Program-made: the position numbers and the translations under genes
Shown here: piece by piece, positions 1 to 64,000 of the stretch
Layout of the letters: each line of letters starts with the position of its first letter
Position numbering within the stretch: the first letter of the stretch is position 1
NCBI GenBank assembly: GCA_049317645.1
Contig: JBMOHV010000001.1
Coordinates: forward strand, 975 to 64,974
Source of the DNA: Bacteroidia bacterium
GTDB taxonomy: Bacteria > Bacteroidota > Bacteroidia > UBA7662
Length of the DNA stretch: 64,000 nt
Direction of reading: 5' to 3'
The notes under the pieces: model-generated
Databases searched by the model: none
What the model was told of the DNA's origin: nothing
Seen by the model: only the letters and a program-made list of their open reading frames with translations

Positions 1-8
1 AAGCTGGT

Positions 9-614
9 TTGCTCAACCTAACCCTGATTCCCCTGGCCGCCGTGATGCTCTTGTTCCGCTATTCGGAGCATTTCAAAGGCCGAAGTTGGTCCGGACCCCT
101 GGTCATTGTTTTGTTATGCCTGCTATGGGTGGCCCTGCCCTGGCTCTACGAATTCAAGGCCATGGGCATTCTCTACCGATACTATCCTTCCGATGCCCAA
201 TACCTGAACCAAACCTGGCTGGTTTACCTGGGGCTGGTGGCATTGGTCACCCTAAGTCGTGAACTCATCAAAGCCTGCCAAGACAGGGCCGGAGACCTCG
301 CAGCCGGACTTCAAACCGTTGCGGTGGTGATGGGCTTCAAGGGCTGCCGGAACATGGCCTTCGGAGCTTGGGTACCGGTTCCTGTTTTGAATCTCTTCGT
401 GGTGCGTCACCAAGTCTTGACCGGCGCCATCGTGGAGTCCCTCTATTCGAGCATCGCACTCCTCTTGGCGTTGGTGATCACCTACCGCCTTTTCCGTTTA
501 CAATCCTCCAGCGAAGCTGCGCGGGTTTCGTTGCTCCTCAAAGCCTATTTGGCCCTGGGTATCGGATCGCTTTGGGTCTATTATATGTTATTTCTTTATA
601 TGGCCCCGTCATGA
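9..614 (+). CDS. Hypothetical polytopic membrane protein. The reading frame is open to the window edge, so it may be 5'-truncated; the listed start is TTG.
   Basis: Hydrophobic 201-aa ORF with several predicted TM helices and no recognisable motif. Its TGA stop overlaps the maf ATG (ATGA at 611-614), implying co-transcription. Confidence 0.4.
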   Translation: MLNLTLIPLAAVMLLFRYSEHFKGRSWSGPLVIVLLCLLWVALPWLYEFKAMGILYRYYPSDAQYLNQTWLVYLGLVALVTLSRELIKACQDRAGDLAAGLQTVAVVMGFKGCRNMAFGAWVPVPVLNLFVVRHQVLTGAIVESLYSSIALLLALVITYRLFRLQSSSEAARVSLLLKAYLALGIGSLWVYYMLFLYMAPS

Positions 615-1285
615 TGCCCACCGCCCCCCTCGAATTGCGCTACAACTTGGTATTGGGATCGGGTTCCCCCCGTCGCCAGGAATTACTGCAGCGCGTCGGC
701 CTGCCCTATGACCTGCGGGTGGTACCGGTGGATGAAACAGTGGATCCCTCCTGGAAAACAGACCAAGTCGCCGAACATCTTGCCCTCCAAAAAGCCAGGG
801 CCATCCCCATCGCTGATGATGAATTGCTGCTGACGGCCGATACCCTGGTTATATGCCAAGGCCAAATCCTGGGCAAGCCCAAAGACCCAGCGGAGGCCGT
901 CGCCATGCTACGCCTTTTGTCAGGGAACGAACACGATGTCATGACCGGGGTATGCCTGAGGACCACCCAAAAAGAAATCATCCTGGGAGCCCGTACCCGC
1001 CTCGAATGGTACCACCTCGATCCCAAGGAAATCGATTGGTACGTCCAGGAATACCAACCATTGGACAAGGCCGGTGCCTACGGTATCCAGGATTGGATGG
1101 GCCTGCGCGCTGTCAAATCCATCCAGGGTTGCCCCCTCAATGTCATGGGCCTTCCCCTGCCTCTGGTCTACGAACGATTGTTTTCGGAGTTTTCTGTAAA
1201 AAGAGGAAGCCTCAATTCCATGCAGGTTCCCGATGCATCGGAATCGACCAATGCCAAGTTGCCTCCGTGCAATTCAGCAATCTGA
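611..1285 (+). CDS. maf: Maf-family nucleoside triphosphate pyrophosphatase (septum formation protein Maf)
   Basis: Internal ATG at 611 of ORF 368..1285 begins MMPTAPLELRYNLVLGSGSPRRQELL..., with GAYGIQD typical of Maf/YhdE. The upstream 80 codons of the listed ORF have no homology and overlap the previous gene. Confidence 0.8.
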   Translation: MMPTAPLELRYNLVLGSGSPRRQELLQRVGLPYDLRVVPVDETVDPSWKTDQVAEHLALQKARAIPIADDELLLTADTLVICQGQILGKPKDPAEAVAMLRLLSGNEHDVMTGVCLRTTQKEIILGARTRLEWYHLDPKEIDWYVQEYQPLDKAGAYGIQDWMGLRAVKSIQGCPLNVMGLPLPLVYERLFSEFSVKRGSLNSMQVPDASESTNAKLPPCNSAI

Positions 1286-4200
1286 CGTGCCATGGACAAA
1301 CCCAGCCCCATCCCCTGCGATCGGGTGCTAAAGCTGACCTCAAATATTCGCTCCTGAAGGGCCGGATCGATTCCGTTCCCGTAATCCCGTATCCTCGTAA
1401 CGACCTGCTCATGAACCAAGGTCATCCCCAAATCCAAACGGACCTTCCCGTCTTCGCCAGGTGTTGCTCCATCGCTCACGGCCTGGCAGGCGTTTTGTAA
1501 CAAATTCTGAAGCACACGTTGCAATCGGCTTTTGTTGCCCCAAACCTCCCCCTTCCCTTCTGGAATTCGATCGGTCCAATGAACCTGAATTTGTTCGCCG
1601 TACCATGCCACCACCTCATCGACCGCCTCCGGCCAAGAAAACCTTTCCTTGTCCGCCTCCTTTTCTTTGGCGAATTCACGGTAGGTATCCGCTATTTCAG
1701 TCAGAAAATCAATTTGTTGCAGAATGAGTTTCGCGTCGTTTTCAAACTTTTGGGTGAAGACCTCCGGGTTCTGGGCCTTGTCCCGTAACATCTTTTGAAT
1801 ACGCAACTTCATCGGCGTGAGCGGATTCTTGATATCGTGGGCAATCTGCCGCGCCATTTCTTTCCAGGCGGTATTGCGTTCAGCGGAGGCCAATTTGGCT
1901 TCGTTTTCGGCCAAGGACTGCACCATTTGGTTGTAGGATTTGAGCAATAGCCCCAATTCCCCCCGGCCCTGGTCTTCGTTAATGGTGTTCTTTCGGCCGG
2001 ATTTGGTTTGTAGCATGGCTTTGGTAAGGGTCTGAAGGGGGGCGGCAACGCCTTTGGCCAAACGAAAGGCCAGGTACACCGCCAACAAGGTCACCAAAAT
2101 AAAAAACGAAAAAACACCGGCCAGGTATTCACTCAAGCCCCCCTTGTCCGTTTGGTTCAAAAAAGGCAAACCCAAAACAGCCAATACTTTTCCATCCGAA
2201 CCCCGCAATGCCTGATAGGCCCCTCGAAAATCCAAACGATCCAAACGCTCGTTGACCGAACGGTATTGGTTTTCTCCTTGGCTCAAGGAATGCCAAACAT
2301 CATAGGGCATCCAATCCGAAAGCAATTTTTGGTCAAACCAAAGACTGCGCGAGCCTCCTTTGAATCGCCCTCTTTCATCGTAAATATAAAAATCCAAATC
2401 ATTGACCGACGCCCAATCTCTCAAGGCGCGAACCGAGCCTTCGGACAAGGCAGGATCTTGAACGGAGAGATTCTGGGCAACCCGATAAAACTGATTCATT
2501 TGGGACCACATGGCCGTTTCGGCCTCTCGCTCAAAGCGGCGCGTGATGAACCAAGTGGTGAAGGCTACCAGCAAAGCAATCACCCCAAATACCAAGGCGG
2601 TGGAGGCCCATTGAACTTTGGTTTGAAACCGTAGTTCAGCCCACCCGTTCCATGGGTTCCCCAGGCCCCATCGACGAATCCCTCCCATGGCCCGAAATCG
2701 TTCGGCCCAACCCAAAAACAGCCAAACCAAGGCTCCAAACGAAATCGGTAAAACCAACGAAGGCCAAGCCAAAGCCTGCACCGCCCATTGACCGGATGGA
2801 TTCCGGTAAACCAGCAAAGGACTCCCCCCATTCCATAAGACCAAACGCTCTTGGGATGCCTCCAACGAACCCTCCCAATGCTTGGGCACCCGGTAAGGAT
2901 ACGGAGCCAAGCCTTCCTGAAAAACCAAAAACCCATCTTGGTACAAGGCCAAACCCAGGGCCGACGAGCCACCAACATTCAAGCCGGAACTTGGACCCAA
3001 AATCGCCGGTATCGGAGAAAGACTTGGAAAGAATTTTTGATTTAACCCCACCGACAACGTATCCGGTACAACGCCCGCTGGTCCCAAAGCCACCCGAACC
3101 CGGTAGGCCGTCCGATTGGCCTCGGGTTTTTCTTGGACCGAGCCTTTCCATTGGGTGCCCCCATCGGGGGATGGTAGGAGGCTATCCTCCGCCGGATGAA
3201 ATTCAAAGGATTGAAAATCAAAAAAGGGTCGCAAGTTCCGCGAATGACGATCCAACAAGGCCTGCAAGGCCGCCCGGTCCGGGGGCGATCCCCCCACCGG
3301 GGATTGAAACAACGAATCGGACCGCAGCGCGTCAATCCAAGGCATAAAATAGGTATAGGCCTCAATGGGCCGGGCTTGAACGAGGGCCTCGACCCGACTT
3401 CTGGCCTGGTCCAAACCCACCCTGGCATGTTGAGCATAACACAAAACCGATAACAGCCCTCCAACCATCCCGTACAAGCCGATGCGCGTCCAGGTGGTCG
3501 CCAAAGGGCGATCCAAGGCCCAGCCAAGGACGGTCCAGGCCAGCCCCCCCAGACCCAAAACCAGCGACCATTCGTCCAATCCCTGCCAAATCCACCAGCC
3601 TGTTACGAGGCCCAGGGCCCCGGGTACCAGCCAACGACGGTACGGGGCCATGGAATCGCGTCCTGGACGTTGAGCAGAACGTGGAGACAAGAGTGCCGTC
3701 GCCAATCCCAAGACCAAAAGCAGCCAAGCGGTATCATCCCAAGACCAACCCAAGGGATCGGCCCAACCTATTTTGCGATGACCTGTATCCAGCGAACAGG
3801 CCAGCAAAACATAGGACCCCCAAACCCGGACAGGGCCGCTCCAAAAAGCTGAATAACGAGCGGTCATCGGAAAAACCCAGAGACCTACCAAGGCCAAAAC
3901 CGCTTGGCTCCACACCCAACCCTTCAGGGGCTCGTGCAGCAAAAAAAATTCCGACTCCCCCCATCGTCCTTTGTAAAGCCAGAGTAGGCCGGTGATCAAA
4001 CCAACGCCCCACGAAAACAAGGAAATCGTCGCCGACCAAGGGCCAGCCGAGGGACGATGCCGAATCCATAACATAGCCCACAAAAGGAGCCACAAAAACA
4101 TGCCAGCGTTGAACCAGGTTTGAATTCGGGGATCATCGACCGTTGCAGCGGCCTTGCCAGCCATCTTGAACCAAACCCTGCCCTGCCATCGAACCGGATG

Positions 4201-4710
4201 CCCGCTGCGTTCCTCTTGAGGCCTCCAAACCAAAAGATGTTCACCCCCCACCCCGGGCCATTGCAAACCATCCAAGAGGGAGATGGACGCCAGGGGGTAC
4301 CGGTACGTCAGTCGGTAAAACAGAACCTGGACTCCGGCATCCACCTGCTTGACCCAGGCCAAGCCCTGCCCGTTTTGGACCTCCACAAAATGCAGACCCC
4401 TCAACGAAGCCAACATTTTATCGTCCGAGGACATTAAACCCCGACCCGACCAAAAGAGACGCTGACCTTTGGCATCCAACAAGATGTTTTCAAACCCTGC
4501 AGGCGTAGCCGCGTCCCAGGGTTGGATGGACTGCGCCAGCTTGTTCAGTTCCGGAAGTCGCTGTTCAAAGTAGGCATCCGCTTCCGCTGCCAGGTCATCG
4601 CTGCTTCGCTGGAGTCGCGGATAACACCAAATCAACCAAGCGGCGACCGGCAACAAACCCAAAAGAACCCACCCTTGAAACCGGTCCCCGGCCACCGTCC
4701 ATCGCTTCAT
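1168..4710 (-). CDS. Large multi-pass membrane sensor histidine kinase (N-terminal periplasmic/TM sensor, HAMP-like linker, HisKA and HATPase_c)
   Basis: 1180 aa. H-box IAHDIKNPLTPM, N-box LLQNACQA, G-boxes DYGNGID and GMGLGLS at the C-terminus. At least 8 hydrophobic helices in the N-terminal 900 aa. ATG at 4710 lies 6 nt after the hldD stop. Confidence 0.8.
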   Translation of the reverse strand: MKRWTVAGDRFQGWVLLGLLPVAAWLIWCYPRLQRSSDDLAAEADAYFEQRLPELNKLAQSIQPWDAATPAGFENILLDAKGQRLFWSGRGLMSSDDKMLASLRGLHFVEVQNGQGLAWVKQVDAGVQVLFYRLTYRYPLASISLLDGLQWPGVGGEHLLVWRPQEERSGHPVRWQGRVWFKMAGKAAATVDDPRIQTWFNAGMFLWLLLWAMLWIRHRPSAGPWSATISLFSWGVGLITGLLWLYKGRWGESEFFLLHEPLKGWVWSQAVLALVGLWVFPMTARYSAFWSGPVRVWGSYVLLACSLDTGHRKIGWADPLGWSWDDTAWLLLVLGLATALLSPRSAQRPGRDSMAPYRRWLVPGALGLVTGWWIWQGLDEWSLVLGLGGLAWTVLGWALDRPLATTWTRIGLYGMVGGLLSVLCYAQHARVGLDQARSRVEALVQARPIEAYTYFMPWIDALRSDSLFQSPVGGSPPDRAALQALLDRHSRNLRPFFDFQSFEFHPAEDSLLPSPDGGTQWKGSVQEKPEANRTAYRVRVALGPAGVVPDTLSVGLNQKFFPSLSPIPAILGPSSGLNVGGSSALGLALYQDGFLVFQEGLAPYPYRVPKHWEGSLEASQERLVLWNGGSPLLVYRNPSGQWAVQALAWPSLVLPISFGALVWLFLGWAERFRAMGGIRRWGLGNPWNGWAELRFQTKVQWASTALVFGVIALLVAFTTWFITRRFEREAETAMWSQMNQFYRVAQNLSVQDPALSEGSVRALRDWASVNDLDFYIYDERGRFKGGSRSLWFDQKLLSDWMPYDVWHSLSQGENQYRSVNERLDRLDFRGAYQALRGSDGKVLAVLGLPFLNQTDKGGLSEYLAGVFSFFILVTLLAVYLAFRLAKGVAAPLQTLTKAMLQTKSGRKNTINEDQGRGELGLLLKSYNQMVQSLAENEAKLASAERNTAWKEMARQIAHDIKNPLTPMKLRIQKMLRDKAQNPEVFTQKFENDAKLILQQIDFLTEIADTYREFAKEKEADKERFSWPEAVDEVVAWYGEQIQVHWTDRIPEGKGEVWGNKSRLQRVLQNLLQNACQAVSDGATPGEDGKVRLDLGMTLVHEQVVTRIRDYGNGIDPALQERIFEVSFSTRSQGMGLGLSMARQIAELHGGNLALVDSDASGTCMELRLPLFTENSENNRS

Positions 4711-4716
4711 CTTCCA

Positions 4717-5676
4717 TTAGGGTTGAGGGCCCCATTCGCGGCGGACATAGGATGCCACCCCCTCCTCGAGGGAGGTGAATGCGTGGTCGCAGCCCAAACG
4801 CTCCATCCATTGCATGTCGGCGCAGGTATAATATTGATAGCTATCCCGAATGGACAGCGGGGTATCCACAAATTCAATCCGGGGCTCCAGCTGCAAACTG
4901 GCAAAAAGGGCGAGAACCAGGTCCTTGAACGTACGAGCCTGGCCGTTGCCCAGGTTGTAAAGCCCCCCCGGGTGCTCATGGGTCATGAACCAAAGGCAAA
5001 CAGCCGCCACATCATCAACCCAAACGAAATCTCGGCTTTGATGCCCGTCCTCAATATCCGGGCGATGCGAACGAAACAATTGGACCTTACCGGTTTCCTG
5101 AATTTGACGGTAGGCGTGCCATACCACGGATGCCATCCGGCCTTTGGGGCCTTCGCCCGGTCCGTAAACATTAAAAAATTTGAGCCCGGCCCAGCGCAAG
5201 GGCGTTCGATGCTGCTCCCGCACCCACAGGTCAAACCGATGCTTGGACCAGGCGTAGGGGTTCAAAGGGCGATAGCGTTCCAACCCATCCATTCCATCCT
5301 TGAACCCGTGCTCGCCGCCGCCGTACGTAGCGGCCGAAGAAGCATAAACCAACGGCAAGCCAAACTCAGCACATATTCTCCAAACTTCTTTGGAATAATT
5401 CAAATTCAAGCGATCAAAGACTTCCTCATCCCCCAGCATGGTGTCGGTTCTTGCACCCAAGTGAAAAACCTGCTGAACGTAGGCCTGGTTTTGGTGCAGC
5501 CAGTCAGGAAAAACATCCCGATGGACGGTTTGGCCAAGCAGTCCGGATTCCAGACGCTGGGCCTTGGCCCGGTCCTTCCAATCGTCCACCAAGACCAAAT
5601 CCCGGTATCCCAGCCCGTTGAGGCGAGCGGCCAGGTGCGCTCCAATAAATCCTCCAGCTCCTGTTACGATTATCAT
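4717..5676 (-). CDS. hldD: ADP-L-glycero-D-manno-heptose 6-epimerase (NAD-dependent epimerase family)
   Basis: MIIVTGAGGFIGAHLAARL Rossmann N-terminus and overall colinearity with HldD/RfaD. 319 aa. Confidence 0.7.
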   Translation of the reverse strand: MIIVTGAGGFIGAHLAARLNGLGYRDLVLVDDWKDRAKAQRLESGLLGQTVHRDVFPDWLHQNQAYVQQVFHLGARTDTMLGDEEVFDRLNLNYSKEVWRICAEFGLPLVYASSAATYGGGEHGFKDGMDGLERYRPLNPYAWSKHRFDLWVREQHRTPLRWAGLKFFNVYGPGEGPKGRMASVVWHAYRQIQETGKVQLFRSHRPDIEDGHQSRDFVWVDDVAAVCLWFMTHEHPGGLYNLGNGQARTFKDLVLALFASLQLEPRIEFVDTPLSIRDSYQYYTCADMQWMERLGCDHAFTSLEEGVASYVRREWGPQP

Positions 5677-5711
5677 TGCCCAAAATTAAGCCTTTGTATC
5701 TTTGGCCGCCT

Positions 5712-6152
5712 ATGATTCTTGTTACCCGCAAAGCTCATTTCAACGCCGCTCACAAATTGTGGAATCCCCAATGGGACCAAGCACGCAACGAAGAGGTCTT
5801 TGGCAAATGCGCCAACAAGCATTGGCACGGGCATAATTTTGAACTTTGGGTCACCGTGGCCGGTGAAGTGGATCCGGATACCGGCTTTGTCGTCGACCTC
5901 AAATGGCTCAAAAAAATCATCGAAGATCGGGTTATTGAACCTCTGGACCATTCGAATATCAACCTGGACGTGCCTTTCATGCAGGGTCGCATGGCCTCGA
6001 CGGAGAACCTGGCCATGGCTATTTGGGACCAATTGTGGGAAACCCTGCAGCACCCCCGCTACCGCCTTTACAGCCTCCAACTCTTTGAAACCCCCAACAA
6101 TTCCGTGACCTATTACGGTCCCGGTTTTGGAGGCCTTCCCCCCGCACCTTAA
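5712..6152 (+). CDS. queD: 6-carboxy-5,6,7,8-tetrahydropterin synthase (6-pyruvoyl-tetrahydropterin synthase family)
   Basis: MILVTRKAHFNAAHKLWNP...HGHNFELWVTV matches the QueD/PTPS zinc-binding motifs. The ATG at 5712 is preferred over the TTG at 5676, which would overlap the divergent hldD start. Confidence 0.8.
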   Translation: MILVTRKAHFNAAHKLWNPQWDQARNEEVFGKCANKHWHGHNFELWVTVAGEVDPDTGFVVDLKWLKKIIEDRVIEPLDHSNINLDVPFMQGRMASTENLAMAIWDQLWETLQHPRYRLYSLQLFETPNNSVTYYGPGFGGLPPAP

Positions 6153-6166
6153 ACCAACCCAAGCCT

Positions 6167-7051
6167 ATGCGCGCCTATCTCTTTCCTGGACAAGGATCCC
6201 AATACCCCGGCATGGGCCGCGATTTGCTGGCCCTGGATCCCTTGGCCGAAACCCGTTTGGATCAGGCCTCCGAAATCCTGGGCTATTCCATCAAAAGCCT
6301 CCTTTGCGATGGCAGCGAAGAAGATCTCAAAGCCACCAAGGTGACCCAGCCGGCCGTTTTCTTGTACTCCGTGATTTGGGCCGAAATCCTGGGGGAACGC
6401 TTTGAGCCATCGATGGTCGCCGGGCATTCCTTGGGAGAATTTTCGGCCTTGACCGCTGCCGGGGCCCTGGACTTTGGGGACGGATTGCGCCTCGTGGCCC
6501 TGCGGGCCGCGGCCATGCAAAAAGCCTGCGAAGAACAACCTTCGACCATGGCGGCGGTTTTGGGACTGGACGACGAGCGGGTGGTCGAAATTTGTGCCAG
6601 CGTCCATTCCGAAAGGGTGGTGGCCGCTAATTTTAATTGCCCCGGTCAGGTGGTTATCTCCGGAGGACCCGTTGGCGTCCACGAAGCCGGTCAAAAAGCC
6701 ATCGAAGCCGGAGCCCTCAAAGTCGTCCCCTTGCAGGTCGGCGGAGCCTTCCATTCGCCCTATATGGCAAGCGCCGCCCAAGCCTTGGAAACCGCCTTGG
6801 CGGCCACCACACTGCGCGCACCACGCTGCCCCGTTTACCAAAACATAGCCCCCAACGAAGGCCGAATCGATCCCGAGAAAATACGGGAAGGCCTCAACCT
6901 TCAGTTAACCGGTGCCGTGCAATGGACGCAGGGCGTGCGGGCGATGATTCGTGACGGGGCCACCGAATTCAGCGAACTGGGACCCGGCAAAGTTTTGCAA
7001 GGCCTTATGCGCAAGATTGATCGGCAGGCCGCTGTGGTAGCGGTTCTTTGA
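6167..7051 (+). CDS. fabD: Malonyl CoA-acyl carrier protein transacylase
   Basis: LFPGQGSQYPGMG and GHSLGEF active-site motifs. 294 aa. Confidence 0.9.
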   Translation: MRAYLFPGQGSQYPGMGRDLLALDPLAETRLDQASEILGYSIKSLLCDGSEEDLKATKVTQPAVFLYSVIWAEILGERFEPSMVAGHSLGEFSALTAAGALDFGDGLRLVALRAAAMQKACEEQPSTMAAVLGLDDERVVEICASVHSERVVAANFNCPGQVVISGGPVGVHEAGQKAIEAGALKVVPLQVGGAFHSPYMASAAQALETALAATTLRAPRCPVYQNIAPNEGRIDPEKIREGLNLQLTGAVQWTQGVRAMIRDGATEFSELGPGKVLQGLMRKIDRQAAVVAVL

Positions 7052-7829
7052 TAACCCGCAGCATGCGGGGTTTGCCTTGCATATCCCTGCGGATTTGGGC
7101 CTGACAACCTGGCCATAACAACAAACATTCCTCGGCATAACGCGGGTTGAGCTCCAGCCAAAAAGAACGGGCCACCGGATCTTTCAAAAAATGTTCTGCC
7201 AATGCGCGGTACACATCCAGCGGGTCCGGACACTGGGCAAATAGAGCCGTAGAAGGCTCGTAGTCAAGGACATGTTTCTCCATTTGGGCGGCTTCATCCA
7301 GACCGATGTAGGGTGGATTGCTGATCCATAAAGCCGCCGAGGGCGGCACCCAGGCCTTGTCCATAAAGTCAGCCTGCAGGCCAACAAAACTCGACTCCAA
7401 GCCCCAGGCTACGGCATTCTTTCGGGCGGTTTTCAACGCCTCCGCCGAAACATCCACCCCGTAAACCGGACGGCAGCCTCCCTTCCAAGCCAGAGCCAGG
7501 GCCAGGCAACCGCTCCCCGTTCCCAAGTCCAAAAAAGCCTCCGTGTGGTTCTCCTTCTCTTCGAGTACCCAGGCCACCAATTCTTCGGATTCAGGCCTTG
7601 GAATGAGAACCGAGCCGTCGACCTCCAGGGTTCTTCCCATAAACCAGGCCTTGCGCAGCACATATTGAACCGGCTCCCCGGATACAAGGCGGTTCCACTG
7701 GACTTCGTCCGGATCATGCGAAGATTCTTCCATCCAAAAGCGACGCATCGCGGCCAATTCCCCGGAAGGGTAACGATCGCCTAAACGGCGCTTCCATTCC
7801 TCCATTGTCGCCGTTCCGCTTGGATTCAT
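7005..7829 (-). CDS. prmC: Release factor glutamine N5-methyltransferase (HemK/PrmC)
   Basis: LDLGTGSGCLALALA SAM-binding motif and NPPY motif (ISNPPYIGLDE). Convergent with fabD, overlapping its 3' end. Confidence 0.8.
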   Translation of the reverse strand: MNPSGTATMEEWKRRLGDRYPSGELAAMRRFWMEESSHDPDEVQWNRLVSGEPVQYVLRKAWFMGRTLEVDGSVLIPRPESEELVAWVLEEKENHTEAFLDLGTGSGCLALALAWKGGCRPVYGVDVSAEALKTARKNAVAWGLESSFVGLQADFMDKAWVPPSAALWISNPPYIGLDEAAQMEKHVLDYEPSTALFAQCPDPLDVYRALAEHFLKDPVARSFWLELNPRYAEECLLLWPGCQAQIRRDMQGKPRMLRVIKEPLPQRPADQSCA

Positions 7830-7871
7830 TGTGCAGGCAAGTTAGGCAGAAGAACTAATTTTGGCGATACC

Positions 7872-9008
7872 ATGATGCTCCCCCCTCTGCCATCGGACTG
7901 GCCATTTATTCGTCGCTGTTTGGAATTGGCCGTAGCCCCCGGATCGGGGGTCTCTCCCAACCCCTTGGTAGCTGCCTTGATTACGTTGGACCACCGGGTC
8001 GTTGCGGAGGGTTTTCACCAGTCCTGCGGCTTGGCCCATGCCGAAATTAATGCGCTTAAGGCCTGGAAGTCCTACCTCCAAGATCACCCACTCGGTGAAG
8101 GAGCTGCTGCGGCCGCCACGCTCTTTATCAGCCTGGAACCCTGCAATCATCAAGGCCGAACCCCGCCCTGCACGGAGGCCATCCTTGCATCTGGAATTGG
8201 AACGGTGGTCTTCGCCTGCACCGATCCCCATCCCTTGGTCCAGGGCCGAGGTTTGGAACGACTTCGAACCGCCGGCCTGCAGGTCCGCGGTCCCGTTCTG
8301 GAAAAAGAAGCCCGCTGGATGAACCGACGCTTCGAAACCATGGTGCACCAAAATCGACCCTATACCGTACTCAAATGGGCTCGAACCGCGGACGGGTACC
8401 TTGACCAAGGAGAAAACGGGCCCGGGCCTCGCATCAGCGGACCCCAGGCCCAGCGTTGGGTCCATCGCCTCCGCAGGGAACAAGCCGCCTTGTTGGTGGG
8501 CGCCCGCACCCTCCTCCTTGACAACCCCCTTCTGGATGCCCGTTTGGCGGGTCCGCCCCATCCGCGCATCGCCGTTGCCGGGGATTCCCGACCCTGGCCA
8601 TTGAACCTTCAGGTATTTCAACGAAATCCCCAACCCCTCCGTTTGCCCTGGCCAACGGACGACTCGTCTGATTCGGGACCAACAAGAAGCCACCTGGGAC
8701 TCAAATCCTGGCATAAGACCCTTCTGGAGGAGGGACTGAATTCCGTGTTGGTCGAGGGTGGCGCCAAAACCCTGGAGCTTTTCCTTCAAGAAGGCTGTTG
8801 GGACGAAATTCATGTCATCGAAAACCCCCACATGCACACCGGAAAGGGGACGCCCGCTCCCGCTGAGCCCCAGACCCCCCTCTTCAGTGGAAACCTAGGC
8901 ACGGACCTTTACCGGGTCTATCTGCACCCCGCTTGGGTCCCTGGAAAAAATGCCCCCGACCTGGATTATCTTCGCGACCACTTTAGCCCTCAACTCTCCC
9001 CATCATGA
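7872..9008 (+). CDS. ribD: Bifunctional riboflavin biosynthesis protein RibD (pyrimidine deaminase/reductase)
   Basis: HAEINAL and PCNHQGRTPPC deaminase zinc motifs, followed by a RibD reductase-like C-terminal domain. 378 aa. Confidence 0.9.
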   Translation: MMLPPLPSDWPFIRRCLELAVAPGSGVSPNPLVAALITLDHRVVAEGFHQSCGLAHAEINALKAWKSYLQDHPLGEGAAAAATLFISLEPCNHQGRTPPCTEAILASGIGTVVFACTDPHPLVQGRGLERLRTAGLQVRGPVLEKEARWMNRRFETMVHQNRPYTVLKWARTADGYLDQGENGPGPRISGPQAQRWVHRLRREQAALLVGARTLLLDNPLLDARLAGPPHPRIAVAGDSRPWPLNLQVFQRNPQPLRLPWPTDDSSDSGPTRSHLGLKSWHKTLLEEGLNSVLVEGGAKTLELFLQEGCWDEIHVIENPHMHTGKGTPAPAEPQTPLFSGNLGTDLYRVYLHPAWVPGKNAPDLDYLRDHFSPQLSPS

Positions 9009-9700
9009 ATCACAAAATCCTCCATGCCGTCCTTTTGGCCACCGGGCTCTGGACTGTATCCTGCAATGCCCAAAACAACAAAATGAAAAAAGAAGACCTC
9101 AAAACCGAATTGGACAGCGTATCCTATGGTTTGGGCGTAAACATCGCCTCGAACATCAAAACCCAGGGAATTAAGGACTTGAACCTCCAGGCCATGATGA
9201 AAGGCATGGAACATATTTTGGCAGGTGACAGCCCCTGGATGGGTGATCAGGAAGCCATGATGGCCATTCAAGCCTATTTCACAAAAATCTCCGAAGCCAA
9301 GGGCGCCGAAAGCAAGAAAGAAGGCGAAGCCTACCTGGCCGAAAACGCCAAGAAAAAAGGGATCACAACCACCGCGAGCGGTCTGCAGTACGAAGTCGTC
9401 AAGATGGGCGACGGAGCCAAGCCCCTCGCGACCGACGAAGTCACCGTTCATTACCACGGAACCACCACCAAAGGGGAAGTATTTGATTCCTCCAAGGACC
9501 GCGGCGAACCCGCCACCTTCCCCCTCAACGGCGTGATCGCTGGCTGGACCGAAGGCCTGCAGCTCATGCCCAAAGGCTCCATCTTCAAGCTCTACCTGCC
9601 CAGCAATCTGGCCTACGGAGAGCGTGGTGCTGGCGAAAAAATCCCACCGCATGCTGTGCTGATTTTTGAAGTCGAATTGCTCGACATCAAGAATAAGTAA
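9005..9700 (+). CDS. FKBP-type peptidyl-prolyl cis-trans isomerase, probable lipoprotein (FkpA/Mip-like)
   Basis: Signal peptide with a Cys (LWTVSC). FKBP_N-like dimerisation region, then an FKBP domain (GQVIKGWTEGLQLM, LAYGERG, VLIFEVELLD). ATG overlaps the ribD stop (ATGA). Confidence 0.85.
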   Translation: MNHKILHAVLLATGLWTVSCNAQNNKMKKEDLKTELDSVSYGLGVNIASNIKTQGIKDLNLQAMMKGMEHILAGDSPWMGDQEAMMAIQAYFTKISEAKGAESKKEGEAYLAENAKKKGITTTASGLQYEVVKMGDGAKPLATDEVTVHYHGTTTKGEVFDSSKDRGEPATFPLNGVIAGWTEGLQLMPKGSIFKLYLPSNLAYGERGAGEKIPPHAVLIFEVELLDIKNK

Positions 9701-9725
9701 GCTGTACACCGGGACCCCTATCCCG

Positions 9726-9771
9726 ATCGAGCACCCATGGTGATCGAAATCGAGCACCCATGGTGATCGAA
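9726..9771. repeat. Perfect 23-bp tandem duplication (ATCGAGCACCCATGGTGATCGAA x2) covering the rlmH start codon
   Basis: Unit 1 at 9726-9748 and unit 2 at 9749-9771 are identical. Each contains an ATG (9737 and 9760). The first gives a 9-codon uORF, MVIEIEHPW, whose TGA overlaps the rlmH ATG. Confidence 0.9.
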
Positions 9772-10227
9772 CTTTTGTTGATTGGGAAAATTCGTGAAAC
9801 CTATGTGGTGAACGGATGCGAACATTTTCATGAACGCCTGCGGCATTATTGCCGGCTGACTGTTACGGAATTGGCCATCAAAGAACAAGGCCTTTCCCCG
9901 GAGGATCAAAAGTCAGCCGAGAATCGCTTGATTTTTAGCAAGTTAAAGCCACGCCACGCGCTGGTTGTCCTGGACGAACGGGGCCAATCGGTGAGCAGTC
10001 CGGGCCTGGCGGGGCAACTCGAAAAATGGGGCAATGCCGGAACGGACCGCGTTCAATTTGTGGTCGGCGGTGCCTACGGAGTTCAGGATGAATTACGTCG
10101 CAAGGCCGACTGGATTTGGTCCCTTTCTCCCCTTACCTTTCCGCATCCCTTGGTACGTCTGATTTTGATGGAACAATTGTACCGAGGGTTCAGCATTCTA
10201 CATCACCAACCCTATCATCATGGATAA
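9760..10227 (+). CDS. rlmH: 23S rRNA (pseudouridine1915-N3)-methyltransferase RlmH (SPOUT family)
   Basis: 155 aa and colinear with E. coli RlmH: ...VVLDERGQ..., FVVGGAYGV, WSLSPLTFPHPLVRLILMEQLYRGFSILHHQPYHH. Confidence 0.85.
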   Translation: MVIELLLIGKIRETYVVNGCEHFHERLRHYCRLTVTELAIKEQGLSPEDQKSAENRLIFSKLKPRHALVVLDERGQSVSSPGLAGQLEKWGNAGTDRVQFVVGGAYGVQDELRRKADWIWSLSPLTFPHPLVRLILMEQLYRGFSILHHQPYHHG

Positions 10228-10912
10228 GCCCGGTTCCCTTCATCGCCCCCAGCGGCGCGTTCTTCTGTTGGGCTACAGCGGTCTGGTGGGTCAAGCCTTG
10301 CTGGAACTTTGCATCAAGAGCGATCAGGTTTACGAAATTCTTTGCCTGGGCCGAACCCAGCCTCCCTTTACCCATTACAAATTACGCTGGGAGCGTTCCA
10401 CCCTCCTGGAGCCCGGAACCGATGCCGGTCATTACACGGCCATTGATCGGGTTTTTTGTTGCTTGGGGACCACCCTTCGCAAAGCAGGGTCCCTGGACGC
10501 CTTTCGCAGGGTCGATTACCAAATGGTGGTGGATGCCGGTATCCTGGCCCGTCAAGCAGGGGTTCCCTACTTTGGCGTTGTTTCATCCGCCGGCGCAAAT
10601 ACCCAATCCAGATTACCCTATGCCCGCACCAAGGGGGAAATGGAAGACGCTCTGCGTCGCTTGGAATTTGACCGGCTGAGCCTATTCCGCCCCGGCCTCT
10701 TGTTGGGCGATCGGAGCGAAAGCCGGCCTGCCGAATACGGGGCGAGGCTAACCTACCGACTCTGGGATTTTTTGTTGCCCCGCTCCGTGGCCGCCGTGGC
10801 CGCCAAGGACGTGGCCGCCGCGATGCTCTTGGACAGCCTCAAGGACGACTTGGGCACCGACCTTTACGACAGCCGCCAAATCAAAGTATTGGCCGGTTTA
10901 CTTCCCCGATAA
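10220..10912 (+). CDS. NAD(P)H-binding oxidoreductase (atypical short-chain dehydrogenase / HTATIP2-like)
   Basis: Rossmann motif VLLLGYSGLVGQAL. 230 aa. Start overlaps the rlmH stop by 8 nt. Confidence 0.5.
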   Translation: MDKPGSLHRPQRRVLLLGYSGLVGQALLELCIKSDQVYEILCLGRTQPPFTHYKLRWERSTLLEPGTDAGHYTAIDRVFCCLGTTLRKAGSLDAFRRVDYQMVVDAGILARQAGVPYFGVVSSAGANTQSRLPYARTKGEMEDALRRLEFDRLSLFRPGLLLGDRSESRPAEYGARLTYRLWDFLLPRSVAAVAAKDVAAAMLLDSLKDDLGTDLYDSRQIKVLAGLLPR

Positions 10913-11410
10913 CCCCGGCTTCGTCCCCGTTGATTCCCGCCGTCTCCAGGCGGAGACCGGAGGAATACCCGGCAGGCTTAACCAACCTTGGGGAGCGCGT
11001 TGCCTGACTTCCATCTCCAGACCGTTGGTCACCGCCACAACAGGTGCAGGTATCTGCATTTCATACCCCGAAACCTGCCACCAGACCTCTTCGCTCAGCA
11101 TCGTTTGCGGTGCTTTGCATTCCACCAAAACCAACGGTTCGCCCTCCTTGCCAATCACAAGCAAATCCATGCGCGTCGAGTCCACACCGCCCCCTACTCG
11201 CTTTTCGATGACCAATCGGTTCTTGGGATAGCCCAAGTGGTTCACCAAATAATGGGCCAGGTGTTGGCGGACCCATTCCTCGGGACCCAGAACCAACCAG
11301 CGACGCCGGAACGCATCCCAAACCTCCTCACGCTCGTTGTGCCAACGACGAAGCAGCGCCACCTCAGGAAAAAGGAAGGTTCGATTCAATGGGGGCCTAT
11401 TCTCCATCAT
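10898..11410 (-). CDS. Stand-alone HsdR_N-like (type I restriction enzyme R N-terminal domain) protein, putative PD-(D/E)xK nuclease fold
   Basis: 170 aa. Core ...MDLLVIGKEGEPLVLVECKAP..., with the D...E-x-K arrangement typical of PD-(D/E)xK and HsdR_N small proteins of Bacteroidota. Confidence 0.5.
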   Translation of the reverse strand: MMENRPPLNRTFLFPEVALLRRWHNEREEVWDAFRRRWLVLGPEEWVRQHLAHYLVNHLGYPKNRLVIEKRVGGGVDSTRMDLLVIGKEGEPLVLVECKAPQTMLSEEVWWQVSGYEMQIPAPVVAVTNGLEMEVRQRAPQGWLSLPGIPPVSAWRRRESTGTKPGLSGK

Positions 11411-11457
11411 GGGACATCCAAAACTAAAGCATCGGCGTAATTTTGAATGAATAAACC

Positions 11458-12228
11458 ATGAAAAGCAAGGAAGAAATTGTGCACGATTGGCTGCCCCGCT
11501 ACACGGGTTTGGCTTTGGAAGATTTTACGCCGTATATCCTGCTCACCAATTTCAGCCATTACCTGGAACTTTTTGCGGAGAAATTCAACGTCCCCATCCA
11601 TGGTTTGGACAAACCCATCAGCAGTGTCCGGGCCGGCGGTATCACCTTGTTGAATTTTGGGATGGGTTCTCCGATGGCTGCAACGGTGATGGATTTGCTC
11701 ACAGCCGTTTCCCCCAAAGCCGTTCTGTTTTTGGGCAAGTGCGGTGGTCTCAAAAAGAAAAACGCCTTGGGCGATTTTATTTTGCCCATCGCCGCCATAC
11801 GGGGCGAGGGTACCTCCAGCGATTACTTTCCTCCCGAAGTACCGGCCTTGCCCTCCTTTGCCCTCCAAAAAGCCCTCTCCACCACCATCCGCGACCTGGG
11901 TCTGGACTATTGGACCGGGACCGTTTACACCACCAACCGGCGGGTTTGGGAGCATGACAAAGTCTTCAAAGCCTACCTCCAAAAAATCCGCGCCATGGCC
12001 ATTGACATGGAGACCGCCACGTTGTTTTCGGTCGGCTTTTACAACGGCATCCCCAGCGGGGCTTTGTTGTTGGTCAGCGATCAGCCCATGATACCCGAAG
12101 GGGTCAAAACGGGGGTCAGCGACCGCCGAGTGACCGCTCATTATGCCCAAACCCACTTGGACATCGGAATCCAGGCCTTGAATACACTTATAAATAACGG
12201 ATTAACAGTCAAACATTTGCGTTTCTAA
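11458..12228 (+). CDS. amn: AMP nucleosidase-like protein, short form (PNP/UDP phosphorylase family)
   Basis: ITLLNFGMGSPMAATVMDLL...LFLGKCGGLKKKNALGDFILP aligns with the catalytic domain of E. coli Amn. 256 aa, with no regulatory N-terminal domain. Confidence 0.65.
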   Translation: MKSKEEIVHDWLPRYTGLALEDFTPYILLTNFSHYLELFAEKFNVPIHGLDKPISSVRAGGITLLNFGMGSPMAATVMDLLTAVSPKAVLFLGKCGGLKKKNALGDFILPIAAIRGEGTSSDYFPPEVPALPSFALQKALSTTIRDLGLDYWTGTVYTTNRRVWEHDKVFKAYLQKIRAMAIDMETATLFSVGFYNGIPSGALLLVSDQPMIPEGVKTGVSDRRVTAHYAQTHLDIGIQALNTLINNGLTVKHLRF

Positions 12229-13256
12229 TGGCTGCCAAAATTGCCCGCGAATGTTTGCAACAACCCCAGGAAGTCCTCCGCTGGTCCGGGTCGGTTTTGG
12301 TTCAGGGCGAAGAACCCTATTTTGTGGATGCCTTGGGAGATTTGTTGGAAAACCGCTTCCTTCCCGAACAGGCCCGCGATTTTAATCAAACGATTTTGTA
12401 CGGCAAAGAATGCGATGCCGAACAAATATTCAGTGCCGCCAAACTCTTCCCCTTCATGGCCGAACAGCGGCTGGTGCTGGTGCGGGAGGCCCAACAAATG
12501 GCAGACAAAGAATGGGAAAAACTAGGAGCCTACCTCCAAAACCCTCTTGCATCCACCCTTCTAGTCCTGCTGTACCGGGGCAAGAACCTGGACCGTCGCA
12601 AAAAAACCTACAAAATCCTGGAGCAAAAAGGCTTGGTGGTCCAAAGCGATTCCCTCAAGGACCGGCAATTGGAGTCTTGGTTGGACGAAAAAGTAGCGGG
12701 GCATGGCTTCAAACTCAACCCCCAAGCCAAGGCCCTGCTCTTGGAATTTGTTGGCAATCGACCGGATCTTCTCGCCTCCGAGATCGAAAAACTCAGCCTC
12801 AACCTTCGGGACGGCGAACGAATCGAACCCGAGCATATCGAGAAATTTGTGGGGATTTCGAGGGAGTACAATGTGTTTGAACTCCAAGACGCCCTCGGAG
12901 AACAAGATGCCGGCCGGGCGTATCGATTGGCCGTCCACCTAGGGCAACAACCCAAAGCTTCAAATTTTAGTCTGCCCCTTTGCGTTGGGACTTTGTATGC
13001 TTTTTATCAAAAAGTGGCCTTGGTCCACGAGGCCTCGGATGCAGCCCCTCAGGCGTTGGCGACCTTGCTCGGCGTGCATCCGTATTTTGTTACGGCTTAC
13101 CGCAAATACGCCCGTTCCCTGCGTCCGCCCCGGCTTCGGCGCAGCATACGTATCCTCATGGAATACGATCTCAAATCCAAAGGGATGGGCCAAGGAGGCC
13201 AGGTGGGCGAAGCGGAGCTGACCCGCGAAATGATCCAGCAATTGCTGCTGGATTAG
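12228..13256 (+). CDS. holA: DNA polymerase III subunit delta
   Basis: 342 aa. Delta-subunit-like N-terminal AAA-lid organisation (YFVDALGDLLE...FPFMAEQRLVLVREAQ). TAATG overlap with the upstream gene. Confidence 0.7.
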   Translation: MAAKIARECLQQPQEVLRWSGSVLVQGEEPYFVDALGDLLENRFLPEQARDFNQTILYGKECDAEQIFSAAKLFPFMAEQRLVLVREAQQMADKEWEKLGAYLQNPLASTLLVLLYRGKNLDRRKKTYKILEQKGLVVQSDSLKDRQLESWLDEKVAGHGFKLNPQAKALLLEFVGNRPDLLASEIEKLSLNLRDGERIEPEHIEKFVGISREYNVFELQDALGEQDAGRAYRLAVHLGQQPKASNFSLPLCVGTLYAFYQKVALVHEASDAAPQALATLLGVHPYFVTAYRKYARSLRPPRLRRSIRILMEYDLKSKGMGQGGQVGEAELTREMIQQLLLD

Positions 13257-13265
13257 CCAGGTGAC

Positions 13266-14198
13266 TTAACGACCTTCGAAATACAAACGAGCCCTGGATT
13301 CGTCCAAGCGGATCTGGCTTTGCAATTCTTCGAGGCTGTCAAATTTGCGATCGTCCCTCAAGCGGCTCAAAAAGCGAATGGTCATTTCTTGGCCATACAA
13401 ATCCCCGTCGTATTCCATCAAATGGACCTCCACCACCGACTTTCCATGGCTCTGAAGAGTTGGGCGAGGGCCGATGTACGCCATGCTTTGTTTCCAATCC
13501 GAACCAACCTGGGCATGGACCGCATAGATTCCCGATTTGGGAATTAATTTGTTGGGGTCGTCCACCGAAAGGTTGGCCGTCGGATAACCCAATCGTCGTC
13601 CGACCTGATCCCCGTGTACCACCGTGCCGCTCAAGGTATACGGATACCCCAAAAACATTTGGGCCAAAGCCACATCACCGCTTTCCAACGAATGCCGGAT
13701 TTTGGTGGACGAAACAGCCATCTGATCCAAAGCCTGGCGTCCAATTTCTTGAACCGTAAAAGGCCACTGTTCGGTCATTTGCTGCAAAAAGGCATAATCC
13801 CCTTCCCGGTCCTTCCCAAAACGATGGTTGTATCCAATGACCAAGTGGGCAACGCCCATGCCTTGGACCAATCGGCCCAAAAAATCAGCCGCTGTTTGGT
13901 TGGAAAATTCCTTGTCAAACGGGACCACAAACAAGATGTCCAGCCCCAAGGCTTCCAACATTTCCCGTTTTTCGCGGTTGCTGCTCAACAGTTTCAATTT
14001 ATCCGGGTCTTTGTTGAGAACCATGCGGGGGTGCGGATCAAAGGTCATGAGGGTCGCCAGGCATTGCCGCTCTTTGGCTTCGCGTACCAAGGCCGAGATA
14101 ATTTCGGCATGGGCCAAATGCACCCCATCGTAGGAACCCATGGTGAGGGCCAAGGGTGCCGACTTGCGGTATTCTTCCAGGTTGTTAACGACGAGCAT
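13266..14198 (-). CDS. ribF: Bifunctional riboflavin kinase / FMN adenylyltransferase
   Basis: GSYDGVHLAHAEII adenylyltransferase motif and C-terminal riboflavin kinase (PTANL, GPRPT). The internal start MLVVNN is preferred; the ORF-table start at 14243 adds 15 codons. Confidence 0.85.
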   Translation of the reverse strand: MLVVNNLEEYRKSAPLALTMGSYDGVHLAHAEIISALVREAKERQCLATLMTFDPHPRMVLNKDPDKLKLLSSNREKREMLEALGLDILFVVPFDKEFSNQTAADFLGRLVQGMGVAHLVIGYNHRFGKDREGDYAFLQQMTEQWPFTVQEIGRQALDQMAVSSTKIRHSLESGDVALAQMFLGYPYTLSGTVVHGDQVGRRLGYPTANLSVDDPNKLIPKSGIYAVHAQVGSDWKQSMAYIGPRPTLQSHGKSVVEVHLMEYDGDLYGQEMTIRFLSRLRDDRKFDSLEELQSQIRLDESRARLYFEGR

Positions 14199-14925
14199 GA
14201 TCCGTTGGGGAATCGATTTGCAAAAATGCGTCAAAATCTTCAAGCTGAAACGCTTGGTCCAAGGTTATGGTGCCAATTCCTGTTCGACGCAGGCCCTCTA
14301 GGTAGGCACCGCATCCCCAATAGGCCCCCAAATCATGGGCCAGGGACCGGATATACGTTCCCTTGCCGCAACGGATTCGCAATTGCATTTGAGGTTTATT
14401 CCATCCCAGCAGGTCGATAGCCTCGATATGCACCGTTCGGGCCTGCATTTCAAGGCTCTTTCCTTGCCGAGCCCTGGTATAGGACCTTACCCCGTCCACC
14501 TTAATCGCCGAATGGGCCGGGGGCTTTTGTTGAATGAACCCAACCATGGTCCCCAAGCCTTCGAGGATGGTCTGGGGTTCCAAATCAAAATCGACACCGC
14601 TGCTTTGAACCGGAGTTTCCAAATCGTAGGATTCGGTGACCGCCCCAAGAACGACCGACGCTTCGTAGGTTTTGACACCGCCCATCCATTGGTCAATTTC
14701 CTTGGTTTTGGCACCAATACAAAGAATTAACAAGCCATCTGCCAATGGATCCAAGGTCCCGGCATGTCCGATTTTGGCGCCTTTTAATCGGTTACGAACC
14801 CGACGTACCACGTCAAAGCTGGTCCAAGTTCGGGGCTTGTGCACCGGCAAAACGGCCCCGGCCTTCAGAATTTCTAATGAAGGCAGGCCGCTTTGTTTAG
14901 TCCAAAGTCCATCCACCCCAGACAT
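14185..14925 (-). CDS. truB: tRNA pseudouridine(55) synthase
   Basis: LPVHKPRTWTSFDVV and GHAGTLDPLADGLL catalytic motif. The start at MSGVDG is chosen; the ORF-table start at 15045 would overlap uppP extensively. Confidence 0.85.
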   Translation of the reverse strand: MSGVDGLWTKQSGLPSLEILKAGAVLPVHKPRTWTSFDVVRRVRNRLKGAKIGHAGTLDPLADGLLILCIGAKTKEIDQWMGGVKTYEASVVLGAVTESYDLETPVQSSGVDFDLEPQTILEGLGTMVGFIQQKPPAHSAIKVDGVRSYTRARQGKSLEMQARTVHIEAIDLLGWNKPQMQLRIRCGKGTYIRSLAHDLGAYWGCGAYLEGLRRTGIGTITLDQAFQLEDFDAFLQIDSPTDHARR

Positions 14926-15685
14926 AGGCCACCAAAAACAACAAACCCACCAAAATACGGTAATAGCCAAAGGCCTTGAAACCAAACCGATCGATCCCCA
15001 CAATAAAGGCCTTAACGGCCAATAGTGCGACCCCAAAAGCAACAAGCCCCCCGGTCAAGAGCATGGGCCAAGCATCGGAGGATATCTGATCGTATTGCTT
15101 GAGCAGATCGTAACCCGTGGCAGCCGCCATGGTCGGCAAGGCCAACAAAAAACTTAACTCGGCAGCTAGGGTCCGACTCAACCCCACCGAAACCCCGCCA
15201 AAAATGGTAGCAGCCGCCCTGGAAACCCCGGGAATCATGCTGATGCATTGAACCAAACCCACTTTTATCAAGGCCGGGTACGGCATGCTTTCGATGGATG
15301 CGTGCCGAGATTCTCGACGATCCGACCAACGGTCTAATAAAATCAAAACGACCCCACCCACCACCAAGGAAATGCTCACCGTCACCGCGTTAAACAAATA
15401 TTCTTTGATGGTTTGGTAGGCCAAAAATCCCACCAACCCGGTCGGCAAAAAAGCAATGAACAATTTGAAGTAAATAACCGGTCCCTTCAAGAAGCGGGGG
15501 TAATAAAGGGTCAAGACCGCAAGGATGGCACCTAATTGAATAAAAACTTCAAATAACTCCAGCAAAGGGGTTTGTTTCCAACCCATAAGGGATGATACCA
15601 AAATCATGTGACCGGTCGATGAAACCGGCAAAAACTCGGTTAGGCCCTCGACGACCGCCAGAACCCAAACGGCCAGCCAATCCAT
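14897..15685 (-). CDS. uppP: Undecaprenyl-diphosphatase (BacA/UppP)
   Basis: VVEGLTEFLPVSSTGHMIL N-terminal signature. 262 aa, polytopic. Confidence 0.9.
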   Translation of the reverse strand: MDWLAVWVLAVVEGLTEFLPVSSTGHMILVSSLMGWKQTPLLELFEVFIQLGAILAVLTLYYPRFLKGPVIYFKLFIAFLPTGLVGFLAYQTIKEYLFNAVTVSISLVVGGVVLILLDRWSDRRESRHASIESMPYPALIKVGLVQCISMIPGVSRAAATIFGGVSVGLSRTLAAELSFLLALPTMAAATGYDLLKQYDQISSDAWPMLLTGGLVAFGVALLAVKAFIVGIDRFGFKAFGYYRILVGLLFLVAYVWGGWTLD

Positions 15686-15951
15686 TAGGACCGGGGACGG
15701 TAGAGAATCGCGGCTAATTCAACCAAGTACCCCAAGGAAATGACCAACGGCGCCAAGGTGATTTTGGTGAAGGAGTAGATGTCTTCTTTGCCGATCATCA
15801 GCATATTTCCCACCACCAGCAAGACCAGTCCCAACAACATCAAGCGATAATTCATCGGGCCAAACAAAGGTGCACCCTTGCGACGAAAAGCATCCGTGAT
15901 GGAAGACGATGGGGCGTTAGCGGTTTTGGTAGAAGTTGCTTTGTAGGCCAT
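15685..15951 (-). CDS. DUF3098-family small membrane protein
   Basis: 88 aa with two TM helices. Conserved Bacteroidota synteny between ftsX and uppP. Confidence 0.5.
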   Translation of the reverse strand: MAYKATSTKTANAPSSSITDAFRRKGAPLFGPMNYRLMLLGLVLLVVGNMLMIGKEDIYSFTKITLAPLVISLGYLVELAAILYRPRS

Positions 15952-15982
15952 AACGAGGGAACGGTAGGGGGCTCAAAAGGAT

Positions 15983-16858
15983 TTAGTGCAATTGATCCGA
16001 TTCAAGGCGAAGATACTTGTTGAGGGCCACATAATGGCTCAACCAACCGGTCAGGAGGGAAAAGCCCAGCAGACCCCCCGCCAAAACCAGGGCCTGAAGC
16101 CCCGCACCGGGGTAATTCAAATCAGGGGCCCACTGCAGAACCCAGGCCATGGTACCCAAGAGGAGAAGGCTGCCCCCTGCCCAGGCTATGATCGACCATT
16201 TCAAAGCCCTGCGCAGGTAGGGTTGGCGAATAAACCGATCATCCGCACCCACCAATTGCATGGAACGAATCAAATGACGGTCGGCAAACAGGACCAAGCG
16301 AACCGATTGGTCAATCAAAAGCCAGGTCAACCCAAAAAGCGCCCCGCTCAACCCCAAGAGAATCCAAGCCATGGTGCCAAAATTGCGTTCAAGGGAAGCC
16401 AGCAAACGCACGGGGTACGCGACATCGCTCACCAATGGCAAAACGGCCAATTTGCGCTTGAGTTCCTCGAAGGCTACCTTTTCACCGAATCGGTAATGCA
16501 CCCGAACCTTGACCGATGCCAGCAAGGGATTTTCGCCCAAAAAGTCAACGAAATCCTCCCCCAATTCTTGGCTCATTTCACGAGCCGCCTCATCGCGACT
16601 TACATACCGACATTGTTTGACTTCGGGCATCCGACGAACCGTTTGTAACAATGTTCGAATCTCAGCAGGTTGGGCTTCTTGATGCAAAAAAACCTGAATC
16701 TCTACGTTTTCGTGCAAATATTCCACCCACCAACGGGCCTGCACCGCAATGATTCCCATCAGGCCCAACAAAAAAAGCACCAAACCCTGCGAACCAAAGG
16801 CCGAGACCCTGGAACGGGAGACCGATGAACGCAGGAGCGTGGGGGCGGTGAGCTTCAT
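15983..16858 (-). CDS. ftsX: Cell division protein FtsX-like permease
   Basis: Four-TM topology with a large periplasmic loop after TM1, about 290 aa from the internal start MKLTAPT. No ftsE adjacent. Confidence 0.75.
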   Translation of the reverse strand: MKLTAPTLLRSSVSRSRVSAFGSQGLVLFLLGLMGIIAVQARWWVEYLHENVEIQVFLHQEAQPAEIRTLLQTVRRMPEVKQCRYVSRDEAAREMSQELGEDFVDFLGENPLLASVKVRVHYRFGEKVAFEELKRKLAVLPLVSDVAYPVRLLASLERNFGTMAWILLGLSGALFGLTWLLIDQSVRLVLFADRHLIRSMQLVGADDRFIRQPYLRRALKWSIIAWAGGSLLLLGTMAWVLQWAPDLNYPGAGLQALVLAGGLLGFSLLTGWLSHYVALNKYLRLESDQLH

Positions 16859-16967
16859 ACATCGCAAAAATAAAACAAATAAGCCCCGTAGCCTTGGTCT
16901 TGGCTTTGAACTAAATTCGCCTGAATTCAACACCCTACCCTTGAACCCCTCCCCGACTTTTCAGGAA

Positions 16968-19871
16968 ATGGAAGCCCGATGGCAAGCTTATTGGCATCAA
17001 AACGGCACCTACCGCACCAAAGAACCCCTTGACGGCCAACCCAAAACCTATGTGCTGGATATGTTCCCTTACCCTTCGGGGGCCGGGCTCCACGTAGGCC
17101 ATCCCTTGGGCTATATCGCATCGGATGTGGTGGCCAGGCTCCACAGAATGCAGGGCCATGCGGTCCTCCATCCCATGGGATTTGACGCCTTTGGCCTGCC
17201 GGCGGAACAATACGCGATCCAAACCGGGCAACACCCCCGCACCACCACCGTCCAGAACAGCGCACGGTACCGGGAACAACTGGGTCGGCTGGGCTTCAGT
17301 TTTGACTGGGACCGCCAAATCGACACCAGCGATCCTAACTACTACCGTTGGACCCAATGGATGTTTCTGCGCATGTTTGATTCCTGGTTCGATAACGAGG
17401 CCCAAAAGGCCCGATCGATCGCAGAATTGGAGGACTATCTGAGTCAACACGGCAACCACCACCTGCAGGCCGCCTGTTCCGAGCAAACGCCGTCGATCAG
17501 CGCCCAGGACTGGGCGATCATGGATGAGCGGAGCCGGCGTCGAATCCTGATGCATTACCGCTTGGCCTACCGTGCCATGGCCCGGGTCAATTGGTGCCCG
17601 GCTTTGGGGACCGTTTTGGCCAACGACGAAGTCAAAGACGGTTTTTCGGAAAGGGGCGGACATCCGGTGGAACAACGCCTGATGCCCCAATGGATGCTTC
17701 GAATTTCCGCCTACGCGGACCGCCTGCTCGAGGGCATGGACGAGCTCCAATGGTCCGAATCCATCAAAGAACACCAACGCCATTGGATTGGACGATCGGT
17801 GGGTGCCCAGGTTCGCTTTGAAACGGCTTGCGGGACCTTGGAAGTTTTTACCACCCGACCCGATACCCTCTTTGGGGTCAGCTTTGTAGTCGTTGCCCCC
17901 GAACACCCCTGGGTTGAACGCCTCACCACCCCCGAACAATCCGAACAAGTTCAGGCCTATCTTCTTCAGACCAAAGGCCGCAGCGAACGCGATCGCCAAG
18001 CCGAAACCCGCAAAATCAGCGGCTGCTTTACGGGCAGCTACGCTCGACACCCAATCACGGGACAACAGGTCCCGGTTTGGACCGCTGATTATGTTTTGGC
18101 CGGCTACGGGACCGGTGTGGTCATGGGGGTCCCGGCCGGGGATCATCGGGACTGGAACTTTGCGACTCATTTTGGCTTGGACATCCCGGCGATTTTTGTC
18201 AACCAGGACCCCTCAACGGGGGCCTGCGATGACCGCCATGCGGTGCTCAAGTCGTCCCAGTTTTTGGACGGACTTAACGCCCTTCAAGCCATCCCCGCCG
18301 TCATTGCTGAACTTCAAAAAACAGACCGCGGCTTTGCTGTAACACGTTATCGTTTGAGGGATGCCGTTTTTTCACGGCAGCGCTACTGGGGCGAACCGGT
18401 CCCCATGGTGATGGATGGCGAAGACCCCTATCCCCTCCCGGATTCGGCCCTGCCTCTTTTGCTCCCGGATATTGATCGCTACCTGCCAACGGCCGATGGC
18501 GAACCTCCCTTGGCACGGGCCAAGGATTGGACTTGGCAGGGTCTTCCGCTGGAAACCACCACCATGCCCGGTTGGGCCGGTTCCAGCTGGTATTTTTTGC
18601 GTTATACCGATCCCCAAAACCAAGAAACCTTTGCAGATCCCGCAGCGATGAAGGCCTGGGGTGCCGTGGATTTGTACATTGGCGGGGCTGAACATGCCAC
18701 GGGGCATTTGCTCTATGCTCGCTTTTGGAATCATTTTTTGTTTGATCGTGGCCTGGTTCCCTTTTGTGAGCCCTTCAAGCGCCTGGTTAATCAGGGCATG
18801 ATTCAAGGGGTTTCGGAATATGTTTTTCGTTCCCACCCGGCCCTATCGCTGGAATGGTGGAACCAATGCCAGGAGGCCCAAGGAAAAAGTGCCCCAACCG
18901 TGCAACCCCTGAGCCAAGCAACGGCGGGGACGCCCCTCCTCATTTCCGAAGATTGGCTTCAAGATTTGTTATCAAATCCCCACACCGCCGCTACCCTCCA
19001 CGAATACCCCGGATTCCGTACCTCGGTGGACGTTCGCTTTGTCGACAAAAATCTTTTGGACATCCCTTCCCTCCTAGCGGGATCCCCGGAGACGGCCGAA
19101 TGGCAAAACGCGGTTTGGCTCAACCGCCATGGCAATACCGGAGCGGACGCACGGGGCTTTGAATTCAAGACCCGATCGGAGGTCGAAAAAATGTCCAAGT
19201 CCAAACGCAATGTCGTCAACCCCGATACCGTTGTTGAACAATACGGGGCCGATACCCTTCGTCTTTACGAATTGTTTTTGGGCCCCCTCGAAGACGCCAA
19301 ACCCTGGGATACCCAAGGTATTGAGGGGGTTTACCGATTTCTCCAAAAAGTAAACCGCCACGTTCGTTCTTCCGAGGTTCATTCGTCCGATCCGGACGAA
19401 GCCGCCCTTCGCATTTTGCATCGTTGCCTTCGCAGAGTTCACGATGGATTGGAACGCATGGCCCTCAATACTTGCATTTCGGCGATGATGATCGGCATGA
19501 ACGAGTTGCAGAGCGCGGGGCTCTTTCATCGCCAAATCCTGGACCCCTACGTCCGGATGTTGGCTCCTTTTGCCCCCCATTTGGCCGAAGAACTGTGGGC
19601 CGTCTTGGGTCACGAACCTTCGATTCACCACGCCCCATACCCCAACTGGGAACCCATCTACCTGGAACAGGATACCTACTTGTATCCGGTGCAGCACAAC
19701 GGCAAAGTCCGTTTGCAAGTGGAACTTCCAGCCAAAGGCCTCCCGGAAGATTTAGTCCAGCTAGCCCTGGCACACCCCAAGGTGGTGGAATGGCTCAACG
19801 GCCGGATCCCTACCAAAACAATTGCCGTACCTGGTCGAATCATTAACATGGTTTTGCCCAATCAACCCTAA
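16968..19871 (+). CDS. leuS: Leucine--tRNA ligase
   Basis: HVGHPLGY (HIGH) and KMSKS (EKMSKSKRN) motifs. The internal ATG at 16968 (MEARWQAYW) is preceded by AGGAA; the ORF-table N-terminal extension overlaps ftsX. Confidence 0.95.
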   Translation: MEARWQAYWHQNGTYRTKEPLDGQPKTYVLDMFPYPSGAGLHVGHPLGYIASDVVARLHRMQGHAVLHPMGFDAFGLPAEQYAIQTGQHPRTTTVQNSARYREQLGRLGFSFDWDRQIDTSDPNYYRWTQWMFLRMFDSWFDNEAQKARSIAELEDYLSQHGNHHLQAACSEQTPSISAQDWAIMDERSRRRILMHYRLAYRAMARVNWCPALGTVLANDEVKDGFSERGGHPVEQRLMPQWMLRISAYADRLLEGMDELQWSESIKEHQRHWIGRSVGAQVRFETACGTLEVFTTRPDTLFGVSFVVVAPEHPWVERLTTPEQSEQVQAYLLQTKGRSERDRQAETRKISGCFTGSYARHPITGQQVPVWTADYVLAGYGTGVVMGVPAGDHRDWNFATHFGLDIPAIFVNQDPSTGACDDRHAVLKSSQFLDGLNALQAIPAVIAELQKTDRGFAVTRYRLRDAVFSRQRYWGEPVPMVMDGEDPYPLPDSALPLLLPDIDRYLPTADGEPPLARAKDWTWQGLPLETTTMPGWAGSSWYFLRYTDPQNQETFADPAAMKAWGAVDLYIGGAEHATGHLLYARFWNHFLFDRGLVPFCEPFKRLVNQGMIQGVSEYVFRSHPALSLEWWNQCQEAQGKSAPTVQPLSQATAGTPLLISEDWLQDLLSNPHTAATLHEYPGFRTSVDVRFVDKNLLDIPSLLAGSPETAEWQNAVWLNRHGNTGADARGFEFKTRSEVEKMSKSKRNVVNPDTVVEQYGADTLRLYELFLGPLEDAKPWDTQGIEGVYRFLQKVNRHVRSSEVHSSDPDEAALRILHRCLRRVHDGLERMALNTCISAMMIGMNELQSAGLFHRQILDPYVRMLAPFAPHLAEELWAVLGHEPSIHHAPYPNWEPIYLEQDTYLYPVQHNGKVRLQVELPAKGLPEDLVQLALAHPKVVEWLNGRIPTKTIAVPGRIINMVLPNQP

Positions 19872-19917
19872 ACAAGGCCTTCTTTCGATCCTACACTTCC
19901 TCCTAAATTTCGCCCAA

Positions 19918-22131
19918 ATGATTTGCAATCAATCCCTTAAACACCGGCTGACCCTTACAGCCATGGCGCTTTTGTTCACCCTTAGCCTTGGATGGCCGGC
20001 GACCTTGCAGGCTCAGTCCCAGGGAGACCCCGTGCTCAACGAAGAAATGTTATGGAAAATGTCCATGGTCCAGGCTCCCGTGGCCTCACCCGATGGGCAG
20101 CGCTTGGTGTACGGGGTCAGGACCACCGAATTAGCCCTTAACAAATCCCAAACCGACCTGTATATCCTGGATTTAAGCCTCCAAAAATCCACCCGCCTCA
20201 CCACCACCCCATCGTCCGAAAGCGAAGTCCGATGGAGCCCCGACGGGCAATGGCTGGTTTTCCTCTACCCGGTGGATGGTCAACTGCAAATGCATCGCAT
20301 GCGGCCCGATGGCAGCGGCAGGGAATGCCTGAGCGCGGTCCCCGGCGGGGTGGAAGGCTTTGGATTATCCCCCCAAGGTGGGCATTGGTTTTACCTGGCT
20401 AGGGTCCGCCTGGAACCCACATTGCGCGATCGCTACCCGGAGCTGCCTTTATCCAGCGGTCGCCTTTACGATCAGTTGATGCACCGACATTGGGACCGTT
20501 GGCACGACGGGACCTACAGCCATGTTTTTGTCCAAGCATTGCGCGATGGGTACCCCAACGGCAAAGCGGTTGATCTTTTGGAGAATCAACCTTACCACAG
20601 CCCCCTTCAACCGATGGGCTCCTCGTCCGAAATCGCATGGTCCCCCGATGGGGTTTGGTTGGTTTATCCCTCCAAAAAAATGAACGGAAACCAATCGGCG
20701 GTTTCAACCAATTCGGACCTGTACGCTTATCACATCCCCAGCGGAGAAACCCAAAACTTGACCGAGTCCAACCCGGGTTACGATACCGATCCGGTTTTCT
20801 CTCCGGACGGTCAACACCTGGCCTGGCTTAGCATGGCCCGCGATGGCTACGAAGCCGACCTGAATCGGGTGGCCCTGATGGAATGGAGCACCCGCAGCCT
20901 TCGTTACCTGAACACGGAATTGGATCGTTCGGCCTACGAATTGTGTTGGGCCCCGGATAGCAAATCCCTGTATTTTGGGGTCTACGACCAAGGATCAACC
21001 AAGGTTTACGCCCATCCTTTGCCATCGCCCCAGCACTCATCCGCGTCAACGGCCCCTCGTTCGGGGACCAAGGGTCCCTCGCCCCGCAACGAAACCGCCG
21101 TTCGCTCTTGGACCGAGATCACAACCGAAACGGCCCAGTACAGCGGACTTTTGGCGATCCCCCATCGGGTCACCAACAAAGCAGAATCCAAAACAAAGGC
21201 CGCCAAACAGCGCAGCAACCACCGCCTGGTTTTTCTCAAATCCACCATGCTGAGACCCTCGGAACTATTTGTCAAAGAGCCGCTGCGTTCAGCCCCGGAA
21301 ACCCCGCTCACCCATTGCAACGATAGCCTTTACAGCCAACTGCAATCGGCTCGCTTTGAAAGCAGTTGGATTCCCTCTTCGGATGGCAAGGCGGTCCAGA
21401 CCTACATCGTTTATCCCCCCAACTTTGACCCCAAGCGACGCTATCCAACCCTCATTTATTGCCAAGGAGGGCCCCAAAGCATGATTGGACAAGCCTTTAG
21501 CATGCGTTGGAATTTTCACTTGATGGCCGCCAAAGGTTACATCGTGGTCGCGCCCAATCGTCGGGGACTTCCCGGTTTTGGACAGGCCTGGAACGAGCAA
21601 ATCTCCGGGGACTGGGGCGGTCAAGCCATGAACGATTTATTATGGGTTACCGATTCGGTTCGGCGCCTGCCCTTTGTGGATGCCGAGAAGGTGGCTGCTG
21701 TTGGCGCCTCCTTTGGTGGGTACTCGGTCTATTGGTTGGCCGGTCACCACAACGGACGATTCAAGTCCCTGATTGCGCATTGCGGGGTTTATAACCTGGA
21801 ATCTATGTTTGGTCAGACCGAAGAAATTTTCTTTTCCCAATGGGACATGAAAGGCCGACCTTGGGATCGTCCCAAACCGGCTTCTTATACATGGTTTTCA
21901 CCCCACAGGACGGTGGATCAATGGACCTCCCCCATCCTGGTCATTCACAACGAAAACGATTTTAGGGTGCCGTTGGCCCAGGGACTCGAAGCCTATACCG
22001 CCGCCCAATTGCGGGGAATCAAAACCAAGTTGTTGTATTTCCCGGACGAAAACCACTGGGTCGTCAAACCCCAGAATTCGGTCCTCTGGCAGAAGGTATT
22101 CTTTGATTGGTTGAACGAGACCCTTCGTTAA
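19918..22131 (+). CDS. S9 family serine peptidase (TolB-like beta-propeller plus prolyl-oligopeptidase catalytic domain), secreted
   Basis: Signal peptide. PD40-type repeats (SPDGQ...), GASFGGY nucleophile elbow and a C-terminal DENHW catalytic His region. Confidence 0.8.
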   Translation: MICNQSLKHRLTLTAMALLFTLSLGWPATLQAQSQGDPVLNEEMLWKMSMVQAPVASPDGQRLVYGVRTTELALNKSQTDLYILDLSLQKSTRLTTTPSSESEVRWSPDGQWLVFLYPVDGQLQMHRMRPDGSGRECLSAVPGGVEGFGLSPQGGHWFYLARVRLEPTLRDRYPELPLSSGRLYDQLMHRHWDRWHDGTYSHVFVQALRDGYPNGKAVDLLENQPYHSPLQPMGSSSEIAWSPDGVWLVYPSKKMNGNQSAVSTNSDLYAYHIPSGETQNLTESNPGYDTDPVFSPDGQHLAWLSMARDGYEADLNRVALMEWSTRSLRYLNTELDRSAYELCWAPDSKSLYFGVYDQGSTKVYAHPLPSPQHSSASTAPRSGTKGPSPRNETAVRSWTEITTETAQYSGLLAIPHRVTNKAESKTKAAKQRSNHRLVFLKSTMLRPSELFVKEPLRSAPETPLTHCNDSLYSQLQSARFESSWIPSSDGKAVQTYIVYPPNFDPKRRYPTLIYCQGGPQSMIGQAFSMRWNFHLMAAKGYIVVAPNRRGLPGFGQAWNEQISGDWGGQAMNDLLWVTDSVRRLPFVDAEKVAAVGASFGGYSVYWLAGHHNGRFKSLIAHCGVYNLESMFGQTEEIFFSQWDMKGRPWDRPKPASYTWFSPHRTVDQWTSPILVIHNENDFRVPLAQGLEAYTAAQLRGIKTKLLYFPDENHWVVKPQNSVLWQKVFFDWLNETLR

Positions 22132-23732
22132 GGTCGCGGTTCCCCTTCCAATACCTTGGCATCAACGCCATCGCGGTATTGGTCAAAGTTTTTGATAAAG
22201 GCCGCCGCTAGCTGCGATGCTTTGGCATCGTAAGCAGCTGGATCGCTCCAGGTCAGTCGCGGGTTCAAAATTTCATCCGGAACTCCGGGGCAGGATGCGG
22301 GGACCGATACCTCAAACAGCGGATGCGCATGGGATGGAACCGTATCCAGTTCACCCTGCAGAGCCGCCGTAATCATCGCCCGGGTATAGGACAATTTCAT
22401 GCGGGATCCAACCCCGTAAGGTCCGCCGGTCCAACCGGTGTTCACCAGCCAAACCTGAACCTGGTGTTCCTTCATCTTCTGACCCAACAAGGCGGCGTAT
22501 CGTCCCGGGTGCAATGGCAAAAAGGCCCGACCAAAACAAGCCGAAAAAGTGGTTTGGGGTTCGGTGACCCCCACTTCGGTGCCGGCGACTTTGGCGGTAT
22601 AACCCGAAATAAAATGGTACATGGCCTGCGCCTCGTTCAGACGACTAATGGGAGGCAAAACCCCAAAGGCATCGGCGGTCAAAAAGAACAAATGCTTGGG
22701 ATGGTTGCCAACCGAAGGAACCATGGCATTATCGATGTAATGAATCGGATAAGCACAGCGGGTGTTTTCGGTTTTGGAACTGTTGTCGTAATCCACCTCC
22801 CGGGTACCTTCTTTGAAAACGACGTTCTCAACAATGGACCCAAAGCGAATCGCCTTCCAGATTTCGGGTTCCTTTTCGGGGGTTAGGTTGATGCATTTGG
22901 CATAGCAACCGCCTTCGAAATTAAAGATGGACTGATCACTCCAACCGTGTTCATCGTCCCCGATCAGGCGCCGCTGAGGGTCAGCCGACAAGGTCGTTTT
23001 GCCGGTCCCCGAAAGCCCAAAAAACAAAGCTGTATCGCCCTCGAATCCGCTGTTGGCAGAACAATGCATGGACAAAACATTTTTGTTGTGTGGTAACACA
23101 AAATTAAGAACCCCAAAGATCCCCTTCTTCATCTCTCCTGTATAACCGGTCCCCCCAATCAGGATGACTTTGCGGGTAAAATTAAGAATTGCAAAATTAT
23201 GTTGACGGGTCTTGTCGCGTTCGGGGACGGCCCGAAAACCGGGGGCGCATAGAATCGTCCATTCGGGTTCACCGGCCTTGGATAACTCCTCCGCTGAAGG
23301 TCTCAAAAAAAGATTGTAACAAAAAAGGTTGGAATAGGCCAACTCGGTAATCACCCGAATATTGAGGCGGTGGGCGGGGTCGGCACAGGCATAGGCATCC
23401 CGGGCATAGATGGTTTTGCCACCCAAATAGGCAGCCACCCGATCGTAAAGGGCATCAAAATCATCCGAAGAAAAAGGAATATTAATATCCCCCCACCAGA
23501 CGGCGTTTTCGGTGATCGCATCCTTCACCACAAAACGGTCTTTGGGCGAACGACCGGTAAATTCCCCGGTATCCGATGCCAAGGCCCCGTTATCACAGAG
23601 TTGTCCTTCACCGCTCGCCAAAGCCGACTCAACCAATTCGGCCGGACCCAAATTCCAGTATACCTTTTGCACACCGCCCAGGCCGCTACGATCCCAATGT
23701 AGATTCAACGGTGGATGTCCCTTGTGTTCCAT
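22128..23732 (-). CDS. pckA: Phosphoenolpyruvate carboxykinase (ATP)
   Basis: Kinase-1a GLSGTGKTT, the DDEHGW motif and the GGCYAK region. Start at MEHKGHPP, preceded by a U9 tract; 535 aa. Confidence 0.9.
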   Translation of the reverse strand: MEHKGHPPLNLHWDRSGLGGVQKVYWNLGPAELVESALASGEGQLCDNGALASDTGEFTGRSPKDRFVVKDAITENAVWWGDINIPFSSDDFDALYDRVAAYLGGKTIYARDAYACADPAHRLNIRVITELAYSNLFCYNLFLRPSAEELSKAGEPEWTILCAPGFRAVPERDKTRQHNFAILNFTRKVILIGGTGYTGEMKKGIFGVLNFVLPHNKNVLSMHCSANSGFEGDTALFFGLSGTGKTTLSADPQRRLIGDDEHGWSDQSIFNFEGGCYAKCINLTPEKEPEIWKAIRFGSIVENVVFKEGTREVDYDNSSKTENTRCAYPIHYIDNAMVPSVGNHPKHLFFLTADAFGVLPPISRLNEAQAMYHFISGYTAKVAGTEVGVTEPQTTFSACFGRAFLPLHPGRYAALLGQKMKEHQVQVWLVNTGWTGGPYGVGSRMKLSYTRAMITAALQGELDTVPSHAHPLFEVSVPASCPGVPDEILNPRLTWSDPAAYDAKASQLAAAFIKNFDQYRDGVDAKVLEGEPRP

Positions 23733-23801
23733 GACAAAAAAAAATGAATAGGTTGAAACGATGATGGAGAGGGCAAAAGTAAGGTCCAAACGCCCAAACG
23801 C

Positions 23802-25547
23802 CTACAACCCCCTTAGGGGCTTGTTTCGCAGGTGTTTAACCCGAAAACCCCATTCCAGGCTGCGTTGACCCTGCGGTTCAAGGTTCAACTCCCACCGAAC
23901 CAGACCAGGAAAAGGGGTCTCGGGAGGGGTGGGGAAACGGGCCCCTTCGGCCGTCAAATCCAAAACCTCCAGGTCCTTTTGGAGGCTGACCGGGTATTGG
24001 TCTTCGATGCGAATGCGCACAGGCCCGGGGCGACTGTTCCTCAAATCAATGCGGTAACCGTAGTGCCGTACCACCCACTGATCCAATCGAAAGCGCTGGT
24101 TTTTGAAAATGGCCGCCGGTTGGTACTGAACTTGGACCAAATCGTCCGTTCCCAGCGACAAGGCCACGCTATCGGCGGCATGGGCCCAACGAATGTTTTG
24201 TTCACCCACCCGGTTTCCATCCACCGAGATCATGCATGGACCATCCACCCAATCCAAAAGGGACGAATCCCGGAGCACCCCCATCAAATAAACCCTGGGC
24301 TGTTGGCGAGGGGCCGTATAACGCCACAATTCCACGTCGAGACTGCGTGCATCCAAGGGTTGCCAGACCTCCGAACCGGAGGCCATTCGAAGGGGATTGG
24401 ACGGTTTGTAGGCAAAGGCCGATCCCTGTATCCTGCGTTCAACCTCCGGCAGATCCAAAGCCTCCAACTCATTCCAATTCATGGGGGTTGATGCTTCGGA
24501 TGACTCAGGGACCGCACGGGATGGTTGGGCCCTCGATTTGCTTTGGAGACTGCTCACGGTCTCTATCCGATCCGGACTTCCAACCATGGAGCGATAATAG
24601 TCCAGATACCAAGGGGTGAGGACCGGCAATTCAAGACCAACCGAGGGGCTATGCGTCAAAAAATCAACAGGGACCCCGTCCCAATCCTGACCGCTTTGTT
24701 GATACGAACGGGCCCCCAGTCGCAAGGCGATGCGGGACTTGTTCACATCCACATCCATTTCATAGGCAGGGTTCCAACCCGCTTGCGGGCAAAAAACCTC
24801 CAAACCCACCTGCCCATTTTTGCCAACCATGGCGGGCTGGGCTTCCAGTTGAAGGACCAATCCCTTATCCATGTTTTGGATTTTGTTACGCCAATAGAGA
24901 ACACCGGATTCAAGCTCCCCGGAACGTCGAGTGAGGGAATCCAGGGTACGCTGGCAGGCTAGTTTGGCACGACCCACCTGAGCCATGCGTAGACGAAAAG
25001 GCTCCGCCCCTTTGAGCCACTCTTGGGATGAACCCGCCTCGCCGGATGATACGGACGGAGAGCTCGTGCCACTTTTGCTTTGGATCGGATTCCGACCCAG
25101 GAGAGCCATCAAATACTGTTCCTCCGACTGATAGGAAACCATTTCCACCTGTTGATCCTCCAGCAAACGACGATTCAAACCCAGGGCTTTTTCGGCATGG
25201 CGCAGGCTATCGTTCCAAGACTCCGGAACCGGCAAGGTTTCCCAGCGATAATCGGTCATTCGCAATCCTGGGCTGGACTTGATGCGCAAGGTCGATGCAT
25301 CCAAGGCGGTGGCCCATCCGCCCAATACCCAACGCTGCATTCCTCCTTCAATTTTCCCGGAAACCCCGTAACGCAGCACCGCACCGGATCGGAACAATTG
25401 AACATGCTCCAGACGGATTGTTTTGGTTTCGGCGGCCCGCAGGGGCTGTGCCCATAGATTCGGTGAAGTCAATACCAACAGAAGGAATAACAAAACCCCT
25501 GCCACCCAAAGTCCAGCGCGAGCAACGAAAGAATTCTGCTTTTTCAT
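23802..25547 (-). CDS. Large secreted hypothetical protein, possibly of the DUF4139/DUF4140 (MuiA-like) family
   Basis: 581 aa with a signal peptide and no catalytic motif. The length and N-terminal pattern resemble DUF4140+DUF4139 proteins, but this is an inference only. Confidence 0.35.
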   Translation of the reverse strand: MKKQNSFVARAGLWVAGVLLFLLLVLTSPNLWAQPLRAAETKTIRLEHVQLFRSGAVLRYGVSGKIEGGMQRWVLGGWATALDASTLRIKSSPGLRMTDYRWETLPVPESWNDSLRHAEKALGLNRRLLEDQQVEMVSYQSEEQYLMALLGRNPIQSKSGTSSPSVSSGEAGSSQEWLKGAEPFRLRMAQVGRAKLACQRTLDSLTRRSGELESGVLYWRNKIQNMDKGLVLQLEAQPAMVGKNGQVGLEVFCPQAGWNPAYEMDVDVNKSRIALRLGARSYQQSGQDWDGVPVDFLTHSPSVGLELPVLTPWYLDYYRSMVGSPDRIETVSSLQSKSRAQPSRAVPESSEASTPMNWNELEALDLPEVERRIQGSAFAYKPSNPLRMASGSEVWQPLDARSLDVELWRYTAPRQQPRVYLMGVLRDSSLLDWVDGPCMISVDGNRVGEQNIRWAHAADSVALSLGTDDLVQVQYQPAAIFKNQRFRLDQWVVRHYGYRIDLRNSRPGPVRIRIEDQYPVSLQKDLEVLDLTAEGARFPTPPETPFPGLVRWELNLEPQGQRSLEWGFRVKHLRNKPLRGL

Positions 25548-25566
25548 AACATACTAGAATTTAGAC

Positions 25567-26928
25567 CTAAAGGAAGGCTGATAACAAATCATGCTGGGTC
25601 AAAATATGCCAGGAACCGTCCGGCATACGAACCATAATAGCCTCTGAGTCAGGACGAATGAGAGGAATGAGGCGTTGAACTTTGGTGCTGGAATCGACAT
25701 GCGGAAAGGGAGGCTCCATATGCGGTGCCACCTGTTCGGCGGATAGATCGGGATGGGACAATAGCTTTTGTAACAATTTGCGCTCCGACAACGAACCCAC
25801 CCAATTTCCTTCCGCATCCTGAACGGGCAACTGCGATATCTGGTGTTTGCGCATTTTGGCGACAGCTTCCCCAATGGTTTCCCAATGACCCACCTTGACC
25901 AAGGGCTGTGTTCCCCGCCTTAGGACCAGCCCCGCGGCATCATCCGCGGTATCACTCAGGTAGCCCCGCTCCCTCATCCATGCATCGTTGAACATTTTGT
26001 TCAAGTAGCGGGTACCGTGATCATGAAAAATGACCACCACCACATCCCCCGATTTCAATTGACCCCCCAGCTGCAAGAGCCCCGCCATGGCCGCCCCCGC
26101 AGAATTTCCGGCAAAGATCCCTTCTTCGCGGGCAATCCTTCGGGTCATCAGGGCCGCGTCCCGGTCGGTAACCTTCTCAAAAAGGTCAATCAATGAAAAA
26201 TCCACGTTGGCCGGCAAAAAATCCTCGCCAATGCCCTCGGTTACGTAGGGGTAGATTTCTTGTTTGTCAAAAACCCCGGTTTCCTTGTATTTTTTGAAAA
26301 CCGAGCCGTAGGTGTCAATGCCCCAAACTTTGATGTTGGGGTTCTTGGATTTGAGGTAGCGGGCCGTGCCCGAAATCGTCCCCCCCGTTCCGACTCCAAC
26401 CACCAAGTGCGTCACACGGCCTTCGGTTTGTTCCCAGATTTCTGGACCGGTTTGTTCAAAATGAGCCTGTCGATTCGATAAATTATCGTATTGATTGGCC
26501 TTCCAAGAATGGGGGGTTTCCAACGCCAAACGAGACGAAACGCTGTAATACGAGCGAGGATCTTCCGGGTCCACATTGGTTGGGCAAACAACGACCTCCG
26601 CACCCAATGCCCTCAGGGCATCCACTTTTTCGCGGGATTGTTTGTCGGTGGTCGTAAAAATGCAACGGTACCCCTTGACCACGGCGGCCATGGCCAAACC
26701 CATGCCCGTATTGCCCGATGTTCCTTCGATGATGGTGTAACCCGGTTGGAGCAACCCGGCCGCTTCGGCATCTTCAATCATCTTGAGGGCCATCCGATCC
26801 TTGGTCGAATGACCCGGGTTAAAGGTTTCAACCTTGGCCAATACCGTGGCCGGCAATCCGGAACAAAGGCGGTTGATCCGGACCATGGGGGTATTCCCAA
26901 CTGTTTGCAAAATATTTTCGAACCACAT
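25567..26928 (-). CDS. Cystathionine beta-synthase-like PLP enzyme (cysteine synthase fold plus tandem CBS domains)
   Basis: PLP-lysine motif (NPGHSTKDRMAL), glycine-rich loop (GTGGT) and a C-terminal CBS pair. Confidence 0.8.
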   Translation of the reverse strand: MWFENILQTVGNTPMVRINRLCSGLPATVLAKVETFNPGHSTKDRMALKMIEDAEAAGLLQPGYTIIEGTSGNTGMGLAMAAVVKGYRCIFTTTDKQSREKVDALRALGAEVVVCPTNVDPEDPRSYYSVSSRLALETPHSWKANQYDNLSNRQAHFEQTGPEIWEQTEGRVTHLVVGVGTGGTISGTARYLKSKNPNIKVWGIDTYGSVFKKYKETGVFDKQEIYPYVTEGIGEDFLPANVDFSLIDLFEKVTDRDAALMTRRIAREEGIFAGNSAGAAMAGLLQLGGQLKSGDVVVVIFHDHGTRYLNKMFNDAWMRERGYLSDTADDAAGLVLRRGTQPLVKVGHWETIGEAVAKMRKHQISQLPVQDAEGNWVGSLSERKLLQKLLSHPDLSAEQVAPHMEPPFPHVDSSTKVQRLIPLIRPDSEAIMVRMPDGSWHILTQHDLLSAFL

Positions 26929-26997
26929 GTCCCAAAATTAGACCAAGGCAGCGACGACTTGTTGCACTGCCTTCAACAACGTACTTTTAATGTGCCA

Positions 26998-28425
26998 ATG
27001 AAAACCCGATTCCGCCTTCTTTTTTTGAGCCGCAAGGCCGTTGCCTTGTGGGTTATAACCCTTGTTTGGGGGCTTTGGGGGCCGTCATTGGCCGAGGGAA
27101 ACACGGAGGGAAACGCCTTCAAAAAGCTCCCACTGCCCGCCCTCTGGGCCCCAACAGCGCAACCCTGCCGGGTTTATCGCATGGATTTGCTGGAACCTGT
27201 GGATGCCCCCATGTGGCGGAGGGTGCAATTGGCCCTCCAAGAGGCCAACCAACTCAAGAGCGATCTGATCTTCATACGGCTGAATACCTACGGTGGCCGG
27301 GTGGATTTTGCCGACAGCATCCGGACCCGCCTTCTTCAAAGCCCCCTTCCTGTGGTGGTCTGGGTTGATAACAACGCCGCTTCGGCCGGGGCCCTCATCG
27401 CCCTCTCCGCCAACCGAATTTACATGAACCCCAGCGCCAGCATGGGTGCAGCAACCGTGGTCAACCAACAAGGCGAAGCCGTCCCCGACAAATACCAATC
27501 CTACATGAGGGCCACCATGCGGGCCACGGCCCAAGCCCGTCAGCGCAACCCTCGACTGGCCGAATGCATGGTCGATCCGGACCTCGGCTACCCCGGCGTT
27601 GTGGATTCCGGCAAGGTCCTCACCCTAACCGCATCCGAAGCCGAAAAGCTGGGGATGAGCGACGGGACCGCCTCCAATGCCCAGCAGGTTTTGCGAAGCG
27701 TGGGGGTATCCAAAAGCGTCTTGGTTCAACAAAAACTAGGACTTCTGGACCGCTTCCTCCAATTTCTACTGAACCCGGCTGTTCAATCCATTCTGATTTT
27801 GCTGATGCTGGGCGGGCTGTATTTGGAACTCCAAAGCCCTGGCATTGGCCTCCCCATCGTTGTTTCGGTCCTGGCCGCCGCCCTATATTTTGCCCCTCTC
27901 TACCTGGAGGGCCTGGCGACCTATGCCGAGATTTGGTTGTTTGTGGCCGGGCTCCTGCTGCTGGCCTTGGAGATATGGGTTTTGCCTGGCACCGGCTGGG
28001 CCGGAGCCCTGGGTCTCGCCGCGATTTTTCTGGCCCTGGTCGCCTCTATGTTGGATAACCAGGGCTTGGATATAAGCCCGGAAGGAACCAACCGGGGTTT
28101 GGGCTTGGCGACCGCAGTACTGGCCGTTCTTGTTCCCCTGCTGGCCTTGGGGACCGCTTTTTTGTTATGGGGGGAACGGCTGTTCAGTCACGGTCCCCTT
28201 CGCCGATGGGTTCTACAGAGTCCTGAAGTCACCGAGGATACCGCCCTCAGCAGCCCCGAAGACCCAAGCGCCGTTGCCCATACCCGACTCATACCGGCGG
28301 GCAAAATTCTTTACCAAGGCCGTATCGAAGAAGCCCATGCCGTTGATGGTTGGATCGAAGCCGGAACGGCGGTGCGGATTCTGCGCAAGGAACAAAACCG
28401 CTGGTACGTCCAAAAGTCTGACTAA
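26998..28425 (+). CDS. NfeD-family membrane-bound ClpP-class serine protease
   Basis: Signal peptide. S49/ClpP-class motif NNAASAGALIALSANRIYMNPSASMGAATVV. Central polytopic region and a C-terminal OB-like domain. The ORF-table N-terminus (from 26491) lies antisense within the upstream gene and was rejected. Confidence 0.6.
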   Translation: MKTRFRLLFLSRKAVALWVITLVWGLWGPSLAEGNTEGNAFKKLPLPALWAPTAQPCRVYRMDLLEPVDAPMWRRVQLALQEANQLKSDLIFIRLNTYGGRVDFADSIRTRLLQSPLPVVVWVDNNAASAGALIALSANRIYMNPSASMGAATVVNQQGEAVPDKYQSYMRATMRATAQARQRNPRLAECMVDPDLGYPGVVDSGKVLTLTASEAEKLGMSDGTASNAQQVLRSVGVSKSVLVQQKLGLLDRFLQFLLNPAVQSILILLMLGGLYLELQSPGIGLPIVVSVLAAALYFAPLYLEGLATYAEIWLFVAGLLLLALEIWVLPGTGWAGALGLAAIFLALVASMLDNQGLDISPEGTNRGLGLATAVLAVLVPLLALGTAFLLWGERLFSHGPLRRWVLQSPEVTEDTALSSPEDPSAVAHTRLIPAGKILYQGRIEEAHAVDGWIEAGTAVRILRKEQNRWYVQKSD

Positions 28426-31942
<3,517 letters not shown>

Positions 31943-31948
31943 TCGCGT

Positions 31949-33064
31949 TTGCTATCCCTGGGATTTGACGCCAAAAGGGCCCTGTACAATACTTCAGGTC
32001 TAGGCAATTATGCCCGGACCTTGCTGGGCAACCTGCTTGCACAATCCCCTGAGCATCAATACCACCTGTACGCCCCCGCTCGAAAAGATTCAGGGGTCAA
32101 CCCTCGCATCGCAGCATTCCAACACCCATCGCAGCATCTTCACTTGGACTGCAGGTTGGGGGCCCATCTTCATCGCACATTGGGCATGCGCAGCCAGGTT
32201 CTGCGAGACAGGGTCCAGGTTTATCACGGGCTGAGCAACGAAATTCCCTTGGACTTGGTGGGCAGCGGGGTCCAAACAATTCTGACCGTTCATGACCTCC
32301 TGTTTATGGACCTACCACTTACCTATCCTTGGTTGGATCGTCAGATTTACCGGTTCAAAACCCAATCCGGTCTTGCCAAAGCCGACCGGGTGGTGGCCAT
32401 CAGCCAAACAACCCGCGATCGACTGGTCCATTATTTTCCACAAATCCAAAACCGCGTCGAGGTCATCTACCAACCTTGTGCCCCGGATTATTACCAAGAC
32501 CCTTGGGCCCAACCTACGGTCCACCCTTTCATCCCGGAAGAACCCTATTGGCTCTATGTGGGCCGTATCGAAGCCCGCAAAAACCTGCGAGGCATCCTCA
32601 AGGCTTTGAGAGCCCTGCCATCCCCTGAGCGCCTGCCCCTGGTCATCATCGGCCAAGGCGGCGCCGAGGCCGCTGCATGCCGCCAAATGGGGAGTGCATG
32701 GGGGTTGGACCTCCGATGGATGGCCCAACCCAGCGGGAGCCTGCGACCCTGGTACCAACGAGCGACGGCCTTGGTCTACCCCTCGGTAGCCGAAGGTTTT
32801 GGTTTACCCGTGGCGGAAGCCCTGCTTTCCGGTTGCCCCGTCGTAACTTCGGAGAACACCTCCATGGCCGAATTCAGCGGATCCCACGCCATCTTGGTCA
32901 ACCCCAACGATACCGATTCCTTGATGATGGGATTGCAACAAAGCCAGGCCGCGGAATACGCATCCCTCGAAAGTCGCCAAAGAGCCCGACAAAGCATCCT
33001 TCAACTTTTGGATCCGTGCCTCCTGACCCAAAAATGGTTGGACCTCTATCAGCAAATGGCCTAA
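31949..33064 (+). CDS. Glycosyltransferase family 4 (GT1-fold)
   Basis: GFDAKRALYNTSGLGNYAR N-terminus typical of GT4. EGFGLPVAEALLSGCPVVTS EX7E-type motif. Probable TTG start. Confidence 0.75.
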   Translation: MLSLGFDAKRALYNTSGLGNYARTLLGNLLAQSPEHQYHLYAPARKDSGVNPRIAAFQHPSQHLHLDCRLGAHLHRTLGMRSQVLRDRVQVYHGLSNEIPLDLVGSGVQTILTVHDLLFMDLPLTYPWLDRQIYRFKTQSGLAKADRVVAISQTTRDRLVHYFPQIQNRVEVIYQPCAPDYYQDPWAQPTVHPFIPEEPYWLYVGRIEARKNLRGILKALRALPSPERLPLVIIGQGGAEAAACRQMGSAWGLDLRWMAQPSGSLRPWYQRATALVYPSVAEGFGLPVAEALLSGCPVVTSENTSMAEFSGSHAILVNPNDTDSLMMGLQQSQAAEYASLESRQRARQSILQLLDPCLLTQKWLDLYQQMA

Positions 33065-33113
33065 ACCGCGTTGATAACCTAAGCCGAGCGCAATTCTTCG
33101 GTAAATTTGTTCA

Positions 33114-33566
33114 ATGTCTCATCAGATAACCACCCGTCCCGTCTCAACATCCTTGTTAACGGTTTCCTTGGGGCTCTTGCTCCTGGTTGCGGGATGTCAA
33201 CACGAATCCCTGGCTCCTCCCAACCTGGATCCAGACTATATAAGCAGCCCTTGTTCCCCGGATTCCGCGTATTTCGTCCGCGATGTTTTGCCCATCCTGG
33301 CCAGCAATTGCGCTGTCAGCGGTTGCCACGATGCCTCAACCCGAGCAGAAGGCGTTCGATTGGATCATTACCAGGCCGTCATTCAAACAGCGGAAGTCCG
33401 GGCCGGAGATCCTGACAACAGCGAACTGTTCGAGGTTTGTGTGGAAACCAGCCCCGATAAACGCATGCCTCCTCCGCCCCGTTCACCGCTCAGTCCGGGC
33501 CAGGTGGAAACCCTCCGTCGCTGGATCGCCCAAGGGGCCCGCAACAACCACTGCACCGACAATTAA
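33114..33566 (+). CDS. Small lipoprotein with a PSCyt1-like (Planctomycete-type cytochrome c) domain carrying a CX4CH motif
   Basis: Lipobox LLLVAGC. VLPILASNCAVSGCHDASTRAEGVRLD...DKRMPPP...LSPGQVETLRRWIAQGA follows the PF07635 pattern, but the heme motif is CAVSGCH (33309-33329) rather than CxxCH. Confidence 0.5.
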   Translation: MSHQITTRPVSTSLLTVSLGLLLLVAGCQHESLAPPNLDPDYISSPCSPDSAYFVRDVLPILASNCAVSGCHDASTRAEGVRLDHYQAVIQTAEVRAGDPDNSELFEVCVETSPDKRMPPPPRSPLSPGQVETLRRWIAQGARNNHCTDN

Positions 33567-33569
33567 ACC

Positions 33570-33995
33570 ATGAAAAATCGTCCCCTTTTGATTTTGTTTG
33601 CGGCCGTTCTCATGGCCATCGCCGTCGCCTACGCGTATTTTCGTTGGAACCAGGCCCCCGAATCGTTGGCCCAAAAAGACCCTGATTTCCAAATCAAAGC
33701 CAACACGCTCTTGGAAGAATTTCAATCCAACAGCGCAAAGTCCCAACCCCTTTACCTCAATCGAATCCTTGAAATCGAGGGTCGTTGCGAATCCATCGAA
33801 AACCAAGGGGATTCCCTATTCTTTGTTTATATCGGTTCCCATAACGGCGCTTCGGTGCTGTGCCAACTCGAAAAGGGCCTCGACCCTCTGCCACCTGTTG
33901 GACAAAATTTACGATGCAAAGGCCTGTGCACCGGCTACGATGATTTGACGGGCGGTGCCTCCATGGACCGCTGCGTACTCGTCAATTTCCCTTAA
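33570..33995 (+). CDS. Hypothetical exported protein (possible OB-fold)
   Basis: 141 aa. N-terminal signal-anchor, four Cys in the C-terminal half, no catalytic motif. Confidence 0.35.
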   Translation: MKNRPLLILFAAVLMAIAVAYAYFRWNQAPESLAQKDPDFQIKANTLLEEFQSNSAKSQPLYLNRILEIEGRCESIENQGDSLFFVYIGSHNGASVLCQLEKGLDPLPPVGQNLRCKGLCTGYDDLTGGASMDRCVLVNFP

Positions 33996-34013
33996 ACCAA
34001 TCCGATCGACCTC

Positions 34014-34589
34014 ATGAACCATTCCACGATTTCCACCTTTGCCTGCGCCTTCCTTCTTTTGGGCATCAGTACCACCGAATTGCTGGCTCAGAACAAATAC
34101 ATGACCCGGACCGGATCGGCCCATTTTGTGGCTGATGGAATCATCAAAGACGATGTCCAAGCCCGTAGCAATACCGTTACCGCGGTTCTGGATGCCTCCA
34201 ACGGTCAGGTTCAGGCCCGCATTCCTGTCAACTCTTTTGTCTTTCGGAAGGCTTTAATGCAAGAGCATTTCAACGAGAACTACCTTGAGTCGCATCGTTT
34301 TCCGAATGCGAATTTCAAAGGCTCTATACAGGGCTGGAACGAGCAGATGCTCCAAAAATCCGGACCCCAAAAAATCCGATTTGTTGGAACCCTCGAGATT
34401 CACGGCGTCGCTCGCGATATCAGCGAGGCGGGCCTTTTGGAAGTCAACAACGGTCTCGTCCACTTGGAAACAGATTTCAAGGTGATCGTTGCGGAATACG
34501 GCATCAAAGTACCGGCCCTGGTCCGTGACAAAGTCGCCAAGGAAGCCGACGTGCATATTCAAGGCAACTTGAAGGCCACCGCTCAGTAA
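34014..34589 (+). CDS. YceI-family periplasmic polyisoprenoid-binding protein
   Basis: Signal peptide. Colinear with YceI-like proteins (…HFNENYLESHRFPNANFKGS…GTLEIHGVARDI…). 191 aa. Confidence 0.6.
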   Translation: MNHSTISTFACAFLLLGISTTELLAQNKYMTRTGSAHFVADGIIKDDVQARSNTVTAVLDASNGQVQARIPVNSFVFRKALMQEHFNENYLESHRFPNANFKGSIQGWNEQMLQKSGPQKIRFVGTLEIHGVARDISEAGLLEVNNGLVHLETDFKVIVAEYGIKVPALVRDKVAKEADVHIQGNLKATAQ

Positions 34590-34625
34590 CACATTACTTC
34601 GAATCGAGGGCCTTGGGCCGGGTTC

Positions 34626-36284
34626 CTACCTTAGGACCGCTGTCCGATGCCAGGGATTCCCGCTTGAAACATCGAATTCCACCGGGTTTAGGAGCCCCAA
34701 GGCATCGCCCAAAAAGGACGGGCCGCCAACAGCTAACACATTCCACATCCCCTCGCGACGTTCGACGGGCTGACCACCGGGGCGCATTCGCTCCAGCAAT
34801 TGACCTGCTTCATCCATGGTGGGTCGATGCTTTTTTCGGAAACTTTTGCGGTCCATCTGGGCCAACCTTTCCAATTCCTGCTGAATGCGATGGGCCGATG
34901 CGCCCAGCGCAGGTCCCAACGAGGCATCGTTTTCGACCAAGGCCCGACGAAGCGGGTTGAGGAATTCTTCGACCCGGCTTTGGGTGGTTTCCGACTGACT
35001 CAACCAATCCGGAAGGGGATGGGCTCGTTCCTGCATTCGGTGACTCAGCCATTCGTCCAACAAGGCTTGGGCGTTTCGACCCAAATCTGCCACGGACCAT
35101 CCCAGTGCCTCCCAGGCCTGCCAATCCGACTCCAAAACGGTGGTAAGCGAAGGACGCAAAAATCGCAAGGGCATCTCCATGCCGTATCGAGCAAACAAGG
35201 GCTGCAACAACGCCCAATAACCCTGCTCGGCCCCACCCCCCAACCAGGCCACGCCTGGCAAGACCGATTCTTGGTACAAGGGCCGGAGGGCCGCCCCCGG
35301 GCTGAAATGGGCCCATTGTTCTGCGCGGGCCTTTTCCAAATCCGCCTCGGTCTCGGGTCGCCTTCTTGTGGATTGGTCCAATACAAAAAACGGGTGTTCC
35401 CGTACATGAAAATCAATCCTGGACCCCGTCTGCTGATCCCATTCTTTTTGGGCCTGCTCAACCAATGCGGCGGCCAAGCCAGGATGGCTTACTTGATCCT
35501 CCCAAACCGGACTCAGGAGTTTTTTGAGGGACGCATCATCTCCGTCCACCACCAACAAAGGTGTTTCCAATGAATCAACTTCCTCCAACCATCCCCCTCG
35601 ACCCAAAAGAGCATGCGCCAGTCGGCGGGTTGCCATGGACACCGACAGACCTTCCCGGTACGAGTCGCGCACCAAACCGATCACACGTTCGGCATACGGA
35701 GCCTCCCCAAGCAATTCCCGGAGCCCTTGCAGGGTATCTTCCATCTTGGGTACCTCCAAGCGTCCAAAAGCATAGGGCCCGCGGAGGCCAGGCCATTCCA
35801 AGCGCCGACCCTTCACCTCACAGACCCCCAGTTCCTCTAGATCATGGTCCTCGGAACCCATCCAATAAATGGGCACCCACCGGTATTCAGGGCAGGCGGC
35901 CTGCATGGAACGAGCCAACGCCAAGGTGCTCAGCATTTTGTGCAACCAATACGAAGGACCTCCCAACCAATTGGGTTGATGGGCCGTGGTAATCGCCACC
36001 CAGTTTTCTTCGGCCAAAAGGTCCAAGCCTGCGCTGCGAGGGTCGATACCGGACGCGATGTATTGTTTTTCGAGAGCCTTCCAAAGGACCGTTCTTTGCT
36101 CTGAACTGTACGATTTCAAACGACGGGCCGCTTGGCTTTGGAGACGATCGTAGGGGAATTCTTGGGTTCCCAACAACGGATTAAGCCCCTTGTTTTTTAA
36201 CCAAGCAAGGGCGGTGGCCGATAGCCAGGACTCGGCCTCAAAGGCTCGCTGATGGATCGGGGACAGCACAGGCGACCAAGTCAA
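34626..36284 (-). CDS. bshC: Bacillithiol biosynthesis cysteine-adding enzyme
   Basis: 552 aa. ITTAHQPNWLGGPSYWLHK resembles the BshC TTGQQxGLxxGPxYxxYK signature. C-terminal coiled-coil region. Confidence 0.55.
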   Translation of the reverse strand: MTWSPVLSPIHQRAFEAESWLSATALAWLKNKGLNPLLGTQEFPYDRLQSQAARRLKSYSSEQRTVLWKALEKQYIASGIDPRSAGLDLLAEENWVAITTAHQPNWLGGPSYWLHKMLSTLALARSMQAACPEYRWVPIYWMGSEDHDLEELGVCEVKGRRLEWPGLRGPYAFGRLEVPKMEDTLQGLRELLGEAPYAERVIGLVRDSYREGLSVSMATRRLAHALLGRGGWLEEVDSLETPLLVVDGDDASLKKLLSPVWEDQVSHPGLAAALVEQAQKEWDQQTGSRIDFHVREHPFFVLDQSTRRRPETEADLEKARAEQWAHFSPGAALRPLYQESVLPGVAWLGGGAEQGYWALLQPLFARYGMEMPLRFLRPSLTTVLESDWQAWEALGWSVADLGRNAQALLDEWLSHRMQERAHPLPDWLSQSETTQSRVEEFLNPLRRALVENDASLGPALGASAHRIQQELERLAQMDRKSFRKKHRPTMDEAGQLLERMRPGGQPVERREGMWNVLAVGGPSFLGDALGLLNPVEFDVSSGNPWHRTAVLR

Positions 36285-37581
36285 ATTCCTCGGCTCGGGT
36301 CACGCGGACCTTCACCATACAGCCGGGTTTCCAATCGCCCGGGGCCTCCTTGGCCGGTATCAAAACTTCGTTATCCACTTCCGGCGAATCAAATTCGGTT
36401 CGCCCCACCCAATGGGTGGATTCCAAGCGATCCAAGAGGACCGTGAATTCACGTCCCACCTTGGCCTGGTTCCATTCAAGCGAAATTCCCTGCTGCAATT
36501 CCATCAAATGATCGGCTCGTTGTTGCTTGGTCTCCACCGGCACATCGTCTTCCAGTAAATAGGCCGCCGTATTTTCTTCGTGCGAATACATAAAAACTCC
36601 CAGGCGCTCAAAACGATGTTCTTGAACAAAATCACAGAGCTCCTGAAATTCCTCCTCGGTTTCACCGGGGAAGCCGACCATCATCGTGGTCCTCAAGTGA
36701 ATGCCGGGGACGGCCGATCGGATATCGCGCACCAATTGATTCGTGGCCCTGGCCGAAATACCCCGACGCATCCGCTTGAGGACGCTGTCCGAGGCATGCT
36801 GCAGAGGCATATCCAAGTAAAGACATAGGTTTTCCCTTTCCCGAATCAAAGGCAGAATTTCCATAGGAAATTGCCCAGGGTAAGCGTATTGCAGGCGTAT
36901 CCACGAGGCCCCGGACTCGGCCGAAAGGCGGTCCAACAAATGGGCCAATTCCCTTTGACCGGTCAAATCCAAGCCGTACCAGGTCAAATCCTGCGCGATC
37001 AAAACCAATTCACGGACCCCACCCGCCACCAGGTTTTGGGCTTCTTGTAACAAGGCAGGAACCGCAACCGATCGGTGCCCACCCCGCATGAGCGGTATCG
37101 CACAAAACGAGCAAGGCCGGTCGCAACCTTCCGCAATTTTGAGAAAAGCGGTGTGGGATGGCGTGCTAATTCGACGCTCTCCTAACAATTCTTTGCGGTA
37201 ATCCACCCCCAAGGATCGAACCAACGAAGGCAATTCCATGGTTCCAAACCAGGCATCAACCCCGGGGATTTCTTTTTCCAATTCGTTCCGATAGCGATGG
37301 GACAGGCAACCCATGACCACCAGTTTTCCGATGCGACCTTCTTGACGGGCCTCGGCGTAATGCAAAATCGTGTCGATGGATTCCTGCTTGGCGTTTTCAA
37401 TAAATCCACAGGTATTAATAACCACCGTTTGATTCGGCGATGAATCCTTCGATCCCTCTTCCAGGACTTGGACCTCCCCCCCAACCAATTGGGTGGCGAG
37501 ACGCTCGGAATCAACCGTGTTCTTGGAACAGCCCAAGGTAACAAGGCGTACCGGAGCGGGGCGATGGGCTTTGGTTTTCAC
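36238..37581 (-). CDS. rimO: Ribosomal protein S12 methylthiotransferase
   Basis: UPF0004 N-terminal domain (VTLGCSKNTVDSE). Radical-SAM CxxxCxxC (CDRPCSFCAIP). C-terminal TRAM domain. Confidence 0.9.
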   Translation of the reverse strand: MKTKAHRPAPVRLVTLGCSKNTVDSERLATQLVGGEVQVLEEGSKDSSPNQTVVINTCGFIENAKQESIDTILHYAEARQEGRIGKLVVMGCLSHRYRNELEKEIPGVDAWFGTMELPSLVRSLGVDYRKELLGERRISTPSHTAFLKIAEGCDRPCSFCAIPLMRGGHRSVAVPALLQEAQNLVAGGVRELVLIAQDLTWYGLDLTGQRELAHLLDRLSAESGASWIRLQYAYPGQFPMEILPLIRERENLCLYLDMPLQHASDSVLKRMRRGISARATNQLVRDIRSAVPGIHLRTTMMVGFPGETEEEFQELCDFVQEHRFERLGVFMYSHEENTAAYLLEDDVPVETKQQRADHLMELQQGISLEWNQAKVGREFTVLLDRLESTHWVGRTEFDSPEVDNEVLIPAKEAPGDWKPGCMVKVRVTRAEEFDLVACAVPDPSASL

Positions 37582-37601
37582 GAATTCTGTCTTTGGTTGG
37601 G

Positions 37602-38585
37602 TTAGGCCTGATTTGCAGGGTCCGAAGACGCCTGGCCACCGAGCAACGCTTCCACAAAAGCCTCTTTATCAAAAACTTGAAGGTGATCCATGCCTTCGCC
37701 AACCCCCACAAAACGAATGGGTATGCCGAATTCAGAACAGATACCCAAGGCAACACCGCCCTTGGCGGTTCCATCCAATTTGGTGAGAATCAAGCCCGTA
37801 ACCGAGGTGGCCGCCGTGAATTGGCGGGCTTGCTCCAAAGCGTTTTGGCCGGTCGAGGCATCCAAGACCAGCCAAACATCGTGAGGAGCCCCCGGCATGG
37901 CCTTGTTCAAAACGGTGCGAATCTTGGTTAATTCGGCCATCAAGTGAGCTTTGTTATGCAAACGACCGGCCGTATCAATCAGTACCACCTGAGCGGATGA
38001 AGCAATGGCCGAGCGCAGGGTATCAAAGGCCACCGATGCGGGATCCGAACCGCTCTGCTGGTGGACAACCCGAACGCCGGTGCGTTCCCCCCAGAGCAGC
38101 AATTGTTCCACGGCCGCTGCCCTAAAGGTATCCGCAGCTCCCATGACCACTTGCTGCCCGGCTTGTTTGAAACGCCAAGCTAATTTTCCAATGCTGGTCG
38201 TCTTGCCAACCCCGTTGACGCCCACCACCAAAACAACCCGAGGGGTCGGATTGGAAGCTGCATCGCTGTTGTTCCACTTCTGTTCCGGTTCCCCCAACAA
38301 TTCCAGCATCCGCTCCCGCAGAAGGCCCTGCAAATCGGCTGGACGCAAATCCTTGCGACGGTCGATTTCACTTTGAAGGCCTTGCATAATGCGTACCGTG
38401 GTCGCAACCCCCACATCGGCCGAGAGAAGTATTTCTTCCAGCTCTTCCAGCAATTCATCGTCAATCCGAGTTTTGCCGGTAACAAGGCGTACAATTTTTG
38501 AAAAAAAACCTTCTTTGGTCCTTTCCAGACCCTGAACCAAGGCTTCCTTCTCCTTGCGACCCTTGAGAAAATCAAAAAATCCCAT
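37602..38585 (-). CDS. ftsY: Signal recognition particle receptor FtsY
   Basis: SRP54-type GTPase: GVNGVGKTTSIGKLA (G1), DTAGR, TKLDG. Start taken at MGFFDFLKG. Confidence 0.9.
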   Translation of the reverse strand: MGFFDFLKGRKEKEALVQGLERTKEGFFSKIVRLVTGKTRIDDELLEELEEILLSADVGVATTVRIMQGLQSEIDRRKDLRPADLQGLLRERMLELLGEPEQKWNNSDAASNPTPRVVLVVGVNGVGKTTSIGKLAWRFKQAGQQVVMGAADTFRAAAVEQLLLWGERTGVRVVHQQSGSDPASVAFDTLRSAIASSAQVVLIDTAGRLHNKAHLMAELTKIRTVLNKAMPGAPHDVWLVLDASTGQNALEQARQFTAATSVTGLILTKLDGTAKGGVALGICSEFGIPIRFVGVGEGMDHLQVFDKEAFVEALLGGQASSDPANQA

Positions 38586-38640
38586 AATTAACAAAAAAGG
38601 CTTTCCATTAGGAAAGCCTTTTCAACTTTTGAAGCGACGA

Positions 38641-38799
38641 TTAGCGAGAAAAAAAGTCCTTGACCTTGTCGGCCGTTAAAAACTCTTCGCGGAAGGTGTA
38701 GGCACCGGTTTTTTCGGAACGGCGTGCACGGATCACCTTGACGATTTTTTCTTGTTCGCTGGCTTCTTTTTTCAGGGTTGCTACTACTTTCTTGGCCAT
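38641..38799 (-). CDS. DUF4295-family small protein (52 aa), below the 60-aa ORF-table cutoff
   Basis: Minus-strand ORF MAKKVVATLKKEASEQEKIVKVIRARRSEKTGAYTFREEFLTADKVKDFFSR. It sits directly downstream of rpmG-rpmB, as in other Bacteroidota. Confidence 0.55.
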   Translation of the reverse strand: MAKKVVATLKKEASEQEKIVKVIRARRSEKTGAYTFREEFLTADKVKDFFSR

Positions 38800-38849
38800 G
38801 ATTCGATGTTTAGGGGTTTATCGTGGAGCAAAAACAAATGCCGAGTATC

Positions 38850-39032
38850 TTATTTGATTTCTTTGTGGACCGTCACCTTTTTGAGAACCGGATTGTACTT
38901 CTTTCTTTCCATCCGATCGGGTGTGTTCTTTTTGTTCTTGGTGGTGATGTAGCGGGACATGCCGGGCATGCCGCTGGTTTTGTGCTCGGTGCATTCCAAA
39001 ATGACCTGAATGCGATTACCTTTTTTGGCCAT
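38850..39032 (-). CDS. rpmG: 50S ribosomal protein L33
   Basis: [18 protein letters not shown]...[10 protein letters not shown], 60 aa. Confidence 0.9.
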
Positions 39033-39082
39033 GACTGGGGGGATTGGATCGTTAAACGTTCAGTTGGTGTTGCGCTTCAGGC

Positions 39083-39316
39083 TTAGATACGGCCTTTGGA
39101 TAGAAAATCATGAATGACCTTGCCCATGCCGTTTTTGGCGATGGTGCGGATGGCCGAAGTGGATACCTTGAGGGTGATCCATTCGCCGGTTTCAGGAATG
39201 AAAAACTTTTTGAGTTGCAAATTCGGATTGAACCGACGCTTGGTTTTGACGTTGGAGTGGGAAACATGGTTGCCTTTGATGGCACGCTTTCCGGTTAAAT
39301 CACAGACCTTGGACAT
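39083..39316 (-). CDS. rpmB: 50S ribosomal protein L28
   Basis: MSKVCDLTGKRAIKGNHVSHSNVKTKRRFNPNLQ, 77 aa. Confidence 0.9.
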   Translation of the reverse strand: MSKVCDLTGKRAIKGNHVSHSNVKTKRRFNPNLQLKKFFIPETGEWITLKVSTSAIRTIAKNGMGKVIHDFLSKGRI

Positions 39317-39485
39317 GGGGAGTTTTTTTGGTGTCCTTGACTTTGGAGGCTACTTTTGGGGCGACGACTTCCTGATACGCTGATCCAGAGAGTCCCTAAA
39401 AACCATCAAAAAAGCTCTTTCGATCAAGGGATTGCAAAGATAGGTTCTTTGGAGCGTTTTTCAGCCCTTTTTAGCCCAATTTACC

Positions 39486-40727
39486 ATGCCCAACAACCCC
39501 ATGACCACTGCGCAGGCCCTGCACCTGGAACAAACCTACGGTGCCCAGAATTACCATCCGATTCCGGTGGTGATCAGCCGGGCCCATGGTTGCAACGTCT
39601 GGGACCCGGAAGGACGGGAATACCTGGATTTTTTGTCGGCCTATTCGGCCGTGAACCAAGGCCATACCCACCCCCGATTGGTTAAAGTAATTACAGAACA
39701 AGCAAGCACTTTGACACTGACATCCAGGGCTTTTTATAACGACAAATTGGGCCTGTATTGCGAAACCATGTGCCGAATTTTTGGCTACGATCGCTTGCTG
39801 CCCATGAACACAGGGGTGGAGGCGGCTGAGACATCGGTCAAATTGGCCAGACGCTGGGCCTACGAAGTCAAGGGCGTGGAGGCCGACCGAGCCGAGGTCA
39901 TTTTCCCGGAAGGGAATTTTTGGGGGCGGTCCTTGGGAGCGATTTCGGCCAGCTCCGACCCCGAATCCCGTGGCGGTTTTGGCCCCTTTGTCCCTGGTAT
40001 GCGCCTGGTTCCCTACAACGATTTGCAAGCCCTTGAGGAAGCCTTGCAAAACCCCCGTGTTGCGGCCTTTATGGTCGAGCCCATCCAGGGAGAAGCCGGC
40101 GTTGTCCTTCCCGACCCTGGTTACCTCCAAGGAGTTCGGGAACTCTGCACCCGCTACCAGGTTCTCATGATCGCCGACGAAATCCAAACCGGCCTGGGAC
40201 GTACCGGTGCCCTGTTGGCCTGCGACCACGAAGGGGTGCGCCCGGACTTGTTGGTTCTGGCCAAGGCACTGGGCGGAGGCATGTTACCTGTTTCGGCCGT
40301 CTTGGGTTCGGACGAAGTCATGCTCCGCATTCGACCCGGTCAGCACGGTTCCACCTTTGGTGGCAATCCACTGGCTTGCGCTGTGGCCATGGAGGCGGTT
40401 CAAATTATCTTGGACGAAGACCTGGCCAACCATGCAGCCCATCGCGGCGAACAGCTCCACCGCGGTTTGATGGAATTGGTGACCGCCTTTCCGGTTCTTC
40501 AAGCCACCCGGGGCCAAGGCCTGTTGCGGGCCCTGGTCTTTGGGAATGAAGGCTCCGAAACTGCTTGGGATTTTTGTATGCTCCTCAAAGACCACGGACT
40601 TTTGGCCAAACCAACCCACGGACATATCGTTCGGCTTGCTCCCCCGCTGGTCATCAGCGAGCAACAAACCCAACAAGCCATCGAGATTTTGGCGAAGTGC
40701 CTGTCCCAATTGCCTACTCAAGGATAG
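39486..40727 (+). CDS. rocD: Ornithine aminotransferase (ornithine--oxo-acid transaminase, class III PLP aminotransferase)
   Basis: High colinearity with OAT: YHPIPVV, DFLSAYSAVNQGH, the DEIQTGLGRTG PLP motif and LAKALGGG (Lys). 413 aa. Confidence 0.9.
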   Translation: MPNNPMTTAQALHLEQTYGAQNYHPIPVVISRAHGCNVWDPEGREYLDFLSAYSAVNQGHTHPRLVKVITEQASTLTLTSRAFYNDKLGLYCETMCRIFGYDRLLPMNTGVEAAETSVKLARRWAYEVKGVEADRAEVIFPEGNFWGRSLGAISASSDPESRGGFGPFVPGMRLVPYNDLQALEEALQNPRVAAFMVEPIQGEAGVVLPDPGYLQGVRELCTRYQVLMIADEIQTGLGRTGALLACDHEGVRPDLLVLAKALGGGMLPVSAVLGSDEVMLRIRPGQHGSTFGGNPLACAVAMEAVQIILDEDLANHAAHRGEQLHRGLMELVTAFPVLQATRGQGLLRALVFGNEGSETAWDFCMLLKDHGLLAKPTHGHIVRLAPPLVISEQQTQQAIEILAKCLSQLPTQG

Positions 40728-40759
40728 GCCATGCGGATTCAAGGATAGGCCCTGCGGAT
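40718..40759. repeat. Near-perfect 21-bp tandem duplication (TCAAGGATAGGCC[A/C]TGCGGAT x2) spanning the rocD stop codon
   Basis: Copy 1 at 40718-40738 contains the rocD TAG (40725-40727). Copy 2 at 40739-40759 differs at one base. Confidence 0.85.
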
Positions 40760-40798
40760 TAGAGAGCCCTTGATGGACTCTCCCGTCAAAAAAGACGA

Positions 40799-41143
40799 TT
40801 AAAGCACCGACTGAACCACCTTGCGGAAGGACTCCGGGTGATTCATAGCCAAGTCGGCGAGGACCTTGCGGTTCAGTTCAATCGAAGAACTGTTCAATTT
40901 GCCCATCAATTTGGAATAGGACAAACCCTCCTGACGGGCCGCCGCGTTGATACGGGCAATCCAAAGGTTGCGGAAATGGCGCTTCTTGGTTTTGCGATCC
41001 CGGTAGGCATAGACCAAACCTTTTTCGACGGCGTTTTTGGCGACCGTGAAGACCGTGGAACGGGTGGTGAAATAACCCTTGGCTAATTGCAGAATCCGCT
41101 TGCGGCGGGCGTGGGCGGCTACGTTATTGGACGATCTTGGCAT
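40799..41143 (-). CDS. rplT: 50S ribosomal protein L20
   Basis: [24 protein letters not shown]..., 114 aa. Confidence 0.95.
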
Positions 41144-41149
41144 GGGGGC

Positions 41150-41350
41150 TTATTTACCGATGGTTAACAAACGCTTGATCAAGGCCTCGTTGGTGGTATC
41201 CACCAAGGCTCCGTGACTAAGGCGACGCTTCTGCACGGTGCTCTTCTTGGTCAAAATGTGACGCTTGTAGGCGTGCTTGCGCTTGATTTTTCCTGTTCCG
41301 GTAAGAGCGAACCTCTTTTTGGCACCGGAATTGGTTTTCATTTTGGGCAT
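41150..41350 (-). CDS. rpmI: 50S ribosomal protein L35
   Basis: [14 protein letters not shown]...HILTKK. The internal start gives the canonical 66 aa. Confidence 0.9.
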
Positions 41351-41436
41351 AACGCGGTTTTTTGGGCCCCGCAAAGGCCTTGAATCAAAGCCATCGGGGA
41401 GCGCGAAGATAAGCTGAAATGAAGATTTTTGAGCCC

Positions 41437-41997
41437 CTATTTTTTGACCCCTTTGGGAGCCAACGAGATGAACATACGCTTTCCTTCCAGCTTGGGCATG
41501 CTTTCGACCTTACCCAGATCTTCCAGCTGTTGAGCAAAAGTTAAGAGCAGCAGCTCTCCCCTTTCTTTGAAAACAATGGCGCGACCCCGGAAGTGCACAT
41601 AGGCCCTCACCTTGGAGCCCTCCTCCAAAAAATTGCGGGCATGTTTGAGTTTGAACTGAAAATCGTGGTCGTCGGTATTGGGACCAAATCGAATTTCCTT
41701 CACCAAGTTTTTGGCGGCATGGGCCTTGATTTCCTTTTCCTTCCGCTTTTTTTCGTATTGATACTTGCTGTAATCGGTGATCCGGCAAACGGGTGGCGTT
41801 GCCGTTTCAGCAATGAGAACCAAGTCCAGACCCAGACCCTCGGCCATTTGGAGGGCCTTGGCCAAGGGGTAAACCCCTTGTTCTATGTTTTCACCAACCA
41901 GTCGAACCTCTTCGGCGCGAATATTCTCGTTGATGGGATCCACCGGCTTCTGGGGCCGACGGTTAAAATGCGGATTGCGTACGGGCTGGTTGATAAT
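41437..41997 (-). CDS. infC: Translation initiation factor IF-3, with a probable AUU start
   Basis: IF3 N- and C-domain motifs ([19 protein letters not shown], ...[11 protein letters not shown]). The frame stays open upstream to an ATT at 41995-41997, directly after an AGGAGG. No in-frame ATG precedes the conserved N-terminus. Confidence 0.8.
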
Positions 41998-42049
41998 GAC
42001 CTCCTGGTTTAGTTGGGAAAAGGGTTGATAAATCGAAAGAAAAAATAGC

Positions 42050-43993
42050 TCATAGAACTGCTTCCAGTTCTTTCTGCAGCAGGGCTACAAAGGCGGGTAT
42101 TTCCAGGCTCTCGCCCTGACCATGACCATGACGACGCACCGCCACCGTGCCCGTTTGGGCTTCCTTCTCGCCGATAATCAGCATGTAAGGAATCTTCTGC
42201 ACCTCGGCATCTCGGATTTTGCGGCCAATTTTTTCGTCACGGTGGTCAACACTACTGCGAATATCGGCAGCCAAAAGCTCCGATTGCAATTGCTCCGCAA
42301 ATTCCTGAAACTTTTCGGAAATAGGCAAAATAGCCACCTGTTCAGGGGCCAGCCACAGCGGAAAATTCCCGGCACAGTGCTCGATAAGGAGGGCCACAAA
42401 GCGCTCCATGGAACCAAACGGCGCGCGGTGGATCATGACCGGCCGGTAACGACCGTTGTCCGCCCCCACATAGGTCAAATCAAATCGCTCGGGCAGGTTG
42501 TAGTCCACCTGAATCGTACCCAATTGCCAGGAACGACCCAAGGCATCGTGAACCATAAAATCCAATTTGGGGCCGTAAAAAGCCGCCTCCCCGGGAACGG
42601 TCACGGTTTTCATGCCCATTTCGTCCGTGGCCTCGATGATGGCTTGCTCCGCTTTGTTCCAGGCCTCGTCCGTTCCAATGTATTTGGTGCGATTCTCGGG
42701 GTCCCTCAACGAAATCTGAGCGGTGTATTTTTCAAAGCCAAGAACATCAAAAACCTTGAGAACAAGCGATATAACCTTCTTGAATTCATCCTTCACTTGA
42801 TCATCCCGGCAGAACAAATGCGCATCGTCCTGGGTGAAACTGCGGACCCGAGTCAACCCGTGCAATTCCCCGTGTTGCTCGTAGCGGTACACCGTTCCAA
42901 ACTCGGCCAGCCGTAGCGGTAGGTCCCGGTACGAACGGGGCTTGGTCCGGTAAATCTCGCAGTGATGCGGGCAATTCATGGGCTTGAGCAGGTACTCTTC
43001 GCCCTCGTGCGGTGTCAAAATAGGCCGGAAGGAATCCTGCCCGTATTTTTCCCAATGCCCGGAGGTTTGGTAAAGTTCTTTGTGCCCAATATGCGGCGTC
43101 ACCACCTGCAAGTAACCGGCTTTGGTTTGTTGCCTGCGCAAAAACTGTTCCAGGATTTCGCGGACCATGGCGCCTTTGGGGAGCCAGAGGGGCAGGCCCA
43201 TCCCCACCTTTTCACTGAAGGCGAAGAGTTCCAATTCTTTGCCCAATTTGCGGTGATCTCGTTTGCGGGCTTCTTCCAGCATATGCAAATGCTGCTCGAG
43301 TTCCTTGGCCTGCGGGAAGGCGATGCCGTAAATACGGGTTAACTGCTTGTTTTTTTCGTTTCCCCTCCAATAAGCACCCGCGGTATTGAGGAGCTTCACC
43401 GCCTTGATCGCAGACGTGTCCCTCAAATGGGGGCCACGGCACAGGTCCGTGAATGCACCCTGGGTATAAAAGGTGATACGACCGTCTTCCAGGCCTTCAA
43501 GCAATTCCAATTTGTAAGGATCGCCCTTGCCCTCAAAATAGGCTACGGCTTCGGCCTTGGGTACTTCACGGCGCTGAAAAGCAGAAGATCGGCTGGCCAA
43601 TTCCAACATTTTTTTCTCCACTTTGGGGAAATCATCGCTGGAAAAAGCATGGTCCCCAAAATCGATATCGTAATAAAAACCCTGCTCAATGGCCGGCCCA
43701 ATCCCCAATCGAATCCCGGGGTACAGAGCCTCCAAGGCCTCCGCCAAAAGGTGGGCACTCGAATGCCAAAACGTAGAACGCGCACCGGGTTCATCCCATT
43801 TGAGCAAACGAAGGCGGGCTGTTTCGGGAAGACTGCGCTCCAAATCCCAGACTTCGCCGTTCACTTCCGCAGCAAGAACCTGTCTTGCCAAGCCTTCCGA
43901 TAAAGAGCGGGCCACATCCAACGCCGTCGTCCCCAAGGGATAGGTCCGTTGGCTGCCGTCGGGGAGTTGAACGTTGATGGAATCGGGGGTCAT
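42050..43993 (-). CDS. thrS: Threonine--tRNA ligase
   Basis: TGS domain ([11 protein letters not shown]), editing-domain HxxxH (HSSAHLL), class II motifs (FRPIL...[20 protein letters not shown]) and anticodon-binding domain. An alternative start at 44035 adds 14 aa. Confidence 0.9.
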
Positions 43994-44054
43994 GAAGGGC
44001 TGAGCGGGGTCGGTTGAGGGTATTTTTTCGGACAAAAAAGCCTGCGAATATACA

Positions 44055-45155
44055 TCATTTGAGCCGGTTAAGCCCCTGCAGGGCCTGAGGATACCCCTTT
44101 TGGAGGCGAAGGCATTCCCGGTAATCGGCCGATGCTTCCGCCTTGCGGTCCATCATTTCGTAACACAGCCCTCGGTTTGCCAAGGCCGGCAAATCAGCAG
44201 AGCCCAAGGCTAGGACCCGATCAAAGCCCTGCAAAGCTGGGTCGTATTTCTGCTCCAATAAATCCAGGTAGGCCAGGTTGAAAAGGGCATCCCGATGCGA
44301 CTTGTTCAATTGGAGAAGGGCCCGGTAATCCTGCCGGGCCGAGTCAGGGTAACCCTGGCCCTGCAATAACATCGCCCTGGCGTAGAGAGCCTCCGTATGG
44401 CCCGGACGGATTTCCAGCACATTGCTGAAATAGCGATGGGCCAAGCGAGGGTCTGGTTCGCGCAATCCCAGTTCGAGGTAAGCGGCGTAGAGGCGGGGGT
44501 CTTGTTCGATCGCGGTGAGCCAAGCCGAACGGGCCGCGGTGGTGTCCTTCTGTTCCAGGTGGGCCATGCCCTTGAGGAGGTAGGCCTCGGCCAAACGTTT
44601 GTCTCGTCGCAATGCTTCGTTGAGGTATTTGAAAGCCACCGAATATTGTCGATTAATCAAGGCCAATTCGCCCCGACGTAGGTAGGCTCTCACCAAGTTG
44701 GGATTGCGGGCCATGGCCACTCGCAATGCGTCGTCGGCCTCCGATATCAACCCAATACGGGTGTAGATCTCCCCCAGTATGCAATAAAAAAGAGCATTCC
44801 CCGTGTCCAGCAACAAGGCCGACTTGATATCGGCCGTGGCTTTGCGCAAGGCTTCCCGGGGCTGATCCGGAGACGCTTGGGCAGCGGCCGCAAGGCCGGA
44901 TTCAGTCGTATTGGCCGAAACATCGCGATCGCGTTGCAGCCACCAATCGGCCCGTTCAGCGTACGCCGTCGCATCCGAACCATTCATCGCAATCCGACGA
45001 TTGAGATCTTTCAAAACCGCTTCGGCATCGGGAGCACTTTTTCGTTCCTCGCCCGCCATCTGCTTTGCCTGATCGCTGTTGCATGCCAACAAAAACCAAA
45101 AACCCAAGGGCAGGAACAAGACGACGACCCAACGTTGCACGGAACTGACCATTAC
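44055..45155 (-). CDS. Tetratricopeptide-repeat lipoprotein
   Basis: Probable start MVSSVQRW..., with lipobox FLLAC. Multiple TPR-like repeats ([26 protein letters not shown]...). The ORF table extends it to 45245. Confidence 0.55.
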
Positions 45156-45193
45156 TTTTACCAAAAATAGCTTTCGCCAAAAATAGCGACCCC

Positions 45194-46363
45194 ATGCACA
45201 AACACCGCCCATTGATTGAGGTACGCCTTTGGAAAAGGTCCGCATCCGACACGGTGCCCCTATTCACCTTGGTTACAGGATTCATTATCAGCCTCCTGGC
45301 CCTTTCGAACCCCGCACGTTCCCAATCCATGCCCCCGTCGGCGATCCCAAGCGATTCGCTGATCTACCCCGCCGAACAACACTTTGCAAACGCCCGCTGG
45401 CTGACCCAAGGCGGGGACAATGCCGAAGCCTATTGGAACTCGGCCTCCAACAGCCTGGTTTTTCAGAGCAACAACCCCGCATGGGGCCTAAAATGCGACC
45501 AGATTTTTGTCTTGGACCCCACTCAGCTAAAGGCCCCGAATTTCCAACGCCCCACCATGGTTTCGACCGGCAAAGGCCGAACAACCTGCGCCTATTTTGT
45601 GCCCGGCGATGAGCGGGTGGTCTGGGCCTCCACCCACGGCGCGCAGGATTCCTGCCCCCCGCCCCCCGCCCCCCGTCCGGATCGCAAATACCTCTGGTCC
45701 ATTGATCCCGCCTACGATATTTACCTCAGCGATTTGAAGGGAGGACAGCAGGAAGTTTTGGTGGAATCGCCCGGTTACGATGCCGAGGCCACCTTTTCAC
45801 CGGACGGACGCTGGATGGTTTTTACCAGCACCCGGGATGGGGACTTGGACCTCTACCTTATGTCCTGGCCGGAACGCCAGGTAACCCGTGTGACCAGCGC
45901 CCTCGGTTACGATGGCGGGGCCTTTTTTTCGCCGGATAGCAAGCAACTTATTTTTAGGGCATCCCGCCCCCAGACACCCCAGGAAGTAGAAGAATACCAA
46001 CAACTCCTCTCCGAAGGTCTGGTCGCCCCCACCCGCATGGAGCTCTTTGTCTGCAACCTGGACGGAAGCGGCCTGCGCCAAATCACCCAACTGGGCGGTG
46101 CGAATTGGGCCCCTTACTTTCACCCCGACGGTCAGCGGGTTGTTTTTTCCTCCAATCACCACAGCAAGCGGGGTTTCCCTTTCAACCTTTTTATGGTCAA
46201 CCTGGACGGTAGCGGACTGAAGCAAATCACCTTTGACTCGACGTTTGACTCCTTCCCCATGTTTTCACCGGACGGTCGTCGTCTCATTTTTGCCTCCAAC
46301 CGTCGGAACGGCGGAACCCGCGATACCAACTTGATTCTCGTAGACTGGGTGGACCGTCCTTAA
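45194..46363 (+). CDS. TolB-like WD40/PD40 beta-propeller repeat protein, exported
   Basis: Repeated FSPDG/FHPDG + R(xx)F(xS) PD40 motifs (x5). A signal peptide follows the alternative GTG start at 45254. No peptidase domain. Confidence 0.6.
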   Translation: MHKHRPLIEVRLWKRSASDTVPLFTLVTGFIISLLALSNPARSQSMPPSAIPSDSLIYPAEQHFANARWLTQGGDNAEAYWNSASNSLVFQSNNPAWGLKCDQIFVLDPTQLKAPNFQRPTMVSTGKGRTTCAYFVPGDERVVWASTHGAQDSCPPPPAPRPDRKYLWSIDPAYDIYLSDLKGGQQEVLVESPGYDAEATFSPDGRWMVFTSTRDGDLDLYLMSWPERQVTRVTSALGYDGGAFFSPDSKQLIFRASRPQTPQEVEEYQQLLSEGLVAPTRMELFVCNLDGSGLRQITQLGGANWAPYFHPDGQRVVFSSNHHSKRGFPFNLFMVNLDGSGLKQITFDSTFDSFPMFSPDGRRLIFASNRRNGGTRDTNLILVDWVDRP

Positions 46364-46391
46364 CTTCGCCTGGACCCTAGCCCCTCCGCCT

Positions 46392-47561
46392 ATGCCCGTT
46401 TATCACCGCCTGGGACAAATCCCCCCCAAACGCCACACCCAATTCCGCAAGCCCAACGGAGAACTCTACTACGAACAATTGTTTGGGACCGTTGGCTTTG
46501 ACGGCATGTCCTCCCTGATGTACCATCTGCATCGCCCCACCATCATTCGATCCATGGGCGAAACCCTGGACCTGAGACCGCAGATTGCCGTTCAACACAA
46601 TATTACACCCCGGCGGTACCAAGGATTTCAGGTTCAGCCCGTGAGCGATTACCTGCACAGCCGGGTTCCCCTTTTTGTCAACAAAGAGCTCACCATGGGC
46701 CTTGCGGCCCCTTCCGGTAGCAGCCAGGATTATTTTTACAAAAACGCGGACGCCGATGAATTGGTTTTTGTCCACCGCGGAACCGGCACCCTGCGAACCC
46801 AATTGGGGAACATTGCCTTCGAAAAAGGCGATTACCTCCTGATCCCCCGCGGGATGATTCATTGTTTTGAATTTGACGGTGACGACAACCGGCTCTTGTA
46901 CTTGGAATCCCACGATCCCCTCTACACCCCCAAGCGCTACCGCAACTGGTTCGGGCAATTGCTGGAACATTCGCCCTATTGCGAGAGGGATTACAAACTC
47001 CCCACCGAGTTGGAAACCCACGATACCAAGGGCTCCTTTGAAATCAAAATACGCAAACAAGGGATCCTGCATTCGGTCACCTATGCCAGTCACCCTTTTG
47101 ATGTGGTGGGCTACGACGGGTATAATTTTCCGTACGGTTTCAGTATCTATAATTTTGAACCCATCACCGGCCGCGTTCATCAACCGCCCCCTGTTCACCA
47201 AACCTTTGAAAGCAAAGGCTTTGTGGTTTGCAGTTTTTGCCCACGTCTCTACGATTACCACCCCCTCTCCATACCGGCCCCGTACAACCACTCCAACATT
47301 GATTCCGAAGAAATTTTGTACTACGTGGATGGGGATTTTATGAGCCGAAACGATGTCAGCCCGGGTCAAATCACGCTGCACCCCGGCGGCATACCCCACG
47401 GACCCCACCCCGGCGCCTACGAGCGCAGCATCGGCAAAACCTCCACCGACGAATACGCTGTTATGATTGACACCTTCCGGCCCTTGGCCATCACCCAACA
47501 AGCCATGGCCCTGGACGACGGAACCTATTACCGCTCCTGGATGGAAAGCGCGTACGAATAA
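46392..47561 (+). CDS. hmgA: Homogentisate 1,2-dioxygenase
   Basis: Full-length colinearity with HmgA (about 390 aa). Cupin His/Glu region (...HSNIDSEEILYYVDG..., HPGGIPHGPHPG). Confidence 0.9.
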   Translation: MPVYHRLGQIPPKRHTQFRKPNGELYYEQLFGTVGFDGMSSLMYHLHRPTIIRSMGETLDLRPQIAVQHNITPRRYQGFQVQPVSDYLHSRVPLFVNKELTMGLAAPSGSSQDYFYKNADADELVFVHRGTGTLRTQLGNIAFEKGDYLLIPRGMIHCFEFDGDDNRLLYLESHDPLYTPKRYRNWFGQLLEHSPYCERDYKLPTELETHDTKGSFEIKIRKQGILHSVTYASHPFDVVGYDGYNFPYGFSIYNFEPITGRVHQPPPVHQTFESKGFVVCSFCPRLYDYHPLSIPAPYNHSNIDSEEILYYVDGDFMSRNDVSPGQITLHPGGIPHGPHPGAYERSIGKTSTDEYAVMIDTFRPLAITQQAMALDDGTYYRSWMESAYE

Positions 47562-47620
47562 CAAATCTCACGCGGACTCCTTTGACTTCAACCCTGCCCC
47601 CACGATTCCCTCTTACAACG

Positions 47621-48751
47621 ATGAACCAACCTTTGACCCATCCCGCCCCTGCCTCGGTGAACGAGGATTTCCTCCCCTTGCTGGGCACCGACCATTTGGA
47701 GCTCTATGTCGGCAATGCCAAGCAATCGGCCTACTATTACCAGGCTGCTTTTGGCTACGAACTCATCGCCTACGCCGGTCCCGAAACCGGCCTCAAAGAC
47801 CGGGCATCGTACGTGTTGCAACAAAACAAAATTCGTTTGGTTCTCACCTCCTCCCTGCATCCCGATACCGAAATTTCTCGGCATGTGGACAAGCACGGTG
47901 ACGGAGTCAAATTCCTATCGTTGGGGGTGGACGATGCCCAGGCTGCCTTTGAAGCCACCGTGGCCCGCGGTGCTCGTCCCCATCAAGAACCCCAAGTCCA
48001 TCAAGACGCCCACGGTCGGGTTGTGACCGCCTCCATTCATACCTACGGCGATACGGTGCACCGCTTTGTGGAGCGCAAGGATTACCAGGGACTTTTTATG
48101 CCGGGTTACGACAGCCCCCGTTGGAAATTACCTGTGGAATCGGTCGGCTTGCAGTACGTGGACCACTGCGTTGGGAATGTGGAGCTGGGCGCCATGAATA
48201 CCTGGGTTGATTTTTACGAAAAAGTCATGGGCTTTCAGTTGCTGATCACCTTTGACGACAAGGACATATCCACCGAGTATTCGGCCCTGATGTCCAAAGT
48301 GGTCTCGAACGGCAACGGCTATGTCAAATTTCCCATCAACGAGCCAGCCGATGGCAAAAAGAAATCCCAAATCGAAGAGTACATCGAGTTCTACCAAGGA
48401 GCCGGGGTTCAACACATCGCCGTTGAAACCTACGACATCGTCCACACGGTGACCGAATTACGGCGTCGTGGTGTTGAATTTCTCTACGTCCCCGAAACCT
48501 ATTACGATGATCTCACCGAACGGGTGGGGGCCATTCACGAGGACATTGCCATCCTCAAATCCCTGAACATCTTGGTGGACCGGGATGAACACGGTTACCT
48601 CTTGCAATTGTTCACCAAACCCGTTCAGGATAGGCCCACCCTGTTCTTTGAAATTATTCAACGCAGGGGCGCCAAATCTTTTGGCAAAGGAAACTTCAAA
48701 GCCCTCTTTGAATCCATCGAACGAGAGCAGGCCTTGAGGGGAAACCTCTGA
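47621..48751 (+). CDS. hpd: 4-hydroxyphenylpyruvate dioxygenase
   Basis: Two VOC/glyoxalase-fold domains. HIAV...E and FFEIIQRRGAKSFGKGNFKALFESIE C-terminal signature. ATG at 47621 (MNQPLTH). Confidence 0.9.
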   Translation: MNQPLTHPAPASVNEDFLPLLGTDHLELYVGNAKQSAYYYQAAFGYELIAYAGPETGLKDRASYVLQQNKIRLVLTSSLHPDTEISRHVDKHGDGVKFLSLGVDDAQAAFEATVARGARPHQEPQVHQDAHGRVVTASIHTYGDTVHRFVERKDYQGLFMPGYDSPRWKLPVESVGLQYVDHCVGNVELGAMNTWVDFYEKVMGFQLLITFDDKDISTEYSALMSKVVSNGNGYVKFPINEPADGKKKSQIEEYIEFYQGAGVQHIAVETYDIVHTVTELRRRGVEFLYVPETYYDDLTERVGAIHEDIAILKSLNILVDRDEHGYLLQLFTKPVQDRPTLFFEIIQRRGAKSFGKGNFKALFESIEREQALRGNL

Positions 48752-48779
48752 GAACCACCCGTTTTTGAGGGGAAACCGA

Positions 48780-50195
48780 TTAAGGAAAAACTCCCAAAGA
48801 CTCGTAAGAACGGGCGATTTTTCGGATGGCCACCACATAAGCAGCGGTCCGAAAATCCGGAATAGCCGGAAATTCCAACCGTGCGGCTCGAATTTGCCGG
48901 TAGGCTTCGACCATGGTGTCTTCAAGTCCAGAATATACAAAATCCAATTCTTCGGCACCACGCCCGATAAGGTCCTTCCGAGTTTTGTCCAGGGTTTGAC
49001 CGGTCATGCTTTCAACCGCATCAATGATATTGTTATTCAATTTTTCATCAAAGCGCTTGCCTAGCCGGCCAAAACGAACATGAGATAGGTTCTTGAGCCA
49101 CTCAAAATACGAAACCGTAACACCGCCAGCGTTGAGGTACATATCCGGTATCACCACAATACCACGCTCATTCAAAATATCCACTGCTTCGGCGGTTACC
49201 GGGCCATTAGCCGCTTCCGCAACAATGCGGGCTCGAATCAAAGGAGCATTTCCAGCGTGTATAACATTTTCAAGAGCAGCCGGAATCAACAAATCACATT
49301 CCAATTCCAACGCCTCTTCGGAATGACGAAGGTTGGTGGCCCCTTCAAAGTCCAAAAGACTTCCATGAATCCGACGATGAGCCATCACGGCCTCCAAGTC
49401 CAACCCTTCAGCACTATAAATAGCCCCTTCACGCTCAGCCAAACCTACCAAAATGGCCCCTCCCTCCACAAAATACTTGGCCGCATGGTAACCGACGTTG
49501 CCCAAACCCTGAACGACCACTCGCTTGCCATGCAAACCAGGAGTCATACCCCAAGCCTTCATGTCCTCCTCGTACGAACACACTTCGCGCATCCCGTAAA
49601 AGACCCCCAGACCGGTGGCCTCTTTGCGACCAACAATCCCACCTTGGGTGACTGGCTTGCCGGTTACGCAGGCCATGGCATCGATATGCCCGGAATGAAA
49701 GGTCGAGTAGGTGTCCATAATCCAACTCATTTCACGTTCACCTGTGCCGTAATCCGGGGCTGGAACATCCACTCCCGGGCCAATAAAGTTTTTGCGTATC
49801 AATTCAGTGGTATAGCGACGGGTAATCCGTTCCAATTGATCCACCGTAAATTGAGATGGATCGATGGCGACTGCGCCTTTGGCACCTCCAAAGGGCACAT
49901 CCACAATGGCGCATTTGTAGGTCATCAAAGCGGCCAAAGCCATGACTTCGTTTTCGCTCACGTGAGGCGCAAAGCGTATGCCCCCCTTGGTTGGCAACCG
50001 ATGATGGGAATGTTCAACGCGATAAGCCTCAATGACTTGAATCCCATCCTCCATGCGAACCGGGAACCGCATTTTGTAAACACTGTTGCACTGCCGAATT
50101 TGTTCGGCCAGGCCAGGAGGTACGTTCAGAATAGCAACGGCTTTGTCAAAATTCCGAACAACATCTTCGAAAAATCCAGGGGTTTCATTGTTCAT
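48780..50195 (-). CDS. gdhA: Glu/Leu/Phe/Val-family amino-acid dehydrogenase (probable glutamate dehydrogenase)
   Basis: K-GG-R substrate motif (HRLPTKGGIRF), catalytic Lys loop (VPFGGAKGA) and Rossmann motif (VVVQGLGNVGYHAA). ATG at 50195 overlaps the ccmD stop by 11 nt. Confidence 0.7.
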   Translation of the reverse strand: MNNETPGFFEDVVRNFDKAVAILNVPPGLAEQIRQCNSVYKMRFPVRMEDGIQVIEAYRVEHSHHRLPTKGGIRFAPHVSENEVMALAALMTYKCAIVDVPFGGAKGAVAIDPSQFTVDQLERITRRYTTELIRKNFIGPGVDVPAPDYGTGEREMSWIMDTYSTFHSGHIDAMACVTGKPVTQGGIVGRKEATGLGVFYGMREVCSYEEDMKAWGMTPGLHGKRVVVQGLGNVGYHAAKYFVEGGAILVGLAEREGAIYSAEGLDLEAVMAHRRIHGSLLDFEGATNLRHSEEALELECDLLIPAALENVIHAGNAPLIRARIVAEAANGPVTAEAVDILNERGIVVIPDMYLNAGGVTVSYFEWLKNLSHVRFGRLGKRFDEKLNNNIIDAVESMTGQTLDKTRKDLIGRGAEELDFVYSGLEDTMVEAYRQIRAARLEFPAIPDFRTAAYVVAIRKIARSYESLGVFP

Positions 50196-50451
50196 TAAAT
50201 GAGTGTTTTGGGGCGGATTGGTTTGCATTCTTGGATTCCCAGCGGGACAATCGGCGATCCAGATTCCAAAGGAACACAAAAAGTCCGGCCTGAATAAGGA
50301 GGACCACGGCCAGAACGACATAGATCTTGCCGTTGCTTCGCATCATGTCTGCCATTTCAACCCCGGAAGTCTCCGAAGGGCCCGATGAAGTGCCCAGCGA
50401 AACCTGCAAGGTCTGCCATGAATTCCACACCATTAAACAAAAGGACAACAT
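50185..50451 (-). CDS. ccmD: CcmD-family small membrane protein (heme exporter protein D)
   Basis: Conserved core MADMMRSNGKIYVVLAVVLLIQAGLFVFLWNLDRRLSRWE (single TM). The long form starts at ATG 50451, 10 nt after the ccmC stop; the alternative internal start is at 50355. Confidence 0.55.
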   Translation of the reverse strand: MLSFCLMVWNSWQTLQVSLGTSSGPSETSGVEMADMMRSNGKIYVVLAVVLLIQAGLFVFLWNLDRRLSRWESKNANQSAPKHSFNEQ

Positions 50452-50461
50452 AGAAAACGGT

Positions 50462-51160
50462 TTAGGGTTTGGAGAGAGGAAGAGGGGCCCTGTTGGTGAG
50501 GATTCGGTAACGAGCCCATAAATTGGCCAGCCACCACCCTGTCAAGGTCCATCCAAGAACCGCTGGATAGAATACCCAACGCATACGGCCATCCAAATCG
50601 TACGCCGAAAAACCAGGGTTGCCCCCATTGCCCGGGTGCAGGGAATCGGTGAGCCGGGGAAGGATAAAGAGCAAGGGGATCAAACAAAAAAACGCCAACA
50701 CATTGTAAACAGCCGCCATGCGGGCTCGGCGTTGGGCATCCTCAAACGAAGAGCGCAAAACCATGTAGGCCAAATACAAGAGCAAGCCGACGGCGGAAGC
50801 GTTTTGCTTGGGGTCCCCGCTCCACCAGGCACCCCAGGTAAACTGGGCCCAAACCATGCCTGTTACGAGTCCCAAGAAACCGAACAAAAGACCCACCAGG
50901 CCCAGAGAATGCGCCTGGGTATCGTCGGTGGATTGTTGAAACAACAGATAACGAACCGAATAAACGGCGGACCCCAGCAGCATCAACAACATCCCAAACC
51001 ACATCGGAACGTGAAAATACAGATTGCGAACCGACTCATTCAGAATCACCTTGCGGGGAACATCGCCCATCCAACCCATCCAAAAGCTATAAAACAAAAG
51101 CAAGACCGCCATCCATTTAAGGGCCGGATGCAGGGATTTGGGTGCAAGCGATGCGTTCAT
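50462..51160 (-). CDS. ccmC: Heme exporter protein C (cytochrome c-type biogenesis protein CcmC)
   Basis: LHPALKWMAVLL N-terminus, the WGxxWxWD-type tryptophan-rich region (WAQFTWGAWWSGDPKQN) and six TM helices. Confidence 0.8.
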   Translation of the reverse strand: MNASLAPKSLHPALKWMAVLLLFYSFWMGWMGDVPRKVILNESVRNLYFHVPMWFGMLLMLLGSAVYSVRYLLFQQSTDDTQAHSLGLVGLLFGFLGLVTGMVWAQFTWGAWWSGDPKQNASAVGLLLYLAYMVLRSSFEDAQRRARMAAVYNVLAFFCLIPLLFILPRLTDSLHPGNGGNPGFSAYDLDGRMRWVFYPAVLGWTLTGWWLANLWARYRILTNRAPLPLSKP

Positions 51161-51192
51161 AGGAGCAGCCTTGGACGGCCGGTTCAAAGATA

Positions 51193-51861
51193 TCAATCCC
51201 TCCAAAGAAAAGGGAAAAGAAGGACTCCAAGTGCCAACAACATGAGATTTAGTCCCACCAATGCCCCGGCATAGGTCCAGGCCAAATCCCGGGACAATCC
51301 GTCCAAGGCCAATTTGGAAAGCCGGTGAACCAACAGAAGACCGGGGACCAACAAAGGAAAGCCAAGCACCGGCATCAATTGGGCCGGTTGGCTGGCCCCT
51401 TGGGACATGGCCGATACCAAGGTCAAGACCGTGACCAACATGGGGGCCCCCAACAAGAGGGTCAAGACAAAGAGCCCCGTGTCTTGGATTGGATAACCCA
51501 TCCACAGGGCCATGAGCACCGCACAAAACCCCATGAGAACCCAAAGCATGAGGGTTCCGGTCATGACTTTGGTCAACCACCAGGCCACCCCGGGAACACT
51601 GACTCGGTAATAAAGGTGCAGGCCCTTGCTCTGCCCCAGAAAACTTCTTGAAACCGTATAAATCGAAACAAAAAGCACCAACAACCAGTAAAAAGTCAGC
51701 CAGGCAGCGGGACCCACCGGGCGCAAAAGAAGCTGTGCGGCAAAGACCCCTGCTACCAAATAAAGCAGCGATCCGGCCAAGGCCTGGGCCTGACGGGTTT
51801 CGCGCCGCACATCGTGACCCAAAAGGGCCAGGGCACGGCGGAGGAAGGCTGCTTGCTTCAT
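51193..51861 (-). CDS. ccmB: Heme exporter protein B (ABC transporter permease CcmB)
   Basis: 222 aa, six TM helices, CcmB-like N-terminus (MKQAAFLRRALALLGHDVRRE). ccmA is not adjacent. Confidence 0.7.
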   Translation of the reverse strand: MKQAAFLRRALALLGHDVRRETRQAQALAGSLLYLVAGVFAAQLLLRPVGPAAWLTFYWLLVLFVSIYTVSRSFLGQSKGLHLYYRVSVPGVAWWLTKVMTGTLMLWVLMGFCAVLMALWMGYPIQDTGLFVLTLLLGAPMLVTVLTLVSAMSQGASQPAQLMPVLGFPLLVPGLLLVHRLSKLALDGLSRDLAWTYAGALVGLNLMLLALGVLLFPFLWRD

Positions 51862-51902
51862 GGAACGGGGCTAAATTAACCTTGGTTCACCAGCATCTTT
51901 GC

Positions 51903-53489
51903 ATGATGAGTTCCATCTTCGCCCATTCCCCCCGACCCCTCTCCAAAGTTCTTGTGGCCAATCGGGGTGAAATCGCCTTGCGCATTCTTCGAAGTGCCCG
52001 CGAAGCGGGCCTGGAGACCGTGGCCGTTTATTCAGAGGCCGATCGTTGTGCGCCCCATGTTCGATGGGCGGATTCGGCCTTTTATTTGGGCCCCGCCCCA
52101 TCGTCGGCGTCCTACCTGCGCGGTGAGGCCCTGATTGCCCTGGCCTTGGAACAAGGTTGCCAGGCCCTCCACCCGGGATACGGCTTTCTTTCCGAAAACG
52201 CCGACTTTGCCGAGGCCGTCGAAAAGGCTGGTTTGATTTTGATTGGACCCTCCTCCCAGAGCATCCGGACCATGGGCAACAAGGTGGCTGCCAAACAAGC
52301 CGTGGCCGGCTTTGAGATTCCCTTGGTGCCCGGAACCGATCACCCGGTATCCGACCCTGCAGAGGCCCTCACCATTGCCCAGCAAATTGGCTTTCCCCTT
52401 CTCATCAAAGCCGCTGCCGGCGGTGGAGGCAAAGGAATGCGGATTGTGCATCGCGCAGAGGACCTCGAAGAATCGCTCAGCACCGCCGTTTCCGAAGCTC
52501 GAAGCGCCTTTGGCGATGGTTCGGTTTTCATCGAAAAGTACCTGGAAAACCCCCGCCACATCGAAATCCAAATCCTGGCCGATGCCACGGGACGCACCGT
52601 TCACCTTTTTGAAAGAGAATGCTCGATCCAAAGAAGGCACCAAAAGCTCATCGAAGAAGCCCCCTCCTCCTGCCTCACCCCCGCTCTTCGAGAGGCCATG
52701 GGGCAGGCCGCAGTCCGAGTCGCCAAGGCCTGTCAATACCAAAACGCGGGGACTGTTGAGTTTTTGCTGGACCGTAACAACCAGTTTTATTTCTTGGAAA
52801 TGAACACCCGATTGCAGGTGGAACACCCGGTCACCGAATGCATCACCGGCGTGGATTTGGTGCGTCTTCAATTCCATGTTGCCGCAGGCGAGCCCCTGCC
52901 CTTTGAACAAGAGGACCTCCGTATCCAAGGGCATAGCATTGAACTTCGATTGTGCGCCGAGGATCCTCGCCAACAATTTTTACCAGATCTGGGAACCCTC
53001 ACCCGCTTTCGTCCGCCACAGGGTCCCGGGGTGCGCTTGGACTCCGGGTACGAGGAAGGCATGGAGATCCCAGTTCATTACGACCCCCTGATGGCCAAAC
53101 TGATCGTGCATGCATCGGATCGACCCGCTGCCTTGGCACGGATGCGCAGGGCTTTGGATGAATTTGAATTGGAAGGCTTGGCCTCCACCTTGGAATTTGG
53201 ACGTTGGGTCATGGACCATCCGGCCTTTGTGGAGGGGCAATTTGATACCGGTTTTATTGCCCATTACTTTAAGGGCGCTGAATCCCTGGATGCGCCTCTA
53301 CCAGCCTGGAAAACAGAAGACCCCAGTGCGGATCCAAGTCCCGATTGGTTGGCCTTGAGCGCCATGATTCTCGAAAGTCGTCCTGCTACGAAGAATTCCC
53401 CTTACCAAGTCGACGCCCATAACACATGGAACGCCAACGAGCAAGCGGGGCAGGCTTGGCGAAGGCTTTGGAACCCCACCGGCACCTGA
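51903..53489 (+). CDS. accC: Biotin carboxylase (acetyl/propionyl-CoA carboxylase biotin carboxylase subunit), stand-alone
   Basis: KVLVANRGEIALRI, the ATP-grasp domain, EMNTRLQVEHPVTE and the biotin carboxylase C-terminal domain. There is an extra 80-aa C-terminal tail and no BCCP domain. ATG at 51903. Confidence 0.8.
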   Translation: MMSSIFAHSPRPLSKVLVANRGEIALRILRSAREAGLETVAVYSEADRCAPHVRWADSAFYLGPAPSSASYLRGEALIALALEQGCQALHPGYGFLSENADFAEAVEKAGLILIGPSSQSIRTMGNKVAAKQAVAGFEIPLVPGTDHPVSDPAEALTIAQQIGFPLLIKAAAGGGGKGMRIVHRAEDLEESLSTAVSEARSAFGDGSVFIEKYLENPRHIEIQILADATGRTVHLFERECSIQRRHQKLIEEAPSSCLTPALREAMGQAAVRVAKACQYQNAGTVEFLLDRNNQFYFLEMNTRLQVEHPVTECITGVDLVRLQFHVAAGEPLPFEQEDLRIQGHSIELRLCAEDPRQQFLPDLGTLTRFRPPQGPGVRLDSGYEEGMEIPVHYDPLMAKLIVHASDRPAALARMRRALDEFELEGLASTLEFGRWVMDHPAFVEGQFDTGFIAHYFKGAESLDAPLPAWKTEDPSADPSPDWLALSAMILESRPATKNSPYQVDAHNTWNANEQAGQAWRRLWNPTGT

Positions 53490-53506
53490 AAGCCCCTTCT
53501 TGTTCG

Positions 53507-53514
53507 TACCTTTG
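53507..53514 (+). promoter_or_regulatory. Bacteroidota-type -7 promoter element (TAccTTTG) positioned for a transcript starting at the tmRNA 5' end
   Basis: Exact TAnnTTTG match ending 6 nt before GGGGCUG at 53521. No good -33 TTG element at canonical spacing. Confidence 0.3.
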
Positions 53515-53520
53515 TGACAC

Positions 53521-53889
53521 GGGGCTGAACGGAATCGACAGCTTGTTTAGATGACCCGGTAAGCATGCCGAGCCTGGAATCGTTGCTCGTTAATCCGATG
53601 ATTCAAGCCTTAAACGGCAACTACGACTACGCACTCGCTGCTTAATTCTAGGAATTAGCAAGAGTTGTCTCCGGATAGATGAGCTCACAGGCCTATCCAA
53701 TCGAGGCATCGACCACCGTGAGCTGGTTCTACGGCAGGCTTGACCAAGGAACAAGAACCCTAAAGCCTAAGCGAACACTGCGGCCCGCCTCCCGCCTGGT
53801 GCTCGACCAAAACCAAGGGAACGCTAAGCATGTAGAAAGTCGGGGATCGGCTTGACTGGACCAGGGTTCAACTCCCTGCAGCTCCACAA
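53521..53889 (+). ncRNA. ssrA: Transfer-messenger RNA (tmRNA, SsrA)
   Basis: 5' GGGGCUGAACGGAAUCGAC; 3' T-arm GGGUUCAACUCCC then CAGCUCC-A, complementary to the 5' GGGGCUG. Internal tag frame GGC AAC UAC GAC UAC GCA CUC GCU GCU UAA (…GNYDYALAA, stop at 53643-53645). Length about 366 nt. Confidence 0.85.
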
Positions 53890-53899
53890 CCCGGGGTAT

Positions 53900-53914
53900 C
53901 TGTTCTTGGAACAG
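53900..53914. terminator. Short hairpin (CUGUUC-UUG-GAACAG) between the tmRNA 3' end and the convergent SOUL-gene stop; possible bidirectional terminator
   Basis: 6-bp perfect inverted repeat with a 3-nt loop; no U-tract follows. Confidence 0.2.
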
Positions 53915-53934
53915 GCCCCATGCCATGGAATGAT

Positions 53935-54534
53935 TTAAGGTTTGGAACGGCGCACCTCAAAGGCGACTTCGTTGCGTCGCCCCACCAAGGTCCAAGGGGC
54001 ATTGTAACCCATGTACAGAAAGGGGCCTTGGATGATCCAACCCTCCTTTTTCAAAACGACCTCCAAACGTCGTCGCTGTTTGCGCAATTCTTTGTTCCCC
54101 GCAAAGCCTCCAAAGGCCAAAACAGCCAGGGTGCGGGATGCTTGCATTTCCAAACGAACGCTGCTGTCCAAGGTTGCTGGGAGAGCCTCCAGGCTTCGAT
54201 CAAAAGGCATGTAGAAATACAAAGCAGGGGTATCGCCCATCTCCATCACCACCGGTGCAGTCATGGCCATGGGTTCTTTGGAACGATTCCCCCCAAACAA
54301 GTAACGAGCCACGCGCCGAAATCCTTCGTTCGCAGAGGATCCCAGACTGGCATCGCGCATGGGGGTCTTGGCAATAGCCAAAGCGGGGTACTCCCTTATT
54401 TCAACCCCCTTGTCCAGGAGGGCCACCCTTCGGTACCGAGGCTCGGGAACCCGTTCGGCAGCCCCCAATCGAAAAACCGCCCACAAGAGGAGCAGCCCCA
54501 AAACAAGGGCAAAACCCCAGATCCATTGATTCAT
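53935..54534 (-). CDS. SOUL/HBP-family heme-binding protein, exported
   Basis: Signal peptide. …PRYRRVALLDKGVEIREYPALAIAKT… resembles the SOUL N-terminal pattern. 199 aa. Confidence 0.6.
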   Translation of the reverse strand: MNQWIWGFALVLGLLLLWAVFRLGAAERVPEPRYRRVALLDKGVEIREYPALAIAKTPMRDASLGSSANEGFRRVARYLFGGNRSKEPMAMTAPVVMEMGDTPALYFYMPFDRSLEALPATLDSSVRLEMQASRTLAVLAFGGFAGNKELRKQRRRLEVVLKKEGWIIQGPFLYMGYNAPWTLVGRRNEVAFEVRRSKP

Positions 54535-54598
54535 ATTTATTAAAACTCCAAATTAAGCATTGAATTGCTCGGCCTTGTTTTTTTTAAACAGGCCCTCC

Positions 54599-55447
54599 AT
54601 GCCTATTTTCGGGCTCTTGGAAAAAGTCGCTCCATCCACTCGCAACACCTCCGTCTCGTTTCCTTTGGCCCTTTCGTGGGTTTTGGGTTGGATGGGCACC
54701 CCCTTGTATTTATTAGGTTTTGGGTTAACCGTTTTGGTTTTTGACCCGTTCCTTCGCTTGGGCTACCGTATTGGCGGATACCACGTTCATCAAAACGGCA
54801 TTCGGCTCATGAATCGTTGCCTCTATCAATGTTTGCTTTTGAACGGAGGCCGAATTTCATGGAACACCCACCCAAACCTCCCCCAACCCGGTTCGGCAAC
54901 CGGTACCAAGGTTTTTGTGGCCAACCACCAAAGCCTGAACGATATCCCCCCTTTGATTTGGAAGTTCCGGGCCTTTCAGCCGGTCCTGGTCTCCAAGGCC
55001 GAATTGGCCAGCGGTGTTCCTTCGGTTTCGTACAATTTCAAAACCGGTGGCGTCGTAGCCATCCAACGCAAAAATCCTTCGCAATCTTTGGAAGCCATGC
55101 GGCAATTGGGTGTTCGTATCGCCCAAAGCGGAGAGAGCGTCCTTTATTTCCCCGAAGGAACGCGGTCCCGCGATGGCCGCTTGGGGACCTTCAAAAGCGG
55201 AGGGTTGGATCAATTATTGAAAAGTGTTCCCAACATTGAACTTATTCCCGTGGCCGTGCATCGTTCTTGGGAATTAGCGCGTTGGAACTTCCTGCCTTTG
55301 CCCTTTGGGGTCACCATCCGGTTCGATGTATTGCCGTCGATTCATGCCTCGGCCTTCGAAGGCGATACCACCCTCAAGGCCCGTGCTATGATGCAGGCGG
55401 CCCGACAGTCCATTCATCTTCAAATCCAAAACCAACACGGTTCATGA
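54599..55447 (+). CDS. 1-acyl-sn-glycerol-3-phosphate acyltransferase-like (PlsC/LPLAT family)
   Basis: HX4D-type motif (ANHQSLNDI) and the FPEGTRS motif. Start at MPIFGLLEK. Confidence 0.6.
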   Translation: MPIFGLLEKVAPSTRNTSVSFPLALSWVLGWMGTPLYLLGFGLTVLVFDPFLRLGYRIGGYHVHQNGIRLMNRCLYQCLLLNGGRISWNTHPNLPQPGSATGTKVFVANHQSLNDIPPLIWKFRAFQPVLVSKAELASGVPSVSYNFKTGGVVAIQRKNPSQSLEAMRQLGVRIAQSGESVLYFPEGTRSRDGRLGTFKSGGLDQLLKSVPNIELIPVAVHRSWELARWNFLPLPFGVTIRFDVLPSIHASAFEGDTTLKARAMMQAARQSIHLQIQNQHGS

Positions 55448-57582
55448 AAACTTCCTTCCTTACCTCCGCTGCCTTGGGCTTTCTTTGGATGGTACTGGTC
55501 CCCCAAAGCCTGGTTGCCCGCCCCGATGAGGGCATGTTCCCACCGACCGCGATTAACCGGGATGCCCTTGCCAAAGCCGGCCTGCGCATGGATCCGGAGC
55601 GGATTCTTAGCCTCAGCGATAGCGGTCTCTTACCGGCCTTGGTTCGGGTGGGGGGCTGTTCGGGGGCCTTTGTTTCGGCGCAGGGCTTGCTGATGACCAA
55701 CCATCACTGCGCCTTTGATGCGGTGGCTACGGCCAGTACACCCCAAAACAACCACCTCCAGAACGGTTTCTATGCCAAGGATTTTCGGGAAGAAATTCCG
55801 GCCAAGGGTCTGAGCCTACGTATCACGGTTGGTTTTGAAGATTGCAGCCCTGCGGTCCTCGCGGATTTGCCCGGAAACGACCGTCCGGTTGACCGTCAAA
55901 AGGCCCTCAAGGAACGCATGTCTCGCATCGAAAAAGAGGCTGCCTTGGTGGACAGCACGTTGACGTACGAAGTATCCGAAATGTTTCCCGGCAAATCCTA
56001 CCTGCTGTTCCGCTACCGGACGCTGCGAGATTTACGATTGGTCTATGTTCCTTCCAGAGCCATCGGCGAATTTGGGGGGGAATCGGATAACTGGGTTTGG
56101 CCACGTCATACCGGTGATTATACCTTTTTGAGGGCCTATACCGGGCCCAACGGCGAGAGTCGCACCTATCATCCCGACAATATCCCCTTGGTTCCCACCG
56201 CTTTCCTTCCCTTGGCCTCCCGCCCCCTCCAGGAGGAGGACTTTGTGATGATCATGGGTTATCCTGGACGAACGTTTCGGCATTACCCGGCCTCTTACCT
56301 CCGCTACCAGCAAGAAAAGTTATGGCCCCTAACACGAACCAATTTTGATTGGCTCATCCAACAACTGGAGACGCAGAGCCGTTTGTCAACGGCCGAGGCT
56401 TTGTTATGGTCTTCTCGCATCAAATCCCTGGGTAACACCACCAAAAATTACCGTGGCAAAAGCCAGGGCCTGCAAAGAACCCCCATCCTTGAACAATTTG
56501 AAACCAAGGATCGCCTGGCCCGGTCCTTGGCCAACGTCGAGCAACGTCGTCAGTTGGATCAATTGGATTCGCTGTACGGGATCCTTACGCAACACGCGGA
56601 TTTGCATCTGAATTTTCAGCACCTGCTTTCCCAATCCAGAACCGTTCAATGGCTCATCAAATCCGCTGAAAACCAAAGTAAACCCGATGGACCAGGCCTG
56701 GAAGCATGGGCCAGCGCCAACCGACCCAGCTGGCGTCCTGAATTGGAAGTTCAAGTTTTGAGGTATTTCGTCGCCAAGCATCCGGAACTTCAACCAACCC
56801 CGCAACCCAAGGCCTGGGAGGCCTGGCTGGAACGCCTTGGTTCGACCAAGGATTTCCCCACCTTCAAAGGGAAAAATGCCGAATGGGGCGCGTATTGGTG
56901 GAGTTTATCCCAACGCATCAAAAAAGATCAGGCGGATTGGAGCGCACGGATCAATACGTTGTTACCGATCTTTCTAGACCTACGACTACGGGCCACCGGT
57001 CAAGAACAATTTGTACCGGATGCCAACGGCACGTTGCGCCTGACCTACGGTCGTGTTCAGGGTTACCGACCCGATGACGCGGTTTATCATGAACCTTTCA
57101 CCCATCTCTCGGGTTTATTCCAAAAAGCCGCTTCGGGCCATCCCGATTACCCCTTGGATTCGGCCCTTTGGCGAGCCATCCATTCGTCCAAAGAAATGCA
57201 AGCACCGGTCATCGAAAACAGATTCGGCGATTTGGGCCTTCAGGCGGTCTCGGCAGAGGCCGATCAAACCCGGGTCAAAAAACCTTTGGAATCCCCCGAT
57301 GTCATTCCGGTGGCCTTTCTCTACAATTTGGATACCACGGGAGGCAATTCCGGGTCCCCGGTCATGAACGCCGACGGTGAATTGGTAGGGCTCAATTTTG
57401 ACCGTGCCTTTGGGGCTACCATCAACGATTTTGCTTGGAACAAGGATTACAGTCGTTCCATTGGGGTTGACATTCGTTTTGTGTTGTGGAATCTTCGCCA
57501 TGTGGTTCAAGGCGATCGTTTACTCCAAGAATTATCGCCCAAAAACCACTCATCACTTTCCCCTTCTCCCCCTCAAAAATGA
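55444..57582 (+). CDS. S46-family dipeptidyl-peptidase (DPP7/DPP11-like), secreted
   Basis: Signal peptide. Catalytic His region LMTNHHC, Asp region, catalytic Ser TTGGNSGSPV and helical insert. 712 aa. ATGA overlap with the upstream gene. Confidence 0.8.
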   Translation: MKTSFLTSAALGFLWMVLVPQSLVARPDEGMFPPTAINRDALAKAGLRMDPERILSLSDSGLLPALVRVGGCSGAFVSAQGLLMTNHHCAFDAVATASTPQNNHLQNGFYAKDFREEIPAKGLSLRITVGFEDCSPAVLADLPGNDRPVDRQKALKERMSRIEKEAALVDSTLTYEVSEMFPGKSYLLFRYRTLRDLRLVYVPSRAIGEFGGESDNWVWPRHTGDYTFLRAYTGPNGESRTYHPDNIPLVPTAFLPLASRPLQEEDFVMIMGYPGRTFRHYPASYLRYQQEKLWPLTRTNFDWLIQQLETQSRLSTAEALLWSSRIKSLGNTTKNYRGKSQGLQRTPILEQFETKDRLARSLANVEQRRQLDQLDSLYGILTQHADLHLNFQHLLSQSRTVQWLIKSAENQSKPDGPGLEAWASANRPSWRPELEVQVLRYFVAKHPELQPTPQPKAWEAWLERLGSTKDFPTFKGKNAEWGAYWWSLSQRIKKDQADWSARINTLLPIFLDLRLRATGQEQFVPDANGTLRLTYGRVQGYRPDDAVYHEPFTHLSGLFQKAASGHPDYPLDSALWRAIHSSKEMQAPVIENRFGDLGLQAVSAEADQTRVKKPLESPDVIPVAFLYNLDTTGGNSGSPVMNADGELVGLNFDRAFGATINDFAWNKDYSRSIGVDIRFVLWNLRHVVQGDRLLQELSPKNHSSLSPSPPQK

Positions 57583-58832
57583 AAACCCTGCAACTGGGCA
57601 TCCTGCGCGAATCCAAAAACCCACCGGACCTTCGAACCCCGCTGGTCCCCGACGATTGCCGTCTCCTCTTGTCGCGGTTCCAAGGCCTCCGTATCGTGGT
57701 ACAGCCGTCTTCATTTCGGTGTTACAGCGATGACCAATACCGAGCAGCGGGATGCTTGATCTCCGAAGACCTGAGCGAATGTCGTTTGGTTTTGGGCGTG
57801 AAAGAAGTGGATCCCGTTCAGCTTTTGCCTGGCCTGGCCTACGCTTTTTTTTCGCATACCATCAAGGCCCAGCCTTACAATCGCTCCATGATGCAACACA
57901 TGGTCCGGGAAGGGATCAGTTTGTATGATTACGAGTTAATGACCGACCAAAGGGGTCGTCGAACCGTGGCTTTTGGTCATTGGGCCGGTATCGTTGGTGC
58001 CTGGCATGCCCTGCGTATGCGCGGTCTCCGCAACGGCCATCCTTCGGTCCCCACCGCCGCCGAGCTGGGCTCCTACCAGGGCCTGCTGGATTCCGTCACC
58101 GATCTTCAGCTGGATGCGGCCCTCTTTTTGCTTTGTGGCAACGGCCGCGTGGGCCAAGGCGCCCTCCAAATGCTCCAAGCGGCGGGTGTTGAAACGTTCC
58201 ATCCGGAGCAAATCCTGGAATTCCCGGACAAGCCCTGGTCCCAAATTCATTCCAAAGCAGGGCTGGTGGTCCTTCAATCCCGGGATATCGTATCTCCCAA
58301 GAAAGGGGGGCCTTATGTAGAATCCGATTATTACCAAACGCCTGAGGACTACGCTTCCAATATGGCACCCTTTTTGCGACGGGCGGATGTTCTGATCAAT
58401 ACCATCTACTGGGATCCTCGCGGTCCACGGCACTTCGAGGCCCCCGATATTCGCCATTCTACGTTCAGGGTTTCCCAAATCGCTGACATATCCTGCGATA
58501 TCGAGGGCTCTGTCCCGATCACAACCCGGGCCTCCCGCATCGATGACCCGTATTACGGCATCTCTCGTTCCACTTTATCAGAAATAGCACCTTGGGATTC
58601 CAACGGGGTGGATATCATGGCCGTTGATAACCTCCCCTGCGAGTTGCCTCGTGAAGCCTCCCAAGAATTTAGCCGGGCTTTGTTGCAACATTTCATAACA
58701 CCCTACGTAGAAGATTCCCTGTCATCCGGGCTGGGTGAACCGCAACAATCCCTCCTTTCCAGAGCACGTTTGTTGGAACAGGGTCGCCTGCACCCGAATC
58801 AAGCCCACCTGGCGAGCTACGCCGCCCTCTAA
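57579..58832 (+). CDS. Saccharopine dehydrogenase (L-lysine-forming, LYS1-like; AlaDH/PNT fold)
   Basis: LGILRESKNPPDLRTPLVP and DYELMTDQRGRRTVAFGHWAGIVGA align with the yeast LYS1 N-terminus and catalytic region. ATGA overlap with the S46 gene. Confidence 0.7.
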   Translation: MKTLQLGILRESKNPPDLRTPLVPDDCRLLLSRFQGLRIVVQPSSFRCYSDDQYRAAGCLISEDLSECRLVLGVKEVDPVQLLPGLAYAFFSHTIKAQPYNRSMMQHMVREGISLYDYELMTDQRGRRTVAFGHWAGIVGAWHALRMRGLRNGHPSVPTAAELGSYQGLLDSVTDLQLDAALFLLCGNGRVGQGALQMLQAAGVETFHPEQILEFPDKPWSQIHSKAGLVVLQSRDIVSPKKGGPYVESDYYQTPEDYASNMAPFLRRADVLINTIYWDPRGPRHFEAPDIRHSTFRVSQIADISCDIEGSVPITTRASRIDDPYYGISRSTLSEIAPWDSNGVDIMAVDNLPCELPREASQEFSRALLQHFITPYVEDSLSSGLGEPQQSLLSRARLLEQGRLHPNQAHLASYAAL

Positions 58833-58885
58833 GAACCATTTTCGCCTTCTACCCCGTACTTTTACCTTTCATTCGACGACCAAAT

Positions 58886-59737
58886 ATGGACGAAGATTAC
58901 GAAAAACCCTACGTCCCCCTTTGGACGGCCCAAGAGGCTCGAGCCTTGGTGATTAACAACGCCTGCCTTGGTATCATTGGGTTTTATCTCGTACGAATTC
59001 CCCTTATTCTACTTTCTTATCTTTTGGCCCAGCTTGAAGGCTTAAGGCCCGAACTTCATTATTACGGCCTGGTAATTGACAAAATTTCCAATGACTCGGT
59101 TATCCAGGGAGCTGGTTGGTCCGGCGGATCCACCATAGGGGCGTATTTCATTGGCCCCCTCGTATTTGCTTTTGCTGCCATCTACCTATTGCAGCGTTGG
59201 GAGTATTTGTGGTTGAACGGGATATCACTTGGATTGATCATTTGGACCAGCTTGCACGGCTTTAGCCGTTTGTTATGCGGTGCCGTGGCCGGCATTTTTA
59301 TTCCCAAATATGTGGGGCAGGTCTTTGTCGCTACCGGAATCAGTCTGGGCGTTCGGGTTTTGTTAGGGATTGCGGCCTTTGGCATCTTTCTAGCGGTGGC
59401 CCGTTTCTTCCTACCCCCTCTTTTGTTCAACGGACGCGAACAAAGGGTGGCCGAAGACGAAGGTTCTCGGGGTGAATTTGTGCGATACACCCTCTTTCTT
59501 CCCTGGCTTTTGAGTTCCTCCTTCATCGCTCTCATTCACGGGATTCGGGGCCATTATTACGAAGTCATCATACAATTTTTGTTAGGTCTGGTGGTTCTGC
59601 ATATTTACCATCAGTTCCGCCCCCAAAAACCCGAATACAATGTACCCATCCCCGAACAAGGTCGACCTCGTGTTGATTTCCGGCTTTGGGTTGCGACTGC
59701 ATTGGTCTTTCTTTTGATTTTTATCTTGTTTTTTTAA
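58886..59737 (+). CDS. Hypothetical polytopic membrane protein
   Basis: 283 aa with at least 7 predicted TM helices and no motif. Its local GC is lower than that of its neighbours. Confidence 0.4.
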   Translation: MDEDYEKPYVPLWTAQEARALVINNACLGIIGFYLVRIPLILLSYLLAQLEGLRPELHYYGLVIDKISNDSVIQGAGWSGGSTIGAYFIGPLVFAFAAIYLLQRWEYLWLNGISLGLIIWTSLHGFSRLLCGAVAGIFIPKYVGQVFVATGISLGVRVLLGIAAFGIFLAVARFFLPPLLFNGREQRVAEDEGSRGEFVRYTLFLPWLLSSSFIALIHGIRGHYYEVIIQFLLGLVVLHIYHQFRPQKPEYNVPIPEQGRPRVDFRLWVATALVFLLIFILFF

Positions 59738-59815
59738 CCAGCTCTTCGCCTACCACCCTTTTTTCGTTCACCCTTTTACCTGATTCGATTTCATCCTGTC
59801 CCTCGCGATTTACCT

Positions 59816-60112
59816 ATGACCACCCAGCCCCTAGAATCCATACGCTCTGGAACCTTTGCCCTGATTGATGTTCGCACCACCGACGAATTTCAACAAGACC
59901 ATATCGAAGGCAGCATCCATATTCCCCACCAAGAAATCCTGGACCACAGCGAACGCATCGCCCAATTGCCAGAACCTCGCTTCCTCTATTGCCGCAGCGG
60001 AGCCCGCAGTGCCTTGGCCATGCAAATGCTTCAACAATGCGGAGTTACCGAGCTTTTTAATGCAGGAGGCATCGAAGATATGCGGGAATTGTTGCGGGAC
60101 GCTGCCCTTTAA
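59816..60112 (+). CDS. Rhodanese-like single-domain sulfurtransferase
   Basis: 98 aa; active-site loop YCRSGARS (Cys). Confidence 0.7.
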   Translation: MTTQPLESIRSGTFALIDVRTTDEFQQDHIEGSIHIPHQEILDHSERIAQLPEPRFLYCRSGARSALAMQMLQQCGVTELFNAGGIEDMRELLRDAAL

Positions 60113-61380
60113 CCCAAGCCGCCGGCCCATCGAAGGGCCTTGTTTCCAAATCGCTCCTTGAGGCGATCCAAGGTCTTGTGCAGGGCATCTTCCTCGGTAG
60201 GATCCCCGAACAAATCCAGCTGAGCCCCCACCCTGCTCAATTCACTCAGGCGCAGGCCCACCAAACGAACCCGCATTCGCCGGGTGTACAGGCGTTCAAA
60301 CAAGGTACAGGCGCTGTCCATCAGCACCCGGTCCGATGCCGTGTAAGGGATCTTTTGTTGCCTGCTGACCGTCTCAAAATCGGCGTAACGCAGGCGAATC
60401 GTCAGGCATCCGCAAACCAAACCCTGCGAACGCAGCTCGTGACCCAGGCCTTCAGCGAGGGAGCGGAGCTTGGTTTTGAGGAAGGAAGGATCGGCGCTAT
60501 CCTGATCAAAGGTTCGTTCGGCCGAGATAGACTTTTGTTCGCGGTAAGGGAGAATCGGCTGATGATCCACCCCCCTGGCTTTCTCCCAAAGCGTCACACC
60601 GTTCTTTCCAAAAAGCCGAACCAGGTACTCGCAGGGAACTTCTTGCAATTGATGAATCCGGCCCAAACCCAGCTCTTCCAACTGAGAGGACCAAACAGGG
60701 CCCACCATCGGGATTTTTCGGACCGGGAGCGGAGCCAAAAACCGAGCCTCGTCCCCGTTCCTAACACAATATTGGTTATCCGGCTTGGCCTGACCGGTCG
60801 CCACCTTGGAAACAGTTTTGTTCACCGAAAGACCCAACGAAGAAGGAAGCCCTGTTTCGCGGGTGATGCGGCTGCGCAGCTCCGAAGCCAAGCGCAGACA
60901 ACCCAGATACTTATCCATTCCACTCAAATCAGCGTAAAATTCATCCACCGAAGCCTTCTCTACGACGGGCAATGTCTCCTGAATCAACGCGGTAACCATC
61001 CGGCTGTATTCCCCGTATTGCTCGGAATGGCCGCGTACCAAAACAGCCTCGGGGCATAACCTCAACGCCATCCGAACGGGCATCCCCGACGAAACCCCCA
61101 TGGACCGTGCTTCGTAACTGCAGGACGAAACCACCGCCCGGTCACCGCCTCCCCCAATAATCAGAGGTTGGCCCCTCAATCGACCGTCCAAGAGTCGCTC
61201 GACCGACACAAAAAACGTATCCAGATCCAAATGCAAAACACAACGTGTTCCTTCAAAGGCCCTGGATTCGTCCCCAAAAAAGAAACCGGGCTCAGGCGGC
61301 AAAGGAGGCAGATTCAAGAGAGACATACGCCCGCTTGTGCATGGATGAAACTTCGACAAAACGATAATCGTACTCTTCAC
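60109..61380 (-). CDS. dinB: Y-family DNA polymerase (DinB/Pol IV-like) with intact catalytic residues
   Basis: HLDLDTFFVSVE (motif I, D-x-D) and SVDEFYADLS (motif III, DE). Little-finger domain and C-terminal ...LDRLKERFG. An alternative start at 61326 is possible. Overlaps the 3' end of dnaE2. Confidence 0.75.
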   Translation of the reverse strand: MKSTIIVLSKFHPCTSGRMSLLNLPPLPPEPGFFFGDESRAFEGTRCVLHLDLDTFFVSVERLLDGRLRGQPLIIGGGGDRAVVSSCSYEARSMGVSSGMPVRMALRLCPEAVLVRGHSEQYGEYSRMVTALIQETLPVVEKASVDEFYADLSGMDKYLGCLRLASELRSRITRETGLPSSLGLSVNKTVSKVATGQAKPDNQYCVRNGDEARFLAPLPVRKIPMVGPVWSSQLEELGLGRIHQLQEVPCEYLVRLFGKNGVTLWEKARGVDHQPILPYREQKSISAERTFDQDSADPSFLKTKLRSLAEGLGHELRSQGLVCGCLTIRLRYADFETVSRQQKIPYTASDRVLMDSACTLFERLYTRRMRVRLVGLRLSELSRVGAQLDLFGDPTEEDALHKTLDRLKERFGNKALRWAGGLG

Positions 61381-64000
61381 GAAGGATACCGCTCAATCGG
61401 TAAATCCCCCGACCCTTCCAAGGCCATGACTTCCACTGAGGCGGAAAATGCACCGTATCCACCCAAGAACCCGACGGATCCCTCCAGGTCCCGAAAGCCA
61501 TCCGCTCACCCCGAACCGTACGCACAGTCCGAATATGCACCGTATACAGATCCAGGCTCACCACGGTCCCCGTCGGTATCGTCGCATCCCAAGCCAGGGG
61601 GGAACCGTAACCGGACCGGTCGACCAAATCAAAGGGAGAAACCAGCGGAAAACCCAGCAATTCCATTTCGTCGTACGCCTGACGAATCCGATCCAACGGC
61701 AGCAAACCGACCCCATCAACCGAACCTTGGACCGCTGAGGGTAACACAAAAGGTTGAAGGGGCTCCGCTTCGAACAAAACCGAAGACACCGATCCGGAAC
61801 GAGAACCCTGAACCCCGCTGCTATAAAACAAACGCAGAGCCCACAGAGCCAAGGATCGCGTAGGCTGCAAGCAACGCAACGCCCCAACCCTCCATAACAA
61901 AAGAGACTGCTCCAAACCCAGCCCCGAACGCCGGCAGAAATCTTCGACACTGTGGTACAGTCCACCGCTGCTTCGAGCCTTGAGAAGGCCCTGAACACTG
62001 CGTTCTTCCAACCCGCGAATCCAAGCCAAACCCAAACGCAAGCAAGAACCCTCCAGCGAAACAACGGCCGTGCTGTATTGAACACAGGGCCCCTCCACCA
62101 CGGCCCCCAAACGTCGGGCCTCCTCCAAATACTCTTCGGCGCTGTAAAATCCGCCACCGTTGTTCAATACCGCCACCATATAAGCCAAGGGGGCATACGC
62201 CTTCAGATAAAGGCATTGATAACTTTCGACCGCGTACGACGCCGAATGACCCTTGGCAAAAGCATAGCCGGCAAAACCGGCCATCTGCCTCCAAAGCTCA
62301 CGGGCCAAAACCTCCCCGTGCCCCAACCCCACGGCCCCGGACACAAAACGTTGCTCCAAATCCTGCAGTTCGGTCAAACCCCGGTGCTTGCCACTCATGG
62401 AACGCCTCAAGACATCGGCCTCGGCCAAATTCAAACCACCCAAAACATGCGCCACCCGGATAACATCTTCCTGGTAAACCATCACCCCGTGGGTTTCCGG
62501 TAACAAATTCCGTAGCGCTTCCGGTGCATCCAAACGCAGTTCAGGGCAACGCTCCCTTTCGATATAAACCCGCATCATACCCGATGAGGATACCCCCGGT
62601 CGAATGACCGAACTCGCCGCCACCAAACCCAGGTAATTATGAACCCGTAATTTGGTTAATAACATGCGCATCGCCGGGGATTCAATATAAAAACACCCCA
62701 CGCTCTTGCTTTGCTCCAGCAAAGAACGAACCCTTGCATTGCGCTTCAGGCGATGGATATCCCTCAAAATGCGAGTCAGCCCCTCGCTCCGAACCGGCCC
62801 CATCATCCCCAAAGTGTCTTTGATTTTGGCCAAACCCCGCTGGCTGAGCAAATCAAATTTGTGAAACCCCAGATCCTCGGCCGAATGCATGTCCAGCAGA
62901 GCCGTAGGAAACCCTTTGGGAGGAAAAAAGCAAGCCGTGTACCGTTCCACCGGAAAATCCGTAATCAGTACACCGCCGGCATGAATGCTATGATGGGAAG
63001 GCATCCCCTGCATCCGGTCGGCATAATGCAAAACCAAACGCCCCGTACGATCCAGCACCCCGCGATCCGCACCCCGCATACCTGCCAAAGCTTCGATCTC
63101 ATCACCGGGAAGGCCAAAGACCTTGCCCAATTCACGGACCGCCGAACGATGCTGATAACAAACATGCGTTCCCAAAAGAGCCACGTGGGGGAATCGACGA
63201 AAAACATATTGCAACACCGCATCCCGATCTTGCCACGAAAAATCCAAATCAAAATCGGGAGGGTTGCGTCGATACAGGTTAATAAACCGCTCAAAAAACA
63301 AATCCAATTCCAACGGATCCACGTCCGTAATAAAAAGCAAGTACGCCACCAAGCTGTTGGCCCCGCTTCCCCGACCCACATAAAAAAATCCCGATTCCCT
63401 GGCAAATTTGAGGATCTTCCAATTGATCAAAAAATAAGCTACATAGCGCTTTTGTCGTATGATCATCAATTCTTTTTCCAAACGCTGTTGCAATTCAGCT
63501 GGAGGATTTGCATACCGATGCCTGATCCCGGAACGAGCCAGAAAACACAAAAAGCGATAATCCATTTCCTCGTTGCCGGTGTACTTCGAAAGGTTTTTGT
63601 GTGGAAAAGACGAACCGATTTCAAAATAGATGCGGCATTCATCCAGCAGCCTCGTCGTTCGGTAGAGTAGTTCTGGACACGAATTGAATCGTTCGAAAAC
63701 AAGAACGGAAGACTCCAAAAGATCCCCGGAAGAAGCCTGATCGTAGGTGGAATCCAGATTTGATAACAACAAATTGTGATGAATCGCCCGCAGCAAACGA
63801 TGCAGAGCGCGATCCTCCGCCCGCAACAAGGTCGCTGTCTCCATGGCCAGCATCTTGTTCCAAGTCACCCACGATGACAAGTCCCCAAAACGATGCAGAT
63901 CCCTGGACGACAAGCCCACCCATTCCCCTTCCCGAAGGCGGTGTCCCGGACCCCGGGGGCCTTCGTAAATCACCCAGAGATCGGGGTGGGGTTCAGCAGG
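61292..64000 (-). CDS. dnaE2: Error-prone DNA polymerase DnaE2 (ImuC), 5'-truncated by the window edge
   Basis: Pol III alpha palm/fingers (...GRGSGANSLVAYLLFITDVDPL..., FDLDF), HhH and OB fold. It ends about 100 aa after the OB domain, i.e. it has no tau-binding tail. The PHP domain lies beyond coordinate 64000. Confidence 0.8.
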   Translation of the reverse strand, partial: PAEPHPDLWVIYEGPRGPGHRLREGEWVGLSSRDLHRFGDLSSWVTWNKMLAMETATLLRAEDRALHRLLRAIHHNLLLSNLDSTYDQASSGDLLESSVLVFERFNSCPELLYRTTRLLDECRIYFEIGSSFPHKNLSKYTGNEEMDYRFLCFLARSGIRHRYANPPAELQQRLEKELMIIRQKRYVAYFLINWKILKFARESGFFYVGRGSGANSLVAYLLFITDVDPLELDLFFERFINLYRRNPPDFDLDFSWQDRDAVLQYVFRRFPHVALLGTHVCYQHRSAVRELGKVFGLPGDEIEALAGMRGADRGVLDRTGRLVLHYADRMQGMPSHHSIHAGGVLITDFPVERYTACFFPPKGFPTALLDMHSAEDLGFHKFDLLSQRGLAKIKDTLGMMGPVRSEGLTRILRDIHRLKRNARVRSLLEQSKSVGCFYIESPAMRMLLTKLRVHNYLGLVAASSVIRPGVSSSGMMRVYIERERCPELRLDAPEALRNLLPETHGVMVYQEDVIRVAHVLGGLNLAEADVLRRSMSGKHRGLTELQDLEQRFVSGAVGLGHGEVLARELWRQMAGFAGYAFAKGHSASYAVESYQCLYLKAYAPLAYMVAVLNNGGGFYSAEEYLEEARRLGAVVEGPCVQYSTAVVSLEGSCLRLGLAWIRGLEERSVQGLLKARSSGGLYHSVEDFCRRSGLGLEQSLLLWRVGALRCLQPTRSLALWALRLFYSSGVQGSRSGSVSSVLFEAEPLQPFVLPSAVQGSVDGVGLLPLDRIRQAYDEMELLGFPLVSPFDLVDRSGYGSPLAWDATIPTGTVVSLDLYTVHIRTVRTVRGERMAFGTWRDPSGSWVDTVHFPPQWKSWPWKGRGIYRLSGILREEYDYRFVEVSSMHKRAYVSLESASFAA

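Follow-up and report, generated by a model that had tools for sequence, protein, structure and literature searches.

A 23-bp tandem duplication of the rlmH initiation region in one clade of uncultured freshwater Bacteroidota

The rlmH locus and the duplicated segment

The genes and sequence features described here are collected in Table 1, with positions counted along the window, that is, the whole stretch of 64,000 nucleotides that was analysed. The rlmH gene is located between a gene for an FKBP-type peptidyl-prolyl isomerase, itself preceded by ribD, and a gene for a protein of 230 amino acids. The ribD and FKBP genes overlap by 4 nt (ATGA, 9005-9008) and rlmH overlaps the next gene by 8 nt (ATGGATAA, 10220-10227); from this layout the ribD-FKBP-rlmH-230aa cluster looks like an operon already using stop/start overlaps. 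The G+C content of the lineage is about 55%. GC skew is negative in almost all 2-kb bins of positions 1-64000 (cumulative value -2.9), which places the whole window on one replichore, with more C than G on the plus strand.

The identity of RlmH is given by its match to the NCBIfam RlmH profiles, in which its first residue aligns with the first profile position (residues 1-154 to profile positions 1-155/156, E 1.4e-39) and by the presence of Pfam PF02590; its homologues are named 23S rRNA (pseudouridine1915-N3)-methyltransferase in the source records. The relatives of this protein begin with MVIELLLIGK, MWIELLFIGK or MKI...GK, and an equivalent start codon was identified in all of them. On these alignments ATG 9760 is the true rlmH start.

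The 23-mer ATCGAGCACCCATGGTGATCGAA is present twice at this start, head-to-tail and with 23/23 bases identical. Tandem Repeats Finder (TRF) describes 9726-9771 as a repeat of period 23 with 2.0 copies, 100% matches and a score of 92. By chance, 64 kb of the window's composition should contain 1.2e-9 perfect 23-nt tandem duplications, and perfect tandems with a period of 12 or longer were absent from all of 30 first-order Markov simulations. An earlier reading of this DNA from the sequence only had reported a perfect 23-bp tandem duplication at 9726-9771, and the inspection of the letters, TRF and the chance expectation all agree with it. The unit has no other site in the 64-kb window, even with 3 mismatches allowed (shuffled sequences gave 0 matches), and this confinement to a single site led to the rejection of a repeated element or REP-like palindrome. 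Another TRF match, at 3504-3545 (period 22, 81%), is located within an ORF of 1180 aa.

The duplicated segment corresponds to the rlmH initiation region, from -11 to +12. The 23-nt periodicity ends exactly at 9726 and 9771 (G at 9725 versus A at 9748; C at 9772 versus A at 9749) and, as it stops at both unit edges, the junction contains 0 nt of microhomology. Slippage between the internal GATCGA repeats, which are 17 nt apart, was rejected as a one-step origin, since it would yield a unit of 17 nt and not of 23 nt.

The ATG of the upstream copy, at 9737, is referred to as the decoy. It opens a short upstream ORF (uORF) which reads ATG GTG ATC GAA ATC GAG CAC CCA TGG TGA, that is MVIEIEHPW*, with the TGA at 9764-9766, in agreement with the sequence-only reading. 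That reading had also placed the TGA inside the rlmH ATG, a detail which is corrected here: the stop is formed by the last base of rlmH codon 2 and the first two bases of codon 3. The two co-directional ORFs share the junction ATGGTGA, an overlap of 7 nt or a spacing of "-7", and the position of the stop follows automatically from the native ATGGTGA and the 23-nt period, with no need of design. Between the FKBP stop and the decoy there are 36 nt, as there are before the rlmH ATG in single-copy relatives, and thus the decoy inherits the whole ancestral leader. The authentic AUG retains just 11 native upstream bases and is preceded by AAA at -11 to -13, where the single-copy relatives have G, C/T and C at -11, -12 and -13. 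No Shine-Dalgarno-like motif was identified in the rlmH leader, and no terminator-like or sigma-70-type promoter-like site in the FKBP-rlmH spacer, in a scan that excludes the Bacteroidota promoter types. The peptide MVIEIEHPW is not known to contain an arrest motif.

Table 1. Genes and sequence features at the rlmH start and at the other duplicated sites of the window
Feature	Position	Strand	Remarks
FKBP-type peptidyl-prolyl isomerase gene	9005-9700	+	TAA 36 nt before the decoy ATG; co-directional
Copy 1 of the 23-nt unit	9726-9748	+	-11 to -1, decoy ATG 9737 and 9 bases beyond
Predicted RNA quasi-palindromes	9727-9770 (9727-9747, 9750-9770)	+	Folding prediction
uORF of 9 codons	9737-9766	+	Frame +2 relative to rlmH; product of the duplication
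Copy 2 of the 23-nt unit	9749-9771	+	Authentic rlmH ATG 9760 plus codons 2-4
rlmH, 155 aa	9760-10227	+	Intact; pN/pS at most 0.2 in the double-copy clade
Degenerate two-copy repeat of 21-22 nt	10893-10934		Stop of the 230-aa gene downstream of rlmH; old
rocD-stop duplication, 21 nt x2, 1 mismatch	40718-40738 and 40739-40759	+	Spans the rocD TAG
Third duplication, 16 nt x2, 14/16 identical (cttttaccaaaaatag / ctttcgccaaaaatag)	45155-45186		Divergent spacer

Each unit is predicted to fold as UCGA-G-CACC / CAU / GGUG-A-UCGA (-8.5 kcal/mol, z -3.5), a hairpin of 4+4 bp with one internal mismatch in which the AUG lies partly in the 3-nt CAU loop and partly in the first stem pair, and both units together give one long predicted hairpin of -19 kcal/mol (z -3.2). 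The start-codon hairpin is predicted in all relatives with at least 95% RlmH identity, including those of loci L020, L022 and L023. Its covariation comprises 1 pair with a double change (term +0.49), so that retention is by shared sequence only. A different, non-significant hairpin (z -1.0) was obtained for L024 and none for the relatives at 54% identity. A conserved regulatory structure is thus unsupported, there being essentially no covariation and no hairpin in distant relatives. The predicted energy needed to open -12 to +13 at the rlmH AUG is 12.4 kcal/mol for the double leader, 12.6 for the single-copy reconstruction and 13.2 for L020, with 13.7 kcal/mol for the decoy AUG. An effect of the duplication on the predicted accessibility of the rlmH start was rejected on these values, which are the same with or without it. 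A search of 9000-10500 against Rfam returned two sub-threshold chance matches to snoRNA models only, both outside the duplication. In the relatives at 54% identity (L078, about 992-1067) the FKBP-rlmH spacer has 76 nt and presents a GC-rich hairpin that resembles a terminator, with a T run after it (GCGGCCTTGCATTTGCAGGGCCGTTTTGG); judging by this spacer, rlmH may be transcribed separately in them.

Sister lineages and the double-copy clade

The sister loci came from a scan for RlmH in one genome per GTDB species and from a pattern scan of JGI metagenome contigs. The latter comprises just 6 loci, all of them from single-copy sister lineages, and informs on polarity, not on population frequency. 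The closest relatives are recorded as freshwater MAGs assigned to Bacteroidetes, Sphingobacteriia, Cytophagia or Bacteroidia. A single copy was identified in 12/12 sister loci, 11 of them with 72-96% nucleotide identity in the region, the other being L077; the closest single-copy locus is L020, with 96.0% identity. The sister leader is ...TATCCC[C/T]GTCGAGCACCC ATGGTGATCGAAC... or a more diverged version of it. No sister lineage (identity of 96% or less) has the uORF, nor do the relatives whose RlmH is 54-89% identical. This comparison of orthologous junctions, with every sister single-copy and the uORF unconserved, speaks against the selected leader-peptide arrangement that the sequence-only reading had offered as one of its two explanations, and it is the outcome under which that reading itself would abandon the arrangement.

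Both copies in the window begin with A (9726 and 9749) where single-copy relatives have G, and the preceding base is also different: the sisters read ..CCC[C/T]GTCGAG.. where copy 1 reads ..CCCGATCGAG... The pre-duplication allele, a single copy with A at 9726, was not found among the sampled relatives, and this, together with the G/A difference, implies one or more additional changes before the duplication or together with it. L023, L045 and L048 are about 93-94% identical to the window overall, yet over 9700-9760 their rlmH leader is that of the far more distant L022 type (about 81%), a pattern that suggests a region made mosaic by recombination.

The contigs of the window's own clade were looked up by the exact RlmH, FKBP, HSDR_N_2-domain and PNP_UDP_1 proteins of the window, a retrieval that biases the sample towards close relatives. 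This group comprises 20 distinct contigs from differing samples, projects and assemblers (Logan, ENA and JGI), with 97.35-99.86% identity to the window over about 6.5 kb. Both 23-nt copies are present in 20/20 of them, always exactly two, and no copy-number variation of the kind expected at a hypervariable or contingency locus was found across these contigs. The exact leader of the window was identified in 18 of the 20. The exceptions are L016/L075 and L019, where unit position 6 of copy 1 changes from G to C and unit position 10 of copy 2 from C to T. In the L016/L019 lineage the peptide becomes MVIEIEHSW* (Pro to Ser), with the length and the stop of the uORF kept. These two substitutions per 46 nt, against the 1.2 or so expected from the 2.65% flank divergence of L019, are consistent with unconstrained drift.

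Mis-assembly can yield short perfect tandem copies, and an assembly artefact had been raised by the sequence-only reading as a point to exclude. The same 46-nt structure was identified in 20 independent contigs, and in two lineages the copies have diverged at two positions, which refutes an artefact of assembly or sequencing in the window contig. The duplication is derived: the split from L020 (96.0%) is single-copy and the deepest sampled split of the clade (97.35%) is double-copy, so it arose between them. It is fixed in the clade and older than the divergence within it. The description of the event as a "very recent slippage" can be kept only in so far as it names a derived mutational event, as the duplication predates an internal split of up to 2.65% and classic slippage does not fit a junction with 0 nt of microhomology.

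The rlmH gene is intact in every double-copy contig. In the contigs retrieved independently of the RlmH sequence most of its changes are synonymous, with 3 synonymous and 1 non-synonymous in L016 and 6 and 4 in L019, and pN/pS is at most 0.2. The gene has therefore been under purifying selection since the duplication, and the decoy did not silence it.

Other short duplications and indels

The duplication at the rocD stop, also mentioned by the sequence-only reading, is real and specific to the window clade: it was identified in all the window-clade contigs examined and is single-copy in sisters at 95.8-97.5% identity. RocD itself is recognised by TIGR01885 with 602 bits, against a cut-off of 378. 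Among the loci compared at this site (L049-L058 and L081-L090), copy 1 in several strains carries ggccatgcgg, the allele of the single-copy loci L082-84, and copy 2 carries ggaaatgcgg, the allele of the single-copy loci L081/85/86, with close variants in L088 and L090. This distribution suggests unequal recombination between diverged alleles, or a later exchange of alleles. L082-L084 have ACT TAA for ACT CAA two codons before the usual stop, and RocD is called there with 406 aa versus 413 aa, a difference of which the stop change alone accounts for just 2 residues; variation is evidently tolerated at the C-terminus of RocD. In L097 (about 78-83% identity, also in L087) a two-gene cassette with an AbiEii-family toxin domain is located between rplT and rocD (L097 10584-11523). 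A mobile-element footprint was rejected for this spacer, since the AbiEii cassette of L097 is found in it without a flanking copy of the 21-mer.

The third duplication is located within a spacer of 41 nt between a minus-strand ATG (45150-45152) and a plus-strand ATG (45194). The 16-nt insertion is missing in 7/8 of the sister loci compared, where gene calls give a spacer of 25 nt, and is not listed for L093. Upstream of the plus-strand gene, an A-rich tract is doubled by it.

Copy number varies at the stop of the 230-aa gene. L023 has the 22-nt unit of this site, CCGGTTTACTTCCCCGTTAGGC, in 3 perfect copies (4134-4195) and L048 in 2 perfect copies (about 4933-4976); 2 degenerate copies are found in the window and in L020, and 1 copy in L022. 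This stop also overlaps the 3' end of the convergent HSDR_N_2-domain gene.

The comparison of indels covers 26.5 kb: about 20 kb around rocD, set against nine loci (eight of them sister loci), and 6.5 kb around rlmH. With the exception of one 4-nt indel in L099, the only indels of at least 4 nt are the three tandem duplications of 23, 21 and 16 nt. All three are longer in the window, the 23-mer being the sole indel relative to L020 over the 6.5 kb around rlmH, and the junction microhomology is 0-1 nt in all three of these clade-specific events. In the loci of this group aligned here, mutation has repeatedly produced short tandem duplications at the boundaries of genes. The duplications at the rocD stop codon and in the divergent spacer, two of the clade-specific three, occupy sites for which a translational logic is irrelevant, and they make it less likely that the rlmH duplication has a special selected role.

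Interpretation and comparison with known systems

Bacteroidia do not use Shine-Dalgarno pairing, as described in Flavobacterium johnsoniae (Baez et al. 2019, PMC6847099). In this organism low structure and adenines at -3, -6, -12 and -13 modulate initiation, and AUG is depleted at -21 to -1 of Bacteroidia start codons (PMC6847099). These determinants were measured in a flavobacterium with 34% G+C and are applied here to a lineage of about 55%.

The reading preferred here, with a probability of roughly 0.7, is that of a genuine 23-bp duplication of the rlmH initiation region which is near-neutral or mildly deleterious and is tolerated as a by-product. It has a single origin, on the branch from which one clade of an uncultured freshwater species of Bacteroidota descends, and was then fixed. 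The upstream copy would act as a decoy start, from which ribosomes would make an out-of-frame peptide of 9 residues and stop at the UGA over rlmH codons 2-3, and the downstream copy, with its native -11 to +12 context, would still start rlmH. Some of the ribosomes would reinitiate at the overlapping rlmH AUG and others would start directly at the second copy. The decoy would be tolerated because the authentic start persists and its predicted accessibility does not change, because uORF ribosomes would be released on the rlmH AUG, where termination-reinitiation is possible, and because RlmH would be a low-demand accessory rRNA modifier.

The dependence of rlmH on re-initiation, proposed by the sequence-only reading, is plausible from the geometry of the two frames. 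The native context and the unchanged predicted accessibility of copy 2 mean that direct initiation of rlmH should remain possible too. Fixation in 20/20 contigs without a revertant could reflect positive selection or hitchhiking. Given the AUG depletion at Bacteroidia starts, a strong decoy at -23 is perhaps costly, and the fact that it has persisted speaks slightly against strict neutrality.

An alternative is that of a selected leader-peptide or coupling device, in which rlmH would depend on translation of the uORF, or be tuned by it, through reinitiation or through unfolding of the hairpin. The stop/start overlap ATGGTGA and a decoy holding the complete ancestral leader are what such a device would present, both AUGs are placed in small predicted hairpins that a translating ribosome would melt, the arrangement is found throughout the clade with the length and stop of the uORF persisting in the diverged L016/L019, and the putative operon contains other overlaps. 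The stop position, however, is automatic, the uORF is missing in all sister lineages and limited to one clade at about 97% identity or more, and the one substitution within it is non-synonymous. As the predicted accessibility of the rlmH start is also unchanged, and like duplications were fixed on the same branch at sites without such logic, a selected device is considered unlikely. A related and bolder proposal, held to be improbable to a similar extent, is that the uORF is young but functional, the decoy capturing most ribosomes and RlmH being sustained or tuned by reinitiation at ATGGTGA, or else that the three duplications mark a lineage-specific mutational process.

The duplication may instead have remodelled the leader adaptively, with the A-rich -11 to -13 and a longer unstructured standby region raising RlmH synthesis without Shine-Dalgarno pairing. 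The AAA gained upstream of ATG 9760 includes the two positions, -12 and -13, at which A promotes initiation in F. johnsoniae (PMC6847099), and both changes in L016/L019 could shift initiation towards the authentic start, one of them affecting -6 of the decoy (G to C) and the other replacing a C-G pair of the authentic hairpin by a U-G wobble. Nevertheless, point mutations would suffice for this end without a competing AUG, the predicted opening energy does not change, the sample consists of two substitutions and the determinants come from the low-G+C flavobacterium, so that this explanation is very doubtful. Regarding the origin, the duplications of 16-23 nt could have been left by a particular mechanism, for example when a staggered nick or break is filled in and rejoined, or as the target-site duplication of an excised element, and not by slippage. 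Their similar sizes, their 0-1 nt of microhomology, their status as the only indels of at least 4 nt on the branch in 26.5 kb, all of them insertions, and the match within 1 nt between the edges of the 23-nt unit and the base of the hairpin are in line with such a process. It is nevertheless quite unlikely, as there are three events only, neither an element nor a terminal repeat was identified beside the copies or between them, the AbiEii cassette of L097 has no flanking 21-mer in the same spacer, and a compact genome would keep only insertions at gene boundaries, which biases both their position and their sign.

If the duplication is a tolerated mutation, as in the preferred reading, it matters mostly for annotation: gene callers should avoid ATG 9737, and the 9-codon ORF is not a gene. 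The locus is also a natural test case, comprising two start codons with identical -11 to +12 context, 23 nt apart, in the Shine-Dalgarno-independent Bacteroidia, and it bears on the choice between equivalent AUGs and on reinitiation across a 7-nt overlap. Were the young uORF true, the locus would illustrate in nature how the initiation region of a gene can give rise to a uORF in a single step. The presence of homology-free duplications of 16-23 nt as the branch's indels of at least 4 nt in 26.5 kb is a small hint for a genome-wide check.

The locus can be compared with four known systems. With start selection in the Bacteroidia (PMC6847099) it shares closest relatives that are recorded as Bacteroidota MAGs, an rlmH leader without Shine-Dalgarno motif and the upstream adenines at -12/-13; in contrast, it counters the depletion of AUG by having a second AUG, in an identical local context, 23 nt upstream. 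Translational coupling is most efficient at spacings of -4 to +3 and falls with longer overlaps (Brown and Wade 2025, PMC12548453; Huber et al. 2023, PMC10666635), according to data from E. coli and Haloferax (PMC12548453, PMC10666635). As in coupled overlapping pairs (NTGA, TGATG and NTGNNTGA junctions), a co-directional ORF ends here a few nucleotides past the start of the next, and ATGGTGA belongs to the frame class of the -1/-4 overlaps, within the reported coupling range. The differences are that the upstream ORF is an unconserved 9-codon by-product and not a gene, and that its spacing is -7, whereas the enriched ones are -4, -1 or -8, in published data that are not from Bacteroidia.

Leader-peptide attenuators also have a short ORF directly upstream of the gene and hairpins around the start codons. 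In erm-type leaders, tandem duplications of the leader alter expression. The rlmH uORF differs from these attenuators by the lack of a conserved peptide, of sensing codons and of an arrest motif, by the lack of conservation outside one clade, and by a predicted opening energy of the rlmH start that is the same with and without the duplication, hairpins being predicted around both AUGs.

The last system comprises the short intergenic tandem duplications. The rlmH unit differs from them in being without a flanking direct repeat or microhomology, in its constant copy number and in containing a start codon. It has in common with them the identical head-to-tail copies, the derived state, the tolerant site and the slow divergence of the copies, and the duplication at the rlmH start is a new instance of this known kind of event.

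Follow-up and report, generated by a model that had tools for sequence, protein, structure and literature searches.

A short Bacteroidota lipoprotein with a PSCyt1/FoxE-like cytochrome c domain and a CX4CH motif belongs to a large family with an expanded putative haem site

Background

PSCyt1 domains (Pfam PF07635) usually occur in Planctomycetes and Verrucomicrobia as the N-terminal module of large PSCyt2/PSD1 proteins. Two further c-type cytochromes are relevant to the locus described here, namely FoxE of Rhodobacter ferrooxidans SW2 (PDB 5MAB), a dihaem putative Fe(II) oxidase, and PccH of Geobacter sulfurreducens, a monohaem protein (PDB 4RLR, Pfam PF22297). Both belong to metal or electrode electron-exchange pathways; to our knowledge, FoxE has not been described as a lipoprotein. 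The CX4CH spacing of haem-binding cysteines is familiar from cytochrome c3-type sites, in which ligation is bis-His and the folds are compact and multihaem, and we know of no CX4CH site in His/Met class-I domains, the motif being otherwise known to us from bis-His multihaem proteins. The literature that we found on CXXXCH and CXXXXCH motifs concerns multihaem or tetrahaem cytochromes, and our search of it returned no report in which a His/Met class-I-like domain has CX4CH as its conserved site.

The dihaem cytochrome FoxE has His/Met ligation and two CxxCH sites and is encoded together with foxY (a PQQ protein) and foxZ; a disulfide ties the ends of its chain, and the Met that follows each haem motif is reported to ligate the other haem (PMC10654088). 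In genome surveys of c-type cytochromes, CX4CH is included among the haem-binding motifs (PMC10734462). A precedent of another kind is provided by Cbp2D and Cbp2E of Cellvibrio japonicus, in which a YceI-like X158 module and c-type cytochrome domains have been proposed to form an electron-transfer chain (PMC8981238), and YceI proteins bind polyisoprenoids, including ubiquinone-8.

Here we describe a gene from a 64-kb stretch of DNA (64,000 nucleotides, hereafter the window) of a Bacteroidia bacterium, to which an initial annotation made from the sequence alone had drawn attention. Its product carries a single CX4CH motif in a PSCyt1-like domain. The coordinates of the features are collected in Table 1.

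Table 1 Features of the cytochrome gene, its neighbours and the ccm-like genes in the window
Feature	Position	Strand	Evidence and remarks
Cytochrome gene	33114..33566	+	150-aa lipoprotein, PSCyt1/FoxE-like cytochrome c domain; NCBI MFZ4630043.1
Signal peptide and lipobox L-V-A-G-C28	33114..33197	+	Cys28 invariant (translation, alignment of 32 sequences)
His30, 2 residues past the lipidated Cys	33201..33203	+	Invariant in alignment A1; His in 82/90 family members
Cys47	33252..33254	+	Invariant in alignment A1; putative disulfide partner of Cys147
Haem-attachment motif C66-A-V-S-G-C71-H72 (CX4CH)	33309..33329	+	Translation, PSCyt1 alignment, homologues, motif logos
Met118 in invariant K-R-M-P-P-P-P	33465..33467	+	Putative distal haem ligand; aligns with the FoxE 'RMPP' segments
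Cys147, 3 residues from the short-form C-terminus	33552..33554	+	Invariant in alignment A1
OB-fold protein, 141 aa, N-terminal membrane anchor	33570..33995	+	Pfam tRNA_anti-like, E 5e-13; conserved neighbour
YceI-like protein, 191 aa, signal peptide	34014..34589	+	Conserved neighbour; last gene of the three-gene unit
CcmD-like small ORF, 56 aa, one hydrophobic helix	50185..50355	-	No NCBIfam match
CcmC-like protein, W-rich motif	50462..51160	-	PF01578 above threshold; NCBIfam ccmC 72.9 bits, cut-off 186
CcmB-like haem-exporter permease	51193..51861	-	PF03379, 34.1 bits, cut-off 24.9

Results and discussion

The gene product and its closest relatives of known structure

The open reading frame, which starts with ATG, and its translation were checked and correspond exactly to the initial annotation, down to every sequence string quoted there. 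The N-terminus (MSHQITTRPVSTSLLTVSLGLLLLVAG-C28, then QHE) is a signal peptide with a terminal lipobox, LVAG-C28, which fits the bacterial lipoprotein pattern [LVI][ASTVI][GAS]C, so that lipidation at Cys28 is predicted from sequence as first proposed; a lipobox was present in all 96 of the 96 family members examined. Beyond it, the motifs follow in the order DVLPILASN-C66-AVSG-C71-H72, EGVRLDHY, PDKRM118PPPP and LRRWIAQGARNNHC147TDN. The identical NCBI entry is named 'c-type cytochrome domain-containing protein [Bacteroidia bacterium]', public annotation of the family members being generic, and metagenome assemblies of many samples contain the same protein, on at least 21 contigs.

The similarity to PSCyt1, previously recognised from the motif pattern, was recovered in a profile scan: PF07635 is the sole Pfam domain in the protein and matches with an E value of 1e-8 and 36.1 bits, compared with a gathering score of 22. 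The PIL-helix, the haem motif, G.rLd, MPP and WI..GA are shared with PSCyt1, and KRM118PPPP aligns at the end of the profile. The differences concern the cysteine spacing and the architecture. Whereas the profile has a canonical CxxCH at positions 1-5, the window protein has C-AVSG-CH; the alignment pairs its residues 70-121 with positions 3-58 of the 59 in the profile and leaves the first Cys of the profile (position 1) unpaired, while the canonical PSCyt1 repeat of a 905-aa comparison protein (P0059) aligns from position 1. Moreover, the window protein is a short Bacteroidota lipoprotein rather than a large protein with PSCyt2/PSD1 modules. NCBIfam contains no model for this cytochrome, nor for the OB-fold protein, the DUF5777 protein or the small cytochrome that accompany it or its relatives (see below). 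A weak similarity across the haem-motif region was found to NF047812, the LIC11213 family lipoprotein of Leptospira, at E 7e-4 and 19.7 bits for the window protein and E 1.7e-14 and 54 bits for a two-domain relative, both far below the cut-off of 100.

The AlphaFold model of the window protein has a mean pLDDT of 75.7 and helices at residues 49-66, 86-92, 104-109 and 128-144. In the model, the topology is that predicted for a class I cytochrome c, with a helix ending at the motif (66-72), a loop carrying Met118 and a C-terminal helix; Met118 falls in the range of about 45-60 residues past the motif in which the distal Met of this class lies. The models are haem-free and least confident near the CX4CH loop, and in the long form the pLDDT of residues 59-62 drops under 50. 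Among solved structures, FoxE gave the best match, whether judged by sequence profile or by fold, and PccH the second best. Identity to FoxE is 22-23% over about 80 residues and one domain superposes; FoxE has two canonical CxxCH sites, while the window protein has one CX4CH, and its gene lies among GT4, OB-fold, YceI and bshC genes, without foxY or foxZ.

Comparison with cytochrome c3 gives a divided answer. The likeness suggested in the initial annotation stands for the spacing, since the same four residues separate the cysteines, but we found no similarity to c3 in sequence or fold. The window protein is predicted to have one haem site per class-I-like domain of ~100 residues with a conserved Met, unlike c3, and both the fold and this Met point to a class-I-like His/Met site. 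The window protein is not a member of the FoxE, PccH, c3 or LIC11213 families. It is very probably a membrane-tethered haem protein with two extra residues in its haem-attachment site.

The CX4CH site as a two-residue insertion

Is CX4CH really an insertion into a canonical site? Motif logos were drawn from the homologues for 225 CX4CH domains and 203 CxxCH domains. In either class, the conserved 'PIL' helix and the first Cys are the same distance apart (P+6), the Gly preceding the second Cys is retained and the helix register is the same. Because the distance of the first Cys from 'PIL' is equal, the two extra residues sit between the cysteines. On this alignment evidence, CX4CH is a genuine two-residue insertion, as had been supposed.

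Conservation of individual residues was assessed in an alignment (A1) of the window protein with 31 homologues, taken from 38 found by a word-indexed search. Invariant in all 32 sequences are C28, H30, C47, C66, C71, H72, M118, P119, W137 and C147; the second Cys and the His of the motif are therefore conserved in orthologues, as is Met118. One of the aligned sequences carries CX3CH. Among BLAST matches to the domain in 88 related loci and the window, CX4CH is present in 96 of 98, the two exceptions being small-cytochrome paralogues with CxxCH.

In some lineages (Owenweeksia, Ferruginibacter and others), the small cytochrome of the cluster itself has CX4CH instead of CxxCH. Such copies were observed in loci L018 (4147-4503), L028 (6709-7194), L031 (6723-7130), L057 (6641-7051), L066 (1331-1729) and L087 (6576-6974). 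Therefore, the expanded motif occupies two paralogous positions.

Other conserved elements surround the motif. By analogy with the disulfide of FoxE, Cys47 and Cys147 probably form a disulfide that clamps both ends of the domain, and a second Cys pair, which may serve likewise, is present in domain 2 of the long forms. Glu or Asp follows the His near the lipidated Cys in 66 of 90 family members (C-x-H-[ED]), and the linked small cytochrome lipoproteins start with C-Y-Y-D. We considered a coupling of His30 to the CX4CH haem and rejected it, as C-x-H also occurs where the first domain has CxxCH, and small CX4CH paralogues have C-Y-Y-D; His30 may instead be a lipoprotein sorting signal, a surface-export signal or a partner contact. 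The linker at residues 29-49 (33198-33260; QHESLAPPNLDPDYISSPCSPDS) is nearly constant among short-form relatives down to ~60% identity and is better conserved in short forms than is the same region of two-domain forms. This conservation suggests that the short form has a contact surface of its own.

Size, architecture and spread of the family

A species scan covering one genome per GTDB species, in which the haem motif was one of two search patterns, returned at least 540 matching stretches. The 80 GTDB loci that were kept belong to Chitinophagales, Saprospiraceae, Cytophagales, Flavobacteriales and Bacteroidales, all of them Bacteroidota labels with the sole exception of locus L013, and the labelled loci include the cultured carriers Pontibacter populi and Phaeodactylibacter xiamenensis. 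L013 lies on a 4.3-kb contig (VHAW01000132.1) of a metagenome-assembled genome labelled Sphingomonadales and has the short form in the same GT4-cytochrome-OB context; since all other relatives are Bacteroidota, this contig is probably misbinned.

Since the motif was part of the species scan, 1.84 billion cluster representatives were also searched with HMMER, free of that bias. This search gave 7919 matches at E<=1e-3, of which 1017 reached E<=1e-10 and 107 reached E<=1e-30. At least one CX4CH was present in 143 of the best 150 matches. Within the same 150, one CX4CH followed by one CxxCH in a protein of about 230 aa was the most frequent arrangement (81 matches), 26 had two CX4CH and one CxxCH (about 325 aa), nine had a lone CX4CH and one had four CX4CH.

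Two to four CX4CH domains in tandem, with a single CxxCH domain after them, were seen in P0076 (519 aa), P0041, P0046 and the ~325-aa proteins. More distant matches contain canonical PSCyt1 repeats only, for example P0059, which has a DUF2231 membrane domain, and P0073 (1611 aa), which has fn3 domains.

Judged by these sequences, CX4CH is a hallmark of a large Bacteroidota family and often shares a chain with a canonical CxxCH site, and the usual member is a ~230-aa dihaem lipoprotein composed of a CX4CH domain and a CxxCH domain. The literature that we searched contains no description of this family, of DUF5777 or of the gene cluster discussed below, in agreement with the suggestion that the type is undescribed. 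A genome-wide search for paralogues had also been proposed: the remainder of the 64-kb window yielded no paralogue, no small cytochrome and no DUF5777 gene, and members of the family are widespread in Bacteroidota. Counts of haem sites based on CxxCH alone would miss one putative haem in each protein of this kind.

These data raise the question of whether the fold has been kept while haem binding was lost or became abnormal, with a single thioether at Cys71 or none. In that case, C47, C66, C71, C147, H30 and H72 would form a metal site or structural disulfides. The four invariant Cys and two invariant His are compatible with such a role, the CX4CH loop is modelled at low confidence, no complete maturation system was seen in the window, and two residues inserted into the haem loop could hamper its recognition by a haem lyase. 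However, C-x4-C-H and the downstream Met are strictly conserved across hundreds of species, CX4CH is reused up to four times per chain beside canonical CxxCH domains, the CxxCH paralogues show exactly the same helix register and the same Gly ahead of the second Cys, and the motif is counted as haem-binding in genome surveys (PMC10734462). Conservation, reuse and the kept register are the pattern expected of a working haem site, so we consider a non-haem or single-thioether site unlikely.

Origin and maintenance of the short form

Only the first domain is present in the window protein and in its close relatives, which are 141-173 aa long and 60-99% identical. The short form stops 3 residues past the conserved Cys147, and the next gene begins 3 bp beyond the stop codon. 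In a neighbour-joining tree of first domains (drawn without bootstrap values), the window protein and those of loci L009-L013 form one clade nested among two-domain forms. Pairwise dN/dS in the short-form group is 0.14-0.20, with 0.34 for one very close pair; thus, the short form is under purifying selection.

Another important question is whether the 150-aa reading frame could be a decaying remnant of a gene that lost its second domain through a frameshift or deletion. Most family members do have ~230 aa and a second domain, and the short forms are nested among long ones in the tree. Nevertheless, the protein ends cleanly 3 residues after Cys147 and its length is kept in relatives down to 60% identity, the dN/dS values are low, the 3-bp gap to the next gene leaves no remnant of domain 2, and the identical protein recurs on many contigs from many samples. 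We therefore attach hardly any probability to decay, and we reject a pseudogene or truncation artefact on account of dN/dS, conserved length and the tight gene junction.

The initial annotation had seen here a possible minimal cytochrome. Because the short form is nested inside two-domain forms, it is better described, on the sequence data, as a derived and maintained outcome of domain loss, neither a pseudogene nor a primitive minimal cytochrome, within a very large family whose usual form is dihaem.

Gene neighbourhood

The protein had also been described as stand-alone, which does not hold for its gene. In the window, the cytochrome, OB-fold and YceI genes form a unit wedged between a GT4 glycosyltransferase gene and a convergent bshC, and export signals are predicted in all three products, namely a lipobox in the first, an N-terminal anchor in the second and a signal peptide in the third. 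NCBI names the two neighbours 'OB-fold protein' and 'YceI family protein'. In the lineage of the window, the OB-fold gene follows the cytochrome gene in every locus, and the YceI gene is present wherever the contig extends far enough.

Most relatives add a second cytochrome and a DUF5777 protein. The order of the cluster in them is dihaem lipoprotein, small monohaem lipoprotein cytochrome (127-131 aa), anchored OB-fold protein, YceI and DUF5777, the last annotated as 'membrane bound beta barrel'; DUF4920 comes next in some loci. When all open reading frames of the 80 GTDB loci were clustered, the cytochrome was counted in 80, DUF5777 in 63, YceI in 60 and the OB-fold protein in 54 loci, and no redox enzyme was conserved in the cluster across these 80.

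The locus was also considered as a product of horizontal transfer or as a genomic island. Neither is indicated: the GC content of the cytochrome gene is similar to that of its neighbours, and the housekeeping flanks (CTP synthase, YidC and GT4; bshC, MiaB-like and FtsY) are syntenic in all lineage relatives.

The OB-fold neighbour was likewise evaluated as a CcmE-like haem chaperone for the CX4CH site, an idea proposed from the shared architecture that proved unsupported. The sole match of the OB-fold profile among PDB sequences was 3F1Z ('putative nucleic acid-binding lipoprotein', E 2.5e-5); CcmE was not matched. The OB-fold alignment also shows no conserved tail motif of the His/Tyr or Cys/Tyr kind.

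Upstream of the unit, a terminator-like hairpin follows the GT4 gene at 33083-33102, and TAAATTTG at 33102-33109, 4 nt before the cytochrome ATG, fits TAnnTTTG. This is the Bacteroidota -7 promoter consensus. Such an arrangement would suggest that the cytochrome gene has its own promoter and a very short leader. A sigma-70 promoter scan gave no match, the sigma-70 model being ill-suited to Bacteroidota promoters.

Regulatory genes adjoin the cluster in a part of the relatives. A Reg_prop/Y_Y_Y/His_kinase sensor was found in 16 of the 80 loci and a LytTR response regulator in 13 of the 80; examples of these neighbours are L021 2380-5244 (minus strand) and L039 3702-4460 (plus strand). In ~7 loci, a gene for an AraC regulator precedes the cluster. 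Genes for a TonB-dependent receptor and HmuY lie downstream in a few relatives (L002-L004 and L060; among the 80 GTDB loci, L048 and L060). Together, these neighbours hint at regulation that is possibly iron- or haem-linked.

The last of these neighbours bears on the possibility of a FoxE-like iron-redox protein, one that oxidises Fe(II) or reduces Fe(III) in the periplasm or at the cell surface and serves iron handling or uptake; with the DUF5777 barrel of the full cluster, it would form a small porin-cytochrome conduit. FoxE and PccH as the best and second-best solved matches, the outer-membrane barrel linked in 63 of the 80 loci and the TonB-dependent receptor with HmuY directly downstream in some relatives would all suit such a role. 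These TonB/HmuY neighbours, however, occur in few loci (2 of the 80), the identity to FoxE is low and confined to about 80 residues, no foxY or foxZ homologue is linked, and the locus of the window lineage is without the barrel gene. A dedicated function in iron redox chemistry consequently appears improbable to us.

Proposed function

The reading that we prefer, to which we assign a rough probability of 0.55, is that the protein is a membrane-tethered, extracytoplasmic monohaem c-type cytochrome of PSCyt1/FoxE/PccH-like type that acts as a periplasmic electron carrier with a YceI-held quinone. Haem would be covalently attached at Cys66 and Cys71 of the expanded CX4CH site, with His72 as the proximal ligand and Met118 in KRMPPPP as the most likely distal ligand. 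The lipid anchor would hold the cytochrome in the periplasm, where it could transfer single electrons between the YceI-held quinone and another partner. In relatives with the full cluster, the additional putative haems and the DUF5777 barrel suggest a path that may continue to the outer membrane.

Cytochrome-quinone exchange is proposed because YceI pairs with cytochrome domains in Cbp2D and Cbp2E. In both cases, a YceI-type quinone-binding module is paired with c-type cytochrome domains outside the cytoplasm. In Cbp2D/E, the domains are fused in one secreted protein, which has a cellulose-binding module and serves LPMOs; in the window, they are encoded by separate genes of an operon with no carbohydrate-active partner, and the likeness lies in the pairing of the modules. 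Among the points against a carrier of this kind are that the cluster is without a conserved redox enzyme and that the window locus is without the second cytochrome and DUF5777.

The source of the distal ligand deserves separate comment. Since the Met residues of FoxE reportedly ligate the other haem, ligation by Met118 in cis is not assured in a single-domain form. Met118 in cis, a dimer, or another residue as the ligand source are possible alternatives.

A broader and more tentative idea is that CX4CH is the obligatory haem site of a widespread Bacteroidota His/Met class and that the cluster is an unrecognised envelope-spanning porin-cytochrome-quinone module, of which the window keeps the inner part; we think this possible but rather doubtful as a whole. 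If it is true, the haem-attachment machinery of Bacteroidota routinely handles a motif that has so far been tied to bis-His multihaem proteins. The five-gene cluster, which combines three putative haem domains with the OB-fold anchor protein, the quinone-binding YceI and a barrel of the outer membrane, is in any event a candidate periplasmic or outer-membrane electron path in Bacteroidota, a phylum dominant in many aquatic, soil and gut environments. If CX4CH binds haem with His/Met ligation, the known substrate range of bacterial cytochrome c maturation would be wider, and the family would offer a natural test case for the tuning of a class-I-type haem by Cys spacing. The motif variant thus raises a testable question about haem-lyase specificity in Bacteroidota.

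Maturation genes in the window

The initial annotation had noted a System I maturation fragment (ccmBCD) 17 kb from the cytochrome gene. The genes themselves are present: a ccmB, a CcmC-like and a CcmD-like gene lie ~17 kb downstream (Table 1), flanked by genes for glutamate dehydrogenase and biotin carboxylase. They are the only part of the System I set seen in the window, which covers 64 kb of the genome, and no ccmA, E, F or H was found beside them. Because the CcmC-like protein scores only 72.9 bits against a cut-off of 186 and because ccmA, E, F and H are not beside the trio, this trio is not sufficient evidence of maturation by System I. The divergent CcmC-like protein also matches CcsB, at 45.8 bits. 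Farther along the window, a tmRNA gene was identified at 53521-53889 on the plus strand (Rfam RF00023, 138 bits, full length).

Follow-up and report, generated by a model that had tools for sequence, protein, structure and literature searches.

A predicted damage-inducible DnaE2B-PolY operon in an uncultured lineage of Bacteroidia

The region analysed here probably makes up the 3′ two-thirds of an operon of three genes (lexA-like repressor, dnaE2, polY) that is predicted to be induced by DNA damage and would belong to the DnaE2B-PolY(-RecA) translesion-synthesis system of Bacteroidota. Both polymerases keep their catalytic carboxylates and, judged by these residues, both look active. The system was described in Bacteroidetes as "PolY2 + DnaE2" by Timinskas & Venclovas in 2019, with Cellulophaga algicola as representative (PMC6511836), and was renamed DnaE2B-PolY-RecA in NAR 2026, where it was described by computation; it is known from computation only (PMC12926913). 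Published representatives of the PolY2 system are Belliella baltica AFL82914.1 and Cellulophaga algicola ADV50500.1. The original prediction took the locus for an unusual, reversed imuA-imuB-dnaE2 cassette; it belongs instead to this separate published system (PMC6511836, PMC12926913).

Layout of the locus and gene boundaries

Within the window, meaning the whole 64-kb stretch of DNA that was analysed, the minus strand carries both open reading frames, of which the C-family polymerase gene comes first and the Y-family polymerase gene second. Their features are:

61292..64000 (-): dnaE2, DnaE2B-type C-family polymerase, cut by the window edge (Pfam and NCBIfam domain matches)
63239..63262 (-): PPDFDLDF, first two catalytic Asp of DnaE2, corresponding to D401 and D403 in E. 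coli
62840..62863 (-): HKFDLLSQ, third catalytic Asp of DnaE2, at the KFDFL motif (D555) of E. coli in the alignment
61772..61786 (-): SSVLF, xLF motif of DnaE2, aligned with the internal beta-clamp motif of E. coli alpha (chain 5fku)
61292..61326 (-): overlap of the dnaE2 3′ end and the polY 5′ end, 35 nt, assuming the ATG 61326 start
60109..61326 (-): polY (405 aa plus stop), DinB-like polymerase of the Y family, Bacteroidota PolY2 type (domain matches, alignments)
61210..61233 (-): HLDLDTFF, PolY residues D34 and D36 (catalytic) and F39 (steric gate), at the positions of D8, D10 and F13 in E. coli DinB
60934..60951 (-): SVDEFY, PolY residues D128 and E129 (catalytic), at the positions of D103 and E104 in E. 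coli DinB
60208..60222 (-): QLDLF, fitting the canonical beta-clamp-binding consensus, read from sequence, directly after the little-finger domain
60121..60186 (-): ALHKTLDRLKERFGNKALRWAG, putative RecA-NT-like (DUF4113-type) motif of PolY; the protein stops 3 residues later

The window holds codons 102-1003 of dnaE2 (902 codons) and the stop, the start lying outside it. Near-identical metagenome contigs (99.4% identity to the window over 13.9 kb), referred to below as the source contigs, make the complete operon visible and place the 5′ 303 nt of dnaE2 (the first 101 codons) beyond window position 64000, which corresponds to position 7327 of L005; full-length dnaE2 is L005 7024-10035. In these contigs a repressor gene (L005 6214-7020, outside the window), dnaE2 and polY follow one another, all co-directional, with 3 nt between the repressor gene and dnaE2. 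Two more lineages, with PolY identities of 87% and 73%, share this operon and the synteny of its flanks. The host lineage is an uncultured, rhodopsin-carrying, aquatic one within Bacteroidia, and its nearest named relatives are Bacteroidia MAGs.

Any imuA or lexA partner had been expected past the window edge. The LexA-type repressor bears out one part of that expectation, but the source contigs carry no imuA, no RecA-like gene and no imuB within 10 kb either side of polY. No second dnaE was found in the 64-kb window.

The open frame of polY extends upstream to GTG 61380, which gives the longest ORF (423 aa), and the start in public gene calls is ATG 61326. Because there are two candidate starts, the overlap with dnaE2 is 35 nt from the ATG or 89 nt from the GTG, as originally reported. 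The same overlap appears in the gene calls of L001, while L089, the relative with 73% PolY identity, has a 13-nt gap in its place; the overlap is therefore not conserved within the clade. Translational coupling through the overlap is plausible, but it would hinge on a predicted start codon and on an overlap that not all relatives share. It is barely conceivable that the overlapping frames bring about programmed frameshifting and a DnaE2-PolY fusion protein. The sole support is an uninterrupted polY frame over the 89 nt upstream of the dnaE2 stop, whereas polY of L089 has its own ATG after the gap and the N-terminal extension of PolY is weakly conserved in a 15-sequence alignment.

The two polymerases

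The visible part of DnaE2 matches the Pfam families DNA_pol3_alpha, DNA_pol3_finger and HHH_6, and the complete 1003-aa protein matches PHP, DNA_pol3_alpha, finger and HHH_6. Aligned with E. coli Pol III alpha, it matches as far as residue 1024 of 1160, within the OB-fold region, which leaves 58 residues of the query, and a tau-binding domain is absent from the 1003 aa. By the criterion of PMC12926913 the PHP metal-binding motif is degenerate: the N-terminus reads MYLRVHSRFSLGYG (MYLNxH(T/S)YYSxxYG in relatives), and of the canonical HxH...D pattern it retains neither the Asp nor the first two His. That the gene encodes the replicative Pol III alpha (DnaE1), with polY a housekeeping dinB adjoining by chance, is accordingly very improbable, in agreement with the original prediction. 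The NCBIfam models would allow it, since the scores for the error-prone (NF004225) and DnaE1 (NF004226) models are almost equal, 433.7 and 421.4 bits, with cut-offs (939 and 1002) that are both far above them. However, length, missing tau-binding domain and degenerate PHP motif all speak against DnaE1, the gene starts 3 nt past the gene for an S24 repressor whose promoter has SOS-type boxes, and homologous Bacteroidota genes are classed as DnaE2/DnaE2B in the literature. As NCBIfam does not split DnaE2 from DnaE1 here, the DnaE2B label is a putative one based on the protein's architecture, its degenerate PHP site, the gene context and how the literature classifies such proteins.

Across 52 DnaE2 homologs PPDFDxDF is invariant, as is the third catalytic Asp (HKFDLLSQ). 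The LF pair of SSVLF is conserved in 50 of the 52, Leu being replaced by Met or Ile in the other two, and the motif is predicted to bind the beta clamp. DnaE2 also carries a clade-specific insertion of 11-12 aa.

PolY matches Pfam IMS (1.3e-42), IMS_C (1.3e-27) and IMS_HHH_1 (2.6e-08), covering palm/fingers, little finger and thumb. It passes the NCBIfam Pol IV equivalog NF002677 with 269.6 bits (cut-off 256), and its top PDB match is DNA polymerase IV (7yll, E=1e-63). Both acidic motifs pointed out originally are present, and an alignment of 15 relatives shows no change at D34, D36, D128 or E129 and either F or Y at position 39. The original view of this protein as DinB-like and not ImuB thus fits both the profile matches and the unsubstituted carboxylates, from which PolY looks like an active, catalytically intact polymerase.

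QL[SD]LF is an established beta-clamp-binding motif. Q369, L372 and F373 of the PolY QLDLF are invariant in the 15-sequence alignment, and this peptide probably binds the clamp. The C-terminal pattern ALxxxLDxLKERFGxxALRxxG, compared by eye, presumably resembles RecA residues ~10-33. DUF4113 is the sole Pfam family matching the C-terminal peptide, at a sub-threshold E=0.0077 (16.7 bits vs a cut-off of 24); a RecA-NT-like motif has been described for the PolY2 polymerase group (PMC6511836). The chain ends 3 residues past this motif, and the ImuB-C beta-barrel is absent. PolY of the window's clade also lacks the C-terminal tail GRxNPFNGEPPxLLANR, which is conserved in most relatives and whose presence among them correlates with linkage to DnaE2.

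It is unlikely that PolY serves solely as an ImuB-like scaffold, tethering DnaE2 to the clamp and RecA with catalysis irrelevant, so that the pair would be functionally a canonical ImuB-DnaE2 mutasome. The analogy with ImuA-ImuB-DnaE2 favors such a role, as does the succession of clamp motif and putative RecA-NT-like motif, which is that of ImuB (PMC6511836). Inactive Y-family homologs, however, typically diverge fast (PMC6511836), whereas all catalytic carboxylates and many neighbouring residues of PolY are invariant among relatives at 51-87% identity; the score above the Pol IV equivalog cut-off and the absence of ImuB-C likewise argue against it.

The repressor and its candidate operators

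The repressor has HTH_3 (2.7e-16) and Peptidase_S24 (1.7e-07) domains, and its translation contains an Ala-Gly site (AAAG|Y), the KGDSM serine and the VYKRV lysine. By this composition it is of the non-canonical Bacteroidetes LexA type, for which an SOS regulon with a CTAA-N5-TTAG cluster was described by Sanchez-Osuna et al. 2021 (PMC8565304); domain architecture and the type of the putative operator in its own promoter are the same. A LexA box past the window edge had been envisaged as well. Two CTAA-N5-TTAG-like boxes, CTAATAAAAATAG and CCAATAAATTTAG, do lie in the repressor promoter, but with one mismatch each, and single boxes of this kind are not above chance. The two are spaced 18 nt and precede the repressor start by ~55-73 nt. 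The block that holds them is conserved between L005 and L001, next to diverged sequence; L089 has the second box at the same spacing and a degenerate first box (two mismatches). Most repressor homologs of at least 40% identity (L009, L015, L016, L017, L042, L050, L071, L077) have CTAA-N5-TTAG upstream, with perfect sites in L015 (three), L042, L050 and L077, and upstream of homologs at 27-30% identity there are three GGA-N5-TCC sites. This split agrees with the two regulator clusters of PMC8565304. We regard the two operator-like boxes as candidate operators of the repressor. Among the regulon members the same study reports genes for a DinB homolog and Pol III alpha, arranged in an operon, and it puts the dinB-dnaE operon mainly under GGA-N5-TCC, whereas the window's clade has the CTAA-type boxes with their single mismatches.

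In the damage-inducible operon proposed here, RecA filaments formed upon DNA damage would trigger self-cleavage of the repressor (Ala-Gly site, GDSM serine, VYKRV lysine), the operon would then be de-repressed, and both polymerases would be made together. PolY would dock on the beta clamp and RecA, and lesion bypass would be shared by DnaE2 and PolY, either by one inserting and the other extending or by PolY serving as an ImuB-like adaptor with its own activity. ImuA and ImuB-C would be dispensable in the DnaE2B-PolY system.

Gene order, linkage and related systems

Eighty species-representative genomes/loci with a PolY homolog were surveyed, and DnaE2 was counted as linked where a homolog of it lay on the strand of polY and no more than 8 kb away. 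DnaE2 is linked in 56 of the 80 loci, with polY before dnaE2 in 42 and the window's order, dnaE2 before polY, in 14. With 14 of 56 linked loci arranged in this way the "reversed" order is common, contrary to the original prediction. The window's PolY is 49-54% and its DnaE2 40-47% identical to homologs from Flavobacteriaceae and Cyclobacteriaceae. These are also the families of the two published PolY2 representatives, and relatives from them lie at 50-53% identity.

The same survey bears on whether the two polymerases act together. They could be merely co-regulated SOS genes sharing a promoter, each acting alone at the clamp with no complex between them, a possible but distinctly less favored reading. 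Gene order flips, spacing ranges from overlaps to several kb, an SRAP gene lies between the polymerase genes in 11 loci, at least 14 loci have PolY and no DnaE2 within 3.2 kb or more, and PolY of the window's clade is without the tail that correlates with linkage. Given the PolY homologs without DnaE2 and the variable order and spacing, complex formation is not guaranteed. On the other hand, 56 of the 70 assessable loci, from many families and in either order, keep the linkage, and at many junctions the genes overlap or have only a few nt between them. Complexes for all 11 module types are moreover supported by published AlphaFold-Multimer and AlphaFold 3 models, which give no detail on DnaE2B-PolY (PMC12926913).

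Like the published PolY2 + DnaE2 system, the window locus has a Bacteroidota host and is without ImuA, ImuB and ImuB-C, here over the source contigs to 10 kb either side. It differs in having repressor, dnaE2 and polY in one co-directional operon, an arrangement specific to its clade and present in none of the 80 surveyed genomes, and in a PolY without the tail that most relatives keep.

The canonical imuA-imuB-dnaE2 cassette of Proteobacteria and Actinobacteria is likewise an SOS-type operon pairing a Y-family protein with a non-proofreading C-family polymerase, and in both the Y-family partner has a clamp-binding motif and, in the window's PolY putatively, a RecA-NT-like one. The window locus differs from it in having no imuA, a catalytically intact Y-family partner without ImuB-C, another gene order, and a DnaE2 of subgroup B as opposed to subgroup A (per PMC12926913). 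A rearrangement of imuA-imuB-dnaE2 was rejected on the lack of ImuA and ImuB within 10 kb either side of polY and the intact Y-family partner. Streptomyces dnaE2-dinB2 and Geobacter lexA-imuB-C-polY also place a Y-family protein in an ImuA-less operon with DnaE2 or lexA (PMC6511836). However, Streptomyces DinB2 is catalytically inactive, whereas the window's PolY keeps its catalytic residues, and the Geobacter operon, unlike the window locus, has a standalone ImuB-C and no DnaE2.

The clade-specific traits, a single co-directional lexA-dnaE2-polY operon and a tail-less PolY, tentatively suggest a distinct sub-variant of DnaE2B-PolY, with the three genes in one autoregulated operon and the PolY tail lost. 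In relatives, the tail GRxNPFNGEPPxLLANR may be a DnaE2-contact peptide. If the sub-variant reading is true, the DnaE2-PolY interface would have been rewired, perhaps via the DnaE2 insertion, or the polymerases would no longer be in complex.

A DnaE2-PolY module of two apparently active polymerases with a LexA-like regulator is already in the literature for Bacteroidota, and the locus adds a further example to it. With its compact operon and tail-less PolY, it offers a possible natural comparison for how PolY and DnaE2 contact each other, and the correlation of the PolY tail with DnaE2 linkage is a small testable lead.

The two polymerase genes

Two overlapping open reading frames had been described at this end of the window, accurately as written; both lie on the minus strand and together fill 60109-64000. 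The features of the locus are as follows.

Coding features and motifs at the locus
64000 (window edge) to TGA at 61292-61294, minus: dnaE2, a C-family polymerase ORF of 902 codons, no start codon in the window
61326 to 60109, minus: polY, a DinB-like Y-family polymerase ORF from its first ATG (405 aa; the start in public gene calls); frame open to a GTG at 61380 (423 aa)
63239-63262, minus: PPDFDLDF of DnaE2, covering E. coli D401 and D403
62840-62863, minus: HKFDLLSQ of DnaE2, covering the third catalytic aspartate
60208-60222, minus: QLDLF of PolY, after the little finger; fits the clamp-binding consensus
60121-60186, minus: ALHKTLDRLKERFGNKALRWAG, RecA-NT-like motif of PolY, C-terminal to QLDLF
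59816-60112, plus: rhodanese-domain gene, convergent with polY, overlapping its stop codon (60109-60111) by 4 nt

At least 22 public metagenome contigs encode a 405-aa PolY identical to this one. Four of them (L005-L008) are 99.2-99.5% identical to the window over its final 13.9 kb, L005 7327 being the counterpart of window position 64000. In these source contigs the full dnaE2 gene starts at L005 7024, and its 1003-aa product has a PHP domain at the N-terminus.

PolY matches the Pfam families IMS, IMS_HHH_1 and IMS_C, passes the NCBIfam Pol IV equivalog NF002677 (269.6 bits, cut-off 256), and over its core aligns to solved structures of Pol IV (7yll, E=1e-63; E. coli DinB 4ir1, 5.6e-47). Residues D34, D36 and F39 correspond to E. 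coli D8, D10 and F13, while D128 and E129 correspond to D103 and E104. Among 15 relatives of 51-87% identity the four acidic residues are invariant and position 39 is F or Y. With these catalytic carboxylates all retained and aligned to Pol IV, and none substituted in the manner of ImuB, the original prediction that PolY is an active polymerase and not ImuB is borne out as far as sequence can predict activity. A purely scaffolding role for PolY, set beside the same residues, seems improbable. The only Pfam family matching the C-terminal peptide was DUF4113, below threshold (E=0.0077), a family which Timinskas and Venclovas equated with the RecA N-terminal oligomerisation motif (PMC6511836).

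The dnaE2 ORF matches DNA_pol3_alpha (5.8e-56), DNA_pol3_finger and HHH_6 in Pfam, and the protein was aligned to residues 204-1024 of the 1160 of E. coli Pol III alpha. PPDFDxDF and the catalytic aspartate of the third-Asp motif are invariant in 52 homologs, and an xLF is conserved where the clamp motif of the alpha subunit sits. Because the alignment ends within the OB-fold region with 58 DnaE2 residues remaining, there is no room for a tau-binding domain, which the protein lacks. In its N-terminus, MYLRVHSRFSLGYG, the canonical PHP pattern is missing its first two histidines and its aspartate, and the same holds for relatives; degenerate PHP active sites have been stated for DnaE2 polymerases (PMC12926913). 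The NCBIfam DnaE2 and DnaE1 models gave 433.7 and 421.4 bits, both well below cut-off, and do not separate the classes; the DnaE2 subgroup label is therefore based on architecture, PHP site, gene context and published classification. That the gene might instead be replicative dnaE1 with a tau-binding tail had been considered at the outset; the scores do not discriminate, but the protein lacks that domain, and a replicative DnaE1 is very improbable. An insertion of 11-12 residues follows the xLF motif (SAVQGSVDGVGLLPLD region; window 61650-61771, minus strand; residues ~845-885 in L005 numbering), and among the 52 aligned homologs was present only in the window clade (L001, L005, L089).

The overlap between the genes is 35 nt if polY starts at the ATG and 89 nt if it starts at the GTG, and translational coupling is plausible, dependent on the predicted start codon. 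In L089 (PolY identity 73%) the junction is a 13-nt gap and polY has its own ATG, thus the overlap is not conserved. Because of this gap and start codon a frameshifted DnaE2-PolY fusion was rejected; we consider it the least probable of all readings of the locus.

Repressor, operator and surrounding genes

Any LexA-type partner had been placed past the window edge, and in the source contigs a repressor gene (258-268 aa) was found directly upstream of dnaE2, ending 3 nt before it and matching HTH_3 (2.7e-16) and Peptidase_S24 (1.7e-07). Its translation contains AAAG|Y, KGDSM and VYKRV, which match the cleavage site and the Ser/Lys dyad that a self-cleaving repressor of the LexA/CI type should have. 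Non-canonical LexA proteins with this HTH_3 and S24 architecture have been shown to control the SOS response in Bacteroidetes (PMC8565304).

The repressor start is preceded at ~55-73 nt by two boxes, CTAATAAAAATAG and CCAATAAATTTAG, 18 nt apart and each with one mismatch to CTAA-N5-TTAG. A single box of this kind is not above chance; the promoter pair accounts for two of the three matches in 21 kb, side by side. Between L005 and L001 (PolY identity 87%) a block of ~50 nt with both boxes is nearly invariant while the adjacent spacer has diverged, and L089 retains the second box at the same spacing with a degenerate first box (two mismatches). Scanning the window itself gave one chance-level match unrelated to the polY/dnaE2 locus, the operator having been missed because the actual promoter lies beyond 64000. 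Sigma-70 promoters and terminators were also sought in 59700-61600, where no hit exceeded the shuffled controls; the sigma-70 model is, moreover, wrong for Bacteroidota.

Among repressor homologs from a survey of related loci, most of those with at least 40% identity have CTAA-N5-TTAG upstream, several perfect and repeated, and those with 27-30% identity have three GGA-N5-TCC sites, reproducing the two regulator/motif clusters of Sanchez-Osuna et al. (PMC8565304). Given the box pair, the conserved block and these operator clusters, SOS-type regulation of the operon is well supported by inference. Divergent lexA-like genes of 33-37% identity (e.g. L012, L019, L023, L028, L030, L041, L043) have neither motif within ~200 nt upstream of the estimated start, with one mismatch allowed for CTAA-N5-TTAG; either the start estimates are off or there is a third operator type.

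Further upstream, the source contigs carry genes for a tRNA-Arg, a GH16 glycosidase, a member of the rhodopsin family and a secreted esterase/CBM protein. The tRNA-Arg(ACG) (L005 5992-6066, minus strand), ~80 nt ahead of the operator-like boxes, is likewise conserved in L001 and L089; between tRNA and boxes the sequence has diverged, while the boxes have been conserved. The Bac_rhodopsin gene (L005 3077-3850), ~3.5 kb past 64000, adjoins the glycosidase and the esterase/CBM protein, which has a Por-secretion tail; this gene neighbourhood close to the SOS operon suggests a light-exposed aquatic member of the Bacteroidia as host. At the other end, there is no intergenic space or obvious terminator between polY and the rhodanese gene since their 3' ends overlap. 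Any imuA partner, too, had been placed past the window edge; in the source contigs, no imuA, imuB or RecA-like gene was found in the 10 kb flanking polY on each side. Within the 64-kb window there is no second dnaE, polY or lexA-like gene and no SRAP gene.

Gene order and the PolY tail among relatives

One genome per GTDB species was scanned with a PolY alignment and the best 80 loci (47-54% PolY identity) were kept, in which DnaE2, repressor and SRAP homologs were located by tblastn.

Gene order in the 80 survey loci
polY then dnaE2, same strand: 42/80, comprising 18/42 closely adjacent (<=250 nt between matched regions), 20/42 at ~0.25-1.4 kb and 4/42 further apart
dnaE2 then polY, as in the window: 14/80
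at least 3.2 kb on each side free of DnaE2: 14/80
contig too short for judging: 10/80

Being seen in 14 loci, the order that had been singled out as reversed is a frequent state of the module and not an oddity. Junctions in these loci are mostly -47 to +47 nt (e.g. Winogradskyella, Yeosuana, Lutibacter, Gelidibacter, Psychroserpens). Where a repressor was found among them (6/14) it is divergent, and survey loci with a co-directional repressor have polY first. In the window clade (window, L001, L089) the repressor gene immediately precedes dnaE2-polY and points the same way, forming a single three-gene operon, an arrangement specific to this clade. Of the 20 loci in which 0.25-1.4 kb separates polY from dnaE2, 11 have this space filled by an SRAP-type gene (SOS-response-associated peptidase; MCGRY motif at the N-terminus) (L009 9298-10134, L015, L016, L029, L042, L046, L050, L058, L061, L071 and L077), and some Flavobacteriales and Saprospiraceae thus have lexA-polY-SRAP-dnaE2 operons.

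Beyond the RecA-NT-like motif most PolY2-family members have ~24 more residues, and a tail conserved there reads GRxNPFNGEPPxLLA(N/H)R (e.g. L009 7938-9209; relatives L009-L088). In the window clade PolY ends directly after the motif and the tail is wholly absent (window 60109-60120); because the rhodanese gene overlaps the stop codon, no hidden remnant lies downstream. By regular expression the full tail was present in 50 of 56 DnaE2-linked loci, L021 being additionally effectively full, versus 4 of the 14 that lack DnaE2 (Fisher p~1e-5, phylogeny ignored). From this enrichment the tail may be a candidate DnaE2-contact peptide, to which the window clade would be the exception. The main texts of PMC6511836 and PMC12926913 do not discuss it. 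The PolY N-terminal extension is poorly conserved in a 15-sequence alignment; as it is not conserved within the clade, it was rejected as a substitute for the lost tail. Loss of a C-terminal 'DPRY' motif of DnaE2 was likewise dropped as tracking tail loss, the pattern being inconsistent across loci.

Proposed function and relation to known systems

In the operon two intact polymerase genes are tightly packed after the gene for an S24 repressor, which has SOS-type boxes. DNA damage would produce RecA filaments, upon which the repressor would cleave itself and the operon would be de-repressed. At stalled forks PolY would then be brought to the clamp and RecA, and would share lesion bypass with DnaE2: one enzyme might insert and the other extend, or PolY might serve as an adaptor that is itself active. 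Neither ImuA nor ImuB-C would take part. Independent action of the two co-regulated polymerases, which the absence from this clade of the tail that may contact DnaE2 would favour, we regard as unlikely, albeit the strongest of the alternatives. A replicative DnaE1 and a frameshift fusion are much less likely than it or a scaffolding PolY. Shared bypass by PolY and DnaE2 is the reading we prefer.

A DnaE2-PolY system has been described in Bacteroidota genomes without imuA, the RecA-NT-like motif being its presumed binding site for RecA (PMC6511836). Such DnaE2s were termed DnaE2B in a 2026 survey, where DnaE2B-PolY-RecA of Bacteroidetes is one of 11 predicted multimeric error-prone polymerases with AlphaFold support (PMC12926913), and within the Bacteroidetes LexA regulon DinB-homolog genes are "often associated with" a Pol III alpha gene in an operon (PMC8565304). 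The architecture proposed as unusual is that of this known DnaE2B-PolY-RecA module, in which either gene order is frequent. The locus is a member of an already known, computationally described system, and its clade-specific features are minor.
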